Shown: piece by piece, positions 1 to 64,000 of the stretch | How positions within the stretch are numbered: position 1 is the first letter of the stretch | Layout: each line of letters starts with the position of its first letter | IMG/VR virus record: IMGVR_UViG_3300011113_000123 | Span: 93,581-157,580 of that record | DNA: 64,000 nt | Source of the DNA: a virus | Reading direction: 5' to 3' (one strand) | The notes under the pieces: model-generated | The model's input: only the letters and a program-made list of their open reading frames with translations | What the model was told of the DNA's origin: nothing | Database searches by the model: none | Position numbers and translations under genes: made by a program

Positions 1-272
1 AAGGCGGAAATTGCTTGATTAGAAAGTCTGCGTTAGATGAATTGGGTGGTTATGATACTTCTGTAGCTTTTTATGGTGAAGATACCATGACTGCGAAGAG
101 GTTAGAGCGTTATGGTAAAATCAAGTTCAATATGAAACTGAATCTTTTCTCATCAGCAAGAAGATTGGAAAAGCAAGGCGTTCTGAAGACAACATGGTTA
201 TATCTCGTGAACTATTTGTATGTGACTGTGAAGAACAAACCACATACTAACGAGTATAAGGACTTCAGATGA
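1..272 (+). CDS. Glycosyltransferase family 2, C-terminal part (truncated by window start)
   Basis: IRKSALDELGGYD...GED motif typical of the GT2 C-terminus. Confidence 0.7.
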   Translation, partial: GGNCLIRKSALDELGGYDTSVAFYGEDTMTAKRLERYGKIKFNMKLNLFSSARRLEKQGVLKTTWLYLVNYLYVTVKNKPHTNEYKDFR

Positions 273-1006
273 AATCTTATAAGACAGTGTTCATTTCCGA
301 CATTCATCTTGGCACTAAAATGTGCCAAGCACAAAATCTGCTAGAATTCTTCAAGACGTTTGAATGCGAAAGGATGTACCTTGTAGGAGACATCATTGAT
401 GGCTGGGCTATGCGAGGAAAGAAGTATTGGCCTCAACATCACAACGACGTTGTCCAGAAGTTACTAAGACGTGCAAGAAAAGGCACAGAGATTATCTATA
501 TTCCTGGTAATCACGACGAGTTCATGCGCGAATACTGCGATGCTGAGTTTGGTCATATGTTATTGCAGAAAGAAGCGGTGCATGTAGGCGTAGATGGTAA
601 GATCTACTACGTTACTCATGGCGATCAGTTCGATGTCGTGATCACGAACGCCAAATGGTTAGCACATCTCGGTTCGTGGGCATATGACGTAAGTATTATG
701 ATCAGCCTAGGATTGAATAAGATACGTCATGCTCTAGGTATGCCCTACTGGTCTCTATCTTCATACCTTAAGCAAACTGTGAAGGAGTCTGTGAACTTCA
801 TCGGCAACTACGAAGAGACGCTTTCAGACTATGTTAGTAAGAAGGGTTACAATGGTATTATTTGCGGTCATATACACCATGCTAATATTCGTGATATTAG
901 CAGCGTTAGATATATAAACTGCGGCGATTGGGTTGAAAGTATGACCGCTATCGTCGAGCATCATGATGGGCGTTTTGAACTAATAGAATGGAAATCAAAT
1001 GAATGA
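269..1006 (+). CDS. Metallophosphoesterase, UDP-2,3-diacylglucosamine hydrolase (LpxH-like) family
   Basis: SDIHLG, GDIID, GNHD, HGD, GHIH and NCGDW calcineurin-like motifs. Confidence 0.85.
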   Translation: MKSYKTVFISDIHLGTKMCQAQNLLEFFKTFECERMYLVGDIIDGWAMRGKKYWPQHHNDVVQKLLRRARKGTEIIYIPGNHDEFMREYCDAEFGHMLLQKEAVHVGVDGKIYYVTHGDQFDVVITNAKWLAHLGSWAYDVSIMISLGLNKIRHALGMPYWSLSSYLKQTVKESVNFIGNYEETLSDYVSKKGYNGIICGHIHHANIRDISSVRYINCGDWVESMTAIVEHHDGRFELIEWKSNE

Positions 1007-1190
1007 ATCCCTGATGAGCATCAATGAACGTTATAGCATGCTGCTCGATAAGTTTGAATCTATCCGCGCTAATGTTCATCTCGTTGCTGGTGAAGAGCTA
1101 GAGTTCGCTATGAAGGAAATGGATAAGATAGAAACTATCTTGAAACAGCTTGAGGACCTATACCCAGAGGACGTTTCACGCCATATATAA
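999..1190 (+). CDS. Hypothetical protein
   Basis: ORF packed between neighbouring genes. Confidence 0.55.
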   Translation: MNESLMSINERYSMLLDKFESIRANVHLVAGEELEFAMKEMDKIETILKQLEDLYPEDVSRHI

Positions 1191-1194
1191 CTGT

Positions 1195-1659
1195 ATGGCC
1201 AGTTATGATAATCCTTGGACTTTTAACGGAATAGAGTTTGACAGTGAAGATATCGGGAACTCCTATGGGTTTGTGTATCTTATTACGACGCCAGAAGGCC
1301 AGAAGTATGTCGGAAGAAAATACTTCTGGTCAGTCCGCAAAGTACGCGGAAAGAGTCGTCGCCAGCGATCTGAATCCGACTGGAAAACTTACTATGGATC
1401 CAGTGACGCCCTCAAGGCTAAGATCAAAGATTCTGACAAATCCCTCTTCAGACGCGAAATAATTTCTTTACATTCGACTAAAGGTGATGTGAACGTAACT
1501 GAAGTCCGACTACAATTTGTTATGAATGTGTTGGAGGACGAGTCTTTCATCAACGAAAATGTTAATGGTAAGTGGCATCGGCCTCCAGATCACATTGTCG
1601 CGAATCGTCGTATTTCTGCTGAGTACATGTTAATTTTTAGAAAGGATATAAATGTATAA
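1195..1659 (+). CDS. GIY-YIG endonuclease (T4 endonuclease II-like)
   Basis: GFVY...YVGRK and SDWKTYYGSS motifs; likely start is ATG 1195. Confidence 0.75.
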   Translation: MASYDNPWTFNGIEFDSEDIGNSYGFVYLITTPEGQKYVGRKYFWSVRKVRGKSRRQRSESDWKTYYGSSDALKAKIKDSDKSLFRREIISLHSTKGDVNVTEVRLQFVMNVLEDESFINENVNGKWHRPPDHIVANRRISAEYMLIFRKDINV

Positions 1660-1882
1660 GAAACGATCAGGTTTCGTTAATGGTAGACCATTATATGGCT
1701 GGTCGACTGGTAAGCAAACAAAACCGAATGATTATTATAATCCTTATAAGCGCGATCCACACTTTACTGGTGGAATGAACCGAAAGATACATGAAAGCAA
1801 AAAGAACGGTCTTTATTGGTTGACAGATGAAGAAAGAGAACGTATGATACAGGAGTATATGGAGAACAAAGAAAATGAGTGA
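1652..1882 (+). CDS. Hypothetical protein
   Basis: ORF with AAGGA RBS, coupled to neighbours. Confidence 0.55.
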   Translation: MYKKRSGFVNGRPLYGWSTGKQTKPNDYYNPYKRDPHFTGGMNRKIHESKKNGLYWLTDEERERMIQEYMENKENE

Positions 1883-2432
1883 AACCGATTCTCTGCCCTC
1901 GCATCTAGGCGGACATCTCAACAAGACGCATAACGATCGTGGTCTTCTCCAGTATCTTATTGGAGAATACAAAATCAAGTCGTTCCTTGACGTAGGTTGT
2001 GGTCCTGGTGGTATGGTCGCGCTCGCGGGAATGCGCGGGCTCGAAGCTGTTGGCATCGACGGCGACTGGGAAGTTCCTAAAGAGCCAGACACGAATATCG
2101 TTATCCACGACTTTACCACTGGTCCTTGCCTTCTGACGAAAGCTCAGTTTGATCTTGGTTGGTCTGTAGAGTTTCTAGAGCATGTCGAAGAGCGATACAT
2201 GGATAACTACATGGCTGCGTTCCAGCGATGCAAGTATGTTGTATGCACTGCTGCGCCGCCAGGCTATCCCGGGCATCATCACGTAAACTGTCAGACTGAG
2301 GAATACTGGATTAAGAAGTTCGACAGTTACGGATTCGATTTTGATCTGCAACAGACAGTTACAATCCGCGCAATGTCTACTATGCAAAAGCCGTTCATGC
2401 AAACCACAGGAATGTTCTACAGGAGACGATAA
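1875..2432 (+). CDS. Class I SAM-dependent methyltransferase
   Basis: LDVGCGPG motif I; EFLEHV. Confidence 0.85.
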   Translation: MSETDSLPSHLGGHLNKTHNDRGLLQYLIGEYKIKSFLDVGCGPGGMVALAGMRGLEAVGIDGDWEVPKEPDTNIVIHDFTTGPCLLTKAQFDLGWSVEFLEHVEERYMDNYMAAFQRCKYVVCTAAPPGYPGHHHVNCQTEEYWIKKFDSYGFDFDLQQTVTIRAMSTMQKPFMQTTGMFYRRR

Positions 2433-3139
2433 TGAACTACAACTCAATGGATGTCGCTTCAATTAGAAGCAAGATTGCGTATGACGAAGGTCTGCGCAAT
2501 TTCATGTTGCAAGTATATAACTACATGACGTTTGCGCTTGCGCTCAGCGGTCTCGTAGCACTCGGTGTATCTATGTCGCCGACGCTCATGGCTGGCATCT
2601 GGGGATCGCCGCTCAAGTGGGTTGTAGTGTTTGCTCCGTTGGCTATGAGCTTGGGCTTCATGTTCATGGTTGACAAGATGTCTTCGGCTACAGCCAGACT
2701 ATTCCTGTTTGCGTTTGCTGCTGCGATGGGATTGAGTCTCAGTTCTATCTTTGCCATCTATAAGATGGGTAGCATCATCCATGTGTTCTTTATCTCGGCT
2801 GCTACGTTCGGGGCTGCTTCGTTGTATGGTTACACAACGAAAAAGGACTTGACAAGCATGGGATCATTTTTTATAATGGGAGCTATTGGTATTGCTATCG
2901 CAAGCGTGGTTAATCTGTTCCTACAGAGTTCAGCCTTCGCTTTCGTTATCAGTATCCTTGCTGTTCTTGTGTTCACTGGCTTGACTGCGTATGATACTCA
3001 GCAGATCAAGCAAACGTATGATGAAACTGAAGGCGACGAGCGACAGAAGGCAGGCGTGATTGGTGCGCTGATGTTGTACATGGACTTTATCAACATCTTC
3101 GTCCATCTGCTACAGATCCTTGGAGATAAGAAAGAATGA
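2432..3139 (+). CDS. Bax inhibitor-1/YccA family membrane protein
   Basis: About 7 TM segments; YGYTTKKDL, TAYDTQ, LYMDFINIF motifs. Confidence 0.9.
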   Translation: MNYNSMDVASIRSKIAYDEGLRNFMLQVYNYMTFALALSGLVALGVSMSPTLMAGIWGSPLKWVVVFAPLAMSLGFMFMVDKMSSATARLFLFAFAAAMGLSLSSIFAIYKMGSIIHVFFISAATFGAASLYGYTTKKDLTSMGSFFIMGAIGIAIASVVNLFLQSSAFAFVISILAVLVFTGLTAYDTQQIKQTYDETEGDERQKAGVIGALMLYMDFINIFVHLLQILGDKKE

Positions 3140-3864
3140 TGGAACCTATTCGTATTTTCGTAGGCACCTCCTCTAACAACGAGGACGCCGAAGCTGAAAT
3201 GGTTCTGGAGTATACGCTCCGTAAGAACACCACAGTCCCTCTTGATATTACGTGGATGCGTCAGACCCACGACGAGAACAGCATCTGGGGTGGCTGGGAA
3301 ACTCGTCGTTGGTCGACTCCGTTCAGCGGATTCCGTTGGGCTATCCCTGAAGCATGTGATTTCACGGGACGAGCTATCTACATGGACGTAGATCAGCTGA
3401 ACCTGCGCGATATCTCAGATCTATTCTGTATTGACCTTGAGGGTCGTCCGATGGCTGCGCGTCGTGGTGCTCGCTTTGGTGGGCACGAGTTTTGTGTTAT
3501 CCTTATGGACTGCGAGAAGCTCGGTGACATGCTACAGCCAGCTGCACGAATGAAACGTAATGCAGACGCGCACCATCGTTATATCGGTATGTTCTCAGGA
3601 AGCGACTACGTTCTTGATCTAGATCCGCGTTGGAACTGTCATGATGGAGATGGTCGTGAGATTGCTGATATCTGGCATCTACATTATACCGACATGGCTA
3701 CGCAACCATGGAAGCCAGCCTGGTATACGGGCGTTCCATGCGAGCATCCGCGTCAGGACCTAGTTAAGTTGTGGCATGATACGCGAGCAGAAGCTGCTCT
3801 GAATGGTTGGGCTCCGCATCTCAATAATGAAGTTTATGGTGATTACAGGATTATTGGTCGATGA
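3136..3864 (+). CDS. Glycosyltransferase (GT-A, GT8-like)
   Basis: STPFSGFRWAIP, YMDVD (DxD), WN, HYT...QPW motifs. Confidence 0.7.
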   Translation: MMEPIRIFVGTSSNNEDAEAEMVLEYTLRKNTTVPLDITWMRQTHDENSIWGGWETRRWSTPFSGFRWAIPEACDFTGRAIYMDVDQLNLRDISDLFCIDLEGRPMAARRGARFGGHEFCVILMDCEKLGDMLQPAARMKRNADAHHRYIGMFSGSDYVLDLDPRWNCHDGDGREIADIWHLHYTDMATQPWKPAWYTGVPCEHPRQDLVKLWHDTRAEAALNGWAPHLNNEVYGDYRIIGR

Positions 3865-4580
3865 GACTATTTGCTTCATGCGATTCCGTTTATCTTAATC
3901 AACACGCTCCCGCGTTGATTGCTTCGGCTGCATATGCCGAGAACTCTATTCATCTGCATGTGATTCAGCCGAAGCATGAGGACTTTGAATTCCTAGATCA
4001 TTTGTCTTCACGATACAACAAGATCGTTGGTTGGCCTCAGAGCGAGTTTACATATTCGACTGCGCCTATGTGGACTGAAGCTAAAGAGAGCGAATCGCGT
4101 CGAACTGTGTATGCTACAGATCGTTTCCTTTCTGTCATGACGCAAATGATCGCACGACCAGATCAGTATCTTATCATTGATACTGACTGTCTCATCATGA
4201 AGCACATCAGCGAAAGTGATTTGCATGGTGATGTGGGTCTGTTCCTTCGTGATCCGCTGCCAGGAACTGTTGGATGGGAAGCGCAAGGTACTCGTTGTGC
4301 CGCAGGCGCAGTCTATTACTCTTCGCGTTCTATAGAGTTCGCTCAAGCTGTTGCTAAACGTATTCGTCAGGGTCCGCTCGCATGGTTCCTCGATCAGGTT
4401 GCTATCAGCGAAACGTATGCGGCGATGAAGGATCGTTATAGATATCAATACTTCGACGGAAACTTCATGGATTGGGAGTTCAAGGAAGGAACGACGATCT
4501 GGACAGGCAAGGGTCCACGCAAGTATGATAATCCAACGTATGTGGCTAAGAAGTGTTATTACGACGGGATGATGAGATGA
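3861..4580 (+). CDS. Putative glycosyltransferase-like protein
   Basis: IDTD (DxD), WFLDQ, IWTGKG; glycan gene context. Confidence 0.5.
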   Translation: MRLFASCDSVYLNQHAPALIASAAYAENSIHLHVIQPKHEDFEFLDHLSSRYNKIVGWPQSEFTYSTAPMWTEAKESESRRTVYATDRFLSVMTQMIARPDQYLIIDTDCLIMKHISESDLHGDVGLFLRDPLPGTVGWEAQGTRCAAGAVYYSSRSIEFAQAVAKRIRQGPLAWFLDQVAISETYAAMKDRYRYQYFDGNFMDWEFKEGTTIWTGKGPRKYDNPTYVAKKCYYDGMMR

Positions 4581-5536
4581 GGAAGATTGCGTTTTTGTTT
4601 CCACGCCTTGACGTTACTTTCAAGGAAGGTCATGTTCCCCAAGCGAGAGGACCGATTCCTCCGATTCGTGTTCACTGGCAGAAACTAGCTGATCGCGTTG
4701 TAAACGCACATCGCCTTAAAGGTGATATGGTGCAGTTCATTGAAAAGCCCTTGTGGCAGTTTACTACGGAGTTCGTGGAATCATTAGACGTTGATATCGT
4801 ATACGTTCCGCATAAGTCAACGGACACGTTCCCAGTCTTTAATAAGGAAGTCCGTTATTATATGCAATCAGTGTTCCCTTTCCAGTTCTATATCGACTCG
4901 AAGGGGTTCGCTGGTGGCGCTTCAAGATATCCGTTTGACTTTGATCGGGATCGTGAAGTGCCGCATGGTAGCTTCTATTCTCAGATGATCGCTCGCGCGC
5001 TCACGGGAGAAAGTAAGTTCGATCAGCCATCTAAAAAGAATCTAAGCCTACCCAACGATTTCGTTCTGTATCTGTGTCAGATCCCGCATGATGAGACTAT
5101 CAAGTATCATTCAAACGTAACTGTCGAACAAGCAGTTGAAACAACTTGTAAGGCTACAGAACAGCTAAATATCCCACTATACGTTAAGGGTCATCCAGTC
5201 AATCCCATGAGCATGGTCAATCTTATGACCATCGCTTCGCGATATAGACACACCAGATGGATTGAGGATGTTAACATTCATGATTTGATCCCTCACGCGC
5301 GAGCAGTCGTAGTCGTGAACTCTGGAACTGGTATGGAGACGCTACTTCATAAGCGTCCTATTGTTACTTTCGGGCGTTGTGAGTATGATTGTGTGAGTAA
5401 TCAAGCTACGACTGATAACATCGTCGATATCCTCAGGGATCCTAAATTCGACGAGAAAGAAGTACGAGCGTTTTTCGAGTCGTGGTACGAATGGACCTAC
5501 GACACAAGAAACAGTAAATCTTTTGAACGACTTTAG
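4577..5536 (+). CDS. Capsule polysaccharide biosynthesis protein (KpsS/KpsC-like)
   Basis: QIPHD, VKGHP, VVVNSGTGMETLL..RPIVTFG motifs. Confidence 0.7.
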   Translation: MRKIAFLFPRLDVTFKEGHVPQARGPIPPIRVHWQKLADRVVNAHRLKGDMVQFIEKPLWQFTTEFVESLDVDIVYVPHKSTDTFPVFNKEVRYYMQSVFPFQFYIDSKGFAGGASRYPFDFDRDREVPHGSFYSQMIARALTGESKFDQPSKKNLSLPNDFVLYLCQIPHDETIKYHSNVTVEQAVETTCKATEQLNIPLYVKGHPVNPMSMVNLMTIASRYRHTRWIEDVNIHDLIPHARAVVVVNSGTGMETLLHKRPIVTFGRCEYDCVSNQATTDNIVDILRDPKFDEKEVRAFFESWYEWTYDTRNSKSFERL

Positions 5537-5545
5537 GAGGCTAAC

Positions 5546-5911
5546 ATGGCATATTGGGGATACCATCTTCTTCTAGATTGCGCAGAACTTGACAACGCAG
5601 CAATCACGAGCTATGATACTATCTACGCTTTCACGAAGCGCCTCGTCAACGATATCGACATGGTTGCTTACGGTGAGCCACAGATCGTAAACTTTGGATC
5701 TGGTAATAAGGCTGGATACACTCTTGTTCAGCTGATTGAAACATCTAACATCGTTGCTCACTTCGTACCTGATGATGGTATGGGTGGAAACGCAATGTAC
5801 CTTGACGTTTTCTCTTGTAAGGAGTATGATGATCAAGTTGTTATCGCTTTGGTCAAGGAATATTTTGGCGCTAAGTATGTTCGTCCGAACTTCTTGACAA
5901 GACAAGCGTGA
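5546..5911 (+). CDS. speD: S-adenosylmethionine decarboxylase family pyruvoyl proenzyme
   Basis: WGYHLLLD, GYTLVQLIETSNIVAH, YLDVFSC. Confidence 0.8.
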   Translation: MAYWGYHLLLDCAELDNAAITSYDTIYAFTKRLVNDIDMVAYGEPQIVNFGSGNKAGYTLVQLIETSNIVAHFVPDDGMGGNAMYLDVFSCKEYDDQVVIALVKEYFGAKYVRPNFLTRQA

Positions 5912-5936
5912 CGCGGTACAATGAACAATAAAGATT

Positions 5937-6011
5937 GCGGGTATAACTCAGAGGTAGAGTGTCAGCCTTCCAAGCTGTTCGTCGCAGGTTCGAATCCTGT
6001 TGCCCGCTCCA
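5937..6011 (+). tRNA. tRNA-Gly(TCC)
   Basis: Cloverleaf, CT-TCC-AA loop, U73, encoded CCA. Confidence 0.95.
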
Positions 6012-6124
6012 ACTTTCTTGACTGGTGTAAAATCACTATGTCATTGATCCTCTGCAACTGGATGGCTATCTCTGCTGGCATCATGTTGTGGATTTATAAT
6101 GTTGTCTTCAACTAAGGAGTAAAT

Positions 6125-6652
6125 ATGAAGAATACAGTTATTGCGTTCGCTCTGCTGGCTAGCACTGTTGCTGCTAATGCTACAGACATCTCAAGCATTC
6201 CTTCGCGTCTGAGCCCTGCCGCTCCAGTTGCTGCGCTCGTATCTCCGCCTAAGTTTTGGGTCGGCGTCAACGGCGGTGCTTCTGTAACTAATGGTCTCAA
6301 CTCCGATTCTCCGTGGAACGTCGGTGCTGTCGCTGGATATAACTTCTTGAGCTTTGGTCCAGTTTCTGTCGGAGCGGAAGCCGCATATGACTACGTCAAG
6401 GGTGGTACTCAGGAAGTTGGTGGCAATGCAGTCGCTTCTGTCGGTATTGGTTTATTCTCACCATATGCTCTCGGCGGCATTGGATATCGTTGGACCGACT
6501 TTGGTAACGAGCGTATCTGGACTGTTGGTGCGGGTCTGAAGTATTCTATCGCTCGTAATCTCGAGGTTGATACTCGTTATCGTCGTATCGAAAACTGGGA
6601 TCGCACGAATCATGATGATCGTGTAACTCTCGGCGTGAACTACAAGTTCTGA
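6125..6652 (+). CDS. Outer-membrane beta-barrel protein (Omp25/RopB-like)
   Basis: Signal peptide, Pro/Ala linker, amphipathic strands, C-terminal GVNYKF BAM signal. Confidence 0.8.
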   Translation: MKNTVIAFALLASTVAANATDISSIPSRLSPAAPVAALVSPPKFWVGVNGGASVTNGLNSDSPWNVGAVAGYNFLSFGPVSVGAEAAYDYVKGGTQEVGGNAVASVGIGLFSPYALGGIGYRWTDFGNERIWTVGAGLKYSIARNLEVDTRYRRIENWDRTNHDDRVTLGVNYKF

Positions 6653-6771
6653 TGGCACAGGCCGCATATATAATTGCGGCTCTGCTGTTCTTGACGGCTG
6701 GGCTTATGCTTTGGATAGCATTCGGTCCAGCCGTTTTCCTTTCCTATCTAGCGTATTCGTTCATGTGCTAA
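6652..6771 (+). CDS. Small membrane protein (39 aa)
   Basis: MAQAAYIIAALLFLTAGLMLWIAFG..., TGATG coupling; below the ORF-track cutoff. Confidence 0.45.
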   Translation: MAQAAYIIAALLFLTAGLMLWIAFGPAVFLSYLAYSFMC

Positions 6772-6772
6772 T

Positions 6773-6850
6773 GCCCGCGTAGGCCAACTGGTTAGAGTCA
6801 AGAGACTTAAAATCTCTAAAGTGTCGGTTCGAATCCGACCGCGGGTACCA
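6773..6850 (+). tRNA. tRNA-Leu(TAA), short variable loop
   Basis: AGAGA-CTTAAAA-TCTCT arm, A73, CCA. Confidence 0.9.
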
Positions 6851-7002
6851 TAGCTTTGGCTAGACCATAACGGAAGCGTAACAATAGGGGGGCCCTTGAC
6901 AATTATCCCCTTACCCGCTAGAATCAGTAAATGGATAGCACCCCGCTACCCCCACCCTATAGCTACGCCCTAGCTATAGCTACCCCGTATAAGGATTTTC
7001 TT

Positions 7003-7152
7003 ATGGACCTCGAGTCAATCTACCGCGATTTTCAAGCCCTCGCTTCTGTAGCTGAAAAGGTTACGTTCCTTAAGCAATTAGCTACGCTTAACCTGCCCTA
7101 CGATATCAATTACGAAGCGCTCATTTCCGCTTGGGAACGTAACGAAAATTGA
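7003..7152 (+). CDS. Hypothetical protein
   Basis: ATG 7003 after AAGGA; promoter TTGACA-N17-TAGAAT upstream. Confidence 0.5.
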   Translation: MDLESIYRDFQALASVAEKVTFLKQLATLNLPYDINYEALISAWERNEN

Positions 7153-7262
7153 TACAAAAAAGTTGAAAAAACTCCAAAAAACTTTTCCGAGTAAAATCAG
7201 TGACTTAGTGCTAACCCTTTGTTTTTACAAGGCTTGACAACCAGCCTGATACCGTATACAAT
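7139..7262 (+). promoter_or_regulatory. GTAAC-N7-GATAC box, phased A-tracts, IHF-like sites and sigma70 promoter (copy 1)
   Basis: GTAACGAAAATTGATAC 7139-7155; AATCAGTGACTTA 7195-7207; TTGACA 7234, TACAAT 7257. Confidence 0.6.
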
Positions 7263-7296
7263 CATATATGTAAGGTCGAGTTAAGGAGTTCAGCGT

Positions 7297-7401
7297 ATGT
7301 CAGCCACCGATATCCTAGTCGTGTTCAGCCCCCTCCTCGTTCTGGTCACGATCATGTTCATCGGGTTTACCTACGTTCATTACCTCGATAACCGCCCTTG
7401 A
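7297..7401 (+). CDS. Small single-TM protein (34 aa)
   Basis: AAGGAG RBS; MSATDILVVFSPLLVLVTIMFIGFTYVHYLDNRP. Confidence 0.55.
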   Translation: MSATDILVVFSPLLVLVTIMFIGFTYVHYLDNRP

Positions 7402-7460
7402 CAATCTTTCTAGCGCCCGCTAGAATCAATAATGTACCAACTTGTGGAGACCTGTATATC

Positions 7461-8057
7461 ATGGCTATCAAACTCAACCCCGCTAAAGCTCAGTTCGTTA
7501 TCGATCTGCTCAAGTCTAACTCCAACCGCTTCACGCCTGCTCAGCTTCTGTCTGCGACTGGTAACGAGCGTCGCGCTCGCTCCGCTCTCAGCCATGCTCG
7601 TATGGCTGGCATTGTGCTCGAGGCTGTCCGCGACAGCGGTCGTGCAGTGACTGCGTATGTCGCGAACGGATCGCTCCCCTCGCTTCCTGCGAGCGCTGCG
7701 AAAGCGTCTCGTGCGAAGTCCGCTAAGTCTGCGAAGACTGCTCGCGTAGCTGCGACTCCCAAGGTCAAGGCTGCACCTGCGGTCAAGACCAAGCGTGTCG
7801 CTAAGGCTAAGGCTGCTCCCGCCGCTGCTCCCGTCAAGTCTGACGAGGAAGTTGCTGCGATCAAGGCTAAGAATCTCGAGACTATGCGCGAGGTTTCTCA
7901 GCGTCACGCCAAGTTCGAGGATCGTCTGACCCCCGAGCAGCGCGCGATCCGCAAGGAGTTCTACGCCGAGGAAGAAGCCATCGCTCGTATGGAAGAGCAG
8001 GCTGCGTTGCGCGCCAACGCTCCGTCCTTCCTGTTCAAGGAATCGTATTCCGAGTGA
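7461..8057 (+). CDS. Early protein with histone H1-like Ala/Lys/Pro-rich segment
   Basis: GGAG RBS, upstream TTGACA promoter; AKSAKSAKTARVAATPKVKAAPAVK region. Confidence 0.65.
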   Translation: MAIKLNPAKAQFVIDLLKSNSNRFTPAQLLSATGNERRARSALSHARMAGIVLEAVRDSGRAVTAYVANGSLPSLPASAAKASRAKSAKSAKTARVAATPKVKAAPAVKTKRVAKAKAAPAAAPVKSDEEVAAIKAKNLETMREVSQRHAKFEDRLTPEQRAIRKEFYAEEEAIARMEEQAALRANAPSFLFKESYSE

Positions 8058-8139
8058 TCGCTTGATTTAACAGTACCACGGGCCCTTGACAACCATATCT
8101 GCCCGTGGTATCATTAAATCAAGTTCAATGAGGTTCGCT

Positions 8140-8781
8140 ATGATCAAGTTGTCCAAGGCTTCTAAGATGCCTGCCAAGTCCTGGTCGCTGCAAGCTCGCA
8201 AGACCTGCCCTGGCTCTATCGATCCTAACACGAAGCAGCCTGTTGCTGTTTGTGCTGGCTGCTACGCCGCTGAGGGTTTCTATATGATGCCCGACGCGAT
8301 CGCTGTTCGTGAGCACAATCGTGAGGATTGGAAGCGGGCTGAGTGGGTCGATGATATGGTCCACGAGCTGCGTCGGCAGAAGTTCTTTCGCTGGTTTGAT
8401 AGCGGTGACGTATATCATCCTGCGCTTGCGTTCAAGATCCTTCTCGTGATGCAGAAGACGCCTCACGTGAAGCATTGGCTGCCTACCAAGTCGTACAAGA
8501 TCCCGCGCATCCGCGCGATCCTTGAGCGTATGAAGTTGCTGCCTAACGTTTCTGTTCGCTACTCGTCCGACTCTATGACTGGCGAGTACGATGCTGATCA
8601 CGGCTCGACGGTTATCCCGTTCGCTGACTCAGTGACCAGCGCGAGCAAGGTGTGTGATGCGTATGAGCGTTCCGGTAAGTGTGGCGACTGTCGCGCATGC
8701 TGGAGCAAGGAAGTCAGCGTCGTAGCGTATCCCGCTCACGGTCGTCGTATGGGTCGTATCGTAAAGGAACTCGCAGCATGA
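8140..8781 (+). CDS. Phage gp88-like protein (radical-SAM-related)
   Basis: LSKASKMP..SWSL, CPGS...CAGCYA, FRWFDSGD, HWLPT, CGDCRACW. Confidence 0.7.
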   Translation: MIKLSKASKMPAKSWSLQARKTCPGSIDPNTKQPVAVCAGCYAAEGFYMMPDAIAVREHNREDWKRAEWVDDMVHELRRQKFFRWFDSGDVYHPALAFKILLVMQKTPHVKHWLPTKSYKIPRIRAILERMKLLPNVSVRYSSDSMTGEYDADHGSTVIPFADSVTSASKVCDAYERSGKCGDCRACWSKEVSVVAYPAHGRRMGRIVKELAA

Positions 8782-8981
8782 CTTGGGTCGCAAAGCCTTA
8801 TCTGAATCGTAACACGGGTATGAAAGAGTTCGAAGATGCTCCGTCAGCCGTGAAGTACCTTGAAGACTTCACTGGCTTCAAGATGGACTACGAAATTAAT
8901 CGCAAGACTAAGGAGAGGTCCTATGGCTGGGAGCTATGTGGAAAACTCTACAAAAAGATCGAGAAATCCGGTCGCGCGTGA
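8778..8981 (+). CDS. Hypothetical protein
   Basis: ATGA overlap, AAGGA RBS. Confidence 0.5.
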   Translation: MTWVAKPYLNRNTGMKEFEDAPSAVKYLEDFTGFKMDYEINRKTKERSYGWELCGKLYKKIEKSGRA

Positions 8982-9081
8982 GTTGCGCACGACTAAATAT
9001 CGCGCTCGTGTAGTACGTTCGCGAAAGCAGTATAAGCGAAAGGGTCGCGTAGCTCAGCAGGATAGAGCAACAGACTTCTAA
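8923..9081 (+). CDS. Small basic protein resembling ribosome rescue factor ArfA; 3' end overlaps tRNA-Arg
   Basis: AAGGAGAGG RBS; RNPVARELRTTKYRARVVRSRKQYKRKG. Confidence 0.55.
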   Translation: MAGSYVENSTKRSRNPVARELRTTKYRARVVRSRKQYKRKGRVAQQDRATDF

Positions 9082-9119
9082 TCTGTGGGTCGAAAGTTCG
9101 AATCTTTCCGCGATCACCA
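9043..9119 (+). tRNA. tRNA-Arg(TCT)
   Basis: ACAGA-CTTCTAA-TCTGT, CCA. Confidence 0.95.
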
Positions 9120-9138
9120 CTTGACAATGGAGACGAAA

Positions 9139-9543
9139 GTGACTAAGATAGTGATTAGTCGGTGCTATGGTGGCTTCGGCGTTTCTGAAGCTGGTATGCG
9201 TCGGTATGCTGAGATCAAAGGTCTGCCGTTTTATGTTTGGCAAGACCCTCAGTATCCGAAGGCTTCTACTGATATGTTCAAGCTGTACTTCACGGCTGAT
9301 CCGTCTGGTATGACAAAGATTAACAACGAGTTCTATCGTAAGTATAGCTTGTATGATGGAAACCTCGACCGCGCTGATCCTGTGCTTGTTCAAGTCGTCG
9401 AAGAGCTTGGTGAAAGGGCGAACGGTTGGGCTGCTAAACTTGTGATTGAAGAACTGCCTAAGGGGACTCTGTATCGTATCGAAGAGTATGATGGTTATGA
9501 GTCCATCGAAACCGCTGAAGATATTAACTGGAAGGTAGCATGA
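9139..9543 (+). CDS. Conserved phage hypothetical protein
   Basis: KIVISRCYGGFGVS...RADPVLVQVVEELG...YRIEEYDGYE; GTG start after GGAG. Confidence 0.7.
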   Translation: MTKIVISRCYGGFGVSEAGMRRYAEIKGLPFYVWQDPQYPKASTDMFKLYFTADPSGMTKINNEFYRKYSLYDGNLDRADPVLVQVVEELGERANGWAAKLVIEELPKGTLYRIEEYDGYESIETAEDINWKVA

Positions 9544-9779
9544 AACGAATTATGGCAGTCTCTGTTCTCGCGCTTGGTCTCGCTGGCTGCAACGCGACTG
9601 TGTATGATAGCGGATATCATCGTCGCCCTGTCGCGTCGGTGTATGTCCAGCCTGCTCCAGTCTACGTTGCACCGCGCCATGTGTATCACCCTTATGCGTA
9701 TCGACCCGCGCCTCCGCGTTGTTATACTGTTTGGGAACGTACACACTACGGAATGCGCGAGCGCAGAGTCTGCCACTAG
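9540..9779 (+). CDS. Small lipoprotein
   Basis: Signal peptide with LAGC lipobox; Pro/Tyr/Arg-rich mature part. Confidence 0.7.
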   Translation: MKRIMAVSVLALGLAGCNATVYDSGYHRRPVASVYVQPAPVYVAPRHVYHPYAYRPAPPRCYTVWERTHYGMRERRVCH

Positions 9780-9855
9780 GACTCTTAGCTCAGTAGGTTA
9801 GAGCAACGGTCTTTTAAACCGCAGGTCCTGGGTTCGAGTCCCAGAGAGTCCACCA
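9779..9855 (+). tRNA. tRNA-Lys(TTT)
   Basis: Cloverleaf, CT-TTT-AA, CCA. Confidence 0.95.
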
Positions 9856-9857
9856 AT

Positions 9858-9931
9858 CCTCCTGTAGCTCAAAGGTAGAGCACACGACTGATAATCGTGC
9901 GACCATGGATCGATACCATGCGGGAGGACCA
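9858..9931 (+). tRNA. tRNA-Ile(GAT)
   Basis: CACGA-CTGATAA-TCGTG; atypical T-loop ATCGATA; CCA. Confidence 0.9.
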
Positions 9932-10025
9932 AAATAAAACGGGTTGACAACCACACGCCAACCCAGTATGCTACTAAATATGGAACTTGCTGTTTGACAA
10001 TCGAATCTGGTAGGAACAACGAAAG

Positions 10026-10153
10026 TTGTTTCTTCATGAATGCATCAGAGCGTGGGTGATCGTAAAGCCCGCTAGGCTTTCTCATTCCGTCTAAGTTGGC
10101 CATAATTGACGGTGGTTATAGGAGCTAGATAGCTGGTGCATTCTTGTAGAAAC
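10026..10153 (+). ncRNA. Candidate structured RNA
   Basis: Closing helices TGTTTCT/AGAAACA and GAATGCATCAG/CTGGTGCATTC enclosing hairpins. Confidence 0.4.
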
Positions 10154-10158
10154 ATTTT

Positions 10159-10235
<77 letters not shown>

Positions 10236-10240
10236 TATTC

Positions 10241-10324
10241 GGAGGGTAGCGTCTAAGGTAGACAAACGGTCTTGAAAACCGTGCCACCGCAAGGTTGATG
10301 GTTCGATTCCTTTACCCTCCGCCA
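10241..10324 (+). tRNA. tRNA-Ser(TGA)
   Basis: ACGGT-CTTGAAA-ACCGT, long variable arm, G73, CCA. Confidence 0.9.
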
Positions 10325-10329
10325 TATTT

Positions 10330-10405
10330 GCTTCGCTGGTATAGCTGGTGCGTACGCTGGTCTGAAGAACCAGAGGATGCGGTTCGATTCCGTGGTGAAG
10401 CACCA
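10330..10405 (+). tRNA. tRNA-Phe(GAA)
   Basis: CTGGT-CTGAAGA-ACCAG, CCA. Confidence 0.9.
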
Positions 10406-10456
10406 ATAGCGCCCGTGACTTCGTGGCGCAGCAGCAAGTTACGAGTCTAAGATTTC

Positions 10457-10547
10457 GCGTGGGCTGCAGAGACGGTGGTTCTGCGACGGACTGTAAATCC
10501 GTTCCCTAAGGGTAACGCTGGAGGTTCGAATCCTTCCCCACGCACCA
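10457..10547 (+). tRNA. tRNA-Tyr(GTA)
   Basis: ACGGA-CTGTAAA-TCCGT, long variable arm, CCA. Confidence 0.9.
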
Positions 10548-10554
10548 AGTCAAT

Positions 10555-10632
10555 CCTCTGTTAGTGTAGCGGTCAAACATACCCGCCTTTCAAGCGCGGA
10601 GATCATCGGTTCAAATCCGATACAGAGGACCA
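10555..10632 (+). tRNA. tRNA-Glu(TTC)
   Basis: CT-TTC-AA loop, CCTCTGT/ACAGAGG acceptor, CCA. Confidence 0.85.
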
Positions 10633-10635
10633 AGT

Positions 10636-10754
10636 TGCCAACAATCAGGTCATGAACTGATTGGTCGTTCGTCTAATAGGATAGGACTTTCTTGGGAGGT
10701 TTCCTGATCAGAAACCGATAGGAAGATATGGGTTCGAGCCCCATACGACAGGCA
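10636..10754 (+). ncRNA. tRNA-like RNA with extended anticodon arm and hairpin inserted in the acceptor stem
   Basis: D arm GTCT..GGAC; T arm ATGGG-TTCGAGC-CCCAT; GTCGT/ACGAC; no CCA. Confidence 0.65.
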
Positions 10755-10762
10755 TTGATTTT

Positions 10763-10838
10763 GGACCGTTAGCTGAGTTGGTTTTAGCACAGGACTCTTA
10801 ATCCTAGGACGGGGGTTCGAATCCCTCACGGTCTACCA
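10763..10838 (+). tRNA. tRNA-Lys(CTT)
   Basis: CT-CTT-AA loop, CCA. Confidence 0.9.
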
Positions 10839-10854
10839 TATATAGAAGTATCAT

Positions 10855-10931
10855 TCCCAAGGAGCCTGATTGGTACAGGCACGTGACTGTTAATCACGCC
10901 GCTATAGGTTCGAGTCCTATCTTGGGAGCCA
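10855..10931 (+). tRNA. tRNA-Asn(GTT)
   Basis: CGTGA-CTGTTAA-TCACG, G73, CCA. Confidence 0.93.
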
Positions 10932-10935
10932 GTTT

Positions 10936-11010
10936 GGTCCGTTAGCTCAGTGGGAGAGCAACTCCTTTACACGGAGAAGGTCGGCAGTTCAACCCTGTCA
11001 CGGACTACCA
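10936..11010 (+). tRNA. tRNA-Val(TAC)
   Basis: TT-TAC-AC loop, CCA. Confidence 0.93.
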
Positions 11011-11066
11011 CTTTGGTGGCTTGTAGGAGCATTAAAGAACGGCACAACCGTTCGCCAAAACATTTT

Positions 11067-11142
11067 GGGGGTATAGCTCAGTTGGGAGAGCGTCTGCTTT
11101 GCAAGCAGAATGTCGGCGGTTCGATCCCGTCTACCTCCACCA
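11067..11142 (+). tRNA. tRNA-Ala(TGC)
   Basis: G3:U70, TT-TGC-AA, CCA. Confidence 0.95.
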
Positions 11143-11143
11143 A

Positions 11144-11213
11144 GTTGACACGGGTAATACAGCGACTCAAATCATCCGTCACTATCGACTGTCGTTGGCG
11201 ATAGCGTGTCAGC
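11144..11213 (+). ncRNA. Candidate three-way-junction RNA with kissing loops
   Basis: GTTGACAC/GTGTCAGC closing stem; complementary loops CAGCGAC and GTCGTTG. Confidence 0.45.
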
Positions 11214-11271
11214 ATATCGGGTGGCTACGTAATAAGCCCGCGTGGGTCCACGGTTAGCCCACACCAGTTCC

Positions 11272-11347
<76 letters not shown>

Positions 11348-11456
11348 GAACCAAAATGTGGGGTCACCGCACAATAGGGTAAGCGCACTTGCGTTTGTAA
11401 TGCTAAGGTGATAGGTATTCGACGGGTGGACCTCAACTAACCCGTCACAGATTTAA

Positions 11457-11532
11457 TGCAGAGTAGAGAAGTGGTCATCTCACGTGGTTCATACCCACGG
11501 AATCGTCAGTTCGAATCTGACCTCTGCAACCA
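11457..11532 (+). tRNA. tRNA-Met(CAT), initiator-like
   Basis: CGTGG-TTCATAC-CCACG; A11:U24; weak U1:A72 pair. Confidence 0.85.
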
Positions 11533-11533
11533 A

Positions 11534-11723
11534 GATGTGCTGTAGGATAGTCCTCTGGAGAATACGAGCAGAGTGGTTTCTGTAAGTACCATGACTTCTA
11601 TGCCTCAGTCTCTAGATTAACCAACTAGAGATCGCGTGAGGGCGCTGTTACCGAGCAGCAGGCAAGGTGAGGAGATCATCATCGGTTACTAATTCACAGG
11701 GGATGGGAACCTGTGCATCACCA
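11534..11723 (+). ncRNA. About 190-nt multibranched RNA ending in CCA (possibly manA-motif-like)
   Basis: GATGT/GCATC closure, nested stems, ACCGA/TCGGT pseudoknot; family call from recall only. Confidence 0.5.
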
Positions 11724-11876
11724 ATCGTATGACGCGAGCTCAGTTTGCGTCATGAAGCGCGCTGCTGCTGCGATTGGATATAGGCTCAAGCCGCCTGAAG
11801 AGTCTTGGTTAAGCAGCCGTCTAATCCTAATTGAATCTGTCACGCGAAAAGGTGACGCTGGATGGCAGTAACCAGC

Positions 11877-11929
11877 TGTGTTATGAAACGGCTAATGCGT
11901 TTTCATATTATTAGCCGTTTCATAACACA
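11877..11929. repeat. Perfect 20-bp inverted repeat
   Basis: TGTGTTATGAAACGGCTAAT / ATTAGCCGTTTCATAACACA with a 13-nt loop. Confidence 0.9.
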
Positions 11930-11931
11930 TT

Positions 11932-12007
11932 GGCTTCGTAGCTCAGTTGGGAGAGCATCCGCCTGTCACGCGGAAGGTCGCGGGATCGAGACCCGTCGAA
12001 GTCGCCA
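11932..12007 (+). tRNA. tRNA-Asp(GTC)
   Basis: TCCGC-CTGTCAC-GCGGA, G73, CCA. Confidence 0.93.
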
Positions 12008-12008
12008 T

Positions 12009-12084
12009 TCCAGGATAGTTCAGTCGGTAGAACATCAGATTCTGATTCTGAGTGTCGGTGGTTCGAATCCATCTCCTGGATCCA
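12009..12084 (+). tRNA. tRNA-Gln(CTG)
   Basis: TCAGA-TTCTGAT-TCTGA, U1:A72, CCA. Confidence 0.93.
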
Positions 12085-12088
12085 TTTC

Positions 12089-12163
12089 GGTGCTTGAGCA
12101 GGACGGTAATGCGCGGGACTGCAAATCCTTGAGAACCCAGTTCGACTCTGGGAAGCACCTCCA
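12089..12163 (+). tRNA. tRNA-Cys(GCA)
   Basis: CT-GCA-AA, U73, CCA. Confidence 0.9.
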
Positions 12164-12181
12164 TATCAAAGGGAAGTGAGC

Positions 12182-12313
12182 ATGAGTTGGATCGTGATTA
12201 TACCTGACGATGTTACTGGTGATATCGTTCAGGAGTTTCTATCTTACTACGACGCCGTTCTGTTTGCAGATTCTTTGCAGCATTATGGCGCGAGACTTCT
12301 GTACGATCTATGA
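12182..12313 (+). CDS. Small hypothetical protein (43 aa)
   Basis: MSWIVIIPDDVTG...; ATGA-coupled to the next ORF. Confidence 0.45.
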   Translation: MSWIVIIPDDVTGDIVQEFLSYYDAVLFADSLQHYGARLLYDL

Positions 12314-12516
12314 ACTTCGACGATCCTCACTTCAAAAGTGAGTTCTGGCGCTGGTTCGATAACATATCACCCGCAGAACGTAAGAAGTTCAAAGAGTACT
12401 CAGCTGACATGGCGGAGCTCTTTTTCTACAATAAGTATTTCAGCAAGGGGATCGACCCCTTCGAAGATCAGGTAGCTCAACTGAATAGAGCATCGCGCTA
12501 CGAACGCGAAGGTTGA
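12310..12516 (+). CDS. Hypothetical protein whose 3' end overlaps tRNA-Arg(ACG)
   Basis: MNFDDPHFKSEFWRWFD...; stop codon lies inside the tRNA. Confidence 0.55.
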   Translation: MNFDDPHFKSEFWRWFDNISPAERKKFKEYSADMAELFFYNKYFSKGIDPFEDQVAQLNRASRYEREG

Positions 12517-12542
12517 GGGTTTGAGTCCTTCCCTGATCGCCA
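12466..12542 (+). tRNA. tRNA-Arg(ACG)
   Basis: TCGCG-CTACGAA-CGCGA, CCA. Confidence 0.92.
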
Positions 12543-12547
12543 TATAT

Positions 12548-12622
12548 GTCACCGACGATGTTGTGAGAAACATTGTTTCCGAAAAGAAACATAAGCCGTT
12601 TGAATCGGATAGGTGGCCACCA
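12548..12622 (+). ncRNA. Degenerate cloverleaf RNA ending in CCA
   Basis: GTCACC/GGTGGC, GATGTT/AACATT, GTTTC/GAAAC, CCG-TTTGAAT-CGG. Confidence 0.5.
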
Positions 12623-12625
12623 ACT

Positions 12626-12699
12626 GCGGGTGTAGCTCAATGGTAGAGCAGAACGTTGCCAACGTTACGACGAGAGTTCGATTCTCTCTATCCGCTCCA
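12626..12699 (+). tRNA. tRNA-Gly(GCC)
   Basis: TT-GCC-AA, U73, CCA. Confidence 0.93.
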
Positions 12700-12704
12700 A
12701 TATC

Positions 12705-12781
12705 GCCCCTGTAGCCCAATTGGTAGAGGTGCCGGTCTTAGAAACCGTAGGTTGTCAGTTCGAATCTGACCTGGGGCACCA
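12705..12781 (+). tRNA. tRNA-Leu(TAG), short variable loop
   Basis: CT-TAG-AA, A73, CCA. Confidence 0.9.
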
Positions 12782-12786
12782 TTCAC

Positions 12787-12862
12787 GTCGGAATAGCTCA
12801 GTTGGTAGAGCAGTGGTTTCATACGCCGCGCGTCGCAAGTTCGATCCTTGCTTCCGACACCA
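12787..12862 (+). tRNA. tRNA-Met(CAT) elongator or Ile2
   Basis: GTGGT-TTCATAC-GCCGC, CCA. Confidence 0.85.
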
Positions 12863-12866
12863 TATC

Positions 12867-12943
12867 GCCCATGTAGCGCAACTGGTAGAGGCGGCGGTTT
12901 CAAACTCCGCATGTTGGGGGTTCGAGTCCCTCCATGGGCACCA
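12867..12943 (+). tRNA. tRNA-Leu(CAA), short variable loop
   Basis: GCGGT-TTCAAAC-TCCGC, A73, CCA. Confidence 0.85.
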
Positions 12944-13021
12944 AGATGGGTTGTTTGCGTTAGGGCTTTGCCGCAAGACATGAAAGTATAAGGTTCGCTC
13001 TTATACGCCCAATGAATATAT

Positions 13022-13097
13022 GCTCGCTTGGTGTTGTTGGTCAGCACGCTAGATTGTGGATCTGGAAGACTTGGTTCGAATCCAAGAGCGGGTACCA
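13022..13097 (+). tRNA. tRNA-His(GTG), alphaproteobacterial type
   Basis: TT-GTG-GA; no G-1; G1:U72; A73. Confidence 0.92.
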
Positions 13098-13123
13098 TAT
13101 ATAATCGTGGAGGTGATTCACGA

Positions 13124-13543
13124 ATGATGAAGATTCTTATTACAACCGCGTTCCTACTTGTTTCCAGCTCTGCAGTCGCTAATCCATACGACTACAGAGT
13201 CATTCGCGTTTTAGATGGCGATACAGTTGAGTTCGACGCACCGTTCCTACCAAAAGAACTGAAGCAGGTATTGAAGCTTCGTATCGAAGGGGTCGACACT
13301 CCTGAGAAAGGGCGGATGGCTAAATGTGATAGAGAACGCGATCTAGCAGAACGTGCTACTCGTTTCACTCAGCAAAGAGTAGCCAGCGCGAAGAAACATC
13401 AAATCGTTATTGTTGGCTGGGATAAGTATGGTGGGCGAGTGATTGGCGATCTAATGCTAGATGGTCAGTCGCTGAAAAAGATGCTTCTTGACAGCAAGAA
13501 CGCGATGCCCTACGATGGTGGTAAGAAAGCGAGTTGGTGCTAA
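13124..13543 (+). CDS. Thermonuclease (SNase family) with signal peptide
   Basis: VLDGDT, LRIEGVDTPE, DKYGGR; GGAGG RBS. Confidence 0.9.
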   Translation: MMKILITTAFLLVSSSAVANPYDYRVIRVLDGDTVEFDAPFLPKELKQVLKLRIEGVDTPEKGRMAKCDRERDLAERATRFTQQRVASAKKHQIVIVGWDKYGGRVIGDLMLDGQSLKKMLLDSKNAMPYDGGKKASWC

Positions 13544-13791
13544 TGAGCGGTGCAGCCTGGAATACCAAAAAGAAAACGCCCGAGCAAGAGTGGGACGAGC
13601 TCGTCATTATGAAGAACGAATATTCAGATATCCTAACCACAGAAGAATGCTTAGTTCCTACCTTTGAAGAATACAGAAAGCAAAGATGGGAAGAAGTTAG
13701 AGGAACTCCATACGAGCCATCTGGTATGTTTGGTTGTTGGGGATTCAATGTCAGGCTGGAAAAAGAATACAAAATCAAGTATCCTAAATAA
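13543..13791 (+). CDS. Hypothetical protein
   Basis: TAATG coupling. Confidence 0.5.
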   Translation: MSGAAWNTKKKTPEQEWDELVIMKNEYSDILTTEECLVPTFEEYRKQRWEEVRGTPYEPSGMFGCWGFNVRLEKEYKIKYPK

Positions 13792-13877
13792 GGAGCGTGG
13801 GCAGGATGGTAATGCAGCGGTTTGCTAAACCGTAGGACCGTAAGGTTCAATTGGTTCGATTCCAATACGCTCCGCCA
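13792..13877 (+). tRNA. tRNA-Ser(GCT)
   Basis: TT-GCT-AA, long variable arm, G73, CCA. Confidence 0.92.
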
Positions 13878-13880
13878 TAC

Positions 13881-13954
13881 ATCAGTGAAGTGTTACGGTA
13901 GCACGGCGGTCTCCAAAACCGCAGGCGAGGGTTCGACTCCTTCCACTGGTGCCA
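13881..13954 (+). tRNA. tRNA-Trp(CCA)
   Basis: GCGGT-CTCCAAA-ACCGC, G73, CCA. Confidence 0.93.
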
Positions 13955-13984
13955 TTTCACTCATATGAATGTTATATCTGCATC

Positions 13985-15517
13985 ATGATTCGTAAGATCA
14001 TTATCTTCTCACAGAATAATGGCGCAGGATTCAATTTCATGAAATCTGCGTCTAATCTTCGTCTATCCTACATGCTAAGATCTGTAGGATACGAGGTGAA
14101 GCAGATCCATAACTGTTTGTCATTCACTCCTGAAGAAATCAAATGGATCGTACAGAACTTTACTCAAGGCGAGCCCGCATTAGCATGTTTCAGTTCTTCA
14201 TTTATCAATACGACATTTAGAAAGAATATCGCAGAGCTGAAAGGCATAAACCATATAGAAACTTCTCAAGTAGGCTTCAGATGGGGTTCTGAAGCCTTTT
14301 CTTTCTTGCTGAGATCATTCTCAGTAATCAAAAGCATGAACATACCTATCATGCTAGGTGGATGGGAAATAGAAAAGAACAAGTTTCAAAGCGCGAAGAA
14401 CAGACACTCTTGGGGATTGGATGTTCTAGATAAGTTCGTAGATCTTTATGTCATCGGTAACAATATTGACGTGATCTTAAATTTCACGCGAAACGAACAT
14501 ATTGAATACGAAACAATAGGCGGCTCGCGAATAGCTATTGCGTCTGATATCGTCGATTTCAGTGACTGCGCTTCGACTCCTCTCATCGAAGATCATATTC
14601 TAGAAGACGAAAGTCTTCCAACAGAAATAGCTGCTGGATGCATTTTCAGTTGTCAGTTCTGCAACTATGCTGCGCTTGGTAAGAAAAAGACCGAGTATGT
14701 TCGTACATATGAAAGTTTAGAGCGAGAGCTCATTTCCAACTACGAAAACTTCAAGACTCGTATGTATCTCCTCACAGACAACATCATGAATGACTATGAG
14801 GAGAAGCTGAAGTTTCTAATTAGAATCCGTGAAAAGACTGGAGTCGATATTAGATGGACGGGATACGTTCGTCTCGATACGATCAAACGCAAAGAGCAAG
14901 CTCAGCTACTACTCGATTCAGGTATAGCTGGTGCTACATTTGGTATAGAATCTCTTAAGAAAGATGCTGGACCCAGCATTGGTAAGATGACTGATAAGAG
15001 TAAGCTGATTCAGTCGATGGAAATATTTCGTGGCGTGATAGGAGATAATTGCATAACGACTGGTTCGTTCATAGCAGGGCTCCCGAACGAAACTATCGAC
15101 GATCTGTTGAAAACGAAGGAATGGCTAAACTCAAAAGAAGGAAGATATTTCATAGATCAACACACGTTCACGTCTCTAGTGTTGTTCGACGGAAACGAAA
15201 ACAAGAATGATATCAACATAGCTCGAAACGATCCTTTCAGAGACTATGAAAGAACGAACAATCCATACAAGTGGAAAAGCCCTTGGGGAAGTTCTGATGA
15301 TTTCATGGCTCTTGCTAGAAAGTTTAATACAGAAGACCGAATGCAGACTGCTGCGTTCTCGCTCCCATTCTTACATAATGTTGGGTTAAAGGTAGAAAAT
15401 GCAGTCAAGCTGACTAGAAACGCAGACAGAGAACTGCAGAAACAAATAATAGGTAAACTTCAACCAAACTACAAGACCAAAATAGAAACATACAAGTCGA
15501 AAATGCTAGGTAAATAG
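13985..15517 (+). CDS. Radical SAM protein
   Basis: GCIFSCQFC (CxxxCxxC), FGIES, FIAGLPNET. Confidence 0.85.
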   Translation: MIRKIIIFSQNNGAGFNFMKSASNLRLSYMLRSVGYEVKQIHNCLSFTPEEIKWIVQNFTQGEPALACFSSSFINTTFRKNIAELKGINHIETSQVGFRWGSEAFSFLLRSFSVIKSMNIPIMLGGWEIEKNKFQSAKNRHSWGLDVLDKFVDLYVIGNNIDVILNFTRNEHIEYETIGGSRIAIASDIVDFSDCASTPLIEDHILEDESLPTEIAAGCIFSCQFCNYAALGKKKTEYVRTYESLERELISNYENFKTRMYLLTDNIMNDYEEKLKFLIRIREKTGVDIRWTGYVRLDTIKRKEQAQLLLDSGIAGATFGIESLKKDAGPSIGKMTDKSKLIQSMEIFRGVIGDNCITTGSFIAGLPNETIDDLLKTKEWLNSKEGRYFIDQHTFTSLVLFDGNENKNDINIARNDPFRDYERTNNPYKWKSPWGSSDDFMALARKFNTEDRMQTAAFSLPFLHNVGLKVENAVKLTRNADRELQKQIIGKLQPNYKTKIETYKSKMLGK

Positions 15518-15519
15518 CT

Positions 15520-15996
15520 ATGATGAAAAACATGAATCTAGATGAAGTCCGCGAGTTCATTCGTAACACTTCTGACGAAACTTGCATCTATATCGGCGCT
15601 GACAGTGAACGCTATTGTGGAAAAAATAATCTGTGGTACGCCGACTACACGCTGGCTGTCGTGATTCACTACGACGGATCGCGCGGATGTAAGGTGTTTG
15701 GTAAGATGGAAACCGAACGCGACTATGATCAGCGTAAGGATCGTCCAGCTTATCGCTTAATGAACGAAGTGTATAAGGTTGCTCAGCTATACATGGATCT
15801 GGCTGAAGCGATTGGAGATAGACACGCTGAAGTTCATCTCGATATCAACCCTGATATTATCCACGGCAGCAGCTGCGTGGTGCAGCAAGCTGTCGGATAC
15901 ATTCGAGGAACGTGTAACGTTGTGCCTCGAGTGAAACCCGACGCTTTTGCTGCTTCTTATGCAGCTGATAGATTAAAGGAGATTCTTACCGCATGA
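15520..15996 (+). CDS. RNase H-like YkuK family protein
   Basis: IYIGADS, RLMNEV, EVHLDIN, VKPDAFAASYAAD. Confidence 0.8.
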   Translation: MMKNMNLDEVREFIRNTSDETCIYIGADSERYCGKNNLWYADYTLAVVIHYDGSRGCKVFGKMETERDYDQRKDRPAYRLMNEVYKVAQLYMDLAEAIGDRHAEVHLDINPDIIHGSSCVVQQAVGYIRGTCNVVPRVKPDAFAASYAADRLKEILTA

Positions 15997-16583
15997 TTAC
16001 GATAGAAAACTTCATCCTCCAATATGATAATCTTTTCTCAGCTCAGGAGTGCCAGCAGTTCATCGATTCATTCAATCGTATGGAGCGCGCTGGCTTCACG
16101 ATCAGTCGTCAGAAAGAAGGAAATTCGTCGACTGTAAAGAAAGACGATCAGTTCTACTTCTCAGATTTCTTGTCTGGAATGGAACTGGATATATCTGACA
16201 TAGCACCATTCAAGATGATGACGGAGCGTTTCTGGAATAACGTATATCCAGCTTATGCTGAGCAGTATGGCGCTTTGAATCAAATGGCAAACATGACGGT
16301 TCGTTTGGCTAAGATTCAGAAGACTGAGATTGGTGGCGGATATCACATCTGGCACAATGAAGATGATACGCCACAAAACATGCGTCGCGTGGCTACGTTC
16401 ATTCTGTATCTAAACGATGTGGATGAAGGCGGAGAGACGGAGTTCTTGTATTACCCAAAGCGAGTTAAGGCTAAAACTGGCAGATTCATTCTGTGGCCTG
16501 CTGGCTACACCCACACTCATCGCGGCAATCCGCCAATCAGCAATACCAAATATATCGTCACTGGCTGGATGGAAATGACTTGA
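15993..16583 (+). CDS. 2OG-Fe(II) oxygenase (prolyl-4-hydroxylase-like)
   Basis: WHNE, YLNDVDEGGETEF, HTHRG, KYIVTGW. Confidence 0.9.
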   Translation: MITIENFILQYDNLFSAQECQQFIDSFNRMERAGFTISRQKEGNSSTVKKDDQFYFSDFLSGMELDISDIAPFKMMTERFWNNVYPAYAEQYGALNQMANMTVRLAKIQKTEIGGGYHIWHNEDDTPQNMRRVATFILYLNDVDEGGETEFLYYPKRVKAKTGRFILWPAGYTHTHRGNPPISNTKYIVTGWMEMT

Positions 16584-16633
16584 CAACCTGACCTTTTGTG
16601 CATATAATTGATATTGTCATGAGGGGTCAGTAT

Positions 16634-17026
16634 ATGGCTATCTTACCAATCTACTACACCACTACCAACATGCGTAAGCGTAAGACTCGTAAGCCAACTC
16701 AGGCTATGATTGAGTCTCAGCGTAAGACACAAGAGTTGCTTGATCGTGTAGGCTATCGTAAGCCAACCAAAACGACTAAGAAATTCACATACTCACTCGA
16801 AGTAGAGTCTAATGCAGCTCCTATGTCTAACACCATTCCTGGTGGCATAGCTGCCAAGCGTGATAAGCTGAACGATCATAAATGGAAACGTGGTGCAGAA
16901 GAGTCTGCTGCTACTGTCAAAGCTATCGAGGATAAGGCTAAACGTCTTGCTCCTGCATTCAACAAAGGTGCAGTGCAATATATCACTGATGAAACTGATG
17001 CTAAGTATCTTGGGAGGAAGGTATGA
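16634..17026 (+). CDS. Conserved T4-like hypothetical protein
   Basis: MAILPIYYTTT...APAFNKGAVQYI; TTGACA promoter upstream. Confidence 0.65.
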   Translation: MAILPIYYTTTNMRKRKTRKPTQAMIESQRKTQELLDRVGYRKPTKTTKKFTYSLEVESNAAPMSNTIPGGIAAKRDKLNDHKWKRGAEESAATVKAIEDKAKRLAPAFNKGAVQYITDETDAKYLGRKV

Positions 17027-17208
17027 ACTTGAAGTATCCAGCTCTATTTATTCTGCTTGCTGCTGGGTTAGGATTGATCAGCGTTGTCTATAAGATAGCG
17101 ATAACGTTCTGGTCTGACGATATGCTGCTAGTGTTCTGCGTTGGTTGTATGTTCGTGTCAGAATACCTGTCATGGATTAACTATTGGATGGAAAGGTACT
17201 GGAAATGA
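17023..17208 (+). CDS. Small membrane protein
   Basis: Two hydrophobic segments. Confidence 0.5.
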   Translation: MNLKYPALFILLAAGLGLISVVYKIAITFWSDDMLLVFCVGCMFVSEYLSWINYWMERYWK

Positions 17209-17453
17209 TTTTGACTAAGGAAGCGCTCGCTGAAATGCTTCGTGGTGATAAGCTGGAAGTATGTTTCACAAAGAAGGATGGCACCAATCGTGTTATGAAC
17301 TGCACGTTGCAGGAAAACTTCCTACCTGTGTTTCAGGGTGCAGAAACTCGTAAGGAGAATCCCGAAGTGCTTGCTGTTTGGGATATAGATAATAATGGAT
17401 GGCGTTCGTTTCGCCTCGATTCTATTACTTCTGTGAGGATTGTTAATGACTAA
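17205..17453 (+). CDS. WYL-like SH3-fold protein
   Basis: FTKKDGTNRVMNCTL...VWDIDNNGWRSF. Confidence 0.75.
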   Translation: MILTKEALAEMLRGDKLEVCFTKKDGTNRVMNCTLQENFLPVFQGAETRKENPEVLAVWDIDNNGWRSFRLDSITSVRIVND

Positions 17454-18450
17454 ACTGAATATCGTCGGACTGAAAAACTCTGCAACCAAAGCTAAAGATA
17501 TGGAGCCAGCAGAGAACGGAACGTATGCTCATATTGGTTCCAAGGGTGGAACTGAGCAGATGTACGAAGGGCTCATGGCTCGACTACCTACAGAACTGAC
17601 TGATAAGTTCAATATCATCTGCTCGCGCGTGCGCGAAGAAAATATCAGCAAGACTAAGAAGAATATCCTATGGCTCCACGACACATGGGATGATCCAGAG
17701 TCGCAGCACCTAAAGGATCGTAAAAGCCTTGACCGATTCGAGAAACTCGTATTCGTATCACACTATCAGCAATCTACTTACAATCTCGGGCTTGGAGTAC
17801 CCTATGACAAGGGCGTCGTTATCCAGAACGCGATCGTTCCTATCGAGCCTCATGAGAAGCCGCAGGGATCGACAATCAACCTTATCTATCATACCACTCC
17901 ACATCGCGGACTGGAACTTCTGATTCCTGTATGCGAGTTCCTTGCTGATAAGGGATTAGACTTCCATCTCGACGTATATTCGTCGTTCAGTATCTATGGA
18001 TGGCCTGATAGAGACGCTCAGTTCCAAAGCGTATTCGAGCGTATCAAGAATCATCCTAAGATGACGTATCATGGCTTCCAGCCAAACTCCGTTATCCGCG
18101 AAGCTCTGAAGAAGGCGCACGTATACACGTATCCGTCGATTTGGCCTGAGACTTCTGGTATCTCAGTGATCGAGGCTATGAGCGCTGGCTGTAACGTTAT
18201 CTGCCCAACGCTGGCTGCGTTACCTGAGACTACAGCCAACTTCGCGGTTCAGTATGGCTGGACTGAGGATAATAACAAGCACGCCAATATGTTCGCTGGC
18301 ATCCTAGCCATGGTTATCCAGCAGTATCGTAGCCAATTCAACCAAGAGCGGCTCAAGTTCCAGAAAGCCTACTTTGATTCGTTCTACAATTGGGATACTA
18401 GAGCTAGACAGTGGCAGGACTTCCTAACCTCCCTGAATAGGGGCCCTTGA
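17446..18450 (+). CDS. Glycosyltransferase (GT-B, GT4-like)
   Basis: GGTE, LWLHD, PHRGL, YPSIWPETSGISVIEAM. Confidence 0.85.
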   Translation: MTKLNIVGLKNSATKAKDMEPAENGTYAHIGSKGGTEQMYEGLMARLPTELTDKFNIICSRVREENISKTKKNILWLHDTWDDPESQHLKDRKSLDRFEKLVFVSHYQQSTYNLGLGVPYDKGVVIQNAIVPIEPHEKPQGSTINLIYHTTPHRGLELLIPVCEFLADKGLDFHLDVYSSFSIYGWPDRDAQFQSVFERIKNHPKMTYHGFQPNSVIREALKKAHVYTYPSIWPETSGISVIEAMSAGCNVICPTLAALPETTANFAVQYGWTEDNNKHANMFAGILAMVIQQYRSQFNQERLKFQKAYFDSFYNWDTRARQWQDFLTSLNRGP

Positions 18451-18498
18451 CAATTACCCTGCCGCGTGGTATGATAGATATAGTGAGAGGAGTGATTC

Positions 18499-19644
18499 AT
18501 GGCTAAGAGCTTACTCAAGTCTGCGCCCATCAAGAAGAAACGTACTATCACGCCACGCGGTTTCGACGCCAAGCATATGGGCGACGAGCCTTCTTGGGAA
18601 AATCAGTTTCTCGTAGATGATGACGAGCGTCAGTCGATGCTCGGTCGTGCATACAATTGGTACAACTATTTCTACGAGGCTAAGACTGGGCGCAAGTGGC
18701 TCGTCGAGTATATGACAGAGCAGGGTATGTCCAAGGCTGCTATGTCGATGACCAATCGCGTGTCAGACGCGAAACTCAGCTCGACGATGTGTAATACTGC
18801 GCGCATGCTGTCGATGGGTCTGGAAGACAAGAAGCTTCAAGAGAAGCTGAACAACTATCTCGTCACTCTCGTCGAGCAGGGAGTTGCTATCGCTAAAGCT
18901 GAAAAGGCTGCGGCTGCTAAGGTAGCTCCCGCATATGAAAAGAATCCTGCGGCTGATCTTATCGCTACCATCGAAGAGATGATCGACCACGATCCCGACG
19001 AGGAATGGCGCAATTCTTTCTATAGCTGGCTCAAAGATACGAAGCAGGTCAAGCCGACTCAGGCTCGTGCGATCGCTGACTACTATCGCCCGTGGCTTGA
19101 AGAGCTGCGCGAAGTGGCTACGACCAAAGACGCTGAACTCAAGTATGCGTATCGTCATCTGAATAAGAAAAAGCTCAAGGAACGTATCGCGCTGTTCACT
19201 GGCATCGTCAACGATTGCGAGTCTCTGGTATCCAATAGTCGTAAGACTGTCGCGCGCAAGCCGCGTAAAACTAAGCCTAAGACGGCTGACAAGATCGTAT
19301 CCAAGATTAAGTTCCAGAAGGAAGATACCAATCTTAAGATCGTTTCTGTTGATCCTACAAAGATCGTAGGCTCTACTGAGCTCTGGGTGTTCAATACTAA
19401 GTACAACGTCCTTGCTCATTATGTTGCTGGCGCTGGTGGGCTTTCCATGAAAGGCACTACGCTCCAGAACGTGAGCGATACATCCAAACAGAAGAAGCTG
19501 CGTAAGCCCGCAGATATTCTGCCTAAGATCACTGGCAGCACGGCTAAGGCTGCTGAACGTACATTCACTTCAATCAAGACTAAGGAAAGCGACCCTAATG
19601 GGCGAATCAACGAATACTGCATCATCCTTCGCGCAGTCAAGTAA
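18499..19644 (+). CDS. Conserved T4-like hypothetical protein
   Basis: Long ORF with promoter and GAGGAG RBS; LWVFNTKY, LRKP, PNGRINE. Confidence 0.75.
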   Translation: MAKSLLKSAPIKKKRTITPRGFDAKHMGDEPSWENQFLVDDDERQSMLGRAYNWYNYFYEAKTGRKWLVEYMTEQGMSKAAMSMTNRVSDAKLSSTMCNTARMLSMGLEDKKLQEKLNNYLVTLVEQGVAIAKAEKAAAAKVAPAYEKNPAADLIATIEEMIDHDPDEEWRNSFYSWLKDTKQVKPTQARAIADYYRPWLEELREVATTKDAELKYAYRHLNKKKLKERIALFTGIVNDCESLVSNSRKTVARKPRKTKPKTADKIVSKIKFQKEDTNLKIVSVDPTKIVGSTELWVFNTKYNVLAHYVAGAGGLSMKGTTLQNVSDTSKQKKLRKPADILPKITGSTAKAAERTFTSIKTKESDPNGRINEYCIILRAVK

Positions 19645-19969
19645 TGTTCTGCGCTTTCCTAAGAAAAGCATAAGAACTATCCTACCAGATGAAGATCAAG
19701 AAGCTCGTGATGCGGCGCGTCGTTTGTATGTTGATGAGGTGGTAGAGTCATATGCTTCTCATTTGGCTAACAAGTTGGCTCAGCAAGGTTTCGATGTGTT
19801 CCATGATGCGTTCGACAAGCATTTTGGCTTTACGATGGAAGCCTTTAGGTCTACGTTGCTTTTGACGATGGAACTGGATCATCCGTTCCAGGAGATCGTC
19901 GAGCAAACGGTACAGACGATTAAGGATGTTCGCCCAATTGAAGTCGAAGACGATTTCGATCCAGCTTGA
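19598..19969 (+). CDS. Hypothetical protein
   Basis: NVLRFP...HPFQ; sits upstream of rnh. Confidence 0.55.
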   Translation: MGESTNTASSFAQSSNVLRFPKKSIRTILPDEDQEARDAARRLYVDEVVESYASHLANKLAQQGFDVFHDAFDKHFGFTMEAFRSTLLLTMELDHPFQEIVEQTVQTIKDVRPIEVEDDFDPA

Positions 19970-20017
19970 CAACCACGCATAGATAGTATATGATACTATC
20001 ATGCAATGGAGTTCGTT

Positions 20018-20881
20018 ATGATTCTCGTAGATTTTAGCCAGGTCATGATTTCTAACATCATGATGCAGCTAGCCAACAATGAGAGCAAGCTCGAAGAGGA
20101 TATGGTTCGCCATATGGTTCTATCGAGTCTGCGTCTATACAAGCGCAAGTTTGGCGCTGAGTACGGCGAGATTGTTATCTGTGCCGACGGTCCTTCGTAC
20201 TGGCGTCGTGAGATCTATCCTCACTACAAGGCTGGTCGTCGTAAGGCTCGTGACAAGTCGCAGCATGACTGGTCGCTGATCTTCAATGCACTGCATAAGA
20301 TCCGTGATGAGATCGCTGACAATATGCCTTATCCTGTTCTGCGTTTCGAGCGTGCGGAAGCTGACGACATCATCGGTGCTCTGTGTCACCAGTTTGGTAT
20401 GCACGGCATGCTCACTGATCCCAAGATCCTTATCATCTCAGGTGACAAGGACTTCGCTCAGCTGCAGAAGTATGATAACGTCCAGCAGTATAGCCCTATC
20501 ACTAAGAAGTTCATCGTGCCTGATGTGAATCCTGAGCGATTCAAGCAGTATCATATCCTGCAAGGTGACGTTGGTGACGGCGTACCTAACTTCTTATCGG
20601 CTGACGATACGTTCGTATCTGGTGGTCGTCAGAAGCCTCTTCCCAAGAAAAAGCTCGAAGAGTGGACGCTGATGAATCCAGAAGAGTTCTGTCAGGGTGA
20701 AATGTTGCGCAATTATCACAGAAACAAAATGATGGTCGATCTTGATTGCATTCCTGACGATCTACAGAAAGAAATCGTATCTGCGTATGCTACATACAAT
20801 CGTAATCCACGCAGCAAGATCTTCAACTACTTCATCGAACATCGCCTGCGTCAACTAACTGAAGCCATCTCGGAGTTCTGA
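20018..20881 (+). CDS. rnh: T4-type RNase H / 5'-3' exonuclease
   Basis: ILVDFSQ, YWRR..YPHYKAGR, EADD, SGDKDF, GDVGDGVPN. Confidence 0.93.
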   Translation: MILVDFSQVMISNIMMQLANNESKLEEDMVRHMVLSSLRLYKRKFGAEYGEIVICADGPSYWRREIYPHYKAGRRKARDKSQHDWSLIFNALHKIRDEIADNMPYPVLRFERAEADDIIGALCHQFGMHGMLTDPKILIISGDKDFAQLQKYDNVQQYSPITKKFIVPDVNPERFKQYHILQGDVGDGVPNFLSADDTFVSGGRQKPLPKKKLEEWTLMNPEEFCQGEMLRNYHRNKMMVDLDCIPDDLQKEIVSAYATYNRNPRSKIFNYFIEHRLRQLTEAISEF

Positions 20882-20882
20882 T

Positions 20883-21080
20883 ATGACTAGCTTTATGATC
20901 GCTGTTCAAATATGTCTGACGCTACTGGTTACTGGCGGCATGACTTATCTCATGATTAAGAACGTCGTCGTCGAAGACGTAAAGAACGTCACTCAGTATC
21001 AGAAATTCGTGGCTGTGTTGCTTCTTATCCACGCCGTCCTCGGTCCTATCGCCCTCATCAATCTTATCTGGAGTTACTAA
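20883..21080 (+). CDS. Small membrane protein
   Basis: Two TM segments. Confidence 0.5.
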   Translation: MTSFMIAVQICLTLLVTGGMTYLMIKNVVVEDVKNVTQYQKFVAVLLLIHAVLGPIALINLIWSY

Positions 21081-21499
21081 TGATCGATCTGAATAAGTAT
21101 GCAGAATTCGTCATGGCTGTTACGAGCAAGGAAAGCCGCGAAACGCAGGTTTTCATTGACAGGATGAAGGAACTCCAGTATCATGATGAAGATAGCAGGA
21201 GCAAGCTCAATCTGTCGTTGCTGATTACTGCTATGATTGGGCTTACCAGCGAGGCTGGTGAAGCGCAAGAGATTCTCAAGAAGGTTCTGTTTCAGGGTAA
21301 GCCGTTCACTGAAGATACTCGTCAGCATCTCAAGAAGGAGCTTGGTGATGTGATTTGGTACTGGATCAATGCTTGTAATGCTCTTCAGCTCGATCCCAAT
21401 GAAGTCGTGGCTGAAAACGTGAAGAAGCTCGAAGCTCGCTATCCTGGCGGCAAGTTCGATGCGTACTACTCCGAAAATCGTAAAGAAGGCGATATCTAA
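21080..21499 (+). CDS. mazG: MazG-like nucleotide pyrophosphohydrolase
   Basis: GLTSEAGE...KELGDVIWY...NVKKLEARYP. Confidence 0.9.
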   Translation: MIDLNKYAEFVMAVTSKESRETQVFIDRMKELQYHDEDSRSKLNLSLLITAMIGLTSEAGEAQEILKKVLFQGKPFTEDTRQHLKKELGDVIWYWINACNALQLDPNEVVAENVKKLEARYPGGKFDAYYSENRKEGDI

Positions 21500-21807
21500 T
21501 GTCCAAGCTCGTTATGGTCGACGTTCTTTCTTCGTTTCGTTTGCGCTACGTAGTTCGTGCAAACACTGTTGAAGACGCGCTCGATGAAGTTGTGATGCGC
21601 GAAAACGATGCTGACTTCAAGGAGTTCAGTCAGAAGCACCTCGAACCAACAGCGATCATCGATCATCGCGAAATCACTGAAGAGGAGTATCTTCAGATCT
21701 TCAGTGAAGACAACGACTATCTGAAGACCTGGACGGACGAGCAGAAGAGGAATTATATCAACGTGATTGACTATTACGAACAGAAGGAGAATAAACATGG
21801 CGCTTGA
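21499..21807 (+). CDS. Hypothetical protein
   Basis: Coupled ORF; KEFSQKHL. Confidence 0.6.
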   Translation: MSKLVMVDVLSSFRLRYVVRANTVEDALDEVVMRENDADFKEFSQKHLEPTAIIDHREITEEEYLQIFSEDNDYLKTWTDEQKRNYINVIDYYEQKENKHGA

Positions 21808-22360
21808 TACCAATAAGTGCATGGCAAATATCGTATCGAAGATTGAAGCACAGACTACCGTCGAAAAGCAGGTTGAGTTTCTTCAGTTGCATAGTTCATA
21901 TGCTTTGAAGGCTGTACTGGGTTATGGTATGGATCCGAACGTGAAGTGGTTGCTTCCTGATGGTGATCCGCCGTATCGCGGTTTGTTTGACGCTTCTGAC
22001 CAGGAAGGTCGTTTCTATGTCGAGTGCAAGAAGCTGATCTATTTCGTTGATAGTGAAGAAGGTCGTCAGGTTAAGCAGATCAAGCGTGAACAGTTGTTCA
22101 TCCAGGTGCTTGAGTCTATTGATGCTCGCGACGCGAAGCTGCTTCTTCGCATGAAGAATCGTCAGATCAATATCAAGCCCGAAGCTATCGCTCAGGCGTT
22201 CCCTAACATGTGGGAAGCGTGGGGTCGTACTGTTGCGAAGCCGGTCGTGATCCAGGAGGTAGCTCCTCAGGAAACTCCTTTTCGTACCGAAGAAGCAGAA
22301 GTTCCTGTCAAGCGTGGTCGCGGGCGCCCTAAGGGTTCTACTAAGAAGGAAGTAGCATGA
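21797..22360 (+). CDS. Conserved T4-like protein with C-terminal AT-hook
   Basis: WLLPDGDPPY, KREQLFIQVLES; KRGRGRPKGS. Confidence 0.7.
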   Translation: MALDTNKCMANIVSKIEAQTTVEKQVEFLQLHSSYALKAVLGYGMDPNVKWLLPDGDPPYRGLFDASDQEGRFYVECKKLIYFVDSEEGRQVKQIKREQLFIQVLESIDARDAKLLLRMKNRQINIKPEAIAQAFPNMWEAWGRTVAKPVVIQEVAPQETPFRTEEAEVPVKRGRGRPKGSTKKEVA

Positions 22361-22935
22361 ACACCGCCTTTATCATTGGTAACGGAACGAGTCGCTCTGA
22401 CTTCGACCTAAAGAGGCTCAAGCCTTATGGAACGATCTATGGATGTAATGCGCTTTATCGTGATTTCCCTGATCACTCTATTCCTGACTTCCTCGTTGCT
22501 ATTGATGACGGTATTATTGCAGAGATAGAATTCAGTAGGTTCCCGTCTAATCGTTTCATCGTTCCACCGATTGATGAGCGCTGGGAACCTTCTGAGTGTA
22601 ACATCGGTCGCCCTCGTAGCAACGCTGGTATGAATGCTATGCGTGAGGCTATCAAGGCTGGGCATAATCAGCTGATCTGTCTTGGGTTTGACTTCCTCAT
22701 TGGTGGTAAGAATCAGTTCTTGTCGAATCTGTATGACGGCACCGAGAACTATGGTCCAGACACTCGCGCGAGCGCGGGAGACAATCCTGGTCGTGTCAAC
22801 TATCTTCAGTGGTTGGTACGTAAGCATCCAGACGTTGACTTTATCTTTATCTATCCAGATATCGAAAATGTGACAGTGATTAACGGCGATAATGTCTATT
22901 ACAACACATTTGAAAAACTCTTGAAACATACATAG
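22357..22935 (+). CDS. Putative sugar-transferase-like (DUF115/GT29-like fold) protein
   Basis: AFIIGNGTSR, YGCNALYRD, LGFD. Confidence 0.55.
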   Translation: MNTAFIIGNGTSRSDFDLKRLKPYGTIYGCNALYRDFPDHSIPDFLVAIDDGIIAEIEFSRFPSNRFIVPPIDERWEPSECNIGRPRSNAGMNAMREAIKAGHNQLICLGFDFLIGGKNQFLSNLYDGTENYGPDTRASAGDNPGRVNYLQWLVRKHPDVDFIFIYPDIENVTVINGDNVYYNTFEKLLKHT

Positions 22936-22964
22936 CATCGTAGAAATTAAAGAAGGAGAGTGCT

Positions 22965-24374
22965 ATGGTTAAGAAAATCTATCTTGAACATTCAGATCGA
23001 AACAAGATGGATCACTTGTTGGGTAAGTTCCTCGATCACGACTGCTATGATCTAGTGCTCACCGAGGATACCGATGTTTACGAACCACTGACTCAGTTGC
23101 AGATTGACCAGGGCGAAACACACAGCGAAAAGAATCTGCTATGTAAGTTCCGTAAAGGTGTGTTCAGCAAAGAAATGACGGACGCGGCATATAAGGCGCT
23201 GCGTTCTGGTGCCATCATGTCAGACAATCGTGGTCTTGCTGCTGGTATCTTTCGCGACACAGCATATCAGAAGCTGCCTGACGGCGAAGGTTCTCGTCGT
23301 TGGGTTACAGAGCGCGAGAGAGCTGTCCTTCAGTATATGTTGAAGGATTCTCCTAAGACTGTTAATGAAGAAGATCAGTTAGAAGAGATCTATAAGAGTA
23401 ATCCAGACACTCCTCTTCAGGGGCGCGGTTCTGGAGCGCATAAAGCTAAGGGTGATATTGGCGCAGGTGCTATCTGGATTGTTAACAAGTCGAAAGACTT
23501 TGTTTTCGATGACTGGTACAACTCTGTAAAAGATAAGAGCCCGGCTGAGCGTCGTATGGCTGCGGATCATATTCTCAATGATCTAATCTCAGACACGACT
23601 TATGCTAACGGTGTTCGCTCAGGCGTTGGTGGCTTCATGGATCGTTATCCGCGTATTCCGTTCTGTCGCGAGACAGGTTGGAGTGCGAGCCATCATAAGC
23701 TATACGAAGCTGCGCTTCCGTTGTTTGAACAGGCTTCGAAAGTGTTCGAGGAAAATCTACCAGTGCGCTTTGCTGGTCAGATGGAAGCTATGAAGCAGCT
23801 TGGTCCAGATTGGCAAATCGGTAACACGCCATACACTACTCTAACCATCAATCGCGACTTCCGCACAGCTGCTCATCGCGACGTTGGTGATCTGTGTGAG
23901 TCGTGGGAGTCTCATGCAAATCCACGCGGCTTCTCGAATCTGCTAGTATTAGACAACGGAAAGAGCTATAATGGATTCTATCTTTGCTTCCCTGAGTTTC
24001 GTGTAGCGGCTGATATTCGTGCTGGCGATATGATTATGATGAACGCACATCGTATTCATAGCAACAGCCCAGCCTTCGACTACGAAGAAGGCTTCGAGCG
24101 TATGTCAGTTGTGATGTACTTCCGCGAGTCTATGCTGGAGTGTGGTAGCCGTAAGTATGAAGATACACGTCGCAGCTTCGTGTACATGCGCGCGAACAAC
24201 AAAGAACATCCTTTGTGGAAAGAAGGATGGAATGGTGTATCGCCTGGAATGTGGGATACTGAAGAATGGGGTGAGTACCTCGGAAACAATGGTCTCACTG
24301 ACGAAGCAGAAGAAGTCCTAAGTAAGATTGGTAAGAGTGATCGATTAGTAACTCTCGAAGATTACTTTGCATAA
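22965..24374 (+). CDS. TET/JBP-family 2OG-Fe(II) nucleic-acid dioxygenase
   Basis: SGVGGFMDRYPRIPFCR, YTTLTIN..FRTAAHRD (HxD), HRIHSN, RMSVVMYFRE. Confidence 0.8.
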   Translation: MVKKIYLEHSDRNKMDHLLGKFLDHDCYDLVLTEDTDVYEPLTQLQIDQGETHSEKNLLCKFRKGVFSKEMTDAAYKALRSGAIMSDNRGLAAGIFRDTAYQKLPDGEGSRRWVTERERAVLQYMLKDSPKTVNEEDQLEEIYKSNPDTPLQGRGSGAHKAKGDIGAGAIWIVNKSKDFVFDDWYNSVKDKSPAERRMAADHILNDLISDTTYANGVRSGVGGFMDRYPRIPFCRETGWSASHHKLYEAALPLFEQASKVFEENLPVRFAGQMEAMKQLGPDWQIGNTPYTTLTINRDFRTAAHRDVGDLCESWESHANPRGFSNLLVLDNGKSYNGFYLCFPEFRVAADIRAGDMIMMNAHRIHSNSPAFDYEEGFERMSVVMYFRESMLECGSRKYEDTRRSFVYMRANNKEHPLWKEGWNGVSPGMWDTEEWGEYLGNNGLTDEAEEVLSKIGKSDRLVTLEDYFA

Positions 24375-24389
24375 ATCAAGAGGTCGTTA

Positions 24390-25952
24390 ATGTATTGCGT
24401 GATTCCTGCGGCAGGGCGCGGTGTTCGTTTCAACGAACTAGGTAAGAACTATCCGAAGTGCGTCCTGCCATATAAAGATATTCCAATCATCGTTCATAAC
24501 ATTAGACTGGCTCTCGATTCGGGAGCCAGAGAAGTTTCTATAGTCGTCGGTCATCAGGGTGATAAGATTCGTGAGATCGTCGGAATGTACTTTCCGGAAG
24601 ATCCGCGCATCATCTTCTCGGAGTATCAAGAAACAGCCTCAATAGGTGGTCCTGGCGTTTCAATCTACTGCGGTATCCCTGATGACATCGGTGATGAGTC
24701 TGTCCTGATTCTTCTTTCCGATATCGTCGTAGAACATGTTTTGATTAACAATTCTAAAACATCCTGGATTTCTGTTCAGCAAGTTCCTGATTGGGAACGC
24801 TGGTGTATGGCTGAGACTAAAGATGGAACAATCGTAAAGTTCCACGATAAGCCGCGCGATATGCCTCCGACTAGTCATGCGGTCAGCGGAGTCTATTACT
24901 TTAGAAACGCATCGTTGTTCCGTAGTTGTTTGATTGATGCTATCAAAGATACTCGTTATGGCGAAGTTCAGATTTCTTCAGCGATGTCGCGCTATATGGA
25001 AAAGGAATCTATCTATACGAAGCCAATCAGGATCGTCGATTTCGGTACGTTGCAAGAGTATCTCGAGAATCGTGGTGTAAAGAACTCGCGTTCGTTCAAT
25101 ACGCTCTATCATTCTGGTGATGAAACTACGATCACGAAAACATCTGTTGCTCATCCAGAAAAGATTCATGCGGAAGCTAACTGGTACGACAATCTTCCGA
25201 CGCCTATCAAGATGATGACACCTCGCATCTTTGATAAGACGTTGTATGGTGATCGACCAATGTATACGATGGAGCGTATCGACAGCCCTACGTTGCGTGA
25301 GCTATATCTGTATCTCGAATCTGATCCTATCTTCTGGGCTGAAATCTTTACGAAACTCTTTGATCTAACCGACAAGTTCAAGTTCTACACGAAGCCTGGT
25401 AAGCCAGAGTTCTTCGATCGTGTCGTAGACAAGACGTTCTCGAGATTCACAGAAGTCGATGCTGATCTCATAGAGAACGACGATCATGCGTTCATGAACA
25501 AGTTCTATGAAATGAATCAGCAGGGTATGTTCAACGTATTCCCTGACTCCCTGTTCCATGGCGACTTCTGCTTCTCTAACATCTTCTATCATCCAGGCAG
25601 CAAGCATATCAAGTTCATCGATCCGCGCGGCGACGCGTATGGTAACATCTTGTATGACTTGGCTAAGATCACACATTCAGCATACTACCCATACGATTAT
25701 GTTGATGCGGAACTCTATCTAAATAAGAGTGGCGAAAAGCTATACATCTTCGATAGTGGCAAAGAAGTCGCTCGCGAAGCGTACAAGAAGCTCTTCGTTG
25801 CCAAATACGGTGAGTCAACGTGGCAGATCAATTTGTTCTTGACAGCTACTCTGTTTTTGAGTATGATTCCCTTACACTCACACAATAAGGTCAACCAAGA
25901 GTTATTCTATGCGCTCTATCGTAAGGCGGCCGCAGACAGCGGATTTGTTTGA
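24390..25952 (+). CDS. Sugar nucleotidyltransferase fused to an APH/choline-kinase-like domain
   Basis: IPAAGRGVRF..PK at N-terminus; RSFN; HGDFCFSNI, IDPRG, YDLAK. Confidence 0.85.
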   Translation: MYCVIPAAGRGVRFNELGKNYPKCVLPYKDIPIIVHNIRLALDSGAREVSIVVGHQGDKIREIVGMYFPEDPRIIFSEYQETASIGGPGVSIYCGIPDDIGDESVLILLSDIVVEHVLINNSKTSWISVQQVPDWERWCMAETKDGTIVKFHDKPRDMPPTSHAVSGVYYFRNASLFRSCLIDAIKDTRYGEVQISSAMSRYMEKESIYTKPIRIVDFGTLQEYLENRGVKNSRSFNTLYHSGDETTITKTSVAHPEKIHAEANWYDNLPTPIKMMTPRIFDKTLYGDRPMYTMERIDSPTLRELYLYLESDPIFWAEIFTKLFDLTDKFKFYTKPGKPEFFDRVVDKTFSRFTEVDADLIENDDHAFMNKFYEMNQQGMFNVFPDSLFHGDFCFSNIFYHPGSKHIKFIDPRGDAYGNILYDLAKITHSAYYPYDYVDAELYLNKSGEKLYIFDSGKEVAREAYKKLFVAKYGESTWQINLFLTATLFLSMIPLHSHNKVNQELFYALYRKAAADSGFV

Positions 25953-26301
25953 ACTTAGCCTCGTGGTTGATCTGGACCACACACTATGCGTTGGCGATCT
26001 TAGTATAGCGAGTTCAGCTGAACGATACGCCAACGCAAAGCCAATTGCAGAAACAATCAAGAAATTACAAGAAGCGTACAGTAACGGCTGGTACATCACC
26101 ATTCTTACTGCACGTCATATGCGTTCTTGTCAAAACGATGCAGAGTTTGCGTTCGAGAAGCTAGGTAAGATCACTGAAGACTGGCTTGATCGACACGACG
26201 TTCCCTTCGATCAGCTTGTCTTTGGTAAGCCATATGGTATGTGGTACATCGACGATAAAGCAATGACACTGGATACCTTCCTACATGAATTCCAAGCCTA
26301 A
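25909..26301 (+). CDS. HAD-family phosphatase (capsule-biosynthesis type); true start probably slightly downstream
   Basis: DLDHTLC, TAR, FGKP, YIDDK. Confidence 0.8.
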   Translation: MRSIVRRPQTADLFELSLVVDLDHTLCVGDLSIASSAERYANAKPIAETIKKLQEAYSNGWYITILTARHMRSCQNDAEFAFEKLGKITEDWLDRHDVPFDQLVFGKPYGMWYIDDKAMTLDTFLHEFQA

Positions 26302-27115
26302 GATTATCATCACTACGTTCATGCGCGAGGACAAGCAGAAAGCTGTGTTCCAGATTCCTGCTTCGCTGCATGAAAACGTTTATATGTTCACTCGCGAAGA
26401 TCGCGTCGATGAGCTGCGTAAGTATGTTCCCGAAACGATTCGCATCATCGGTAATCCGATGGATATCGACGGTATCGCTGATATCCGTCAGCGTTGTATC
26501 GATCATGTTCCGAAGGGTAAGGTGTGGTTCATCGACGATCTCGCTACGTTTGGTTGGCGCGATCAGAATCTAAAGCAGTTCAACGATATGCCCGAGCAGA
26601 AGTTCGTTGAGATGTATGCCACGCTCGACAAAATGCTCGACGACTATATGCAAGTCGGTTTCTCAGCTCGTGGTGGCAACAATCACGTGACTGATCCGTT
26701 CAAGGAAGTTGGTCGTGCATACACCACATATGGATTGCGCTCAGACTGGATGGAGCGTGAGGATATTCGATTCGATGGTATGTATCGACAGAATCCTAAC
26801 GTGAAGCTCTACGAAGACTACTGGATCACGCTCTCCATGCTGACCAAGGGTTTCAAGAACGCTATCATCTACGACTATTTCTTCAACTACACTCACAACA
26901 ACACAGGCGGCAATTCTACGTTCCGTACGCTAGAACTCCAGGAGCAAGCCGCTCACGAACTCCATAGACACTTCCCACAATTCGTCACAGTAGAAACGAA
27001 GGAAGGGGTATGGGGAAAGATGGGCATGGAGAATCGTAAGGAAGTTCGCATTCAATGGCAGAAAGCATATCAAAGCTCACAGGTCACTAACACGCTCGAC
27101 TCGTTCTTCGAATAA
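26285..27115 (+). CDS. TET/JBP-associated (GREB1-like) glycosyltransferase
   Basis: GIADIR, FIDD, YED..LSMLTKG, GGNS..RT; adjacent to the TET/JBP gene. Confidence 0.7.
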   Translation: MNSKPKIIITTFMREDKQKAVFQIPASLHENVYMFTREDRVDELRKYVPETIRIIGNPMDIDGIADIRQRCIDHVPKGKVWFIDDLATFGWRDQNLKQFNDMPEQKFVEMYATLDKMLDDYMQVGFSARGGNNHVTDPFKEVGRAYTTYGLRSDWMEREDIRFDGMYRQNPNVKLYEDYWITLSMLTKGFKNAIIYDYFFNYTHNNTGGNSTFRTLELQEQAAHELHRHFPQFVTVETKEGVWGKMGMENRKEVRIQWQKAYQSSQVTNTLDSFFE

Positions 27116-27126
27116 CAGGAAATCCT

Positions 27127-27579
27127 ATGAACACCGGAATAGGCTATGTCGAATATCGTAATCTGTTTGAGGGCATCCGTAGAGAAAAGCCAGGAGACGA
27201 AAGATATCTAATCTACTTCGGTCGAGCCCATGTTCAAGATCACATAACTAAAGTTGTTTCTAGGGGCCCACTGAAGATTGGTCGAGGAAAGTTCGCAACT
27301 GCTCTGATGCGCGGGAGGAATCAGCCTGGAGTAGACTTTCGCATATATTCAGAAATCATCGTTCCTTACAATCAAGACACATACGATTGTGAACAACTGA
27401 TAAAGTCTGTTCTGAAACATCGTAACATGAAGATGTCGCAGAACCAGCAGGAACTTTATGATATCAGAGACGAAGAGCTCGAACAAACAGTCAGCGCGAT
27501 AGTTGAAATCATAAAGGCAGAAATGCCTGACATCAAGCTGCTGGAAGTTAACAACTACTTTCTAAAAAAGGAAACCTAA
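27127..27579 (+). CDS. Hypothetical protein (possibly GIY-YIG/T5orf172-like)
   Basis: LIYFG...LKIGRG...QELY. Confidence 0.45.
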   Translation: MNTGIGYVEYRNLFEGIRREKPGDERYLIYFGRAHVQDHITKVVSRGPLKIGRGKFATALMRGRNQPGVDFRIYSEIIVPYNQDTYDCEQLIKSVLKHRNMKMSQNQQELYDIRDEELEQTVSAIVEIIKAEMPDIKLLEVNNYFLKKET

Positions 27580-27953
27580 TGGACACTCTCATGACCGCAG
27601 TGCAAATCGTGATTGCCCTTGGTATCGGTTACTTCGTAGGTAAGATACTCGCAGGATTCGTTAGCGCATATTTTGCAAAGAACGAAGAACCTGTTATGAT
27701 TGGAAGTGTGTCTGGTGATGACGTACTGGATTTCGATAAGAGCGAAGTCCCGTTCATTCCTGTTCGTATCATTAAAGAGCACAACCAGTATTACGCTTGG
27801 TTCTCTGTGAACGAAAAGTTCATTGGTCAGGCGACTACCATCGAAGAGATCCATAAAGCGGCTTATGAGCAGGTTCTCAGGCAGATGGGGCTTCGGTGCG
27901 TGTTCACCCAGGAAAAGATCAAGGCTAAGCCCAAGACGAAAAAAGGGCCTTGA
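27579..27953 (+). CDS. Hypothetical membrane-anchored protein
   Basis: N-terminal TM; FIGQATTIEE. Confidence 0.55.
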   Translation: MDTLMTAVQIVIALGIGYFVGKILAGFVSAYFAKNEEPVMIGSVSGDDVLDFDKSEVPFIPVRIIKEHNQYYAWFSVNEKFIGQATTIEEIHKAAYEQVLRQMGLRCVFTQEKIKAKPKTKKGP

Positions 27954-28004
27954 CAATTAATCCATAGTCAGCTACAATTAAGAGTTAGCTATGGAGAAAC
28001 GTAA

Positions 28005-28289
28005 ATGTCAAAAGTAAACGCGCTAGTTTCCAAGTATAACGCCCCTAAAGCTAAGTATAAGGGTGGTGTAGCTAAGTTCGATCCTAGTAAAAAATGGGTC
28101 GAATATAGCTTAGATTTAATCGAAGCCAAGCGTTTACTTCAAGTCGCTGATTTTACTACTAAATTCGACCTAGTAAAAGTAATAAATCAAATCGAGAATA
28201 AAGTAAAGTTCCACGAAAATCATGTAGATTTTGATTTCAATTCTGCGCTAAGAAACTTACGTTTAGCTCGCAAATTGTTACGTATGTAA
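28005..28289 (+). CDS. Hypothetical protein
   Basis: Promoter TTGACA-N17-TACAAT and GGAG RBS. Confidence 0.6.
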   Translation: MSKVNALVSKYNAPKAKYKGGVAKFDPSKKWVEYSLDLIEAKRLLQVADFTTKFDLVKVINQIENKVKFHENHVDFDFNSALRNLRLARKLLRM

Positions 28290-28420
28290 CGAATTTTGAT
28301 ACAAAAAAGATCAAAAAACTTTCCCTAGTGAAATCAGTGACTTACGTATAAGCTACTGATTTTGCTAGGGTTTTTTCTTAGGGTAGCGCCATTGACAATC
28401 AGCCAGGAACCCCGTAGAAT
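28286..28420 (+). promoter_or_regulatory. GTAAC-N7-GATAC box, A-tracts, inverted IHF-like sites and sigma70 promoter (copy 2)
   Basis: GTAACGAATTTTGATAC 28286-28302; AATCAGTGACTTA 28332-28344; TAAGCTACTGATT 28349-28361; TTGACA 28392, TAGAAT 28415. Confidence 0.65.
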
Positions 28421-28450
28421 GTAAATATGATGAATCGAAAGGGAAATCAA

Positions 28451-28696
28451 ATGGAATACGAATCTTTCTTCGAGAACGCCCGCCTTGCTCGCGCCAAAGA
28501 GCGCGCCGCGAAGCTCGAACTGATCGCTGCTGTCGAGCAGTATAGCATCCTGCTGGACAACTACGAGCTCCAGCCTGACAATCACTCCAAGAAAGCGTTG
28601 CAGGATTTCCTGAAGCGATTCCCGAATATCGCGAACTACGATTCCAAGGGTAACTGGATTGGAAACGTTCGTAACGAAAATGGTTGGGTTGCGTGA
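28451..28696 (+). CDS. Early hypothetical protein
   Basis: Follows early promoter and AAGGGA RBS. Confidence 0.6.
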   Translation: MEYESFFENARLARAKERAAKLELIAAVEQYSILLDNYELQPDNHSKKALQDFLKRFPNIANYDSKGNWIGNVRNENGWVA

Positions 28697-28697
28697 C

Positions 28698-28753
28698 TTG
28701 ACAATCAGCCACTAGCCAGGTAGAATGAACATATGATGAAAGGAAACGACATG
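28698..28753 (+). promoter_or_regulatory. Repeated early promoter/RBS cassette
   Basis: TTGACA-N17-TAGAAT...CATATGATGAAAGGAAACGACATG. Confidence 0.8.
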
Positions 28754-29086
28754 AATATCGCCTCTGACCTCGAAGCCGCCCTCCAGAAGTATATCGCCCA
28801 CATTAAGGCTGACTATGCCGGCTGGGGCGAGCGTTCGACTATTCGCGAAGAGATGATCCGCGAGTTCGACGCCTCCGTTCGCTACGAGCTTCATCGTAAG
28901 TTTATCAAGGTTATCACTGGACCGCAGACTGGCGTTCACTCGTTTATCATGCTGGCTGACGACGGTAAGTTCAAGCGCGGCGACATTCTCAAGGCGGCTA
29001 GCTGGAAAGCTCCGGCTAAGAACTTCGCTCGTGGTAATGTGCTGGCTGGACAGCTTGATCGTGTCCGTTGGACGGGAGCTCTCTAA
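28751..29086 (+). CDS. Conserved phage early protein
   Basis: VHSFI...FKRGDILKAASWKAPAKNFARGNV. Confidence 0.75.
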   Translation: MNIASDLEAALQKYIAHIKADYAGWGERSTIREEMIREFDASVRYELHRKFIKVITGPQTGVHSFIMLADDGKFKRGDILKAASWKAPAKNFARGNVLAGQLDRVRWTGAL

Positions 29087-29316
29087 TGAAATATGATCTG
29101 GCTAAAGTCACCAAGGTTTATATGGGCAAGGATCGCCACTGTCGGTGCGGTTGTGGTGGCGAATACGTGGAACGCGGCGACGCCAAGTTCGACCTTCGCT
29201 TGAAGCGGTTCATTAAGATGTGGTGCGACTACACTCCCGCTCAAGATGACATGGGCGACAACTCGCTGAACGTTTCCTATGGGCAGAATCGTGCTCTTAC
29301 CGTTTATTTCGACTAG
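29086..29316 (+). CDS. Hypothetical protein
   Basis: YMGK...CRCGCGGEY. Confidence 0.6.
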   Translation: MKYDLAKVTKVYMGKDRHCRCGCGGEYVERGDAKFDLRLKRFIKMWCDYTPAQDDMGDNSLNVSYGQNRALTVYFD

Positions 29317-29320
29317 GCCC

Positions 29321-29376
29321 TTGACAACCACGTCTGCTCGGTATAGAATGATCATATGGTGAAAGGAAACGACATG
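29321..29376 (+). promoter_or_regulatory. Repeated early promoter/RBS cassette
   Basis: TTGACA-N17-TAGAAT...CATATGGTGAAAGGAAACGACATG. Confidence 0.8.
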
Positions 29377-29610
29377 ACCGCTGCTGAAGTTCTCCGCCTT
29401 GTCGCTAAGGTTAATTTCATCAAGATGGATGATCTTGACCGCGAAGCGTATTCTGGCGTCGAGTCTGACGACGCGATGATCGGCTATAATCTCGTCATCG
29501 ACGACCATGAAGTTGAGTACGTCATTATCCTTGACGGAAATAAAGTTTGCCTTATTAACGAAGAAGGCTATGAATCTCAGTACATCCTCGGTGACAATAT
29601 CTTCGCTTAA
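29374..29610 (+). CDS. Acidic early hypothetical protein
   Basis: Follows promoter cassette. Confidence 0.6.
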   Translation: MTAAEVLRLVAKVNFIKMDDLDREAYSGVESDDAMIGYNLVIDDHEVEYVIILDGNKVCLINEEGYESQYILGDNIFA

Positions 29611-29628
29611 TCCAACCTGGAGATTGCT

Positions 29629-29808
29629 ATGACTGTCAATGAAGCCGTTGCTCTCGCTGCCCGCCTCGAGTCGCTTATCCGCCGCGCTGATATGTTTGGT
29701 AAGGATCGCACCTGCATCCTCGAAGAAATCAACGATATCGCGTTTGACTTGCGCGACTATGCTGACCGCCTTGACGAGGCTATGGAGGAGTTGCTCTGTG
29801 ATGAGTGA
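29629..29808 (+). CDS. Hypothetical protein (59 aa)
   Basis: GGAG RBS; MTVNEAVALAARLES... Confidence 0.55.
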   Translation: MTVNEAVALAARLESLIRRADMFGKDRTCILEEINDIAFDLRDYADRLDEAMEELLCDE

Positions 29809-30004
29809 TACGTTCCTATCTGCTGAACCAGTTTCTTCTCGCGAGGAAATCATACAAGAGTTGTATGATCGTTTGCGCGCTGTTCGTCGAGCACTCGACG
29901 CGAAGTTTCCAGTCTACGACGACTTTGAAGTAGGTATCAATTGTCGTTTGGCTAACGAAGAGATGTGGCTGGAAGATCTACTCGATAAGATCGAAAGGAG
30001 CTGA
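29801..30004 (+). CDS. Hypothetical protein
   Basis: GGAGGAG RBS. Confidence 0.55.
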   Translation: MSDTFLSAEPVSSREEIIQELYDRLRAVRRALDAKFPVYDDFEVGINCRLANEEMWLEDLLDKIERS

Positions 30005-30006
30005 GC

Positions 30007-30171
30007 ATGAAGTATAGAATCGCTTTCGCCGCTGCGCTTGGGTTCGTGTTCACGGGCGTATGTCTGTTCGTGTTTGGTACGGAGTATGGTATGATCGTGG
30101 GTCTTCTGGGTTCAGCTGTTCTAGGTTTTGTCAGCGATGGTATCTATAATCGTATATTCGGAGCACGGTAA
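30007..30171 (+). CDS. Small membrane protein
   Basis: AAGGAG RBS, two TM segments. Confidence 0.55.
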   Translation: MKYRIAFAAALGFVFTGVCLFVFGTEYGMIVGLLGSAVLGFVSDGIYNRIFGAR

Positions 30172-30389
30172 TGCCTTACAAGGAAGTATGGGTCGACGAA
30201 GACGATATCAAAGATTTCCATGACGATGATCTTGTCGACGAGCTTGAACGTCGTGGATATATCGTCATGCGAAAGGGTACCAGCGAAGACCTGCTGTTCA
30301 AGATCAAGCAGTCATATATAATTGACTCACCCGATGACTTCCGTAAGTTCATCGAGCAATTTCTAAAAGATCATGGGCATCATGTATGA
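30171..30389 (+). CDS. Hypothetical protein
   Basis: DLVDELERRGY; coupled. Confidence 0.6.
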   Translation: MPYKEVWVDEDDIKDFHDDDLVDELERRGYIVMRKGTSEDLLFKIKQSYIIDSPDDFRKFIEQFLKDHGHHV

Positions 30390-30628
30390 CTAACAGAGAA
30401 ATGATTCAGACTCGGTTCTACGAGTTTATCTTTAAATCTATGGACGACATGCGGACTCTGAATCCTGAGCTCAAGGAAGCAGAGGCTGCATATATCGTCA
30501 TGACTGCTGCGTTCGACGCTCTTTCCAAGACGTGGATGAACGCATACGGCGCGAAGTACATGGCTGAATACTTTTATCGAGTTGCAGATCAGTATGTCGA
30601 TCTTTCTAATGAGGAAGTTGCTAGATGA
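30386..30628 (+). CDS. Hypothetical protein
   Basis: ATGA-coupled ORF. Confidence 0.55.
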   Translation: MTNREMIQTRFYEFIFKSMDDMRTLNPELKEAEAAYIVMTAAFDALSKTWMNAYGAKYMAEYFYRVADQYVDLSNEEVAR

Positions 30629-31218
30629 CTAAGATTATCGGAATCTGTGGATTGATTGGCTCTGGTAAGAATACCGCAGCTGAGCATCTCATGCGCGAAC
30701 ATGATTACCTTGGTATTTCCTTCGCTGAAACGCTGAAGGACGCAGCAGCCTGCATCTTTGGCTGGGATCGTGATATGCTTGAAGGCGCGACAGCAGCAGA
30801 TCGTCAGACGCGCGAGCTCAAGGATGAATGGTGGAGCGAACGGCTAGGCTTTGATGTTTCGCCGCGTTATATGCTACAGTTTCTCGGAACTGAAGTGATG
30901 CGCAACAATCTCCATACTGATATCTGGGTGTTGGCTACCGAGCGGCACATCATCGAAATGGCGCAGGACTATCCTTGGGCTAAGTTCGTGATCAGTGACG
31001 TTCGTTTCCCTAACGAAGTAGCCATGATCCGTAGGCTTGGCGGAAAGGTTATTCACGTTCGTCGTGGCGATCTTCCCGAGTGGTTTGGTCAAGACCCCGA
31101 AGATATCCATGCGTCAGAAACTGCGTGGAACAACGAACGCTTCGACGCCACGATTCGTAATGATGGCACAGTTGAAGAGTTGAATCAAAACATTGACAAT
31201 CTGCTCAAAGAGTGGTAG
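30625..31218 (+). CDS. Deoxynucleoside monophosphate kinase (T4 gp1-like)
   Basis: IIGICGLIGSGK, SFAETLKD, PRYMLQFLGTE, ISDVRFPNE, HASE. Confidence 0.9.
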   Translation: MTKIIGICGLIGSGKNTAAEHLMREHDYLGISFAETLKDAAACIFGWDRDMLEGATAADRQTRELKDEWWSERLGFDVSPRYMLQFLGTEVMRNNLHTDIWVLATERHIIEMAQDYPWAKFVISDVRFPNEVAMIRRLGGKVIHVRRGDLPEWFGQDPEDIHASETAWNNERFDATIRNDGTVEELNQNIDNLLKEW

Positions 31219-31244
31219 AATATATGTAATGATGGAGCTTGGTT

Positions 31245-31625
31245 ATGAACGTTGGCGATGTGGTTACCATTCGAGTTCGCGATTGTCGTAATGCCTCGAT
31301 CTACGCGGCTGGCGTAGTGCGTGAGTTCAGTGAGTATACGGGCAAGATCCTGGATAATCCTAAGTGGGTATCCAGCGATTCCGTTTGCATTTCAACGGGC
31401 GATACTGCGTTCCCGTTCCGTATCATCGATCGCGAGCGCATCGTCAGTCTGAACGAAGCTCCTGTTATCCATACGCCTGTTGCTACTCGCAGCGAAACTT
31501 TCATTGTCCCAGGCTCCAAGCCAGGAGCCACGTATACTGTCACGCGCGATGGCTCCGCCTGGAGCTGCACTTGCGTTGGCTTTGGTTTCCGTAAAGACTG
31601 CAAGCATATCAGGGAGTGCAAGTGA
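31245..31625 (+). CDS. SWIM-type zinc finger protein
   Basis: WSCTCVGFGFRKDCKHI. Confidence 0.75.
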   Translation: MNVGDVVTIRVRDCRNASIYAAGVVREFSEYTGKILDNPKWVSSDSVCISTGDTAFPFRIIDRERIVSLNEAPVIHTPVATRSETFIVPGSKPGATYTVTRDGSAWSCTCVGFGFRKDCKHIRECK

Positions 31626-33769
31626 TGAGATACTCGTTGATCCGTGAACGCGATGGTGTTGGTGACTCTGGTCCTATGTGTCAGATTCTAGACTATGAAT
31701 CATGGAAACCGATTGAAGGCGAAACGTATCCGCGAGTAGGATGCGGTGTTCGTGTTGGTTCATACATCGCTCGCACATATAGTGGACAGGATTGGTGGCA
31801 GTGTACTCCTATCACAGAAATCCTTGAAGAGTCTGTAGATGATGAAGGCTATAGGACTGTGAGGTTCAAGACTCGTAACTCTGTCTATACCTGGAAGGAG
31901 TTTTGATATGACGCACTCCATGAAAGAGATGAACACTCGTTTGCTTTCTGATGGTATTAAGAAAGACGTTGACGATAACAGAATCGTATACTATAAGAAC
32001 GAAGTAGAGATCCTGCTGAAAGAGATTGCTCGTCTACGTGAAAAGTGCGATCGCCAGGCTCATATCCTTCGTAGGCTGACGCCCGAGAGTTATCCAGGAA
32101 CTATGTTTATCTCAGGTGTTCTGGGAAAGACTGATCAGAATCGTATGCCAGAGAAGCTGCTTGTAGTGCCTGGTTATGGTGTTGAGTTTGCATACGTCTA
32201 TGAGCGCACTGATAAAACGTTTGGCGCGGAGTGGTAATGTTTACGCCATACGAAAAAGAACACTACGACTTTCTTGACAGTCTGATGTTCGAACTGTATG
32301 ATGAACAGACTCGCAACCTGATCTATGACTTCTATGATAAGTATGATGTGAAAGCATATCTTCCTCGACAGCTGGATCGAAAGAACTGGCTTGAGTACAT
32401 CATCGAGTTTAGAGAACTGTCACTGTCTACCGATAGGTTTAAGATAGTTATCGAAGGTGATAGACATTCTATATGGAAGATTGACTGATGAATAACAACA
32501 TAGTGAATTTTCCTGATAACAAGATTGTTCGTGAGGTAACAGCAGTCTCATTTGAGAAGATACAGAAGTTCATTCTGTATCATAAGATTGCAGAAGAATG
32601 TGATGCAGAATTTGGTGACTCTGGAACAGTCGTTTTTCCTAATATAAATTGTTTCGAAAAGTTCTGTGAGAAACTATTGGAGTCAAAATGATTGACGAAC
32701 AACTGTATAAAGACACAGATGTCAGAGTGATCGATCAGCGTATTGGTATGGGTATCGGTGGTCTCAATACAGTTGTTCGTCTGTATCATAAGCCGACTGG
32801 TATTCTGATTGAGATGCCTAAACTACTTAGTAGTGATTACTACAATAAAATGCTGGCGTTTGAGATGCTGCAACATGCTCTAACAAAGTTGGCGGGTGAA
32901 TGAGATACTTTTCATACAACGAATATGTCGAAGACGCTAATGCTAACTCAGTTGTTACACTGTCAGAAGAAGACATTCGCAGAGATTACTGGACATTTTG
33001 GTACGGTAAGATGTGTGAAAAGTATGGCAAAGAGCATGTTGATGCTACTTATTGTTTTGAAGACTGCTTAGATGATTGGATTGTAGTCAATTGGGCATGG
33101 GAGGTGAGCGATGAGCGACACAGTTAGAATTGAATACATGATGCTCAGTGAGCAAGGAATCGTTATCATGAACTGGACCACAGCTCAGGGTGGCGTTGAA
33201 AACAACCCGCAGATCTACGTTCCCCGCGCATTGGATGTGAAACGCAGTCTCAGCCCTAATCCTAGCACTAGTCGCGTCCGTGTTATCAGCGAACAAACTA
33301 ACCGTATTGTGGATATGTTCCCATGAGTGAAGATAATCTCGATGATGCCCTTGAAGGGCTTCGACAAGCATTCGCAGACCATGACGCGGAACTTGCTAAG
33401 ATGGCCGACGAATGCGATCCAGAAGTCAAGCTCGCTGTGACTAAATGGGTTATGAAGCACATCGTCGAGCACGCGCGCGAGGGAGGCAGCTATCGCTATC
33501 TCATCTATGATCGACTGGGCTTTGGTCCAGAAGCATACGCTCCGCTTTGCTCTGATGGGCTGACTATCAGCAACGAGTTTGATCTCGATACTGTTCCGCA
33601 AGCTCGTGCGGCTTTGGCTGCTGGAGATCATGACGAGCTGAAGAAAATCTTGAGCTGCTGCGATGAGCCAGGATGCTACGACGAAATCAGCGCGGGATGG
33701 CCATCTCCTAACGGATATCGCAGCACCTGCAGCAAACACTATCAAGAAGGAAATCGCAAGGATGAATGA
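31625..33769 (+). other. Run of small coupled hypothetical ORFs (31625-31906, 31908-32237, 32237-32488, 32488-32691, 32688-32903, 32900-33127, 33111-33326, 33323-33769)
   Basis: Contiguous same-strand ORFs with stop/start overlaps; no recognisable motifs. Confidence 0.6.
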
Positions 33770-34373
33770 TATCATCGTCGCCGATGATCTGTTACCGATT
33801 GAAACACATCAGAAACTGTATGATCATATTAAGAAGCTGAACATGTCCAACGAATGGAGTAGTGTCAGCGACAAGAATAGGGCGTGGCACTGGAATTACG
33901 TGTTCCATAACTCTAAGCAGTTCATGCCTGCGATGGATCATACTCAGTACGAAGCTCTCAAGGAAAGCCATCCGTTCGTTGCTGATCTGTGGGATCATAT
34001 AAGCGAAGCGGCTAATTCTAGAGTCGGAGCACTGGAGCCTCTACGAATCTATATGAACTGCAATCCGTATGGAACGAATGGATACATCCATCAAGACGAC
34101 GGAGATATGACTGCGGTTTATTATGCGTGCCCAGAATGGGATACGGAATGGGAAGGCGGAACGTGTTTCTATAAAGAAGAAAATGGAACGTATGATGCTA
34201 TCCATTATTCTTCATACAAGCCAAATAGGCTAGTCTTGTTCAAGGCTTCTACGCCACACAGAGCTATGCCTGTAGATCGATCATGTAGGCTTCCAAGATA
34301 TGTAATCGCTATGAAGCTACAGTTCGACGTTAATGATCCGGAATATGCAAATAGGTTCTATAATGAAAAGTGA
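33762..34373 (+). CDS. 2OG-Fe(II) oxygenase
   Basis: IHQD, WEGGT, YKPNRLVLF, PHRA..R. Confidence 0.85.
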   Translation: MNDIIVADDLLPIETHQKLYDHIKKLNMSNEWSSVSDKNRAWHWNYVFHNSKQFMPAMDHTQYEALKESHPFVADLWDHISEAANSRVGALEPLRIYMNCNPYGTNGYIHQDDGDMTAVYYACPEWDTEWEGGTCFYKEENGTYDAIHYSSYKPNRLVLFKASTPHRAMPVDRSCRLPRYVIAMKLQFDVNDPEYANRFYNEK

Positions 34374-34462
34374 TCTCGAACTTCTTGTCGAATATGACAT
34401 GTATGTTAATGGCTTTGATCCCGACAACAAGGATGAAGTCATAGCCTATTGGGCGTATATGC

Positions 34463-34702
34463 TTGCTTAGTAAACGAGCAGAATGGTGGATTGAGTGGAG
34501 CTCGACGGCGATTCTTATCGTTGGCGTAGCCCTAACCGCCTGGAATATCTATCCGCTCAATGTTTGGCTTTCTTTGGCTGGAAACTTTGGTTGGCTAATT
34601 GTTGGCGTTTTATGGCAAAAATATTCACTCTTGACAATTCAGATCATAGTGAGTATAATATATCTAATGGGTCTGGCTAAACATTATGGAGTATGGCTGT
34701 GA
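34463..34702 (+). CDS. Small membrane protein
   Basis: NIYPLNVW...W; three hydrophobic segments. Confidence 0.6.
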   Translation: MLSKRAEWWIEWSSTAILIVGVALTAWNIYPLNVWLSLAGNFGWLIVGVLWQKYSLLTIQIIVSIIYLMGLAKHYGVWL

Positions 34703-34980
34703 ATATCGCCCTCGACTTCGATGATACGTATACCCGCGATCCCGCCATGTGGGACGCATTTATCGATATGGCTATTTCGTGTGGCCACGATATTCGTATC
34801 GTGACGTTCCGTAAGTCAACGATGCGCGATTTTGCCCTAGATGATATGCTCATTCCCGTGATCTATACGGAGTATCAGCAGAAGCGTCAGTTTACCAACA
34901 AGATGGGCTGGATGGTCGATGTTTGGATCGACGACAGCCCAGAGTTTATCGTCAATCCCGTGGTAATGGTGGGACAATGA
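34693..34980 (+). CDS. Minimal HAD-like protein
   Basis: ALDFDDTY, IVTFR, WIDDSP. Confidence 0.7.
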   Translation: MAVNIALDFDDTYTRDPAMWDAFIDMAISCGHDIRIVTFRKSTMRDFALDDMLIPVIYTEYQQKRQFTNKMGWMVDVWIDDSPEFIVNPVVMVGQ

Positions 34981-35657
34981 AGATCGGTATCATGTCTGAT
35001 CTGCACATGTACAAGACTGTGCTGACCGAAGAAACACCTTGGGACTTTGAACCCGAGGATGATGTGTTCTATATTTGTGCTGGCGATATCTGTGAAGACG
35101 ACGATTCTCGCCATCGCTGGGTACAGAAGCATCGCGATCATATGTTTGCCATCAACGGCAATCACGATTACTATGGCGGATATTTTACTGACGCGATATA
35201 TGGCACGAAGACGCAAGAAGTCAACGGCATCAAGATCGCTGGTGCTACTCTGTGGACTGACCTATCCAAGCCTATTGACTGGGTAATGTATATGAATGGG
35301 CTGATCGATTGCCGCTACATCAAGGGCGTCACTCATCCGCGAATGATGGAGACTCACGATGCACACAAGCACTTTCTTTTTACAAGTGAAGCTGATATCA
35401 TTGTATCTCATCATACACCATCGCTTCAGTCAGTTCATGAGAAGTATCGTGGTAGCCCTTTTAACTCATCGTTCTCTAACAACTTGGACGAGCAGATTCT
35501 TTCTATGAAGAAGCCGCCTAAGCTGTGGATTCACGGGCATACCCACGATGACTTCGATTATATGATTGGTGAGACTCGTGTTGTGTGTTGGCCTCGCGGC
35601 TACAAGAATGAGCGCGAGAACTACAGGAACTACAAGCCTAAGATCGTGGAGATTTGA
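34977..35657 (+). CDS. Metallophosphoesterase
   Basis: SDLH, AGD, GNHD, TLWTD, HHTP, HGHTH. Confidence 0.9.
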   Translation: MKIGIMSDLHMYKTVLTEETPWDFEPEDDVFYICAGDICEDDDSRHRWVQKHRDHMFAINGNHDYYGGYFTDAIYGTKTQEVNGIKIAGATLWTDLSKPIDWVMYMNGLIDCRYIKGVTHPRMMETHDAHKHFLFTSEADIIVSHHTPSLQSVHEKYRGSPFNSSFSNNLDEQILSMKKPPKLWIHGHTHDDFDYMIGETRVVCWPRGYKNERENYRNYKPKIVEI

Positions 35658-35658
35658 T

Positions 35659-36198
35659 ATGAACATCTTCTACGTAGAAACTGATCCATACAAAGCCGCT
35701 GAGTCTATGGTCGACAAGCATGTCGTCAAGATGATTCTCGAATCTGCTCAGTTGCTTTCTACGGCTCATCGTCTTCTCGATGGCGTTGAGTATGTTGGTC
35801 AATCTCAGTCTGGTCGCAAGGCCAAGCGTTGGCGTTTGCCCGACGAGCGTGATGATATTCTGTATTCTGCGACGCACATCAATCATCCGAGCGCTGTATG
35901 GTGTCGTCAGACGAATAACAACTACACGTGGCTTTATTGTCACTTCGTCGGCTTGCTCAACGAGTATACATATCGTTATGGTAAGACGCATAAGTGTGCT
36001 GAGTCGACGTTTCGTCAACTGCTTCAGACGTTGCCAGCCAACATTCCTGTAGGTCCACTGACACCAGTCACGCCTGCGATGCTTGACGAATACAAGATTG
36101 GTAATGACTCACTCGCTTCTTATCGCAACTATTACAAGGTAGGTAAGACGCACCTACATAAGTGGACCAAGCGCGAAACTCCTCAGTGGATGCTCTGA
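35659..36198 (+). CDS. Pyrimidine-dimer DNA glycosylase-like protein
   Basis: MNIF...DKHVVKMILESAQLLSTAH...THINHPS..W...EYTYRYGKTH. Confidence 0.75.
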   Translation: MNIFYVETDPYKAAESMVDKHVVKMILESAQLLSTAHRLLDGVEYVGQSQSGRKAKRWRLPDERDDILYSATHINHPSAVWCRQTNNNYTWLYCHFVGLLNEYTYRYGKTHKCAESTFRQLLQTLPANIPVGPLTPVTPAMLDEYKIGNDSLASYRNYYKVGKTHLHKWTKRETPQWML

Positions 36199-36199
36199 T

Positions 36200-36553
36200 A
36201 TGTCTGAATATGTTCCTACCGAAGTCGAGAAGCAGAGACGAATCAGAGTTCTGCTTTCTCTCTACGCATACACATACGAGTACAAGGATCGTTCTATCGT
36301 GTCGGATGGAGACTACGATAGAATGGCTTTGCTCGTAGATACATCTATTGACACAGGCAACAAGAAGTTAGACAACTTCTTCAAGAAGCACTACTCACCG
36401 CATACTGGTATGTGGATTAGGAAGCATCCAGAAAAAGATAAGCTAGAAGCATTGTACGTTCAATACGATCTAGGATTTCCTAACTGGTTGCTTCGTGCAG
36501 GAGCAAATCTTTACGATTTAAGGGGAAATGATGTTCATCAAGCTACGCAATAA
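36200..36553 (+). CDS. NAD-ligase N-terminal-like small domain protein
   Basis: YAYTYE....IVSDGDYD...TGMW. Confidence 0.5.
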   Translation: MSEYVPTEVEKQRRIRVLLSLYAYTYEYKDRSIVSDGDYDRMALLVDTSIDTGNKKLDNFFKKHYSPHTGMWIRKHPEKDKLEALYVQYDLGFPNWLLRAGANLYDLRGNDVHQATQ

Positions 36554-36743
36554 TGCAGACGGATTCAAAGACGAAGACATTTGGATCAACGTAGATCACA
36601 TCACAGCCATTTACGAACATCCTAAAGTTCCTGGTGGTGGATTGACTACGTTCGTTCATGGGCAGATGGGTCCTCCTATCACCTGGGAAGTCGAAGAATC
36701 TGCTAGAGAAATCATCAAGATGATCGAGGAAAACAATGCATAA
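36528..36743 (+). CDS. FlbD-like hypothetical protein
   Basis: FIKL...IWINVDHI...VEESAREI. Confidence 0.55.
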   Translation: MMFIKLRNNADGFKDEDIWINVDHITAIYEHPKVPGGGLTTFVHGQMGPPITWEVEESAREIIKMIEENNA

Positions 36744-37455
36744 GGTAACTGCGATTGCTGTCACTCAGCCGCTTATCACTACATCAAAAAGCACCTTTCC
36801 TCAGTATGAACCAGATGTTCGTATGAGCGTTGACGAGTTCATTGCATATGTTGCTCGTGTTTCTAATCCTTCCAATCAGAACAACACTCTGACCGCACCA
36901 AAGCTGCTTCGCTATCTCGCAAAACATAAGCACTGGTCGCCGTTTGAGATGGCTGACATTGTTATGGAAATTGAAACGACGCGCGATATCGCACGACAGA
37001 TTCTTCGTCATCGTTCGTTCTCTTTCCAGGAGTTCTCTCAGCGTTATGCTGATCCGACACAGAGCCTTGGTTTCTCAACTCGTGAAGCACGTTTGCAGGA
37101 TATGAAGAACCGTCAGAACAGCATTGAGATTGATAAGAACGACGACTATCAAGGTGGGCTGCATGACCGTTGGGTTCTGATGCAAGAAGCTGTTACCACG
37201 GAATCTAAAAGAGCTTACGCTTGGGCGATTGATAATGGTATCGCCAAGGAACAAGCTCGTGCTGTTCTTCCAGAAGGTCTGACTAACTCTCGCATGTATA
37301 TGAAGGGTTCTGTTCGTAGCTGGATTCACTATTGCGCTGTACGAACTGACCCGTCGACTCAGAAGGAACATCGTGAAATTGCTCTTGATGCGTGGTACGA
37401 ACTTACTCGTCTCTTCCCATCGCTGAAGGATTGTCTTGATATTGGAGCTGAGTGA
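36736..37455 (+). CDS. thyX: FAD-dependent thymidylate synthase
   Basis: HWSPFE, RQILRHRSFSFQEFSQRY, EQARAVLP, TQKEHR. Confidence 0.95.
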   Translation: MHKVTAIAVTQPLITTSKSTFPQYEPDVRMSVDEFIAYVARVSNPSNQNNTLTAPKLLRYLAKHKHWSPFEMADIVMEIETTRDIARQILRHRSFSFQEFSQRYADPTQSLGFSTREARLQDMKNRQNSIEIDKNDDYQGGLHDRWVLMQEAVTTESKRAYAWAIDNGIAKEQARAVLPEGLTNSRMYMKGSVRSWIHYCAVRTDPSTQKEHREIALDAWYELTRLFPSLKDCLDIGAE

Positions 37456-37712
37456 TGCCTAAGTATGTGAAGAAGCCTGTCGAGATTGAAGCAAGACAGT
37501 TCATTGAAAGCGACGGTGCTGAACTGGCTGAATGGTGCGGTGGTAGCGTTCAGATTAACGATTTGACAGGAGAACCTTCTATCGCTATCTACACTCTTGA
37601 GGGAGTGATGTCTGCAAGACTTGGTGACTGGCTTATCAAAGGCGTGAGTGGTGAGTTCTATCCATGCAAACCAGATATCTTTGATAAGACGTATGAACCT
37701 GCGAAAAGCTAA
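37452..37712 (+). CDS. Conserved phage protein (PGDYG-like)
   Basis: KKPVEIEA...TLEG...GDWLIKGVSGEFYPCKPDIF..TYE. Confidence 0.75.
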   Translation: MMPKYVKKPVEIEARQFIESDGAELAEWCGGSVQINDLTGEPSIAIYTLEGVMSARLGDWLIKGVSGEFYPCKPDIFDKTYEPAKS

Positions 37713-37725
37713 ATAAAAGGGTAAG

Positions 37726-37959
37726 ATGCCTAAGTACACATTTGAGAACACTCAAACTGGCGAGATCTACGAGGACTTCATGTCGATTTCCTCGATGGAA
37801 ACGCTCCTCGCCGAAAAACCCCACATCAGGCAGATCATTGGTGCTCCCCTTATCGTTAGCGGCGTTTCGTCTGGCAAGAACAAGCCGGACTCGGGATTCC
37901 GTGACATTCTCAAGACGATTAAGAAGCGTCATCCACGATCAACAGTAAACACGTTCTAA
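37726..37959 (+). CDS. FmdB-like T4-type small protein
   Basis: MPKYTFENTQTGE...KPDSGFRDIL. Confidence 0.7.
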   Translation: MPKYTFENTQTGEIYEDFMSISSMETLLAEKPHIRQIIGAPLIVSGVSSGKNKPDSGFRDILKTIKKRHPRSTVNTF

Positions 37960-38029
37960 GGAGGTATACACGACACAAAAATCGTTCTAGTTCGTTATGA
38001 TTTTCAACAACAACAACATCGGAGCAGCC

Positions 38030-38800
38030 ATGAAGACTGCAATCATAGACGAAGCATTTCTTGAAGCCGAAGCAAGTAAGTATTTGACGAGAAAAGAACG
38101 AAAACAAAAGAAGAGAGCAAAGGGAACAGGTTTCCGACAACCTGCGGTCCCCAGCTTGTGTCGTGTATCCCCTAAAACAAATGCGCAGCGCAAAGTCGTC
38201 GACGCATTTAATTCCGATAAGAATATCATCATGCACGGGTGCGCGGGAACTGGTAAGACGTTCCTTGCAGTATGGCTTTCAATGAACGCTGTTCTTGAAG
38301 GCGATGCACCTAAGCCTATCGTGATCCTACGCAGCGTTGTTCCTACACGCGACATTGGATTCCTACCAGGTTCAGTCAAGGACAAAGCTGCTGCATACGA
38401 AGCTCCGTATCAAGGAATCGTATCTGAGATCTGTGATAAGCCTTATGAGTGGCTGAAGACAAACGGATACGTTCAGTTTGATACGACTTCGTTCTTGCGT
38501 GGTCTAACGTTCCGCGATAACATCATTATCGTAGACGAGTGTCAGAATCTGTCCGATCACGAAATCCATACAGTGATGACTCGCGTTGGCGAAGGATGTC
38601 GTGTTATCTTCTGCGGTGACTTTACGCAGAAGGATTATACTCGTGAAGGATCTGGTATGAACAACCTGCTGACTGTCGCTGCTCAAATGAGATCATTCGA
38701 GGTAGTGAAGTTCAATAAGGAAGACGTTGTTCGTTCAGGCTTCGTTAAGGAGTACATCCTGACTAGAACTGATCTTGAGGAGCGCGGTCTTATTGCGTAA
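38030..38800 (+). CDS. phoH: PhoH family ATPase
   Basis: GCAGTGKT, IGFLPG, FLRGLTF, DECQN, GDFTQ, VRSG. Confidence 0.93.
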   Translation: MKTAIIDEAFLEAEASKYLTRKERKQKKRAKGTGFRQPAVPSLCRVSPKTNAQRKVVDAFNSDKNIIMHGCAGTGKTFLAVWLSMNAVLEGDAPKPIVILRSVVPTRDIGFLPGSVKDKAAAYEAPYQGIVSEICDKPYEWLKTNGYVQFDTTSFLRGLTFRDNIIIVDECQNLSDHEIHTVMTRVGEGCRVIFCGDFTQKDYTREGSGMNNLLTVAAQMRSFEVVKFNKEDVVRSGFVKEYILTRTDLEERGLIA

Positions 38801-38811
38801 TATATAATAAT

Positions 38812-39507
38812 ATGAAATTTGATCATGATCCCTACATTGACTTGCCTAGAGCCCGTCAAATCAATACTCCATCGGGGCGTCGCTATCAGACCCCCGATGG
38901 TAACGTATATCCTTCCATCACTACAGTCTTAGGTGATCAGCCCGAGAAGAAGAAAGCGATTGCCGAGTGGCGTGCTCGCGTTGGTGGAGCAGAAGCGAAC
39001 AAGATCAGCTCGCAGGCTGCTCGTCGTGGTACCGATCTTCATAACCTCATGGAAAAGTATATTCTAGGAGACGAGATTGATGCAAAGAAAATCATGCCCT
39101 CGACACTCGCACGTTTTCGTCCTGTTCAGAAATGTCTGGATGAAAATCTGCAACTTGTATATGCGTCTGAAACGCCGATGTTCTCAGACATCCTCCGCAT
39201 CGCAGGAACGGCAGACTTAATCTGTGAATGGAATGGCGAAGTAACAGTGGTTGACTTCAAGACAGCCACGAAGATGAAAACGCCAGAGATGATCACAGAC
39301 TACTTCATACAGGCTACAGCCTACTCAATCATGTTCGAAGAGCATACTGGCCTCGAGTGTCATCACTTTGCCATTCTCATGATATCTGACGAAGGCGAGT
39401 TCCAAGTATTCTCTGGCAAACGCAACGACTATGTTCGCCAACTGATTCGCGTAAGAGATCAGTATGAGTGGAGGAAAAGTCTTGACAACCGACGCCAGAC
39501 CGCGTAA
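38812..39507 (+). CDS. PD-(D/E)XK exonuclease
   Basis: YPSITTVL, RGTDLH, AGTAD, VDFKT, YFIQATAY. Confidence 0.9.
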   Translation: MKFDHDPYIDLPRARQINTPSGRRYQTPDGNVYPSITTVLGDQPEKKKAIAEWRARVGGAEANKISSQAARRGTDLHNLMEKYILGDEIDAKKIMPSTLARFRPVQKCLDENLQLVYASETPMFSDILRIAGTADLICEWNGEVTVVDFKTATKMKTPEMITDYFIQATAYSIMFEEHTGLECHHFAILMISDEGEFQVFSGKRNDYVRQLIRVRDQYEWRKSLDNRRQTA

Positions 39508-39510
39508 TAT
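39482..39510 (+). promoter_or_regulatory. sigma70-type promoter for tmRNA
   Basis: TTGACA-N17-TAATAT. Confidence 0.75.
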
Positions 39511-39517
39511 ATACTAA

Positions 39518-39585
39518 TGCTGAGGTCGTTGAGGCGTAAGAAATAAGCGGTTCGGACGCGGGGGCAGTACCCGCCGCCTCCACCA
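39518..39585 (+). ncRNA. ssrA: Permuted tmRNA, acceptor piece (T arm, 3' acceptor strand and CCA); 5' end approximate
   Basis: CGGAC-GCGGG-GGCAGTA-CCCGC-CGCCTCC-A-CCA. Confidence 0.9.
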
Positions 39586-39611
39586 TAAAGACTTCTCTAA
39601 CTATCCTATTT

Positions 39612-39619
39612 TATAAATA
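39612..39619 (+). promoter_or_regulatory. T4-type late promoter for the HNH gene
   Basis: TATAAATA about 20 nt before the ATG; AAGGAG RBS follows. Confidence 0.8.
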
Positions 39620-39638
39620 GGTTCGAAGGAGAAATAAA

Positions 39639-40073
39639 ATGAAACATTTACACCATATCATTCCTAAACATATGGGTGGGACTGATGAACCAGAAAATCT
39701 TATAGAACTGACTGTTGAAGAACATGCAGAAGTCCATAAGAAACTCTGGGAACAATATGGAAGATGGGAAGACAAATTAGCTTGGCAAGGTTTGGCTGGT
39801 TTGATTGGTAAAGAAGAACTAATCAAACAAATGCTAATTGAATCTGCTAAGAAAGGTAATGCTTCTAGACCTACAAATAAGGGAAAGAAGTATAACTGGA
39901 AAAAGTCTCCCAAACCAGTAGGAACTGGAGGAACTAGATGGTTTCATAATCCAGAAAATCCTACTGAAAAGAAATGTTTCAGAGCAGATCAGTCACCTCC
40001 TGATGGTTGGGTGAAAGGTCAAGGAAGAAAAGCAGTTAATCCTGGCTTAAACTTCCATAAGAAGTCTTTATGA
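39639..40073 (+). mobile_element. HNH homing endonuclease gene in the tmRNA intervening segment
   Basis: HLHHIIPKHMGGTDEPENLIELTVEEHAEVH; RWFHN...GWVKG C-terminal motif; visibly more AT-rich than flanks. Confidence 0.85.
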
Positions 40074-40074
40074 T

Positions 40075-40222
40075 GGGGGCGAAATTTTAGGATCGACGGG
40101 CGTAGTAAAGTTGCGAAGAGATCGAAAGCAAATCGTAAGTGCAGCGAATGACAATGCACCTCGTTTCGCTCTAGCAGCGTAACATGCGTTCGGGGAGTAC
40201 GTGGAAACAGAAACTCCCCACT
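40075..40222 (+). ncRNA. ssrA: Permuted tmRNA, coding piece; tag AANDNAPRFALAA (40141-40182); 3' end approximate
   Basis: GGGGGCG pairs with CGCCTCC including G3:U70; GGATCGAC; TAAGT-GCA resume context; tag ends LAA-stop. Confidence 0.9.
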
Positions 40223-40245
40223 CACAATTCACAATGAGGTAAATC

Positions 40246-40479
40246 ATGTCTGATGATAATGACAAGCGCCTTCGTTACGATGTTCTCTTGACTGCTATTG
40301 GTATGGTCGATACGAACTACTTCCAGCTCAAAGACTCTGGTGGTAAGAATGTTCCTGTTCCTTCGACCCATGACTATATCGAAAAGGCTCAGGAGCTTTT
40401 GAAGTTCGTCGAAGGCGATGGGCTTTCTACTGCTACTAGGCAGTTGCTAAACGAGACAGACACGACTGTTGGTTGTTGA
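40246..40479 (+). CDS. Hypothetical protein
   Basis: GAGG RBS. Confidence 0.6.
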   Translation: MSDDNDKRLRYDVLLTAIGMVDTNYFQLKDSGGKNVPVPSTHDYIEKAQELLKFVEGDGLSTATRQLLNETDTTVGC

Positions 40480-40555
40480 TCGGGGTTAGTTCAATTGGTA
40501 GAACTACGGACTTTGAATCCGTGTGTTGGTGGTTCGAACCCATCACCCCGAACCA
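40480..40555 (+). tRNA. tRNA-Gln(TTG)
   Basis: ACGGA-CTTTGAA-TCCGT, U1:A72, CCA. Confidence 0.93.
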
Positions 40556-40570
40556 TTCCTGGAGATTGTT

Positions 40571-41242
40571 ATGAAAGTGTTCATTGGTCCTTACAAGAAT
40601 TGGATTGGTCCTTATCAGATTGCAGATAAGATCTTTTTCTGGGTAGACAGAAAGTCTATCTTTGAAGACGAAGATCCTTACATGCAACGATGGGACTATC
40701 GTGCGGCTGACAAGCTCGGCGACTGGCTCTCTGATAGCTGGGTCAAAAACTTCTGTAACTGGATTCATGAAAAGCGTGGCGACCAAAAGATCAGCGTTCG
40801 TATTGATCGTCATGACACGTGGAATATGAACAACACGCTCGCTGCTATCGTTCATCCTATGCTCATTCAGCTGAAGAACACTAAGCACGGCGGTCCTAAC
40901 GTTGATGACGAGGACGTGCCTGAGCATCTTCGCAGCACTAATGCACCTAAGAAAGAACACGAGTGGGATACTGACGAGTTTTGGTTTGATCGTTGGGATT
41001 GGGTTCTCGACGAAATGATCTGGACGTTCGAGCAGTACGCTGATCCCAACGCTGAAGAAAAGTTCTATTCTGGAACCGTTGACATCAAGTACGAAAAGGA
41101 TGAAGAGTCTGGGCTCAATAAAATGGTGTCTGGACCTAAAGATACTTTCAAAGTTGATCGCGAAGGTATGAGGGCTTGGTCAGAACGTATGGATAACGGA
41201 ACTCGCCTCTTCGGTAAGTATTACAAGAATCTGTGGGACTGA
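40571..41242 (+). CDS. Conserved phage hypothetical protein
   Basis: MKVFIGPY...DTWNM..TLA..PMLIQLK..KHG...WDWVLDEMIW...LFGKYY..LWD. Confidence 0.75.
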   Translation: MKVFIGPYKNWIGPYQIADKIFFWVDRKSIFEDEDPYMQRWDYRAADKLGDWLSDSWVKNFCNWIHEKRGDQKISVRIDRHDTWNMNNTLAAIVHPMLIQLKNTKHGGPNVDDEDVPEHLRSTNAPKKEHEWDTDEFWFDRWDWVLDEMIWTFEQYADPNAEEKFYSGTVDIKYEKDEESGLNKMVSGPKDTFKVDREGMRAWSERMDNGTRLFGKYYKNLWD

Positions 41243-41243
41243 T

Positions 41244-42071
41244 ATGAGCTTCTATGAAAACTGTGGGAACGATAAGCCCCTAAGCATTATCGCTGGTCCT
41301 TGTGTATTCGAGTCCAAGGATCACGCAGTTGAAACTGCAACTGCGCTCAAAGAAATGTGTTACATTGTCGGAGAACAGTTCGACACACAAGTCAACTTCA
41401 TCTATAAGACCTCTTTCGATAAAGCGAATCGAAGCTCTGCGGATAGTTACAGAAGTGCAGGTTTCGACGAAGCGTTTTACGGAATGGAGGCCGTCCGTGC
41501 ACGGGGCATCGAAGTCCTCACGGACGTTCACGACGCGTGGCATTGCGAACAAGTGCAGGCTGATATCATTCAGATTCCTGCGTTCTTATGCCGCCAGACT
41601 GACCTTATCCGCGCAGCAGCAGAAAGTGGTAAGCCTGTTAACGTGAAGAAGGGTCAGTTCCTCTCGCCGCATGAGATGAAGAACGTAGCAGAGAAGCTGC
41701 GTAAGTTTGGCTGCACTCAGTACATGTTCACTGAGCGTGGCACGACGTTTGGCTACAACAACCTTGTCGTCGATATGCGCTCACTGGAAATCATGAAGCA
41801 ATACACCAACGCTGTCGTGATGGATTGCACTCACGCGGTTCAGCTTCCTGGTGGTAATGGCACAAGCTCAGGCGGGCAACGTCAGTTCGTTCCGCTTATG
41901 GCTCGCGCTGCTGTTGCTGTTGGCGTAGCTGCTTTGTTCATGGAAGTTCATAACGATCCAGACAACGCGCCAAGCGACGGTCCAAACATGATTCGTCTTG
42001 ACAACTTCGAGAAAATCCTATATGATTTAGTAGAGTTGGATTATATATCCAAGCGGAGCTTGAGGCGATGA
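41244..42071 (+). CDS. kdsA: KDO 8-phosphate synthase
   Basis: IAGPC, FDKANRSS, QIPAFLCRQTDL, KKGQF, ERGTTFGYNNLVVD, SDGPN. Confidence 0.95.
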   Translation: MSFYENCGNDKPLSIIAGPCVFESKDHAVETATALKEMCYIVGEQFDTQVNFIYKTSFDKANRSSADSYRSAGFDEAFYGMEAVRARGIEVLTDVHDAWHCEQVQADIIQIPAFLCRQTDLIRAAAESGKPVNVKKGQFLSPHEMKNVAEKLRKFGCTQYMFTERGTTFGYNNLVVDMRSLEIMKQYTNAVVMDCTHAVQLPGGNGTSSGGQRQFVPLMARAAVAVGVAALFMEVHNDPDNAPSDGPNMIRLDNFEKILYDLVELDYISKRSLRR

Positions 42072-42250
42072 TCTACGTTCTTATTGTTGTTACATACTTT
42101 GCTGGCAATGGTGGAAATGGTCAAAACGTTACTTTCCAAGAGTTCAACACATATGATGCGTGTATGTATGCGCTCAGGTTCATTGAAGAAAAGAAGCACG
42201 GAAGAAACATTTGGGATCAGTATAAGCTGGCTTGCGTAGCGAAAGGTTAA
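42068..42250 (+). CDS. Hypothetical protein
   Basis: QEFNTYDAC...ACVAK. Confidence 0.55.
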   Translation: MIYVLIVVTYFAGNGGNGQNVTFQEFNTYDACMYALRFIEEKKHGRNIWDQYKLACVAKG

Positions 42251-42252
42251 TC

Positions 42253-42822
42253 ATGGCTGTTATTAATGGTAAGGTGTGGGGCGATACGACCGTCCTTATT
42301 CAAACTCCAGTTTCAGAATTGCATAAGATCAATGCTAAGGCTGGGTTCAGATGCTCGGAGCATAAACATGCACACAAATGGAACGGATTCTACGTCATCT
42401 CAGGAGTGCTGGAAATCCATGTACGAAAGAATGACTACGCCCTCACTGATGTTACTACTCTCAGAGCAGGTGACTTTACCACTGTGCGCCCTGGTGAGTA
42501 TCATTGGTTCTACTGCACTGAAGATTGTGTCGCACTAGAATTGTATTACCCTGAGCTGTTGTCTGAAGACATTCAGCGTCGAGATCATGGTGGACCTGTA
42601 TACGATTTGCAAGATGTTGTTGATACCATTGAAGCAGAAATGGAACAAGACATTGCTGATCTTGTTGCAGGAGCAGGAACAGCTCGTCGATTTTCAGGAA
42701 CGGCTGGCGCGTCGCCGTGCGTGAAGATCTGTAAGGTTGATGATAGTGGTACTCGTTGCGTTGGCTGCGGGCGCACGCTCGATGAGATCCGTGACTATGG
42801 TTTGAAAGGAACATCTAAGTGA
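42253..42822 (+). CDS. Cupin domain fused to a DUF1289-like Cys-rich domain
   Basis: GKVWG..CSEHKH...PGEYHWF; SPCVKIC...CVGCGRTLDEI. Confidence 0.7.
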   Translation: MAVINGKVWGDTTVLIQTPVSELHKINAKAGFRCSEHKHAHKWNGFYVISGVLEIHVRKNDYALTDVTTLRAGDFTTVRPGEYHWFYCTEDCVALELYYPELLSEDIQRRDHGGPVYDLQDVVDTIEAEMEQDIADLVAGAGTARRFSGTAGASPCVKICKVDDSGTRCVGCGRTLDEIRDYGLKGTSK

Positions 42823-43052
42823 CAGAAGTCGCAAGCATCATGAGCTCTAATACGTTTGTTGCTATGGTTGAGCAACGCATCACTCAGAAGGGAATGAGTT
42901 ACCTAGAAGCGATCACTGATGTTTGCGAAAAGACTGGGCTTGAGTTCGAGAACGTTTCCAAGCTCATGACTCCATCTATGCGAAAGCTGTTGCAGGCTGA
43001 AGCTATGTCACTCAACATGATTAAGCGCACTGGCTCGAGGTTGCCGATATGA
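42819..43052 (+). CDS. Late transcription coactivator (gp33)
   Basis: MSYLEAI..CE...EAMSLNMIK...LPI; synteny with gp59 and gp32. Confidence 0.85.
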   Translation: MTEVASIMSSNTFVAMVEQRITQKGMSYLEAITDVCEKTGLEFENVSKLMTPSMRKLLQAEAMSLNMIKRTGSRLPI

Positions 43053-43975
43053 GCATCGATCGACTGATCACTAGAGTTCAACAAGAGTTTCCTGATATAT
43101 TCGTTGAATATGATTTTACGATAGACGCGTTGCTTATAGGCAAACGTCATCATGACGGATCTGTTGATCGAGTGCGAATCGATAGACATACATTACTCAA
43201 TTATGTAGCAGATCCCATAGATGTCATAAGACATCATGTCTATGCTTGGACGAGCAGCACTACGACTTTGCCGCAGCGTGTCCGTCAAGGTGCAGTAGGT
43301 TCTTCTGTGCCTCTTCCATACATTCCCTCAATACCCGCATTCGATCCTTTCGAAGAAAAACCAAACATGAACGAAGTTGCGTCTCAAAACAAATTGTTTA
43401 CGCCTTCAGACATCATCCGTATCAATGATGTGAAGGCTAGAGTTAAGCAACATATGGAAACATATTTCAGTTTGATTAGGAACAGGTTCGTAGCACAGAA
43501 GTATGTTGTTGCTGGTGGTTGTTTCGCTTCGTTGTTTCATAACGAAGATCCTAGAGACTACGACTTCTTCCTACTCAAGTCTGCCGCGAACTCCGAAATA
43601 ATTGAACAACTCAAGATCGATCTCGAAAAGAATTCGACGACGGATTATGGTACATCATATCGTATTGGTGATGTAACATATCTGAAGAACGACAAGATCA
43701 CTGATACTATCATGCTCGATAGATCTAAAGTTCAGCTCATCAACACACAGTATAACACTCGCGAAGAACTTGTTAAGCACTTTGACTTCAAGCACTGCTG
43801 TGTGTCGTACGACTTCTCCACAGATAAGCTGTACATCACGCGAGAAACGTATGAAGCGATCATGAATAAGAAACTTATTCCAAACGATCCTAAGAAACCA
43901 CCAGCTCACTGGAGATACGATAAGTTCTTTGCTAAGGGTTGGAAGGGTGAAATTTTTTTTGAAGAAGTAGCCTAA
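43049..43975 (+). CDS. Putative Pol-beta-family nucleotidyltransferase
   Basis: VVAGGC..SL....PRDYDFF, VQLI, FDFKHC. Confidence 0.55.
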   Translation: MSIDRLITRVQQEFPDIFVEYDFTIDALLIGKRHHDGSVDRVRIDRHTLLNYVADPIDVIRHHVYAWTSSTTTLPQRVRQGAVGSSVPLPYIPSIPAFDPFEEKPNMNEVASQNKLFTPSDIIRINDVKARVKQHMETYFSLIRNRFVAQKYVVAGGCFASLFHNEDPRDYDFFLLKSAANSEIIEQLKIDLEKNSTTDYGTSYRIGDVTYLKNDKITDTIMLDRSKVQLINTQYNTREELVKHFDFKHCCVSYDFSTDKLYITRETYEAIMNKKLIPNDPKKPPAHWRYDKFFAKGWKGEIFFEEVA

Positions 43976-44568
43976 TGGAAGGCATGAAAGCGTACAGTCG
44001 CTATCAGGCACTCAAACTGCATTTCACTAGCGACTATGACTTCGTGAAGTATGGCGGCAAGATCCGCACTATCTCACAGGAAACGTTCCTCAAGCGAAAG
44101 GATCAATATCTCTTTCGTAAGCTGGAACGCAAATATAGCGACGATGAACTAACCAACTTCTTCGTTGCTAACTTCGTATCTAAGGCTGGCGTTCGTTGGG
44201 TCGGTGAAATGAACGGACCTGAGTCTGAAAAGGTATATCTTAATTGGCTCAAGCGAATGGAAGCCTTTTCATACTTTCTCAAGCAAGAACTTCAATACAT
44301 CGAAGACAACGTAGATAAGCCGCGTATGGTTCTTGCGACTAATGGTGAACATCCGCCACTGCTCAAGTTGTATCTTGGAGGAAAAGTTTCTGCTGAGACG
44401 ATCATTTCATTTGACAAAGTGATCGATACCTTAGATACTTGGAATAGAATCATTACTGACACTATCGTTTGGCCTGAGGTGTACAGGCAGCTCAGCAAGT
44501 ACAAGCCATTCGTTCCTGTCGATAAAGATTCTATCAAAAAAGTAATGCGTGATGTATTTGCGTCTTGA
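43975..44568 (+). CDS. Helicase loader (gp59)
   Basis: YQALKLHFTSDYDFVKYGGK, FFVANF, KYKPF. Confidence 0.9.
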   Translation: MEGMKAYSRYQALKLHFTSDYDFVKYGGKIRTISQETFLKRKDQYLFRKLERKYSDDELTNFFVANFVSKAGVRWVGEMNGPESEKVYLNWLKRMEAFSYFLKQELQYIEDNVDKPRMVLATNGEHPPLLKLYLGGKVSAETIISFDKVIDTLDTWNRIITDTIVWPEVYRQLSKYKPFVPVDKDSIKKVMRDVFAS

Positions 44569-44642
44569 CAGCACGCTATATACTACTATATGATGATTAA
44601 GTGGATAAGACGTAACACAACGTACATACAACGGAGACATAC

Positions 44643-45554
44643 ATGAACGAATCATTTTCTGCCCTCAAGCGTCAGCGCACTTCTTCGCTGGAGCGTCTCA
44701 CCAAGGAAATCAATAAGCTCGCTAACAAGGAAACGGCTTCTAATGAAGACGATCGTTATTGGCAGCCAGAGGTCGATAAGGCTGGTAACGGATATGCTAT
44801 TATCCGCTTCCTTCCTGCGCCTATGAACGAAGAACTTCCTTGGGTTCGCATCTGGAATCATGGGTTCCAGGGTCCAGGTGGATGGTATATCGAAAACTCG
44901 TTGACGACTCTTGGTCAGCAAGATCCTGTTTCAGAAATGAACTCTAAGCTCTGGAACTCTGGTAACGACAAGGATAAGGAAATCGTTCGCGCGCGCAAGC
45001 GTCGTCTGACGTATATCGCTAACATCTACGTTGTCAAGGATCCTGCTCATCCTGAGAACGAGGGTAAAGTATTCCTCTACAAGTTTGGTAAGAAGATCTT
45101 CGACAAGATCAACGAGAAGATGAATCCTCAGTTCGAGGATGAGAAGCCCACTAATCCATTCGATCTTTGGGCTGGTGCAAACTTCAAGTTGAAAATTCGT
45201 AAGGTCGAAGGTTATCGCAACTACGATAAGAGCGAGTTCGAAGAGCCAGCTCCGCTGTCTGATGATGACGATAACATGGAAGCTATCTGGAAGTCTCAGT
45301 ACTCGCTCGCTGAGCTCATTGCGCCAGATAAGTTCAAGAGCTACGATGATCTGAAGAAGCGTCTCGATAAGGTTCTCGCTGAGCCTACTGCTCGTAAGAG
45401 CAACGAGGATGATGACGTCCCTTTTGATCGTCCAGCTGCGCGCCCTGCTGCTGCGCCTGCTGTTGGTAAGACAGCCGCAGCTCCGAAGAAGCCAGCCATC
45501 GATGAAGATGACGACTTGGATTTCTTCAACAAACTTGCTGAGGATGATGAATAA
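44643..45554 (+). CDS. Single-stranded DNA-binding protein (gp32)
   Basis: DKAGNGYAIIRFLP, GWYIENSLTT, KFGKKIFDKI, NYDKSEF, acidic tail. Confidence 0.96.
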   Translation: MNESFSALKRQRTSSLERLTKEINKLANKETASNEDDRYWQPEVDKAGNGYAIIRFLPAPMNEELPWVRIWNHGFQGPGGWYIENSLTTLGQQDPVSEMNSKLWNSGNDKDKEIVRARKRRLTYIANIYVVKDPAHPENEGKVFLYKFGKKIFDKINEKMNPQFEDEKPTNPFDLWAGANFKLKIRKVEGYRNYDKSEFEEPAPLSDDDDNMEAIWKSQYSLAELIAPDKFKSYDDLKKRLDKVLAEPTARKSNEDDDVPFDRPAARPAAAPAVGKTAAAPKKPAIDEDDDLDFFNKLAEDDE

Positions 45555-45588
45555 TCACAGGGCTTATTCCTTTCACCTGTGATATCCT

Positions 45589-45614
45589 GGGGGAGCTTCG
45601 GCTCCCCCTTTTTT
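45589..45614 (+). terminator. Rho-independent terminator (UUCG loop)
   Basis: GGGGGAGC-TTCG-GCTCCCCC-TTTTTT at the junction of convergent genes. Confidence 0.9.
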
Positions 45615-47313
45615 ATTGATAGTGCGGCGTTACTCTTTGAATGTAGCTTTGTACGAACGGATCAACTACGAACATTGGGAAGTTCTGTCCCGCAATGTTA
45701 TCGCCTTCAGTGTTCGACGCAGACTCAGATGCTTGCGATGAGTTGTTGTTGACAACTACTGGTGCGCCGCCGCCTGCTGCTGGTGGAGCAGGAGTTTCAG
45801 GAGGAGCTGGTGGTGTTGTTGCAGCAGGTGCCGCTGCTGGTGTTCCAGCGGGCGCGCCCTGCGATTCTGTTCCTTGTACAGTTTGTGCGCCGCCAGTAGA
45901 CATTTGAGTTTTAGGAGCACTTCCTTTCGACATAACGAAATTGCGCGCTTCTGACTCTTGGCCGGACGCAGCAATTTCAGCAGCTTTCTTTTTATCTGAT
46001 GGAGACAGAGCAGCATATGCAGCAGCAACTTCAGGATGATTCAGCATCCAGTGTTGGGCTGTAGTCGTATTAAGCGGTTCTCCTCCTGTAGAAGTTCGTG
46101 CTGGTGCTCCTGCTGGAGCAGGAGCTGGCGCAGCTCCACCACCAGCAGCTGGAGAAGCTGGAGCTGGAGCACCAGTAGGAGCAGTTTCAGGAGCGGGAGC
46201 TGCTGGAGCAGGAGTCGGGCTTCCTACTCTTTCTCCCGCTGGCACTACGTTTAGACCCGCGCCACCTTCACCTGCTCCAGTAGAAGCGGACGATGCAGCA
46301 TCAGGAGTTGCTCTTGCTGATTCTGTTGCTTTATCAATAGTTGGTGCTGCTGGAGCAGCAGGAGTTGTAGGCGTTCCTGTCGATGGTCTTACTTCTTCTC
46401 CAGTTTTGAAATTGAAAGTTTTACCTTTATCTGGATGACCATCTTTGATGATTGTTATCAGATCAGGGCTTCCTGGTACAGTCTTTATTTCGTTTCCAGC
46501 AGGTCGTAGTCCTTTACTCTGAAGAAATTCACCAAGGCTTTGATTACGAGATGCTCTAGTTTCACCTACGCGATTTCTAGCAGCTTCCGACGCATCCTTT
46601 TGTGTTTTCTGCAGCTCCTTATATTCGTCGGTTGCTTCACGCTCTCTGATCTTTTCTTTGATACCAAACTTTTTTTCTAACCAATCACCAATAGCAGCAG
46701 AAGCAAATACTGCTGCTGCGAATGCTCCAGATGCGCCTAGGATTCCTGCGACGATTGGATTAGTGATAGCCATTCCTAATCCACGTGCGAGCGTAGTTGC
46801 TGTGTTAGTAGCACCTTTTGCAAGCGTCTTAATTCCAAGAAGACCAGCAAGAGCATCTATGAAATCAAAACGACTGTCGTTATCTTTTTTAGGATCGTCT
46901 GGTTTTGGTGGTTGTCCTGGTAGCGGAGGAAACTTATCTTCAAGAGATAGTTTTCCAGCAGAACCAGTCGTACCCATAGCAGTAACGTTTCGTACGAAGT
47001 CTAAACGCGAAGCTGTAAGATCGCTGCTAAGAGTTTTGAAACGAACACTGATATCGCGATTCAAATTCTTGAACGATTTAATCAAAGCAACAAATGATCT
47101 AACTATATTCTGCGACGTTTCTTGAAGACGTCCAATCTCGCTCGTGAATACTTTCAGCGTTTCGATAACAGACGACACCATTGAATCCGAAAGCATCGTT
47201 GACGATATTTTCTGAACATTATCGTTTGCCGAGCGTTCTTGTGTTCCGAAGAATGCGCTGACACCAGGAAGATTCATTTTCTTTCCTGGTGATACTAGAT
47301 TAGAAATAGCCAT
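45613..47313 (-). CDS. Virion/tail-associated protein, Pro/Ala-rich (tape-measure/hub-like)
   Basis: Position after gp26/gp51; helical N-terminus; APVVVNNNS C-terminal motif. Confidence 0.55.
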   Translation of the reverse strand: MAISNLVSPGKKMNLPGVSAFFGTQERSANDNVQKISSTMLSDSMVSSVIETLKVFTSEIGRLQETSQNIVRSFVALIKSFKNLNRDISVRFKTLSSDLTASRLDFVRNVTAMGTTGSAGKLSLEDKFPPLPGQPPKPDDPKKDNDSRFDFIDALAGLLGIKTLAKGATNTATTLARGLGMAITNPIVAGILGASGAFAAAVFASAAIGDWLEKKFGIKEKIREREATDEYKELQKTQKDASEAARNRVGETRASRNQSLGEFLQSKGLRPAGNEIKTVPGSPDLITIIKDGHPDKGKTFNFKTGEEVRPSTGTPTTPAAPAAPTIDKATESARATPDAASSASTGAGEGGAGLNVVPAGERVGSPTPAPAAPAPETAPTGAPAPASPAAGGGAAPAPAPAGAPARTSTGGEPLNTTTAQHWMLNHPEVAAAYAALSPSDKKKAAEIAASGQESEARNFVMSKGSAPKTQMSTGGAQTVQGTESQGAPAGTPAAAPAATTPPAPPETPAPPAAGGGAPVVVNNNSSQASESASNTEGDNIAGQNFPMFVVDPFVQSYIQRVTPHYQ

Positions 47314-50069
47314 TAGAATAACCTCATAGCTCTACCCATAGCGAAACCTGCAGCTGCTGTAGCTACAACGTCGAATGGATTGAACTGTCCAGTGTTAGGT
47401 CTTTGTGTGTTCTGTAATGAGCTTCCACGATGCACTGTTTTCGTATGCATCATGGTTCTATTGTTATTCATTACGACGAGCTGTGGTCCCTGTGGTCTTG
47501 AGTTTTCTGCCATAGCTTGACGAGCAGACCCTTCTGCCATAGTTTTTCCTTGTGCTACCGCGGTTGGAGCCGATGGTGCTCCCGCAGGTGCGCCTGGAGA
47601 TGATGGTGCTTGATAGTTACTGCCGCCCATCTTTTCTACGTGCGGAGGATCGAACGATGCGTGTGGTCTGTGTAATCCATACTTACGTAGAAACGGATCG
47701 AGCGCAGGACCAGGCGAAACGTCAACAGCTTGTCCGCGACCATGCGATGATCCGCGACCAGATCCTTGCACAGTATGCTGTTTTCCTTTGTACGTAATCG
47801 TTACAGTTTGCGCTGGTCGTGCTGGACTGTATATGCCTGGTTCACGATATACGTTTGCTCTTACCCATAACTGCGCTTGATAATCGTCTCCACGATATGC
47901 GGAGTTAACACGAACAGGCTGACCATATTCTTTAACAGCAGCATACAGTCTCTTCAGTAGATCAGGATCAACTTTCGACAGGTCTGCCGCAGATCCTACC
48001 TGAAGATTAGATGGGCGTTCACCAGTAGGAGCAGCCGCTCCCGCATTTGGTGTTCCTGGAGACGGAGCCATTGCTCGTTCTGGTACGCCAGGAGGAGGAG
48101 CACCAGTAGCCGCAGGTGGCGTAGGGCCAGCAGCCGCAGGAGCAGATGGAGCAGCACCAGGTGCAGCAGGAGCAGTAGTCTCAGCTGTTATTTCTCCTGG
48201 TCTGATTCCTTGTTGTTGAGCATACTGGGAACCAAGTCGTGTAATGTTAGCAACGCCGCCGCGATCTCTAACTGCATACCATGGTCCACGTTCCAGACCA
48301 GCAGGTCCTCTTCGCTTCATTAACTCAAGCGAGAAATCAACCTGCTGTTTCCAGTTCGCAGCAGAAGGCGGTTGCTTATAACGCTGCATGAATTCAGCAG
48401 CCATGCCACCTGGTGCAATCTTAGTTGGATCAGGAGAGCCTGAATAAAGCTGATAAGGACCGAAAGAATAACCCCTCGCGTCTCTGTTACCAAACGTAGC
48501 AGCTCCGATCGTATTAGGATTCAATCCTTCGTACGCAGCAATACCAAGAGCCATGTTTGGATTAACACCCATCGCTTGCGCTTTGGATACGATGTACTGC
48601 GCGACTTCCTTAACAGATGGATTGCCGCCTGGGCTTGGCGCGCCAGGAGTTCCTGGTGATGGAGCCATCGCGCGAGCGGGAACACCAGCCGGCGGAGGAG
48701 CTGGAGCTGCTGGAGCCATAGCACCTGGAGCACCTGGAGCCGCACCAGCCTGAGGAGCGGGAGCAGCGGGAGCGCCAGGAAGCGGAGCTACGCCACTGCG
48801 ATCAACAGCTACAGATCCACCTTCAGCTGAAGCCATAGAAAAGTGCATAGCGTCTTTCGACGAACGCCAGTTTCCGCCCCAACCCAATCCATACTTAGCA
48901 GCCATCTGCGCAACGTTAGATGGCATATCTGTTACTAGACCCTTAGGAGGGAATGTATGTGGATTAGTGCTAGGATTAATATCAATCGCTACGCCAAGCG
49001 AGTGAAAGCTCTTCTGACCCGTGCCAGCGATATTACGATTAGCATATCCACCGATGCTCTTAATCGTGTATCCACTATTTTCTAGTTCGTCTACGAATCC
49101 CTTGAAGTTGTTAGCATACTGCTCAGCAACAACGAATTTCTTTTTGCTGATAGGAGTCGTCAGCTCAACCATTCCTGGAACAGATGAACGCTGTGCACCT
49201 GGAGATGGCTCTGTTCCTGTAGGACCTGGAGCTGGCGGTGGTGCTGCAGAAGGAGCTGTTCCTCCACCGCCAGTGACTGCACGATACGCTGCACCAGCAG
49301 CTAATCCACCTATCGCACCAAGAGCAGCCATTTTCTTTATGCTGCTTCTGTTGCGATCTTCACGAGCTTGAAGTATACGCTCGCGTCTTTCCATAACAGC
49401 AGCGCGATCAGTTTCTCTTAGCTTAGGACGACGACCCGCTGCGCGTGATGCTCCTACTGCACGAGCAGCAGATCCGCGCTTAGGCTTCGATACAGCTCCT
49501 CCCGCGCGTGTGGGAGCGCGCGCACCCGTCAGGGCTTCAATGACTTTATCTTGGAGTTCTTCGTTTTGCTTTACTAGCTGCTCGACAATCTGATGATGCT
49601 TGTCAATCAAATTCTTCATAGTCAGTTCAATTTGACCAAACATCTCTGGCATTTTTTGCAGAACTTTATCATGCGATCTTGCGATTGCACTTGTGCCGGA
49701 AATGATCTTACGGAGTTCGCTATTAACTGCGCTCATTCTAGCTGGTGATGCCGTAGCTTTAGGAACAGCATCACGTACACGATCAGCCATTTGATCTTTG
49801 CTACGCAGCATCGCAGCGATAGCAGGCGGAGCAGGAGCACCATCTTTATCTACAATGGTATCACCTGGACCGTAGTAGAACTTCTGCTTTCCCAGCGCAC
49901 CAGCAACCTTGGAAAGACCTTTACGCTTTTTCTTCTGCTCTTTGACGACTGGAGGGTCAGCAGGAGTTGGCGGCTGCTGAGCGATGGCTGCAGCAGCTTG
50001 TTGTTTCGCCTTATCACTTCCCTTTTCTAAAATGGCGCGAAGAATCTCTTCGTCATTTCTGTCAGCCAT
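47313..50069 (-). CDS. Tape-measure/hub-like protein with two M15 peptidase domains and a lysozyme-like domain
   Basis: SFHSLGVAIDIN...WGGNW..DAMHF; YEG...SFGPYQL; NSAYR...SSHGRGQAVDV...DPPHVE. Confidence 0.7.
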   Translation of the reverse strand: MADRNDEEILRAILEKGSDKAKQQAAAAIAQQPPTPADPPVVKEQKKKRKGLSKVAGALGKQKFYYGPGDTIVDKDGAPAPPAIAAMLRSKDQMADRVRDAVPKATASPARMSAVNSELRKIISGTSAIARSHDKVLQKMPEMFGQIELTMKNLIDKHHQIVEQLVKQNEELQDKVIEALTGARAPTRAGGAVSKPKRGSAARAVGASRAAGRRPKLRETDRAAVMERRERILQAREDRNRSSIKKMAALGAIGGLAAGAAYRAVTGGGGTAPSAAPPPAPGPTGTEPSPGAQRSSVPGMVELTTPISKKKFVVAEQYANNFKGFVDELENSGYTIKSIGGYANRNIAGTGQKSFHSLGVAIDINPSTNPHTFPPKGLVTDMPSNVAQMAAKYGLGWGGNWRSSKDAMHFSMASAEGGSVAVDRSGVAPLPGAPAAPAPQAGAAPGAPGAMAPAAPAPPPAGVPARAMAPSPGTPGAPSPGGNPSVKEVAQYIVSKAQAMGVNPNMALGIAAYEGLNPNTIGAATFGNRDARGYSFGPYQLYSGSPDPTKIAPGGMAAEFMQRYKQPPSAANWKQQVDFSLELMKRRGPAGLERGPWYAVRDRGGVANITRLGSQYAQQQGIRPGEITAETTAPAAPGAAPSAPAAAGPTPPAATGAPPPGVPERAMAPSPGTPNAGAAAPTGERPSNLQVGSAADLSKVDPDLLKRLYAAVKEYGQPVRVNSAYRGDDYQAQLWVRANVYREPGIYSPARPAQTVTITYKGKQHTVQGSGRGSSHGRGQAVDVSPGPALDPFLRKYGLHRPHASFDPPHVEKMGGSNYQAPSSPGAPAGAPSAPTAVAQGKTMAEGSARQAMAENSRPQGPQLVVMNNNRTMMHTKTVHRGSSLQNTQRPNTGQFNPFDVVATAAAGFAMGRAMRLF

Positions 50070-50072
50070 CTA

Positions 50073-50249
50073 TTACCTTTTTTCTTGTTCGGCTCTAAGT
50101 TTCTCAAGATAATCCATAAGCATCTTGACGTAGATATCCCTCTCCCACGGAATCATTCCATCTATGTCACTCAGCGAGTATTTGTGGTGCTGCATTAACG
50201 AAAAGTTGGTTTGGTAATAATTCGCAAGCGTATTATGAGAGAGGACCAT
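50073..50249 (-). CDS. Baseplate hub assembly protein (gp51-like, 58 aa)
   Basis: NYYQTNFSLMQHHKYSLSDIDGMIPWERDIY; below the ORF-track cutoff. Confidence 0.8.
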   Translation of the reverse strand: MVLSHNTLANYYQTNFSLMQHHKYSLSDIDGMIPWERDIYVKMLMDYLEKLRAEQEKR

Positions 50250-50956
50250 TAAAAAAAATCAGCCATTCCCTCCAGCGTCACCGTATCTTCCTGACCACAC
50301 CCTCTGCACTTGTAGCTGAACGTATGGCGCAGTTTTGGCATAGTCTCGATGAACTCCATGATCTTACTGAACTGAGTATTGTTCAGCGACTCAATGAACT
50401 CTAGCGAATCATCCAGATTGTCTGGCTCGTATATGTTTTCTTCGTCATACACACATACGATACACTTAGCGAGCATCTCGATTTCGTTAGCTCCTTCGGT
50501 CACCATCTTAACGTCGGTGAGCGTAGGATAACGCATTTCAAGACCGAGCTTATCGTCGAGCTGGATCTTATTAGTATGTCCAGGTTTCTTTTCGACTTTC
50601 ACCTGTTCCAGATTGATTTCTACAGGAGTAACCGCTTCACACTCGATTCCTTGATAGTTTTTGCCACCAATGTGTCGATATTCGAGCTTTACGATTTCTC
50701 CCACAGACTTTGCTCTGATATTAAGGAACACATATTCCAGATCAAAGTACGGCAGATCATCTACTTTTACATCGTCGATAATACACGACGCGATAACGTT
50801 CTTGACTGCATCAATCATATCCAACGGATCTTCTGATTGTGTAGCCATGAGCAATGCTTTTTCTTCTTTCACCAGGAACGGTCTGTATTGAATTCTTTTC
50901 CCAGTTGATGGCAGATTCAAAGAGAATTGCGGAGTAGCAAGTTTAGGTAAAGCCAT
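50249..50956 (-). CDS. Baseplate hub subunit (gp26-like)
   Basis: MALPKL..P..LPSTG..YRPFLVKEEK, IRAKSVGE, MPKL, LEGMADFF. Confidence 0.88.
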   Translation of the reverse strand: MALPKLATPQFSLNLPSTGKRIQYRPFLVKEEKALLMATQSEDPLDMIDAVKNVIASCIIDDVKVDDLPYFDLEYVFLNIRAKSVGEIVKLEYRHIGGKNYQGIECEAVTPVEINLEQVKVEKKPGHTNKIQLDDKLGLEMRYPTLTDVKMVTEGANEIEMLAKCIVCVYDEENIYEPDNLDDSLEFIESLNNTQFSKIMEFIETMPKLRHTFSYKCRGCGQEDTVTLEGMADFF

Positions 50957-50977
50957 TATGTGATCACCTCATATGTG

Positions 50978-51694
50978 TTATAGAGCACCAGCACCTGGAT
51001 TATTCTTAAGGAACTGATTATAATCCTGAACGTTTTTGTTGTTATTGAAATCAGCTTGTGATCCAAAGTTCTTATTGAATTCTGTAGCATAACGATAGCG
51101 GATTTCTACTTGTAGCTTGGCGTATCCTTCGTCAGTCCAAGCCATTTGAATATCGTTGACTGTAATCGGAAAAGCTTCGTGAAGTGTTACCGTAGTCTGT
51201 AGCTCGTACTCGGCTCCAGAAGTATTACCACTCGCGTCTCCTAGTGGATAAGAATACTGTAGAATCTGAATACGACCAATACCTTCTTCATAGTATCGTG
51301 TATCAAAGAATCCGGCGAATCCTGTTCCGTCGCTAGTACGATAGTGACCTATAAAGAAATCCTGCCATTTCATGAACGCTTCGCGCTCGCGCATGTCTTT
51401 CGACAGGATAATGGTCATAGATACTGGCTGCACGTTGAAACGATACGGAAGCGCGCGAACAGGACCATTATAGTTTTGATCCAACGTAACGAGCGTTCTA
51501 CCAGGTAGATTCACAGATTCAATACGAAAGCGCATTCCTCTTTCAACACCCGAACGACCTAGTGCGTTTGGTCGTATCTTTCCGCTTTTACTATAAGTAC
51601 CAGGACCACCGACGATAAATCCCTCGAAGTGAGATGTATGTGCGATGCTGCTCTTGCTGATAGCCGAATTAAATTCTGCGATATTAAATGGCAT
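50978..51694 (-). CDS. Tail-tube-fold protein (gp19/gp54-like)
   Basis: VNLPGR, F..WQD, LHEAFPI, synteny. Confidence 0.65.
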   Translation of the reverse strand: MPFNIAEFNSAISKSSIAHTSHFEGFIVGGPGTYSKSGKIRPNALGRSGVERGMRFRIESVNLPGRTLVTLDQNYNGPVRALPYRFNVQPVSMTIILSKDMREREAFMKWQDFFIGHYRTSDGTGFAGFFDTRYYEEGIGRIQILQYSYPLGDASGNTSGAEYELQTTVTLHEAFPITVNDIQMAWTDEGYAKLQVEIRYRYATEFNKNFGSQADFNNNKNVQDYNQFLKNNPGAGAL

Positions 51695-52308
51695 TATTGA
51701 ATCCTGTTACGACTGTCGCGATAGATACGCGATTTATTAGCGCCTACGAATCTATCAAGAGGCAAGAACAAAGCCATTTCCCATTCTTTGGGTTCGATAA
51801 AGAAAAACTTAGATTTCACATTAGGAATAAGATATCGCTTGATACACGGTCTGAAGAAACGATACTTCGTCGCTTGTGCGAGTATGTTATAGGATATGCG
51901 CAGTCGCGTTGTTTCGTCGAGCTCTTGAGAAGATGCTGTAGCGTATAGAGCATCCATAAGTCTAGCGCGCAGTTGCAACGGAAGATAATGCAAATTAATT
52001 CCTAGGAACGAACCACGATTGGCTGCGAGCCCTGACGTGCGCGTCGATCCAATAGGAATTACGAGCGGGAATCTATCGTAGTATGGCAGCTTATCTTTAT
52101 GCTTAGGGTCATACTGGAAAAGATACATACGCCCTACCAACGGACGATTAGTCCAGCGCGATGGATCACTACGAATCAATCGAGTAGGAGGAACTGTTAC
52201 GTTGCGAGCTTGATTGCGGAACCAGTTGCGTGAGTCGCGCTTGATTGATGGGGTTACACCAGCGCGCATACCCTGCTGAAGCATTCTATCGAAGACGTAG
52301 CTTACCAT
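51694..52308 (-). CDS. DNA end protector (gp2)
   Basis: YDPKHKDKLPYYDRFPL, GINLHYL, IKRYL, EWEMALFLP. Confidence 0.9.
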   Translation of the reverse strand: MVSYVFDRMLQQGMRAGVTPSIKRDSRNWFRNQARNVTVPPTRLIRSDPSRWTNRPLVGRMYLFQYDPKHKDKLPYYDRFPLVIPIGSTRTSGLAANRGSFLGINLHYLPLQLRARLMDALYATASSQELDETTRLRISYNILAQATKYRFFRPCIKRYLIPNVKSKFFFIEPKEWEMALFLPLDRFVGANKSRIYRDSRNRIQ

Positions 52309-52751
52309 TAGATCCCTAATTCCTTTTCCGTCAACACGACGAATTGCCAGTTACGATCAGCGCAATATTCTTTTGCTGCGTGCCACTTTGCACTATTTAT
52401 TCCAAAAGTCGCGACTTCTTTCAGATACTTCTTAGTATGTTGACCCTTCGCGCGCGGAGCTGGCGGAACGGCTTGCGCTCGTGGCTTTATCTCGATCATC
52501 TTCGTGACGACCTTACCATCCTTGTCGCGCATCTTAACAACGAAGTCGGGAAAGTATCTATGCCACTTACCATCCAACGGTGACTTGTATGGAATGAATA
52601 ATTCTTCTGAAGCCCACTGAATGATGTTTGGATTGGAGTCGAGATAACCCATGAAGCGTAGCTCCCACGAACTTCGATATACGATATTCGTGAAATCACC
52701 CTTATACTTCTGTGGATTGCGTGGTTGAAACTTGCCTCTGTATGCTGCCAT
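52308..52751 (-). CDS. Head completion nuclease (gp4)
   Basis: KYKGD..IVYRSSWE, WASEE, HRYFPDF, EIKP, NSAKW. Confidence 0.92.
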   Translation of the reverse strand: MAAYRGKFQPRNPQKYKGDFTNIVYRSSWELRFMGYLDSNPNIIQWASEELFIPYKSPLDGKWHRYFPDFVVKMRDKDGKVVTKMIEIKPRAQAVPPAPRAKGQHTKKYLKEVATFGINSAKWHAAKEYCADRNWQFVVLTEKELGI

Positions 52752-52768
52752 ATGGCTATGTATTTCAA

Positions 52769-52776
52769 TATAAATA
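52769..52776 (+). promoter_or_regulatory. T4-type late promoter
   Basis: TATAAATA upstream of the baseplate operon. Confidence 0.8.
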
Positions 52777-52800
52777 AGCTATAAGACGAAAGGATTACGA

Positions 52801-53937
52801 ATGCCCATATTAGGTCTAGCCACTCGCGCGGCCGCTTTCGCAGGATCGAGACTCCTAAGAAATAATAGAGTTGCAGCTACAGCTAGAACTGCAGCCGTTC
52901 TAGGCGCTGCTGCGGGGGTCGGATACGTCGTTTCTAATTTCAATGCAAGTAATCTAGGAACACCAAAACGCCCTGATCCTTATAGGGGCTCGTCTATGTG
53001 GTTCCCTATGGAGCTAGAAGAAATTGATCACTGGATCGAATTTACCGCTGTAGAAACACCTGCAGCAGGCTTGGCAGCCCTAGGAAATTTCTTAGGGAAT
53101 GATCTCGTAAGTAGAGGTTTACCTAAGCCTACTTTAGGAGGAACGATTCGTCTTCCTATGCCATCAAACCTTTCTACTGATTATAATCCTGATTATTCGC
53201 CAGCAGATTTAGGTCCTGTAGCAGGCATGGCTCTTAAGCCAGCAGAACAGGGAATGTATGGATTGAATTCTATGGGAGGAGCTTCTGCTCTAGGTCAAAA
53301 CTTAGCTGGTCTTGTTGGTGGCACTGGTCTTCTTGGTGGTACTGCTGGAGCAGTGACAGAATTCTTAGCAGGCTCTGGAGCAGCTGCTGGTGTTGCTGGC
53401 GCGCAAAGAGTAGCAGGTAACGAATTATTTGGTGCAGCACTAAAGGTCGCTGGCGGTGTAGCTGTTAATCCACATAAGATTGTGCTGTTTACTGGCGTCA
53501 ACTTCCGTGAACATCAGTTCTCATGGAAGCTATCCCCTAAGAATCGCGAAGAGTCTAATCGTATTAAGTCGATCGTAGATTCGTTCGTTTACTATTCACA
53601 TCCTCAGTACATAGCTGGCGGATTGTTCTTTAAATATCCCGAATTTTTTAATATCAAGTTCCGTCATCCAGATTATTTGTTCGAGATGCTTCCGTCGGTA
53701 TGTAAAGACGTTCGCGTGAACTTTCATGGTCAGGGATATCCAGGATATATTCGCGACTCCGACGGTAGAGGACCGCCAGCTCCAATAGAAGTTGAAATAT
53801 CACTTACGTTCCAGGAAATCGAAATCGTAACGAAAGATAATTTGAATATCAACGGTGGATTAAATACTAGCGGAACGTTTAGAACGACGCCAGGAGGTGA
53901 AGCTCCTGGTGGCGGACCAACAGGAGTTGGAGGATAA
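52801..53937 (+). CDS. Baseplate tail-tube cap (gp48-like)
   Basis: IRLPMP, NPH..LFTGVNFR..FSWKLSPKN..ES, LTFQEIE. Confidence 0.85.
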   Translation: MPILGLATRAAAFAGSRLLRNNRVAATARTAAVLGAAAGVGYVVSNFNASNLGTPKRPDPYRGSSMWFPMELEEIDHWIEFTAVETPAAGLAALGNFLGNDLVSRGLPKPTLGGTIRLPMPSNLSTDYNPDYSPADLGPVAGMALKPAEQGMYGLNSMGGASALGQNLAGLVGGTGLLGGTAGAVTEFLAGSGAAAGVAGAQRVAGNELFGAALKVAGGVAVNPHKIVLFTGVNFREHQFSWKLSPKNREESNRIKSIVDSFVYYSHPQYIAGGLFFKYPEFFNIKFRHPDYLFEMLPSVCKDVRVNFHGQGYPGYIRDSDGRGPPAPIEVEISLTFQEIEIVTKDNLNINGGLNTSGTFRTTPGGEAPGGGPTGVGG

Positions 53938-53939
53938 TC

Positions 53940-54530
53940 ATGGCCCTACTCTTTAGACCATATCCTACGATTGGTTATAGAATTCCTGGCGCAACTCGTT
54001 CTATTCCTGTTACTGATATCACTCGTCGCTTCACGCTTTCTAGTTTCTTACAGAACGCACAAGTTAACTTCGACGAGTATTATATTCAGGACGGCGAAAC
54101 ACCACAGGGCGTAGCATACGATTACTATGGTGACGTCACGCTCGACTGGGTCGTTTTGTTTTCTAACGAGATCCAAGATCCATATTATGAATGGCCTATG
54201 TCAAGCGAGAACTTTGATTCATATATCAAACAGAAATATGGTATGCAGTACGCATATCAAACGATACATCATTATGAATGGATCACACAACAGTCGCAGG
54301 TAATAGTTGAAAACGGCATTCAGAGAATCCTGCCAGAAAAGAAACTGATCGTAGACTACACTACATACCTAACTCTCACTGCGCCAGAGCGTAGAGCTGT
54401 AAGTATCTACGATCATGAAGCAGAGCTTAACGATGAGCGTAAAACAATCTATCTAATCGATCTCCATTATACCCAAATCTTTAAAGACCAGCATCCGTTT
54501 ATTTTCACTGAAGGTGCATTCGTTAGATGA
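53940..54530 (+). CDS. Baseplate wedge subunit (gp53)
   Basis: IQDGETP..VAYDYYG...WVVL..N.I.DPYYEWP, IHHYE. Confidence 0.88.
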   Translation: MALLFRPYPTIGYRIPGATRSIPVTDITRRFTLSSFLQNAQVNFDEYYIQDGETPQGVAYDYYGDVTLDWVVLFSNEIQDPYYEWPMSSENFDSYIKQKYGMQYAYQTIHHYEWITQQSQVIVENGIQRILPEKKLIVDYTTYLTLTAPERRAVSIYDHEAELNDERKTIYLIDLHYTQIFKDQHPFIFTEGAFVR

Positions 54531-55735
54531 CAACAGACGTAGGCGGTGGTAATTTTACTCAGTGTTCTGTTGGCGGAACAGATGTTCGAAATCTAGTGAT
54601 TATGCTAGAGTATTTCGAGAACATCTATTCACCAACAGCAAGCGCGACTCTATCTGTGAGTGACGCAGCTGGATTCTATGAGAGTCTAAAGAAAGACGGC
54701 GGCGAGGACGTAGAGTTCTCGTTTGGCGGTCGTGAAGGTCAAGCTATTCGCATGAAAATGAAAACTGCGAAGATTGGCGATCGCACACGCTCGAAAGAAA
54801 ATCAAGACTTATATAAAATCAACTGCGTGCCGTCAGAGTTCCTGGATAATAATAAGAAGGAAGTCGTTAAGGCTTATAAGGACAAGAAAGTGTCCGATAT
54901 GGTCGGCGATTGGCATAAAGACTACACTGAGGGATCTACGTCTCTCAAGAAAGATCTTGTGACTAACGAAGGAACTGAGGGTAACGCATCCTACGTAGGA
55001 TCAGGGCGTTCACCTATCACTGCTATTCGTTGGGGATCAAAAGAAGGTAAGTCAAGCGAAGCGAAAGCATCGAACTATGTTTATTATCAAGATCGCGATG
55101 GATATCACTTCAAGACAATCGCAAAGATGCTAGAAGGATCATCAGTCGCGACTCTATCATACTCCTCACAGAACATTGGCGCTGCTGGTGGTAATCCTAA
55201 CGAAAAGATCATCGCGTTCGATCAGGAAACTGATACGAATCAACTAGACTCGTCATATAATGGCGCTATCTCGGATCATTATTATTACTACGATCCTACG
55301 ACTGGTAAGATTGCTGGTGGTTCGAAGCGTGAGAAGGAAGGCGAGTCTGCTCGTGGTCAACGATTTAATTTCGTAGCTGCACCTGGCGTAACGAAGAGCA
55401 AGTTCCGCGATTCACGTGATCCCAAGATCGCAGAAAATAAGCGCAGCCTACCAGAGCATGGCGCAGAATCATCAGCTGCAAATCTACTAGATAATCTTGT
55501 GATGAACGTTCGTGTTCCTGGTGACGTTAAATATAAGCCAGGCGTAAAGGTAAAGCTGAATCTACCTGCGAACCAGGAAGCTAATCAGCTCGACAAACGA
55601 TCTGGTGATTTCTTAGTAACTGCTGTTCGACATATTATCTACAAGGATGATAAAGATACGAAGTATGAAGTGTTTCTGCAGTGTAAGAAAGAAGGTGCGA
55701 AACAAGGAGCATCTGGAGCTGGAGGTATTACATAA
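54527..55735 (+). CDS. Baseplate hub protein (gp27-like)
   Basis: YFENIYSP, YYQDRDGYHF, VPGD, SGDFLVTAVRH; position before gp5. Confidence 0.65.
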   Translation: MTTDVGGGNFTQCSVGGTDVRNLVIMLEYFENIYSPTASATLSVSDAAGFYESLKKDGGEDVEFSFGGREGQAIRMKMKTAKIGDRTRSKENQDLYKINCVPSEFLDNNKKEVVKAYKDKKVSDMVGDWHKDYTEGSTSLKKDLVTNEGTEGNASYVGSGRSPITAIRWGSKEGKSSEAKASNYVYYQDRDGYHFKTIAKMLEGSSVATLSYSSQNIGAAGGNPNEKIIAFDQETDTNQLDSSYNGAISDHYYYYDPTTGKIAGGSKREKEGESARGQRFNFVAAPGVTKSKFRDSRDPKIAENKRSLPEHGAESSAANLLDNLVMNVRVPGDVKYKPGVKVKLNLPANQEANQLDKRSGDFLVTAVRHIIYKDDKDTKYEVFLQCKKEGAKQGASGAGGIT

Positions 55736-56124
55736 TGGCTGAACAAGGTACAGTAATGGGGCAAGACGGGCTCAAGTGGTGGGTCGGTATTGTCGAAGAT
55801 CGTGGGACTGGTAGATTCTCTGGTGAAAAGGATAATCTTAAGACTGGTCGTGTCAAGGTACGTATCAAAGGTCGTCATACAGAAGATAAGGGTAAGCTTC
55901 CCACTAAAGATCTGCCATGGTGTTATGTGTTGATGCCTACAACATCCGCGACACTCAGCGGTGTAGGTCATAGCCCGTCGGGATTGGTTGAGGGAAGTAA
56001 AGTCGTAGGATTCTTTATGGATGGGGACGGCGATCAAGTTCCTGTGGTATTTGGTGTTCTTCCGCATATTCAGCAGAAACAAGACGCTGAGCCTAACGCA
56101 CCTGGATCTGGAAGCAAGAAATAA
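55735..56124 (+). CDS. gp5 N-terminal OB-fold domain (stand-alone)
   Basis: WWVGIVEDR...GRVKVRI.G.H...LPW..VLMPTTS...VVGFFMDG...PVVFG. Confidence 0.85.
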   Translation: MAEQGTVMGQDGLKWWVGIVEDRGTGRFSGEKDNLKTGRVKVRIKGRHTEDKGKLPTKDLPWCYVLMPTTSATLSGVGHSPSGLVEGSKVVGFFMDGDGDQVPVVFGVLPHIQQKQDAEPNAPGSGSKK

Positions 56125-56126
56125 TC

Positions 56127-56915
56127 ATGGCTAAAATTACAGTCAATAAGCTAACCACATCGAACACTGTTCCGACTATTACAGGAACAGTGGAGTTCGA
56201 GCGATTTGATGCGAACAAGAACCCAAAAGAAACTATCCAAGTCGTTCTGAACTTCAATACGTATAAGCTGTTCGAGAACGGTCTAGGAATCGACGAAACT
56301 AAAACGCCAACTGTATGGAAGTTGCAAATTGGTTCGCCGATGTTTCCTGGAACGTACGACGTAGAAGCTAACGTAGTCGAAGTTGCTACCAATAGAATCG
56401 TTGCTTCCGATGAAACTGTTGATGAACTTACGATTCAAACTCAACAAGCAGCCACAGGATTCACTCCTCCTAAGCCAACGATCGCTCAGAAAGTAGCAAC
56501 CATCGCTGGATTGCTAGGAGCAGTCAATAGTCTATTTGGTGGTCAGAATGGTATTAGCCCGCTGCCGTCGGTGCATCCTACAGAAGACGACGACTCTTCG
56601 ACTGCGCTCGCTGGTAGAGGTAAAGAAGAAAGACCGCAAGATCCTCGCGTCAAGAGTCAGGATAAAACTAGAGTCAGAGGTAATCCTGCAACTCCTCCGC
56701 AAGTAGGTAACGATAAAACTAGCAATCAGAGTTTATCCATGGGAACGCAGGAGGTTACTTCTCCAGAACAGTTAGATCAACTCGCTAATGATTTTTCATG
56801 GTTGAACCCATCGGACGCATATGAAAATGCTACGAATAATGTAAGATCTTTGATTGATACAGGAGCAGCAACGGCTGTGAATCCATACGGTAACATTGGT
56901 ACATCATTAGGATAA
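56127..56915 (+). CDS. Hypothetical protein between gp5 halves (possibly Ig-like N-terminus)
   Basis: PTITGT...PGTYDVEA. Confidence 0.55.
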   Translation: MAKITVNKLTTSNTVPTITGTVEFERFDANKNPKETIQVVLNFNTYKLFENGLGIDETKTPTVWKLQIGSPMFPGTYDVEANVVEVATNRIVASDETVDELTIQTQQAATGFTPPKPTIAQKVATIAGLLGAVNSLFGGQNGISPLPSVHPTEDDDSSTALAGRGKEERPQDPRVKSQDKTRVRGNPATPPQVGNDKTSNQSLSMGTQEVTSPEQLDQLANDFSWLNPSDAYENATNNVRSLIDTGAATAVNPYGNIGTSLG

Positions 56916-56924
56916 GGAAACGTT

Positions 56925-57656
56925 ATGGCTAAATGGGACGAAAAAGCACCTGGTGGCAAAAAGACTGAGTATCTGGGTAATCACACGATTACAACAGAAG
57001 CTGGTCACATGGTTGAAATTGATAATACGCCAGGCGATCGCCGCGTAAAGATTTATCATGCAAAGGGTACTGTCATCGAAGTTCATGATGACGGAGCCAT
57101 GATTACTACAGTCAAAGGGCTGACACAAAATTTCCACGATAAGGGATTAGAAGAGCGCGTTAAAGGCGATTTCAAAATCATTGTCGACGGAAACGTGGAT
57201 ATGCGCGTCACAGGAAATATGCGTCACAAGATTGACGGAGACTATAATCTAGACTGCAAAAATCTATACGTGAAGGTTGGTGGGCTTGAATCGCGCGAAG
57301 TCGTCGGTGAGCAGCGTGTACAGGTCAACGGTAAGCAGACGCACCGAGTGTCGGGTGATCGTGAAACTATTACGGGTGGCGGGCATGTTGAGTCTGTAGG
57401 CGCAGATGCTAAAGCTACTGTGACTGGCGAAAACACTGCGATCACAGGCGGCAACTCGCTCATCATGACTGGCGGTGAACAGACTATCAGCTCAGGCGGA
57501 TCGATGGGTATCGGTGGATCCGCTGTCGGTATCGCTTCTACTGGAACGACTTCTGTAGTTGCTATGGGAGGATTGCAGCTAGGATTCTCTGACGAAGTTG
57601 GTGGTCCAGTCAGTCAAACGACGGTCAAGGGTACCCAGATTCAATTGAACCCATAA
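56925..57656 (+). CDS. gp5 C-terminal beta-helix spike
   Basis: TEAGHMVEIDNTPG..RV..YH..GT; 8-residue V.G repeats; QIQLNP. Confidence 0.85.
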   Translation: MAKWDEKAPGGKKTEYLGNHTITTEAGHMVEIDNTPGDRRVKIYHAKGTVIEVHDDGAMITTVKGLTQNFHDKGLEERVKGDFKIIVDGNVDMRVTGNMRHKIDGDYNLDCKNLYVKVGGLESREVVGEQRVQVNGKQTHRVSGDRETITGGGHVESVGADAKATVTGENTAITGGNSLIMTGGEQTISSGGSMGIGGSAVGIASTGTTSVVAMGGLQLGFSDEVGGPVSQTTVKGTQIQLNP

Positions 57657-57666
57657 TGGATAAACG

Positions 57667-58983
57667 ATGACAGAACTATCAGCAGATCAAATATCATTGT
57701 ACGAACGATACGCTCAGTTGCAGCGAGAAGTGAAGGAACAGCCTCCGCTTGTTCCTGGTGATAAGTACATCGTAAAAGGTGTTCAATACGTATACACGGG
57801 TGTGAACGAAACGGCTGAAATGCTGGATGACTTGAGTAGCTTCAATCCAGCGTATGTTAACATGGGTGCTGCAAAACAAATGATGCAGTATCCTAGTCAA
57901 CCATATCGTCCACCAACGTTCCAGCTCAATCCTACTATTGCGACAGGATTAGCGGCGCTACAATTGGCTGGTCAGATCAATAATCTTACAGGCGTTCTAA
58001 GCAACTTTCTCCCTCCTGGGCTTGATGCACCAGTGGAAGCAGTAAAGAATGCTATCAGTCAAGTCACTGGTCAGATTCCAGGAATCAGCGGTCCTGCGAA
58101 AGAAATTACACAAAAGATTGGTCAAGTGAATGCGCTGATTAATATGGCTGCAAAAGGACCAACATCGCTTATCTTTGCAGCTATCAAATCAAATTTCCTG
58201 TCAGACATTCCTGGTGTAGGTGAACTTGCGAGCCAAATTAGCTTACCCTCAGAAGTCGCGCAGCTTGCTTCTCTTGCTGCGAATCCAGTTGCATTTGCGG
58301 CTAAAGCTGCAGGCATTCAAGCGCAGTTTCCTATGGTCAACGTGAACGCTATCGCGGGCGATCTTGTTAAGAGCGCAGCATCTGGGCGCCCACCTAATAT
58401 CGCAGCGATGGTACCTAACATGGTTATGGCTGCATCTGGATTAATGAAGATGCTACCAGGACCAGGTAAGACGCCAGTCAAGGATGCTAAGGCTCCGCAG
58501 AAAATCGCGAAGCCGCCTAAGCCCAAAGATGCAGTCGAGATGAAAAATTTGTTTGCTGAAGGTGCGGCTGGATCTGCGTTGTCGACGCTAACTCAACCGC
58601 TATCTGCATTCATGGGATTGATGTCAACTATTCCTAACATGACGAATCGTGTCGCGGATACTCCTGCAAAAACTGCGCTGGGAAATAAACTTAATACGAC
58701 GGCCAACACAGCTAACTGGGGTTCGGGTGGATACGGTAAGAACAAAGAGTTTGCCGAGCAGGAGCGTAAGCGCCTAGAGTATAGCGCCAAAATTGAAAAG
58801 AACACAGCCGAGCTGCTGGAGATGGTAGACTATAGCAAGCTGACTCAGTACAGCTATCAGGATCTTATTAAGAAGTATCCTCGTATCACGGGAACTATGA
58901 CGGTTGCAGAAGCACTAACTATCATTGAGGAAGATGATGCGAAAGCAGCAGCTAAAGCTAACACAGCAACAACTACGGTATAA
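57667..58983 (+). CDS. Hypothetical structural-region protein
   Basis: Long Ala-rich ORF in the baseplate operon. Confidence 0.6.
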   Translation: MTELSADQISLYERYAQLQREVKEQPPLVPGDKYIVKGVQYVYTGVNETAEMLDDLSSFNPAYVNMGAAKQMMQYPSQPYRPPTFQLNPTIATGLAALQLAGQINNLTGVLSNFLPPGLDAPVEAVKNAISQVTGQIPGISGPAKEITQKIGQVNALINMAAKGPTSLIFAAIKSNFLSDIPGVGELASQISLPSEVAQLASLAANPVAFAAKAAGIQAQFPMVNVNAIAGDLVKSAASGRPPNIAAMVPNMVMAASGLMKMLPGPGKTPVKDAKAPQKIAKPPKPKDAVEMKNLFAEGAAGSALSTLTQPLSAFMGLMSTIPNMTNRVADTPAKTALGNKLNTTANTANWGSGGYGKNKEFAEQERKRLEYSAKIEKNTAELLEMVDYSKLTQYSYQDLIKKYPRITGTMTVAEALTIIEEDDAKAAAKANTATTTV

Positions 58984-58985
58984 TC

Positions 58986-59279
58986 ATGGGTAATCCTATT
59001 CACAGACAAGACGACTCAAGATCATGTGGCGCAACTACGGTTGTATCAGGACAGTCGACCGTATATGCTGGTGGGAAACTTGTGGCTGTCGATAAAGATA
59101 AGAATAGCCATGGCGGAGGTGATCTAACAGCAGCCACTAAGAACGTTTTCATTAACGGTAAGATGGTAGTCAACGTTGGTGATAGCGCATCAGCTGATGA
59201 TCTATGCCCTACAGCAGGAGGTGCGCATTGTGCGCCATCAGCATCATCTGGCTTAGGTACTGTTATCGTTGGTGATTGA
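58986..59279 (+). CDS. PAAR spike tip protein (gp5.4)
   Basis: PIHRQDD..CG, VFING, HC..SASSG..TVIVGD. Confidence 0.85.
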   Translation: MGNPIHRQDDSRSCGATTVVSGQSTVYAGGKLVAVDKDKNSHGGGDLTAATKNVFINGKMVVNVGDSASADDLCPTAGGAHCAPSASSGLGTVIVGD

Positions 59280-59375
59280 GAATATACTGACGGCTCACTA
59301 CAAGTTCTATTATAATGGTAAAGTATCTAGTTGTCAAGGGTTTTTTCTGTAATAAATAACAGAAAGGAATAATAG

Positions 59376-59792
59376 ATGAAAAGACCCGTACCAGCTTCAC
59401 TAAAGAAAATCACGTATCGTGACTTCGATTTGCAGTTTCGTCGCCATCCTTCTACAGGCAAACTGCTGATTAAGAAGGAAGACGAGGCTGTGAAGCAGGC
59501 TCTTAAGAATCTCATTCTGACCAATCACTACGAGCGCCCGTTTCGCCCAGAATTTGGAGGCAATGTAAGGGCTCGTTTGTTCGACTTGTTCACATCTTTC
59601 ACGCAAGCTGATTTTGAGAATTTAATCTTAAACGCTATTGAAAACTATGAACCCAGAGCGATTGTTGATAACAGCTCGGTTAACGTCATAGAGAATCCAG
59701 ACGGAAACTCAATGACTATTATTATTCGTTTCCGTAATGCGATTACTCTTAATGATCTTCAGCTAGACATCAATCTCAATAGGGTTCGCTAA
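59376..59792 (+). CDS. Baseplate wedge subunit (gp25)
   Basis: YRDFDL.F..HP, NLILT..ERPF.P.FG, IENYEPR. Confidence 0.92.
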   Translation: MKRPVPASLKKITYRDFDLQFRRHPSTGKLLIKKEDEAVKQALKNLILTNHYERPFRPEFGGNVRARLFDLFTSFTQADFENLILNAIENYEPRAIVDNSSVNVIENPDGNSMTIIIRFRNAITLNDLQLDINLNRVR

Positions 59793-61684
59793 TGGCCACA
59801 ACTACAGATCTTGTTGTAACTGGATTAGACTTCGACACGATTCGCGCCAATCTGCGAAACTATATCGCATCGAAGCCAGAGTTCACAGACTACGACTTCA
59901 CAGACTCTGCGCTAGGTACGCTGCTCGATCTGCTTGCGTATAACACATACTACAACGCATTCTACGTTAACATGGCTACGAACGAGGGATTCCTCGACAC
60001 GGCTCAGTTGTATGATAGTGTGGTATCACATGCGAAAGCTCTGGGATATAAACCAACTTCAGCGCGCAGTGCTACTGCGAACGTGAAAATCATTTTCACT
60101 GCAAGCACAGCCAACTCCTCGTTCCGTTCTATTCGTGTTCCTAAGAATACACGATTCACAACTTCAGTGAACGGCGCTGTGTATATTTTCGTAACTCCAC
60201 AAACGTACACAATCACAGCCAATACTGAGGGTGGTTTTGCGTCGCATATCGATATCGCTGAAGGTACGCCACTCACACATCGTTTCTTGTTCGATAGAAC
60301 ATCTAACACGTCATTCGTCCTTCCTAATAGAAACATTGATACTACGAGCATCACTGTTTCAGTAACAACTAACGGTAACGTTCAAACATACGTTCCTGCT
60401 AACGATGTCATGACTACGAACTCACTGTCGCAGGTATTCTTTATCGAAGCTGACAGAGAAGAAAAGTTTAAGGTCGTATTTGGTGATGGCGTACTAGCCA
60501 AGCAACCGCAAACTGCATCTGTCGTTACTATCTCATATAGAGTATGTAACGGCTCTATTCCTAATGGAGCTAACTCATACACGCTGATTGACTCTACGAT
60601 TGATGGGCAGAGTAATATCACTATCGTTCCTGTAGGAAGAGCTTCTGGTGGAGCTGAGATTGAATCTATCGAGTCTGTTCGCTATAACGCGCCGCGTCTG
60701 TATGAAACACAGAACCGCAGCGTAACGGCTGACGACTATAAGAGAATTCTATTGCGCGATAATCCAGATATCGAAGCTATCAGCGTATGGGGTGGCGAAG
60801 AAAACAATCCGCCTATCTACGGTAAGGTGTTCGTGAGCGCGAAGCCTAAAAACACTACAGTCTTTTCTCAGAATAGAAAACAAGAAATCGTAAACAACAT
60901 CCGTAAGTATAACGTACAGTCGATCGACATTGAAGTCACAGATCCAACATATCTGTACATCGTACCAGAAGTTACAGTACGATATGATCCTAATCTGACG
61001 ACTCTGAGTCCAGGCGAATTAGCTAACGCTATCGCCAACAGAATCTTATTGTTTGAATCTCAGTTCTTGTCTAATTTTGATAAGAGCTTCCGCTATTCAC
61101 GTTTCCTTGACTGGATCGATTCTACAGATGATTCTATCAAGACGACAAATGCTAATATTCGTATGAGAAAGTTTTTCACACCTTCGTTAACAGGTGTGAA
61201 CACATATACTATCAACTTTAATAATGCTATCCAGAAACTAGGTCCAGCTGAGTTGATCAGTGGTGTTTCTCGTCATCCAGGATACGGTAGCGTAACTTCT
61301 TCACCGTTTACTTACTCTGAGCAAGAATCGTATTTTGACGATAATGGGTTTGGTACACTAAGGATCTACTATCGTTCAGGAGCTGGCGTCCTAGGTCGTG
61401 TTTATACTGCGTTCAACGCAGGAACCGTAGATTATACTTCAGGAACAATGACTATTGGCTCATTCCTGCCATCAGCATTTAGTGGTTCAGGAATCTCGTT
61501 GTTCGCTTCACCAGTATCACCTAACATCACTCCAGTGAGAAATCAGATTCTGCTGCTTTCGCAGACTAGAGTTGATCTAGTAGATGACAATACAAATCAA
61601 ACGTTGGCTGTGTCTTCGAACATTGATACGATCGGACAAACAGCAACAATCCAAACACCTTCTATTAGATTGTATAACTTCTAA
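59792..61684 (+). CDS. Baseplate wedge subunit (gp6)
   Basis: LDFD.I..NL, LAYNTYYN, FGDG, GGAEIES, QNRSVTADDY, WGGEEN.PP.YGKVF. Confidence 0.93.
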   Translation: MATTTDLVVTGLDFDTIRANLRNYIASKPEFTDYDFTDSALGTLLDLLAYNTYYNAFYVNMATNEGFLDTAQLYDSVVSHAKALGYKPTSARSATANVKIIFTASTANSSFRSIRVPKNTRFTTSVNGAVYIFVTPQTYTITANTEGGFASHIDIAEGTPLTHRFLFDRTSNTSFVLPNRNIDTTSITVSVTTNGNVQTYVPANDVMTTNSLSQVFFIEADREEKFKVVFGDGVLAKQPQTASVVTISYRVCNGSIPNGANSYTLIDSTIDGQSNITIVPVGRASGGAEIESIESVRYNAPRLYETQNRSVTADDYKRILLRDNPDIEAISVWGGEENNPPIYGKVFVSAKPKNTTVFSQNRKQEIVNNIRKYNVQSIDIEVTDPTYLYIVPEVTVRYDPNLTTLSPGELANAIANRILLFESQFLSNFDKSFRYSRFLDWIDSTDDSIKTTNANIRMRKFFTPSLTGVNTYTINFNNAIQKLGPAELISGVSRHPGYGSVTSSPFTYSEQESYFDDNGFGTLRIYYRSGAGVLGRVYTAFNAGTVDYTSGTMTIGSFLPSAFSGSGISLFASPVSPNITPVRNQILLLSQTRVDLVDDNTNQTLAVSSNIDTIGQTATIQTPSIRLYNF

Positions 61685-64000
61685 TGGCTATCGCAGGATC
61701 AGAAGAGATATTCAAAAAGATTTCTTCGCAAATCGATACTCAGTTCCCTGGGTTCGTGCGCGAGGAAGGTCCTCAATTCGTCGCGTTCCTACGCGCATAC
61801 TTTGAATACATGGAGCAAAACGGTAAAGCTACACATGCAGCCCGTTCTCTTCGTGACAATCAGGACATCGATAGGACCGTTGACTCTTTCGTAGAGTATT
61901 TCCGCAAACAGTTTATGCTGAACATTCCTAAGAACGTTCTTGCTGATAAACGTTTGCTGACTAAGCATATCCGCGAGTTTTATCGTACTCGCGGCTCGCA
62001 AGAGTCATATCGTTTCCTATTTCGTGCGCTGTTCAATCAGGAAATTGATTTCTATTATCCTGGCGATGACATCCTTCGCGCGTCTGATGGTCGTTGGGTG
62101 CAGGAAACGCGTCTTCGTGTTGGTTCTCCATCAAACATCAATCCTAGAACGTTAGAAGGAAAACGTATTCGTGGTGTTACTTCTGGAGCCACTGCGTTCG
62201 TAGAAGATATCGTAGCGACTGAGGCTCTTGGTCTTTTGGTCTATGATATGACAGTTCGAAATGTGGCAGGATTGTTTATCGACGGCGAGCGAATCGTTAA
62301 TGTTGATAATACTAACCAGTTCACTACAGTCAATTCTCAAGTTGGTTCTATTATTGATCTAGACGTAGTTGACGGTGGTGCGTTTCACAATCTAGGCGAT
62401 AGAGTACAAATCAGTGGTGCAGGTTCAACTGAAGATGCGACAGCTCTAATTACAGAAGTAACAAACAGAAGCGCAGTCACATTAAAAATCGCAAAGGCTG
62501 GATCTGGGTACACAAAAGAGTTTTCTCGTCTAGTAATTACAGGTGGTAATGGCGTAGGCCTAGAAGCTAAGATCGAATCGTATACGTCACAGCCAATCGC
62601 AGGGCTTTCTATTAATACAGATATCATTGGACCGATGAGAAATGTTCCATTGAACACTCCATCGTTCTTCGTTCGTCGTGGCGCAAACACAGCTAGAGTT
62701 GCGAACAAACTAACAGGCACTGTAGCGACTTCAACAGTTTCTAATACGATCACAGGAACGGGAACTGCATTCACAACTCAGCTTGTTGTAGGTGATATCG
62801 TTCGTATTATTGGTGTGGCTAATACGGCTCGTGTTCATTCAATTACAAATGCTACTTCATTTGTTTCTACGTTTACTCCTTTCCAGAACGTAACTGGCGC
62901 AAACGCATATATCAAGCTGGCTGGAGCTAACGTTAGCTCAAGACTTGTTACGGCGCTAACATTTAGCAACACAGCACTTTTCTCGATCAATGCAATCACG
63001 TTGATCAATCCAGGTCGAGGATATAGCACATCTCTACCTACAGTTACGGTTGTAGATGATTTCATCAAAAGATTGAATTTATCTGATGGTTTTGGTAACA
63101 TCTTGGGTAACAATGCGGTTATCATAGCCAATAATGCTCCAGGTACGATTACTAAACTGCGCGTCACATCTTCTGGTGCTAATTTCAATAAGTACGAAGA
63201 CGCGATTGTTTTTAACTCAACACAATCGAATGCTGCGTTCGTAGAAACACAAAGTAGTTCATTTGCTAACGGAAGTTCAAGCTCTCGATATCTTAATCGT
63301 AAGAAAACGTTTTCTGCAACTGGTAAAGCCAAACCGTCAGGATTCGTTTCGTTCCCAGGTCGATATATCGATACGAAAGGTTTCCTGAGCTGGAATAACA
63401 GACTGCAAGATAACTTCTACTATCAGGAGTTTTCTTACGTTATCCGCGTCGATAAGATGCTCAGCAAGTATCGCGACATCATTAAAGCTGTGTTGCATCC
63501 TGCTGGCGCGAAGATGTTTGGTGATTACATCATCACGTCTTCAGCGAACGTAGTTATTACTCTAATCGACGAAGCACCAAGCGTTTCTCGAGGTGTTTCT
63601 ACGGAAATCATTTCTGCGACCGCTACGCATACTGCGACTGCTACATTCAGTGCAGGAATGTCTGTAACAGAAAGTATCACTGCTACAGAATCGCTGATCG
63701 GGACTTTTAATGCTAACACAGCTATAGTTGAGGCGATCACTTCAACAGAAACTTCGAGCGCGACATTTAACGCCAGCGGAATCGCTACTGAAGCAGCAAC
63801 TTCAACAGAATCTGTCAATGCGACATTTAACGCCAACACTTCTATCACTGAAGCTGCTACTACAACAGAAACTGCTGTCGGAACGTTCACAGCTAACACT
63901 GCAAGAGTTGAATCAATTACAGTTGCAGCTGCTGAAAACGCAACATATGATGCCAATACAGCTATAACAGAATCTGTTACCACGACTGAACTACAACAGG
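61684..64000 (+). CDS. Baseplate wedge protein (gp7-like), runs off the window end
   Basis: Open frame from ATG 61684: QFPGFVREEGPQFVAFLRAYFEYME...SDGRW...LQDNFYYQEFSY...HPAG.KMFG. Confidence 0.85.
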   Translation, partial: MAIAGSEEIFKKISSQIDTQFPGFVREEGPQFVAFLRAYFEYMEQNGKATHAARSLRDNQDIDRTVDSFVEYFRKQFMLNIPKNVLADKRLLTKHIREFYRTRGSQESYRFLFRALFNQEIDFYYPGDDILRASDGRWVQETRLRVGSPSNINPRTLEGKRIRGVTSGATAFVEDIVATEALGLLVYDMTVRNVAGLFIDGERIVNVDNTNQFTTVNSQVGSIIDLDVVDGGAFHNLGDRVQISGAGSTEDATALITEVTNRSAVTLKIAKAGSGYTKEFSRLVITGGNGVGLEAKIESYTSQPIAGLSINTDIIGPMRNVPLNTPSFFVRRGANTARVANKLTGTVATSTVSNTITGTGTAFTTQLVVGDIVRIIGVANTARVHSITNATSFVSTFTPFQNVTGANAYIKLAGANVSSRLVTALTFSNTALFSINAITLINPGRGYSTSLPTVTVVDDFIKRLNLSDGFGNILGNNAVIIANNAPGTITKLRVTSSGANFNKYEDAIVFNSTQSNAAFVETQSSSFANGSSSSRYLNRKKTFSATGKAKPSGFVSFPGRYIDTKGFLSWNNRLQDNFYYQEFSYVIRVDKMLSKYRDIIKAVLHPAGAKMFGDYIITSSANVVITLIDEAPSVSRGVSTEIISATATHTATATFSAGMSVTESITATESLIGTFNANTAIVEAITSTETSSATFNASGIATEAATSTESVNATFNANTSITEAATTTETAVGTFTANTARVESITVAAAENATYDANTAITESVTTTELQQ
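63661..64000 (+). repeat. Degenerate 60-bp (20-aa) tandem repeats in the gp7-like gene
   Basis: SVTESITATESLIGTFNANT / AIVEAITSTETSSATFNASG / IATEAATSTESVNATFNANT / ... Confidence 0.8.

Follow-up and report, generated by a model that had tools for sequence, protein, structure and literature searches.

A GKG-less ArfA-family gene fused in frame to a tRNA-Arg gene in a clade of T4-like phages

A real ArfA-family gene lacking the GKG segment is fused to a functional tRNA gene in one clade of T4-like phages. The fusion was analysed in a 64,000-nt stretch (the window) of a 157.6-kb, 90%-complete T4-like phage genome with a large tRNA array, whose major capsid protein is ~69% identical to those of Pelagibacter phage Mosig and similar phages. 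Two ingredients of this arrangement are already known, namely phage ArfA (PMC12753301) and the generation of nonstop mRNA by overlap with t(m)RNA genes (PMC4131195). A literature search returned no report of the combination, an arfA–tRNA fusion.

The gene and its junction with tRNA-Arg(TCT)

The features of the locus are listed in Table 1. A 52-aa ORF with a strong ribosome-binding site that reads into tRNA-Arg(TCT) had been described in the sequence-only reading of this DNA, and it was confirmed by the ORF call, ARAGORN and Rfam. The junction was also as described: nucleotide 1 of the tRNA is the first base of codon 41 (8923 + 120 = 9043), and the stop codon lies within the tRNA. The 5' half of the tRNA gene therefore doubles as codons 41–52 plus the stop of the ArfA-like ORF, an overlap of 39 nt, and positions 8923–9119 hold a same-strand CDS/t(m)RNA overlap in the sense of Hudson et al. 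(2014), in which the upstream CDS terminates within a valid tRNA gene. The in-frame coincidence has a 1-in-3 probability by chance alone. The conserved core (N15–K40) runs precisely up to 9042/9043, where RNase P is predicted to cut. Selection acts on the structure of the tRNA, with 100% stem pairing and two-sided changes in seven pairs among 13 relatives. The TAA stop is not conserved, being TAC in one subgroup and frameshifted in another.

Table 1. Positions of the ArfA-like gene, the fused tRNA and associated features in the window
Feature	Position	Strand	Basis or remark
Sigma70-type promoter, 11/12 match, extended -10	8086..8114	+	Nearest predicted promoter upstream of tRNA-Arg
GP88-like ORF (PF17338)	8140..8781	+	First gene of predicted transcript
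67-aa hypothetical ORF, other frame	8778..8981	+	Overlaps first 59 nt of ArfA-like ORF
Shine-Dalgarno AAGGAGAGG	8910..8918	+	Upstream of ATG 8923
ArfA-like (DUF7230) ORF, 52-aa read-through form	8923..9081	+	ORF call, family profile match, dN/dS
Conserved core N15-K40 (E. coli ArfA N14-K42 minus G35-K36-G37)	8965..9042	+	BLASTP, hhalign, dN/dS
tRNA-Arg(TCT), encoded CCA	9043..9119	+	ARAGORN and Rfam (70 bits)
TAA stop of ArfA-like ORF	9079..9081	+	tRNA positions U36-A37-A38, anticodon loop
Next sigma70-type promoter	9121..9149	+	Directly after tRNA-Arg
Permuted (two-piece) tmRNA	39524..40182	+	Alphaproteobacterial-type tag ending in LAA

The ORF is short, and besides the tRNA it overlaps another ORF by 59 nt, which the sequence-only reading had missed. 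Its full-length score against PF23876 (26.4) is just below the cut-off of 27. It might on these grounds be a non-gene, a chance basic reading of the tRNA leader and of the tail of the upstream ORF. The selection analysis ruled out this interpretation, to which we attach next to no probability. In 32 distinct versions of the core, taken from viral and metagenome contigs, dN/dS across 27 codons was 0.15, with a value of 0.08 for the final 15, synonymous sites were near saturation (pS 0.65–0.72) and variation was found mostly at third codon positions. The start codon was kept in 29/29 lineages with the overlapping upstream ORF, its retention in that ORF's frame always being achieved with TAT and never with TAC, and the Shine-Dalgarno bases AAGG were invariant in the same lineages. 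The family to which the ORF belongs comprises 1322 clusters, which likewise speaks against a non-gene. ORF 8923–9081 is a real gene under selection. Three relatives have no upstream ORF; in them the start codon of the ArfA-like gene is only two residues ahead of the core Asn and is coupled to the GP88 stop. Since these lineages start the gene near the core Asn, residues 1–13 are a secondary, lineage-specific extension.

Relationship to DUF7230 and ArfA

The ORF matched DUF7230 (PF23876, E 8e-6; 27.6 bits when trimmed) and PHROG 20887, and 34/43 relatives matched PF23876 at E <0.1. A profile search with the ORF gave no match to the ArfA family PF03889, which was hit by only 2/43 relatives, weakly (best E 0.026). 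An alignment by eye with E. coli ArfA lacking the GKG segment had been proposed from the sequence. It was reproduced by BLASTP (10/31 identities, with a 3-residue gap at GKG) and by hhalign. The profile similarity to ArfA, named at that time as a check, was found by three routes. The alignment of the family with bacterial ArfA by hhalign had a probability of 77–79% (E 2e-5), with a score of 25.2 vs a maximum of 14.3 in 300 column shuffles. When the family profile was searched against the whole PDB, ArfA chains were the top hit and 6/8 of all hits, all weak (E 0.22). Finally, bridging proteins were detected. The viral protein L309 combines a DUF7230 N-half with a KGKGSY motif; it matches the family profile at E 1.8e-11 and, with 42.9 bits, clears the PF03889 cut-off of 25.5. 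A protein of phage J2-1 exceeds the cut-offs of both PF03889 and PF23876 over the same stretch. Another intermediate, gp30 of pelagiphage HTVC027P, has a DUF7230-type N-half plus a KKGRGSF motif and was reported as an ArfA highly expressed in infection (PMC12753301). Together the intermediates form a continuous series between DUF7230 and ArfA. The comparisons make it very likely that ORF 8923–9081 is an ArfA homologue, though not an E. coli-type member.

The 1322 clusters of DUF7230 (at 50% identity) were seen here in phages, and the family profile had no match in 251 sampled proteobacterial genomes. DUF7230 was not mentioned in any paper in a literature search. Citromicrobium phage RXM reportedly has an ArfA. 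ArfA-like ORFs are unannotated in the GenBank records of the cultured phages Cr30, pf16 and RsoM2USA (L015, L016, L020); that of Cr30 passes the PF03889 cut-off and that of RsoM2USA is just below it. A search of the ESM Atlas returned hypothetical and DUF7230 clusters only. Matches to uL14 in single-sequence NCBIfam and PDB searches were rejected as chance, and no ArfA hit was obtained there.

In the alignment with E. coli ArfA (YhdL; PF03889; PDB 5H5U, 5MGP, 5MDV), N15 corresponds to N14, Y26 to F25, Y37 to Y39, R39 to R41 and K40 to K42. The homologous core has the RF2-contacting elements (helix 15–24, the F25-type aromatic and beta-strand 27–30), with Y26 and the following R-x-R-V aligned to F25–V29. 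It also has the YxR motif and the basic C-terminal channel segment (Y37, R39, K40), with six basic residues in 32–40. Both proteins are small and very basic. Unlike E. coli ArfA, the phage ORF has no KGKGS loop, replaced by a 3-residue gap in BLASTP and hhalign; the loop is likewise absent from the J2-1 and L295 proteins, which pass PF03889. The KH motif (K44–H45) is absent from the cut form and is Gly-Arg-Val in the read-through form; it was present in 43/140 family representatives, and many true ArfAs are without it. The small residue A18 and the N-terminal minidomain are also missing, R19 being aligned to A18 and the N-terminal 13 residues being variable. Bacterial PF03889 members, too, occur without the long N-terminus and A18. 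Judged by homology, a rescue function of the peptide is fairly probable, with the uncertainty that comes from A18, the N-terminal minidomain, GKG and KH all being missing. An AlphaFold2 model of the 39-residue core had low confidence (pLDDT 69, pTM 0.23), with a helix at the place matching the ArfA helix. Foldseek gave no match with this model, a result that is uninformative for a peptide folding on the ribosome, and a complex prediction with Caulobacter RF2 (score 0.01) gave no answer either way.

Conservation of the fusion and stop codons inside phage tRNA genes

The same in-frame junction was found in 18/19 clade contigs when the search used the tRNA 5' end alone, and it was kept in all 32 distinct cores. 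Searches by junction pattern select for the fusion, and the tRNA-only type is the unbiased one. The distances between neighbouring genes and tRNAs vary while the junction of the ArfA-like gene is invariant. After the first five tRNA-encoded residues the read-through tail is free, stop included: its length is 12 residues in this phage and 26 in relatives with C at tRNA position 38, and a D-loop shortened by one base elsewhere shifts the frame and likewise gives a 26-residue tail. In one relative (L009/L121) a gene of 190 aa was inserted at the junction. There the ArfA-like gene has been retained and has an ordinary stop, while it is the newcomer that terminates within the tRNA. The inserted ORF (L009:3146-3718) overlaps the ArfA-like stop and ends 10 nt inside tRNA-Arg; it is mobile-endonuclease-like by eye, with no Pfam support.

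The overlap in homologues, another check proposed with the sequence-only reading, thus held within the clade and not beyond it. DUF7230 members outside the clade belong to the same family and mostly have an ordinary stop and no tRNA, the fusion being found only in this T4-like clade. A survey of viral loci, 80 of them DUF7230-type and 66 KGKGS-type, gave no second independent ArfA–tRNA fusion; the ArfA-like ORF of RsoM2USA stops about 10 nt short of tRNA-Pro. The tRNA-encoded Gly-Arg is not an adaptation of tRNA-Arg, because an identical tRNA 5' end occurs in unfused phage tRNAs. The persistence of the fusion is weak evidence for regulation, because the first bases of the tRNA are fixed and a stop could be placed ahead of them only by inserting sequence or giving up the conserved K40.

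Stop codons inside tRNA genes are not peculiar to the ArfA-like gene. At 4/8 ORF–tRNA junctions in this genome, all or part of the stop lies in the tRNA. Among 32 other tRNA-abutting ORF families of the clade, 14 had at least one member whose stop is partly (or, in 11 families, wholly) in the tRNA, and seven of the 14 use the universal U8-A9-G10 as a UAG stop. The base rate of such overlaps in the clade is about 35–45% of tRNA-abutting gene families, a count that rests on uncurated ORF calls. For bacterial mRNAs, overlap with t(m)RNA genes has been put at about 1 in 15000 (PMC4131195). Since overlaps are so common in the clade by comparison, they characterise the phage group as a whole, not the ArfA-like gene in particular.

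Further examples were noted in the same genomes. Stops at U8-A9-G10 occur in at least seven unrelated ORF families (loci L102-L129, L237-L264), including a glutaredoxin-like ORF in this genome, with a tRNA-Met at G000 74421. An unannotated 68-aa ORF (12310–12516) reads 16 codons into tRNA-Arg(ACG); its homologues (L265, L268, L270-L273) read into tRNA-Arg(ACG), independently into tRNA-Ala(TGC), or have ordinary stops. In a lipoprotein-like ORF (9540–9779) the last base of the stop is nucleotide 1 of tRNA-Lys, with a gap of -1 to +30 in relatives. A tRNA at 12089–12160, probably Cys by synteny, was found by Rfam and missed by ARAGORN.

Transcription, predicted nonstop product and function

The interval from 8114 to 9043 showed no promoter-like site, which makes it most likely that the tRNA comes from the transcript encoding the ArfA-like ORF. 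In most relatives the promoter lies at about -957 from the tRNA and in subgroups at -312 to -326, and none was found closer than about -200. No terminator was found within or after the ArfA-like ORF, and no special mRNA fold upstream of tRNA-Arg (z -0.64). RNase P cleaves at the tRNA 5' end, here 9042/9043. This specificity and the promoter layout lead us to infer a cut in vivo, which would leave 40 codons without a stop; such a nonstop fragment is likely to be formed.

The phage has its own tmRNA, as the sequence-only reading had stated, and it is permuted; a tmRNA was also present in 4/5 fused-clade contigs tested. The type of its tag suggests an alphaproteobacterial host. Neither SmpB nor a complete release factor turned up in the genome, which is 90% complete. 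The intervening segment of the tmRNA contains an HNH/homing-endonuclease-like ORF (39639–40070; PHROG 655, E 1e-14). A 71-aa ORF (32688–32903) has a weak RF-1 domain match (E 0.003), with GGL in place of GGQ.

Truncated at N47, E. coli ArfA retains activity; truncated at M40, it has none (PMC5378476, PMC8012679). The RNase P product would end between these points, at the K42 equivalent. It would have no residues after YxRK, vs 8–16 in terminator-type nonstop designs, and would be shorter than any natural member seen among the best 150 representatives, in which the shortest natural tails were 2–4 residues. In the read-through form, the tRNA-encoded Gly-Arg matches ArfA G43–K44, so the uncut message would give a more complete protein. 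The 40-mer may still be active, because the family-invariant residues end at YxR, one residue short of the predicted cut, many ArfAs have no KH, and it has six basic channel residues vs seven in E. coli 31–47.

A nonstop design exists in the DUF7230/ArfA family and is a minority trait in phages. A strong 3' hairpin (z below -2) was present in 85% of bacterial arfA genes vs 8% of the tested phage family members, and internal terminators were found in 3/62 GKG-less members outside the clade and in 7/52 KGKGS-type viral genes. Among the genes with an internal terminator are the DUF7230 genes of Sinorhizobium phages phiM12 (L013:1585-1621) and phiN3 (L014), where the intrinsic terminator lies in the CDS, which ends Lys-Ala-Ala. 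A RelA/SpoT gene follows two genes downstream of it, so that these culturable phages show a classic arfA-like layout.

Our best reading, which we hold with about as much confidence as doubt, is that the ORF encodes a rescue peptide with a tolerated, locked tRNA fusion. The ORF would be a GKG-less, phage-type member of the ArfA superfamily (DUF7230), and its peptide would most likely bind the empty mRNA channel of stalled host ribosomes and recruit the host release factor. An ancestor of the clade would have lost the gene's own tail, stop and spacer, fusing the last core residue to nucleotide 1 of tRNA-Arg through the same compaction that puts many other stops of these phages inside tRNAs. The fusion would be tolerated because the core is intact and the tRNA happens to supply a stop and the G43–K44 equivalents, and it would stay locked because moving the stop ahead of the tRNA would take an insertion or cost a conserved residue. 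Uncut transcripts would give the 52-aa protein, which we infer to be the more active form. Those cut by RNase P would become nonstop mRNA, with the 40-aa product tagged by tmRNA. The maturation of the tRNA would then mainly limit expression, and tmRNA feedback would be a by-product.

Some findings count against a merely tolerated fusion and are more in line with the two-tier circuit proposed in the sequence-only reading. In such a circuit, which we consider possible but doubtful, the fusion was selected because RNase P makes the message nonstop, and the 40-mer is active and under selected tmRNA feedback. It would be destroyed by tagging while phage or host tmRNA has spare capacity and, again doubtfully, would accumulate when trans-translation is overloaded. 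The junction is invariant though synonymous sites are near saturation and neighbouring gaps vary, and the tail and stop are free to change, as expected if the cut form matters. The cut falls directly after the last conserved core residue, the invariant family residues stop at YxR, and the 40-mer keeps its six basic channel residues. With no promoter detected from 8114 up to the tRNA, every tRNA produced would leave the fragment behind, and tmRNA is carried by this phage and by most of the clade contigs tested. The 3' hairpin of most bacterial arfA genes and the internal terminators of some ArfA/DUF7230 phage genes point to nonstop control as a family habit. ArfA homology, the clade-wide overlap, the phage tmRNA and the promoter layout stood up in the follow-up. 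On the other side, overlaps have a high base rate in the clade, family members elsewhere have ordinary stops, and L009/L121 lost the fusion and kept the gene. The predicted product stops directly at YxRK; for E. coli ArfA, 40 residues are too few and 47 are sufficient. Internal terminators are rare among GKG-less members outside the clade. The full-length form has no hydrophobic destabilising C-terminus: its tail is polar, tRNA-dictated and variable in length and resembles neither a hydrophobic degron nor one ending in AA, which would let the full-length form escape control. If the circuit exists, RNase P maturation of a fused tRNA could, tentatively, be a third nonstop route after RNase III and intrinsic terminators. 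Its active product might then be a minimal 26-residue core ending at K42, without GKG, KH or N-terminal minidomain, which we think rather unlikely. With similar reservations, the peptide could work beside the phage tmRNA in clearing stop-less fragments from the tRNA array.

It is improbable, though less far-fetched than a non-gene, that the peptide derives from ArfA and no longer activates release factor. It would instead occupy the mRNA channel or decoding site and in this way compete with SmpB/tmRNA, park ribosomes or bias translation during infection, with tRNA processing limiting a potentially inhibitory product. Consistent with this, the N-terminal minidomain, GKG and KH are missing and Arg stands at the A18 position; in E. 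coli, the ArfA variant A18T binds and cannot activate RF2. The family is also very large, was found in phages and had no match in the proteobacterial genomes sampled. Against it, conservation extends to the aromatic that contacts RF2 (Y26, equivalent to F25) and to the beta-strand pattern after it, bacterial PF03889 members do without A18 and the long N-terminus too, and continuous intermediates join both families. The tolerated, locked fusion of a rescue peptide remains our preferred reading.

Known rescue systems resemble the phage arrangement in part. Like E. coli ArfA, the phage peptide is predicted to be made from a nonstop mRNA through an endonucleolytic cut in the 3' coding region. The cut would be made by RNase P at a tRNA and not by RNase III or a terminator, at K42 and not near residue 55, and the tRNA dictates a read-through tail that lacks the hydrophobic, destabilising character. 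BrfA of Bacillus subtilis, a rescue peptide that depends on RF2, is likewise translated from nonstop mRNA, with trans-translation controlling its level. It is unrelated in sequence save for the KH motif, absent from the phage ORF, and BrfA uses an intrinsic terminator. Hudson, Lau and Williams (2014) described how overlap with t(m)RNA genes gives nonstop mRNAs, the smpB-ssrA pair of Carsonella ruddii among them, and proposed feedback on the rescue gene (PMC4131195). There, too, a CDS runs into a t(m)RNA gene, whose maturation is expected to strip the message of its stop. In that case the gene codes for SmpB and such overlaps are rare, whereas here an ArfA-family gene is involved and overlaps are common in the phage group.

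Stop codons inside tRNA genes are common in this phage group and should not be read as regulatory without a test. The tRNA array may yield many nonstop fragments, a possible reason to carry both a tmRNA and an ArfA-like gene. If the fusion is regulatory, the maturation of a tRNA would be tied to the supply of a rescue factor, which until now has been proposed for smpB of Carsonella only. If DUF7230 peptides are active, ArfA-type rescue would reach into a very large, uncharacterised family, and the minimal ArfA would become much smaller.

Follow-up and report, generated by a model that had tools for sequence, protein, structure and literature searches.

How does a gene for a putative homing endonuclease come to lie between the two pieces of an RNA gene, and can that RNA gene still work around it? 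The question arises from a locus in a 64,000-nucleotide stretch of viral DNA, here called the window, which belongs to a contig of 157,580 nt. Its source is an uncultured, aquatic, T4-like phage (PhoH, an exonuclease, 27 tRNA calls and a gp32 about 58% identical to those of cyanomyophages), and DNA near-identical to the locus is present in freshwater and estuary metagenomes. Our results suggest that the gene probably encodes an active, site-specific HNH homing endonuclease of a tmRNA-targeting clade, which has settled in the intervening segment (IVS) of a working permuted tmRNA gene.

The permuted tmRNA gene and the segment between its pieces

In the window, the acceptor piece of ssrA lies 5' of the coding piece (Table 1). 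An earlier, sequence-only reading had ended the acceptor piece at 39585, started the coding piece at 40075, noted G3:U70 in the acceptor stem and placed a 144-aa HNH ORF in the 489-nt segment between the pieces. All of these coordinates hold. The Infernal-type search with Rfam models that this reading proposed gave a match to RF04321 (tmRNA_permuted) at 39524-40182, spanning the insert, of 50.4 bits against a gathering score of 47, while the alphaproteobacterial model RF01849 matched each half separately and weakly, below its gathering score. The acceptor stem forms 7/7 pairs from G40075 with G3:U70, and the IVS (39586-40074) consists of a 53-nt leader, the 435-nt ORF (39639-40073) and one base. 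ARAGORN, run on the window, missed the gene at 39519-40222, which suggests that phage tmRNA genes with a long IVS escape this program. The TTGACA of the candidate early promoter is conserved among syntenic relatives, and the majority of these have a late TAAATA box there as well.

Table 1. Features of the permuted tmRNA locus and its insert (window coordinates)
Feature	Position	Strand	Basis or remark
Sigma70-type (early) promoter candidate for pre-tmRNA	39482-39510	+	TTGACA, 17 nt, TAATAT; 10/12 match; predicted
tmRNA acceptor piece	39519-39585	+	RF04321/RF01849 and sequence; 5' end approximate
P2 strand	within 39519-39585	+	
T-arm	39558-39574	+	loop GGCAGTA
Acceptor 3' strand	39575-39581	+	followed by A73 and CCA ending at 39585
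IVS, 489 nt (mobile cassette)	39586-40074	+	cross-phage identity; empty syntenic relatives
Closing helix, 5' strand	39586-39596	+	minimum-energy fold; extended by C75/A76 at 39584-39585
Anti-Shine-Dalgarno strand	39593-39598	+	pairs with 39628-39633 in nascent precursor; ViennaRNA, predicted only
Inverted repeat/hairpin around late promoter	39605-39621	+	fold; in most leaders of IVS HNH genes
T4-type late promoter TATAAATA	39612-39619	+	position; TAAATA conservation; predicted
Copy of the D-loop motif of nuclease-free alleles, AAATAGGTTCGA	39615-39626	+	candidate operator/target mimic; overlaps late promoter
RBS AAGGAG	39626-39631	+	sequence; 25/25 alleles have GGAG/GAGG 6-10 nt ahead of the start codon
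HNH homing-endonuclease gene, 144 aa	39639-40073	+	PHROG, Pfam, model; stop 1 nt before mature G1
HNH motif H5, H6, N20, H29, H33	within 39639-40073	+	N-terminal in the 144-aa ORF
Closing helix, 3' strand (last codons of ORF)	40060-40070	+	fold; pairing across alleles
tmRNA coding piece	40075-40222	+	RF04321/RF01849 and sequence
Acceptor 5' strand	40075-40081	+	7/7 pairs with 39575-39581, including G3:U70
Lengthened D-loop AAATTTTAGG	40082-40091	+	most nuclease-free alleles have AAATAGG; possible immunity change that accompanies the cassette
Tag frame AANDNAPRFALAA	40141-40182	+	open; hydrophobic end, AA-stop
Terminal hairpin of coding piece	40192-40222	+	

The 144-aa ORF matches the PHROG 655 homing endonucleases (E = 1e-14) and scores 21.1 bits against Pfam HNH, just below the cut-off of 21.4; its similarity to MobE of T4 (54% identity over 39 aa) is confined to the HNH motif. 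An AlphaFold model of modest quality (pLDDT 70, pTM 0.44) places the HNH module at the N-terminus, followed by helices, a flexible linker and, at the C-terminus, a small domain rich in beta structure. Foldseek returned only weak matches to HNH nucleases for this model, and the ESM Atlas gave no name for the C-terminal domain; a NUMOD3 cluster found there at 0.88 is no more than a lead. The HNH motif is intact in 31/31 and dN/dS relative to the window copy is 0.09-0.17, values that place the gene under purifying selection. Cluster members of the HNH protein (P0002, P0005) carry from their source the name 'ABC-type phosphate transport system substrate-binding protein', which is a misannotation. 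In eight loci (L007, L008, L217, L220, L250, L283, L287 and L293) the HNH frame extends 12-40 nt beyond G1 into the coding piece; hence, the full protein could there be obtained only from an uncut or a late transcript.

A group I intron core in the spacer, which would have refuted the sequence-only reading, is absent, and no intron family appeared in an Rfam search at E values up to 1; a group I intron was rejected for this reason and because only 53 nt lie outside the ORF (435 of 489 nt). The form of tmRNA group I intron that is inserted in the T-loop was also rejected, as the T-loop of the window is intact and the insert follows the CCA. An rRNA-type intervening sequence removed by RNase III does not fit either, given that the insert lies between CCA and G1 and that its ORF is an HNH gene and not of the 23S_rRNA_IVP type.

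The ends of the IVS are predicted to pair. A 13-bp helix had been described from the sequence, and it is present in the minimum-energy fold, but C75 and A76 of the CCA account for two of its pairs, which leaves 11 bp within the IVS. The covariation that was to be looked for in this helix was found: across 21 distinct end pairs, IVS ends are paired at 91%, whereas shuffling of the rows gives 64% (maximum 72%), and there are compensatory changes despite the fact that the 3' strand is usually also coding. We rejected the idea that the helix is a nuclease-specific adaptation because it is equally long in empty alleles, with a median of 10 bp in nuclease-bearing and in nuclease-free IVSs.

Other features of these genomes were observed alongside the locus. 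ARAGORN called a tRNA-SeC(tca) at window positions 10555-10632; its loop is CTTTCAA, no other Glu tRNA was called, and it is more likely to be a tRNA-Glu(UUC) with an irregular anticodon stem. A tRNA at 12089-12160 was detected by Rfam and missed by ARAGORN. The gene at 41244-42071 belongs to the DAHP synthase I family (Pfam E = 3e-62), and L367 also has such a gene; the window gene is, by sequence, probably KdsA-like and a possible auxiliary metabolic gene. Mesorhizobium phage Cp1R7A-A1 (MT188704) has a permuted tmRNA gene with a 93-nt IVS (L200:2001-2042) that is unannotated in its record.

Empty alleles, carriers and lateral movement

Short-spacer alleles without the HNH gene, a check suggested by the sequence-only reading, were found in all 18 syntenic relatives (loci located via the upstream exonuclease, 70-93% identity): each has the same permuted tmRNA gene at the corresponding position, and its IVS is 65-100 nt long and without a nuclease. 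An unbiased scan with the T-arm sequence detected a nuclease in about 1 of 112 alleles. The cassette is optional and rare at ssrA. In the pair L367 (nuclease) and L281 (empty), flanks are 94-100% identical, and the main differences are the IVS and a 3-nt insertion of T's in the D-loop.

A search by homologues, pattern and identity look-ups yielded 31 distinct ssrA alleles with an IVS nuclease (30 HNH and one LAGLIDADG; 32 rows). The acceptor stem is 7/7 with G3:U70 in 32/32 rows, with many different stem sequences whose changes are compensatory, the tag was detected in 31/32, and, of 9 carriers scanned, 7, the window among them, have an RF04321 match across the insert that exceeds the gathering score. 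Because the stem is conserved with compensatory changes, the tmRNA does not look inactivated by the insertion, an outcome that would also have counted against the sequence-only reading; this judgement rests on sequence conservation only.

Several observations demonstrate recent lateral spread of the cassette, discordant at the sequence level with the history of host genes. The cassette is 97.3-99.8% identical in seven backgrounds (the window, L362, L365, L367, L372, L376 and L384), in a star-like pattern with only 1-13 differences, whereas the tmRNA flanks are mostly 53-79% identical and the neighbouring genes differ. One identical HNH protein occurs in two unrelated gene contexts, and contigs from two other studies match the cassette and short flanks only (39560-40101 and 39578-40101, 98-99%) and then diverge. 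Sequence common to carriers ends at CCA on the left and just beyond the D-loop on the right. Mosaicism was rejected as sole proof of homing, since nuclease-free IVSs are also exchanged: in a control, 5 of 9 nuclease-free IVS pairs with at least 97% identity had both flanks below 80%. Lateral movement therefore needs no nuclease in cis. Between L376 and L365 the downstream flank is 100% the same and the acceptor piece is different, which indicates a crossover in or beside the cassette; the cassette may be a shared recombination island.

The closest relatives of the nuclease are found in the same position. The eight closest viral homologues are all IVS-resident, with the CCA of a permuted tmRNA on one side and G1 on the other, and so are the nine closest metagenome homologues, one of them on a contig that is truncated just upstream. 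In a tree built from 106 HNH domains, 3 changes are enough to account for IVS residence, as against 24 in shuffles, and the window HNH falls in a supported set of 16, all IVS-resident; the number of HNH invasions is not resolvable from this tree (FastTree, 78 columns). No record in a cultured-phage collection had the nuclease-in-IVS arrangement. A single, exact-word-dependent scan of 185,579 prokaryote genomes produced nine HNH relatives, and none of the best five of the nine, which were checked, was in a tmRNA IVS. Free-standing HNH relatives occur near permuted tmRNA genes in L020, L291 and L347 (divergent from ssrA) and in L346 and L355; it is possible that these are forerunners of the IVS form. 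The IVS of L020 is only 9 nt long. In L303, L354, L048 and L302 a fragment with a partial T-arm, similar to a tmRNA acceptor piece, stands ahead of the HNH gene, and in L303 and L354 a complete tmRNA gene lies 3' of the HNH gene; these may be insertions in which the gene was rebuilt downstream.

The IVS also holds other genes. L227 carries a LAGLIDADG gene in its IVS (3205-3715; Pfam LAGLIDADG_1 24.2 bits, cut-off 23.1), and this single-motif family (L227, L520, L521 and L522) is IVS-resident, with a late promoter, in 4/4 loci (three distinct). At least two unrelated nuclease families have thus found the slot. Two of the LAGLIDADG leaders have a GGACAC direct repeat resembling the sequence just before the T-arm, possibly this nuclease's own target mimic. 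Nuclease-free IVSs of 120-270 nt are occupied by small ORFs under purifying selection: the IVS is 260-267 nt in L093, L136, L156 and L159, 177 nt in L087, L179, L188 and L195, and 149 nt in L110, L129, L141 and L173, with L114 and L132 likewise having a small ORF. These ORFs have an RBS and encode membrane-type proteins of 76-78 aa and 44 aa and others of 41-62 aa; dN/dS is 0.05-0.08 for the 77-aa membrane protein and 0.08-0.09 for the 44-aa protein. Such patterns suggest that the 'discarded' IVS is a general, exchangeable and mobile slot for small genes in aquatic phages.

Predicted regulation and a candidate target

A late promoter and an RBS had been assigned to the ORF from its sequence. 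Both are present, and TAAATA occurs in the leader of 17 of 18 alleles collected without the promoter pattern, but the frequency of TATAAATA itself, with two occurrences in the window, is at chance level. The promoter call is hence supported by the position of TAAATA in these leaders and not by the rarity of the motif. A search of sequencing runs listed no RNA dataset with the sequence, an outcome that weighs neither way. Folding with ViennaRNA predicts that the RBS of the window is unpaired with a probability of 0.02 in the nascent precursor, 0.46 in the full precursor and 0.66 in the late transcript. Medians over 25 alleles are 0.19 (nascent) and 0.67 (late), and occlusion is only partial in several alleles. 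As the anti-Shine-Dalgarno strand overlaps the closing helix, the RBS hairpin and the closing helix are predicted to compete. With its RBS half open (0.46), the full precursor or released IVS might itself be translated. In the case of I-TevI, late translation protects removal of the host intron (PMC2988022). By analogy, this logic of delayed translation fits the IVS nuclease because the last codons of the ORF form the closing helix.

The leader also points to a target. The Rfam alpha model aligns 39615-39626 to its own D-loop, and the D-loop motif is present within one mismatch in 18 of 25 nuclease leaders as compared with 1 of 97 nuclease-free IVSs; in the window a weaker inverted copy precedes it. 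The promoters of L020, L291 and L347, which are transcribed away from the adjacent ssrA, contain the motif as an inverted repeat, inverted repeats of it surround the promoters of L346 and L355, and it is rare at HNH genes away from ssrA. A loose pattern scan gave mostly chance matches. The motif is also in the Rfam alphaproteobacterial consensus. In I-TevI, a mimic of the homing site over the late promoter acts as an operator (PMC2988022). The leading candidate for the HNH target, as judged from these sequences, is the tmRNA D-loop just downstream of the IVS. Given this predicted target and a naturally occurring allele pair, one with the cassette and one without, the mechanism is open to direct test.

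Lengthening of the D-loop is common to 8/8 close carriers. Among alleles with the same acceptor type, a long D-loop is present in 6/6 distinct carriers and in 6/103 nuclease-free alleles (Fisher p = 5e-7, alleles not independent); carrier counts in general are not phylogenetically independent. Co-inheritance of the D-loop with the IVS is in part linkage, as only 7 nt separate them. The canonical D-loop is retained in carriers L222 and L289. The exact TTTT D-loop was found in six IMG/VR contigs (four alleles), all nuclease-free, and was rejected as a carrier-exclusive feature; these empty alleles could be resistant or secondarily emptied, which has not been shown.

Interpretation and comparison with known systems

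We propose the following sequence of events. From what is known of two-piece maturation, host enzymes of tRNA processing would cleave the early transcript 3' of the CCA and at G40075; its two pieces would remain paired and the IVS would be freed without ligation, so that a passenger costs little. A hairpin in the nascent precursor (predicted fold, conserved layout) would hide the nuclease RBS and keep ribosomes off the closing helix, and the late-promoter transcript, from which the blocking strand is missing, would then allow expression. The protein is inferred to bind the conserved D-loop motif and nick the nuclease-free ssrA of co-infecting phages, and repair to copy the IVS and about 20 nt of the coding piece, lengthened D-loop included, thereby biasing inheritance; the lengthened D-loop may protect the donor. 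By analogy with I-TevI, the D-loop copy over the nuclease's own promoter would be an operator. The sequence-only reading had called the site an intron-like safe haven. The spacer is indeed disposable and has no ribozyme core, but 'intron-like' is too strong: the IVS is disposable by nature, and it lacks the protection against loss that an intron has.

It is also possible that the nuclease is passive or beneficial cargo, one item among many in a slot that ordinary recombination swaps by way of the short, conserved tmRNA sequences on either side, and that it persists for a purpose other than homing at ssrA, for example to cut the DNA of competitors or of the host. Nuclease-free IVSs are, after all, also near-identical within divergent flanks, small IVS ORFs are also under purifying selection, and the common downstream but not upstream flank of L376 and L365 indicates crossovers inside the cassette. 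We regard this explanation as unlikely, since it leaves unexplained the D-loop copy at the promoters of the nuclease, in the IVS and in free-standing ssrA-linked relatives, the star-like spread over seven backgrounds and the presence of two unrelated homing-endonuclease families in one slot. A homing endonuclease that cuts other than at the D-loop, be it elsewhere in ssrA or in a neighbouring gene, in the intronless manner of T4 Seg and Mob enzymes, or by nicking both alleles, seems more doubtful still; the D-loop copy would then be an insertion relic or an arm of an RNA hairpin. Free-standing T4 enzymes can cut hundreds of bases away (PMC2988022), some carriers have a canonical D-loop and the mimic does double as one hairpin arm. 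However, neighbouring genes vary among carriers, which leaves ssrA as the only shared target, and the carrier-shared sequence has its ends at the CCA and just past the D-loop.

The least probable explanation, which we consider very hard to sustain, is that the insertion disables or degrades the tmRNA, with a long translated IVS blocking processing and the flanks a decaying remnant. The divergent carrier L293 (642-nt IVS) does have a poor T-stem, and the ORF enters the coding piece in several alleles, by 12-40 nt. Against this stand the perfect acceptor stems of every carrier row, with their compensatory changes, the almost invariable tag, the covarying closing helix and the RF04321 scores of most carriers scanned. 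A homing endonuclease resident in a working tmRNA gene remains our preferred reading. A broader picture, in which we have only even confidence, is of a guild of tmRNA-targeting homing endonucleases (HNH and LAGLIDADG) in aquatic T4-like phages, for which the IVS would be a third niche besides introns and inteins, without splicing or ligation. The HNH clade would recognise the D-loop, repress itself through the promoter copy and select for lengthened D-loops, while ssrA cutting would drive exchange of IVS cargo, small non-nuclease genes included.

Homing endonucleases have been described in introns, in inteins and in intergenic DNA. The IVS would be a new site for a homing gene, inside a single essential-type RNA gene and tolerated only because that gene is circularly permuted. 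Archaeal bulge-helix-bulge introns with LAGLIDADG genes, such as that of I-DmoI, are likewise removed by host tRNA-processing enzymes without a ribozyme; unlike the phage IVS, their exons are ligated (spliced), and they are archaeal and cellular. Bacterial 23S rRNA IVSs, for example in Coxiella burnetii, are also stem-closed, ORF-bearing and horizontally acquired inserts in a stable RNA that a host RNase removes without ligation, but RNase III cuts inside the mature RNA and the ORF encodes a 23S_rRNA_IVP/S23 protein and not a nuclease (PMC4990558, PMC11270868). Known permuted two-piece tmRNAs (RF04321, RF01849; PMC11915505), including that of phage Melnitz (PMC9004378), have the same gene order, acceptor stem, T-loop, tag and stem-closed IVS; the window differs in the length of its IVS, 489 nt, and in the nuclease gene there. 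In the 2025 database paper on tmRNA, the only homing endonucleases reported for tmRNA are those of group I introns in the T-loop, and a single tRNA-Ala gene and a single repeat are given as IVS cargo (PMC11915505). The Melnitz paper documents that aquatic phages have two-piece tmRNA; where it speaks of endonucleases, the IVS is not concerned (PMC9004378). In the searchable literature, subscription papers excluded, we found no account of a nuclease within a tmRNA IVS.

The closest parallels are in T4 and its relatives. MobE of T4, an HNH nickase, also has an N-terminal HNH module (54% identity over the 39 aa of the motif) and a distinct C-terminal domain and lies in neither an intron nor an intein; outside the HNH motif the IVS protein has no similarity to it (PMC2988022, PMC2790892). 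T4 segB, like the IVS nuclease, is located in a spacer, that of a tRNA cluster, and both segB and the mobE of Aeh1 have a late promoter with an RBS-hiding hairpin (PMC2988022). In contrast to these free-standing enzymes, the IVS nuclease sits between RNA halves that must pair across the insert, its last codons form the closing helix and the site that it is predicted to target lies no more than about 20 nt from the insertion. The enzyme encoded in the td group I intron of T4, I-TevI, has in common with it a late promoter, an RBS-sequestering hairpin and a target-like sequence over the promoter (PMC2988022), together with an ORF whose 3' end overlaps a structure needed for removal of the insert. 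The IVS cassette differs in having no ribozyme and no ligation, in encoding an HNH and not a GIY-YIG enzyme, and in that loss of the insert is harmless, so that nothing protects it from deletion. The layout of promoter, hairpin and operator matches that of both T4 I-TevI and Aeh1 mobE (PMC2988022). The arrangement thus looks apparently undescribed although its ingredients are known, and it appears to work not as an intron but as a free-standing Mob-type homing endonuclease with intron-type regulation.
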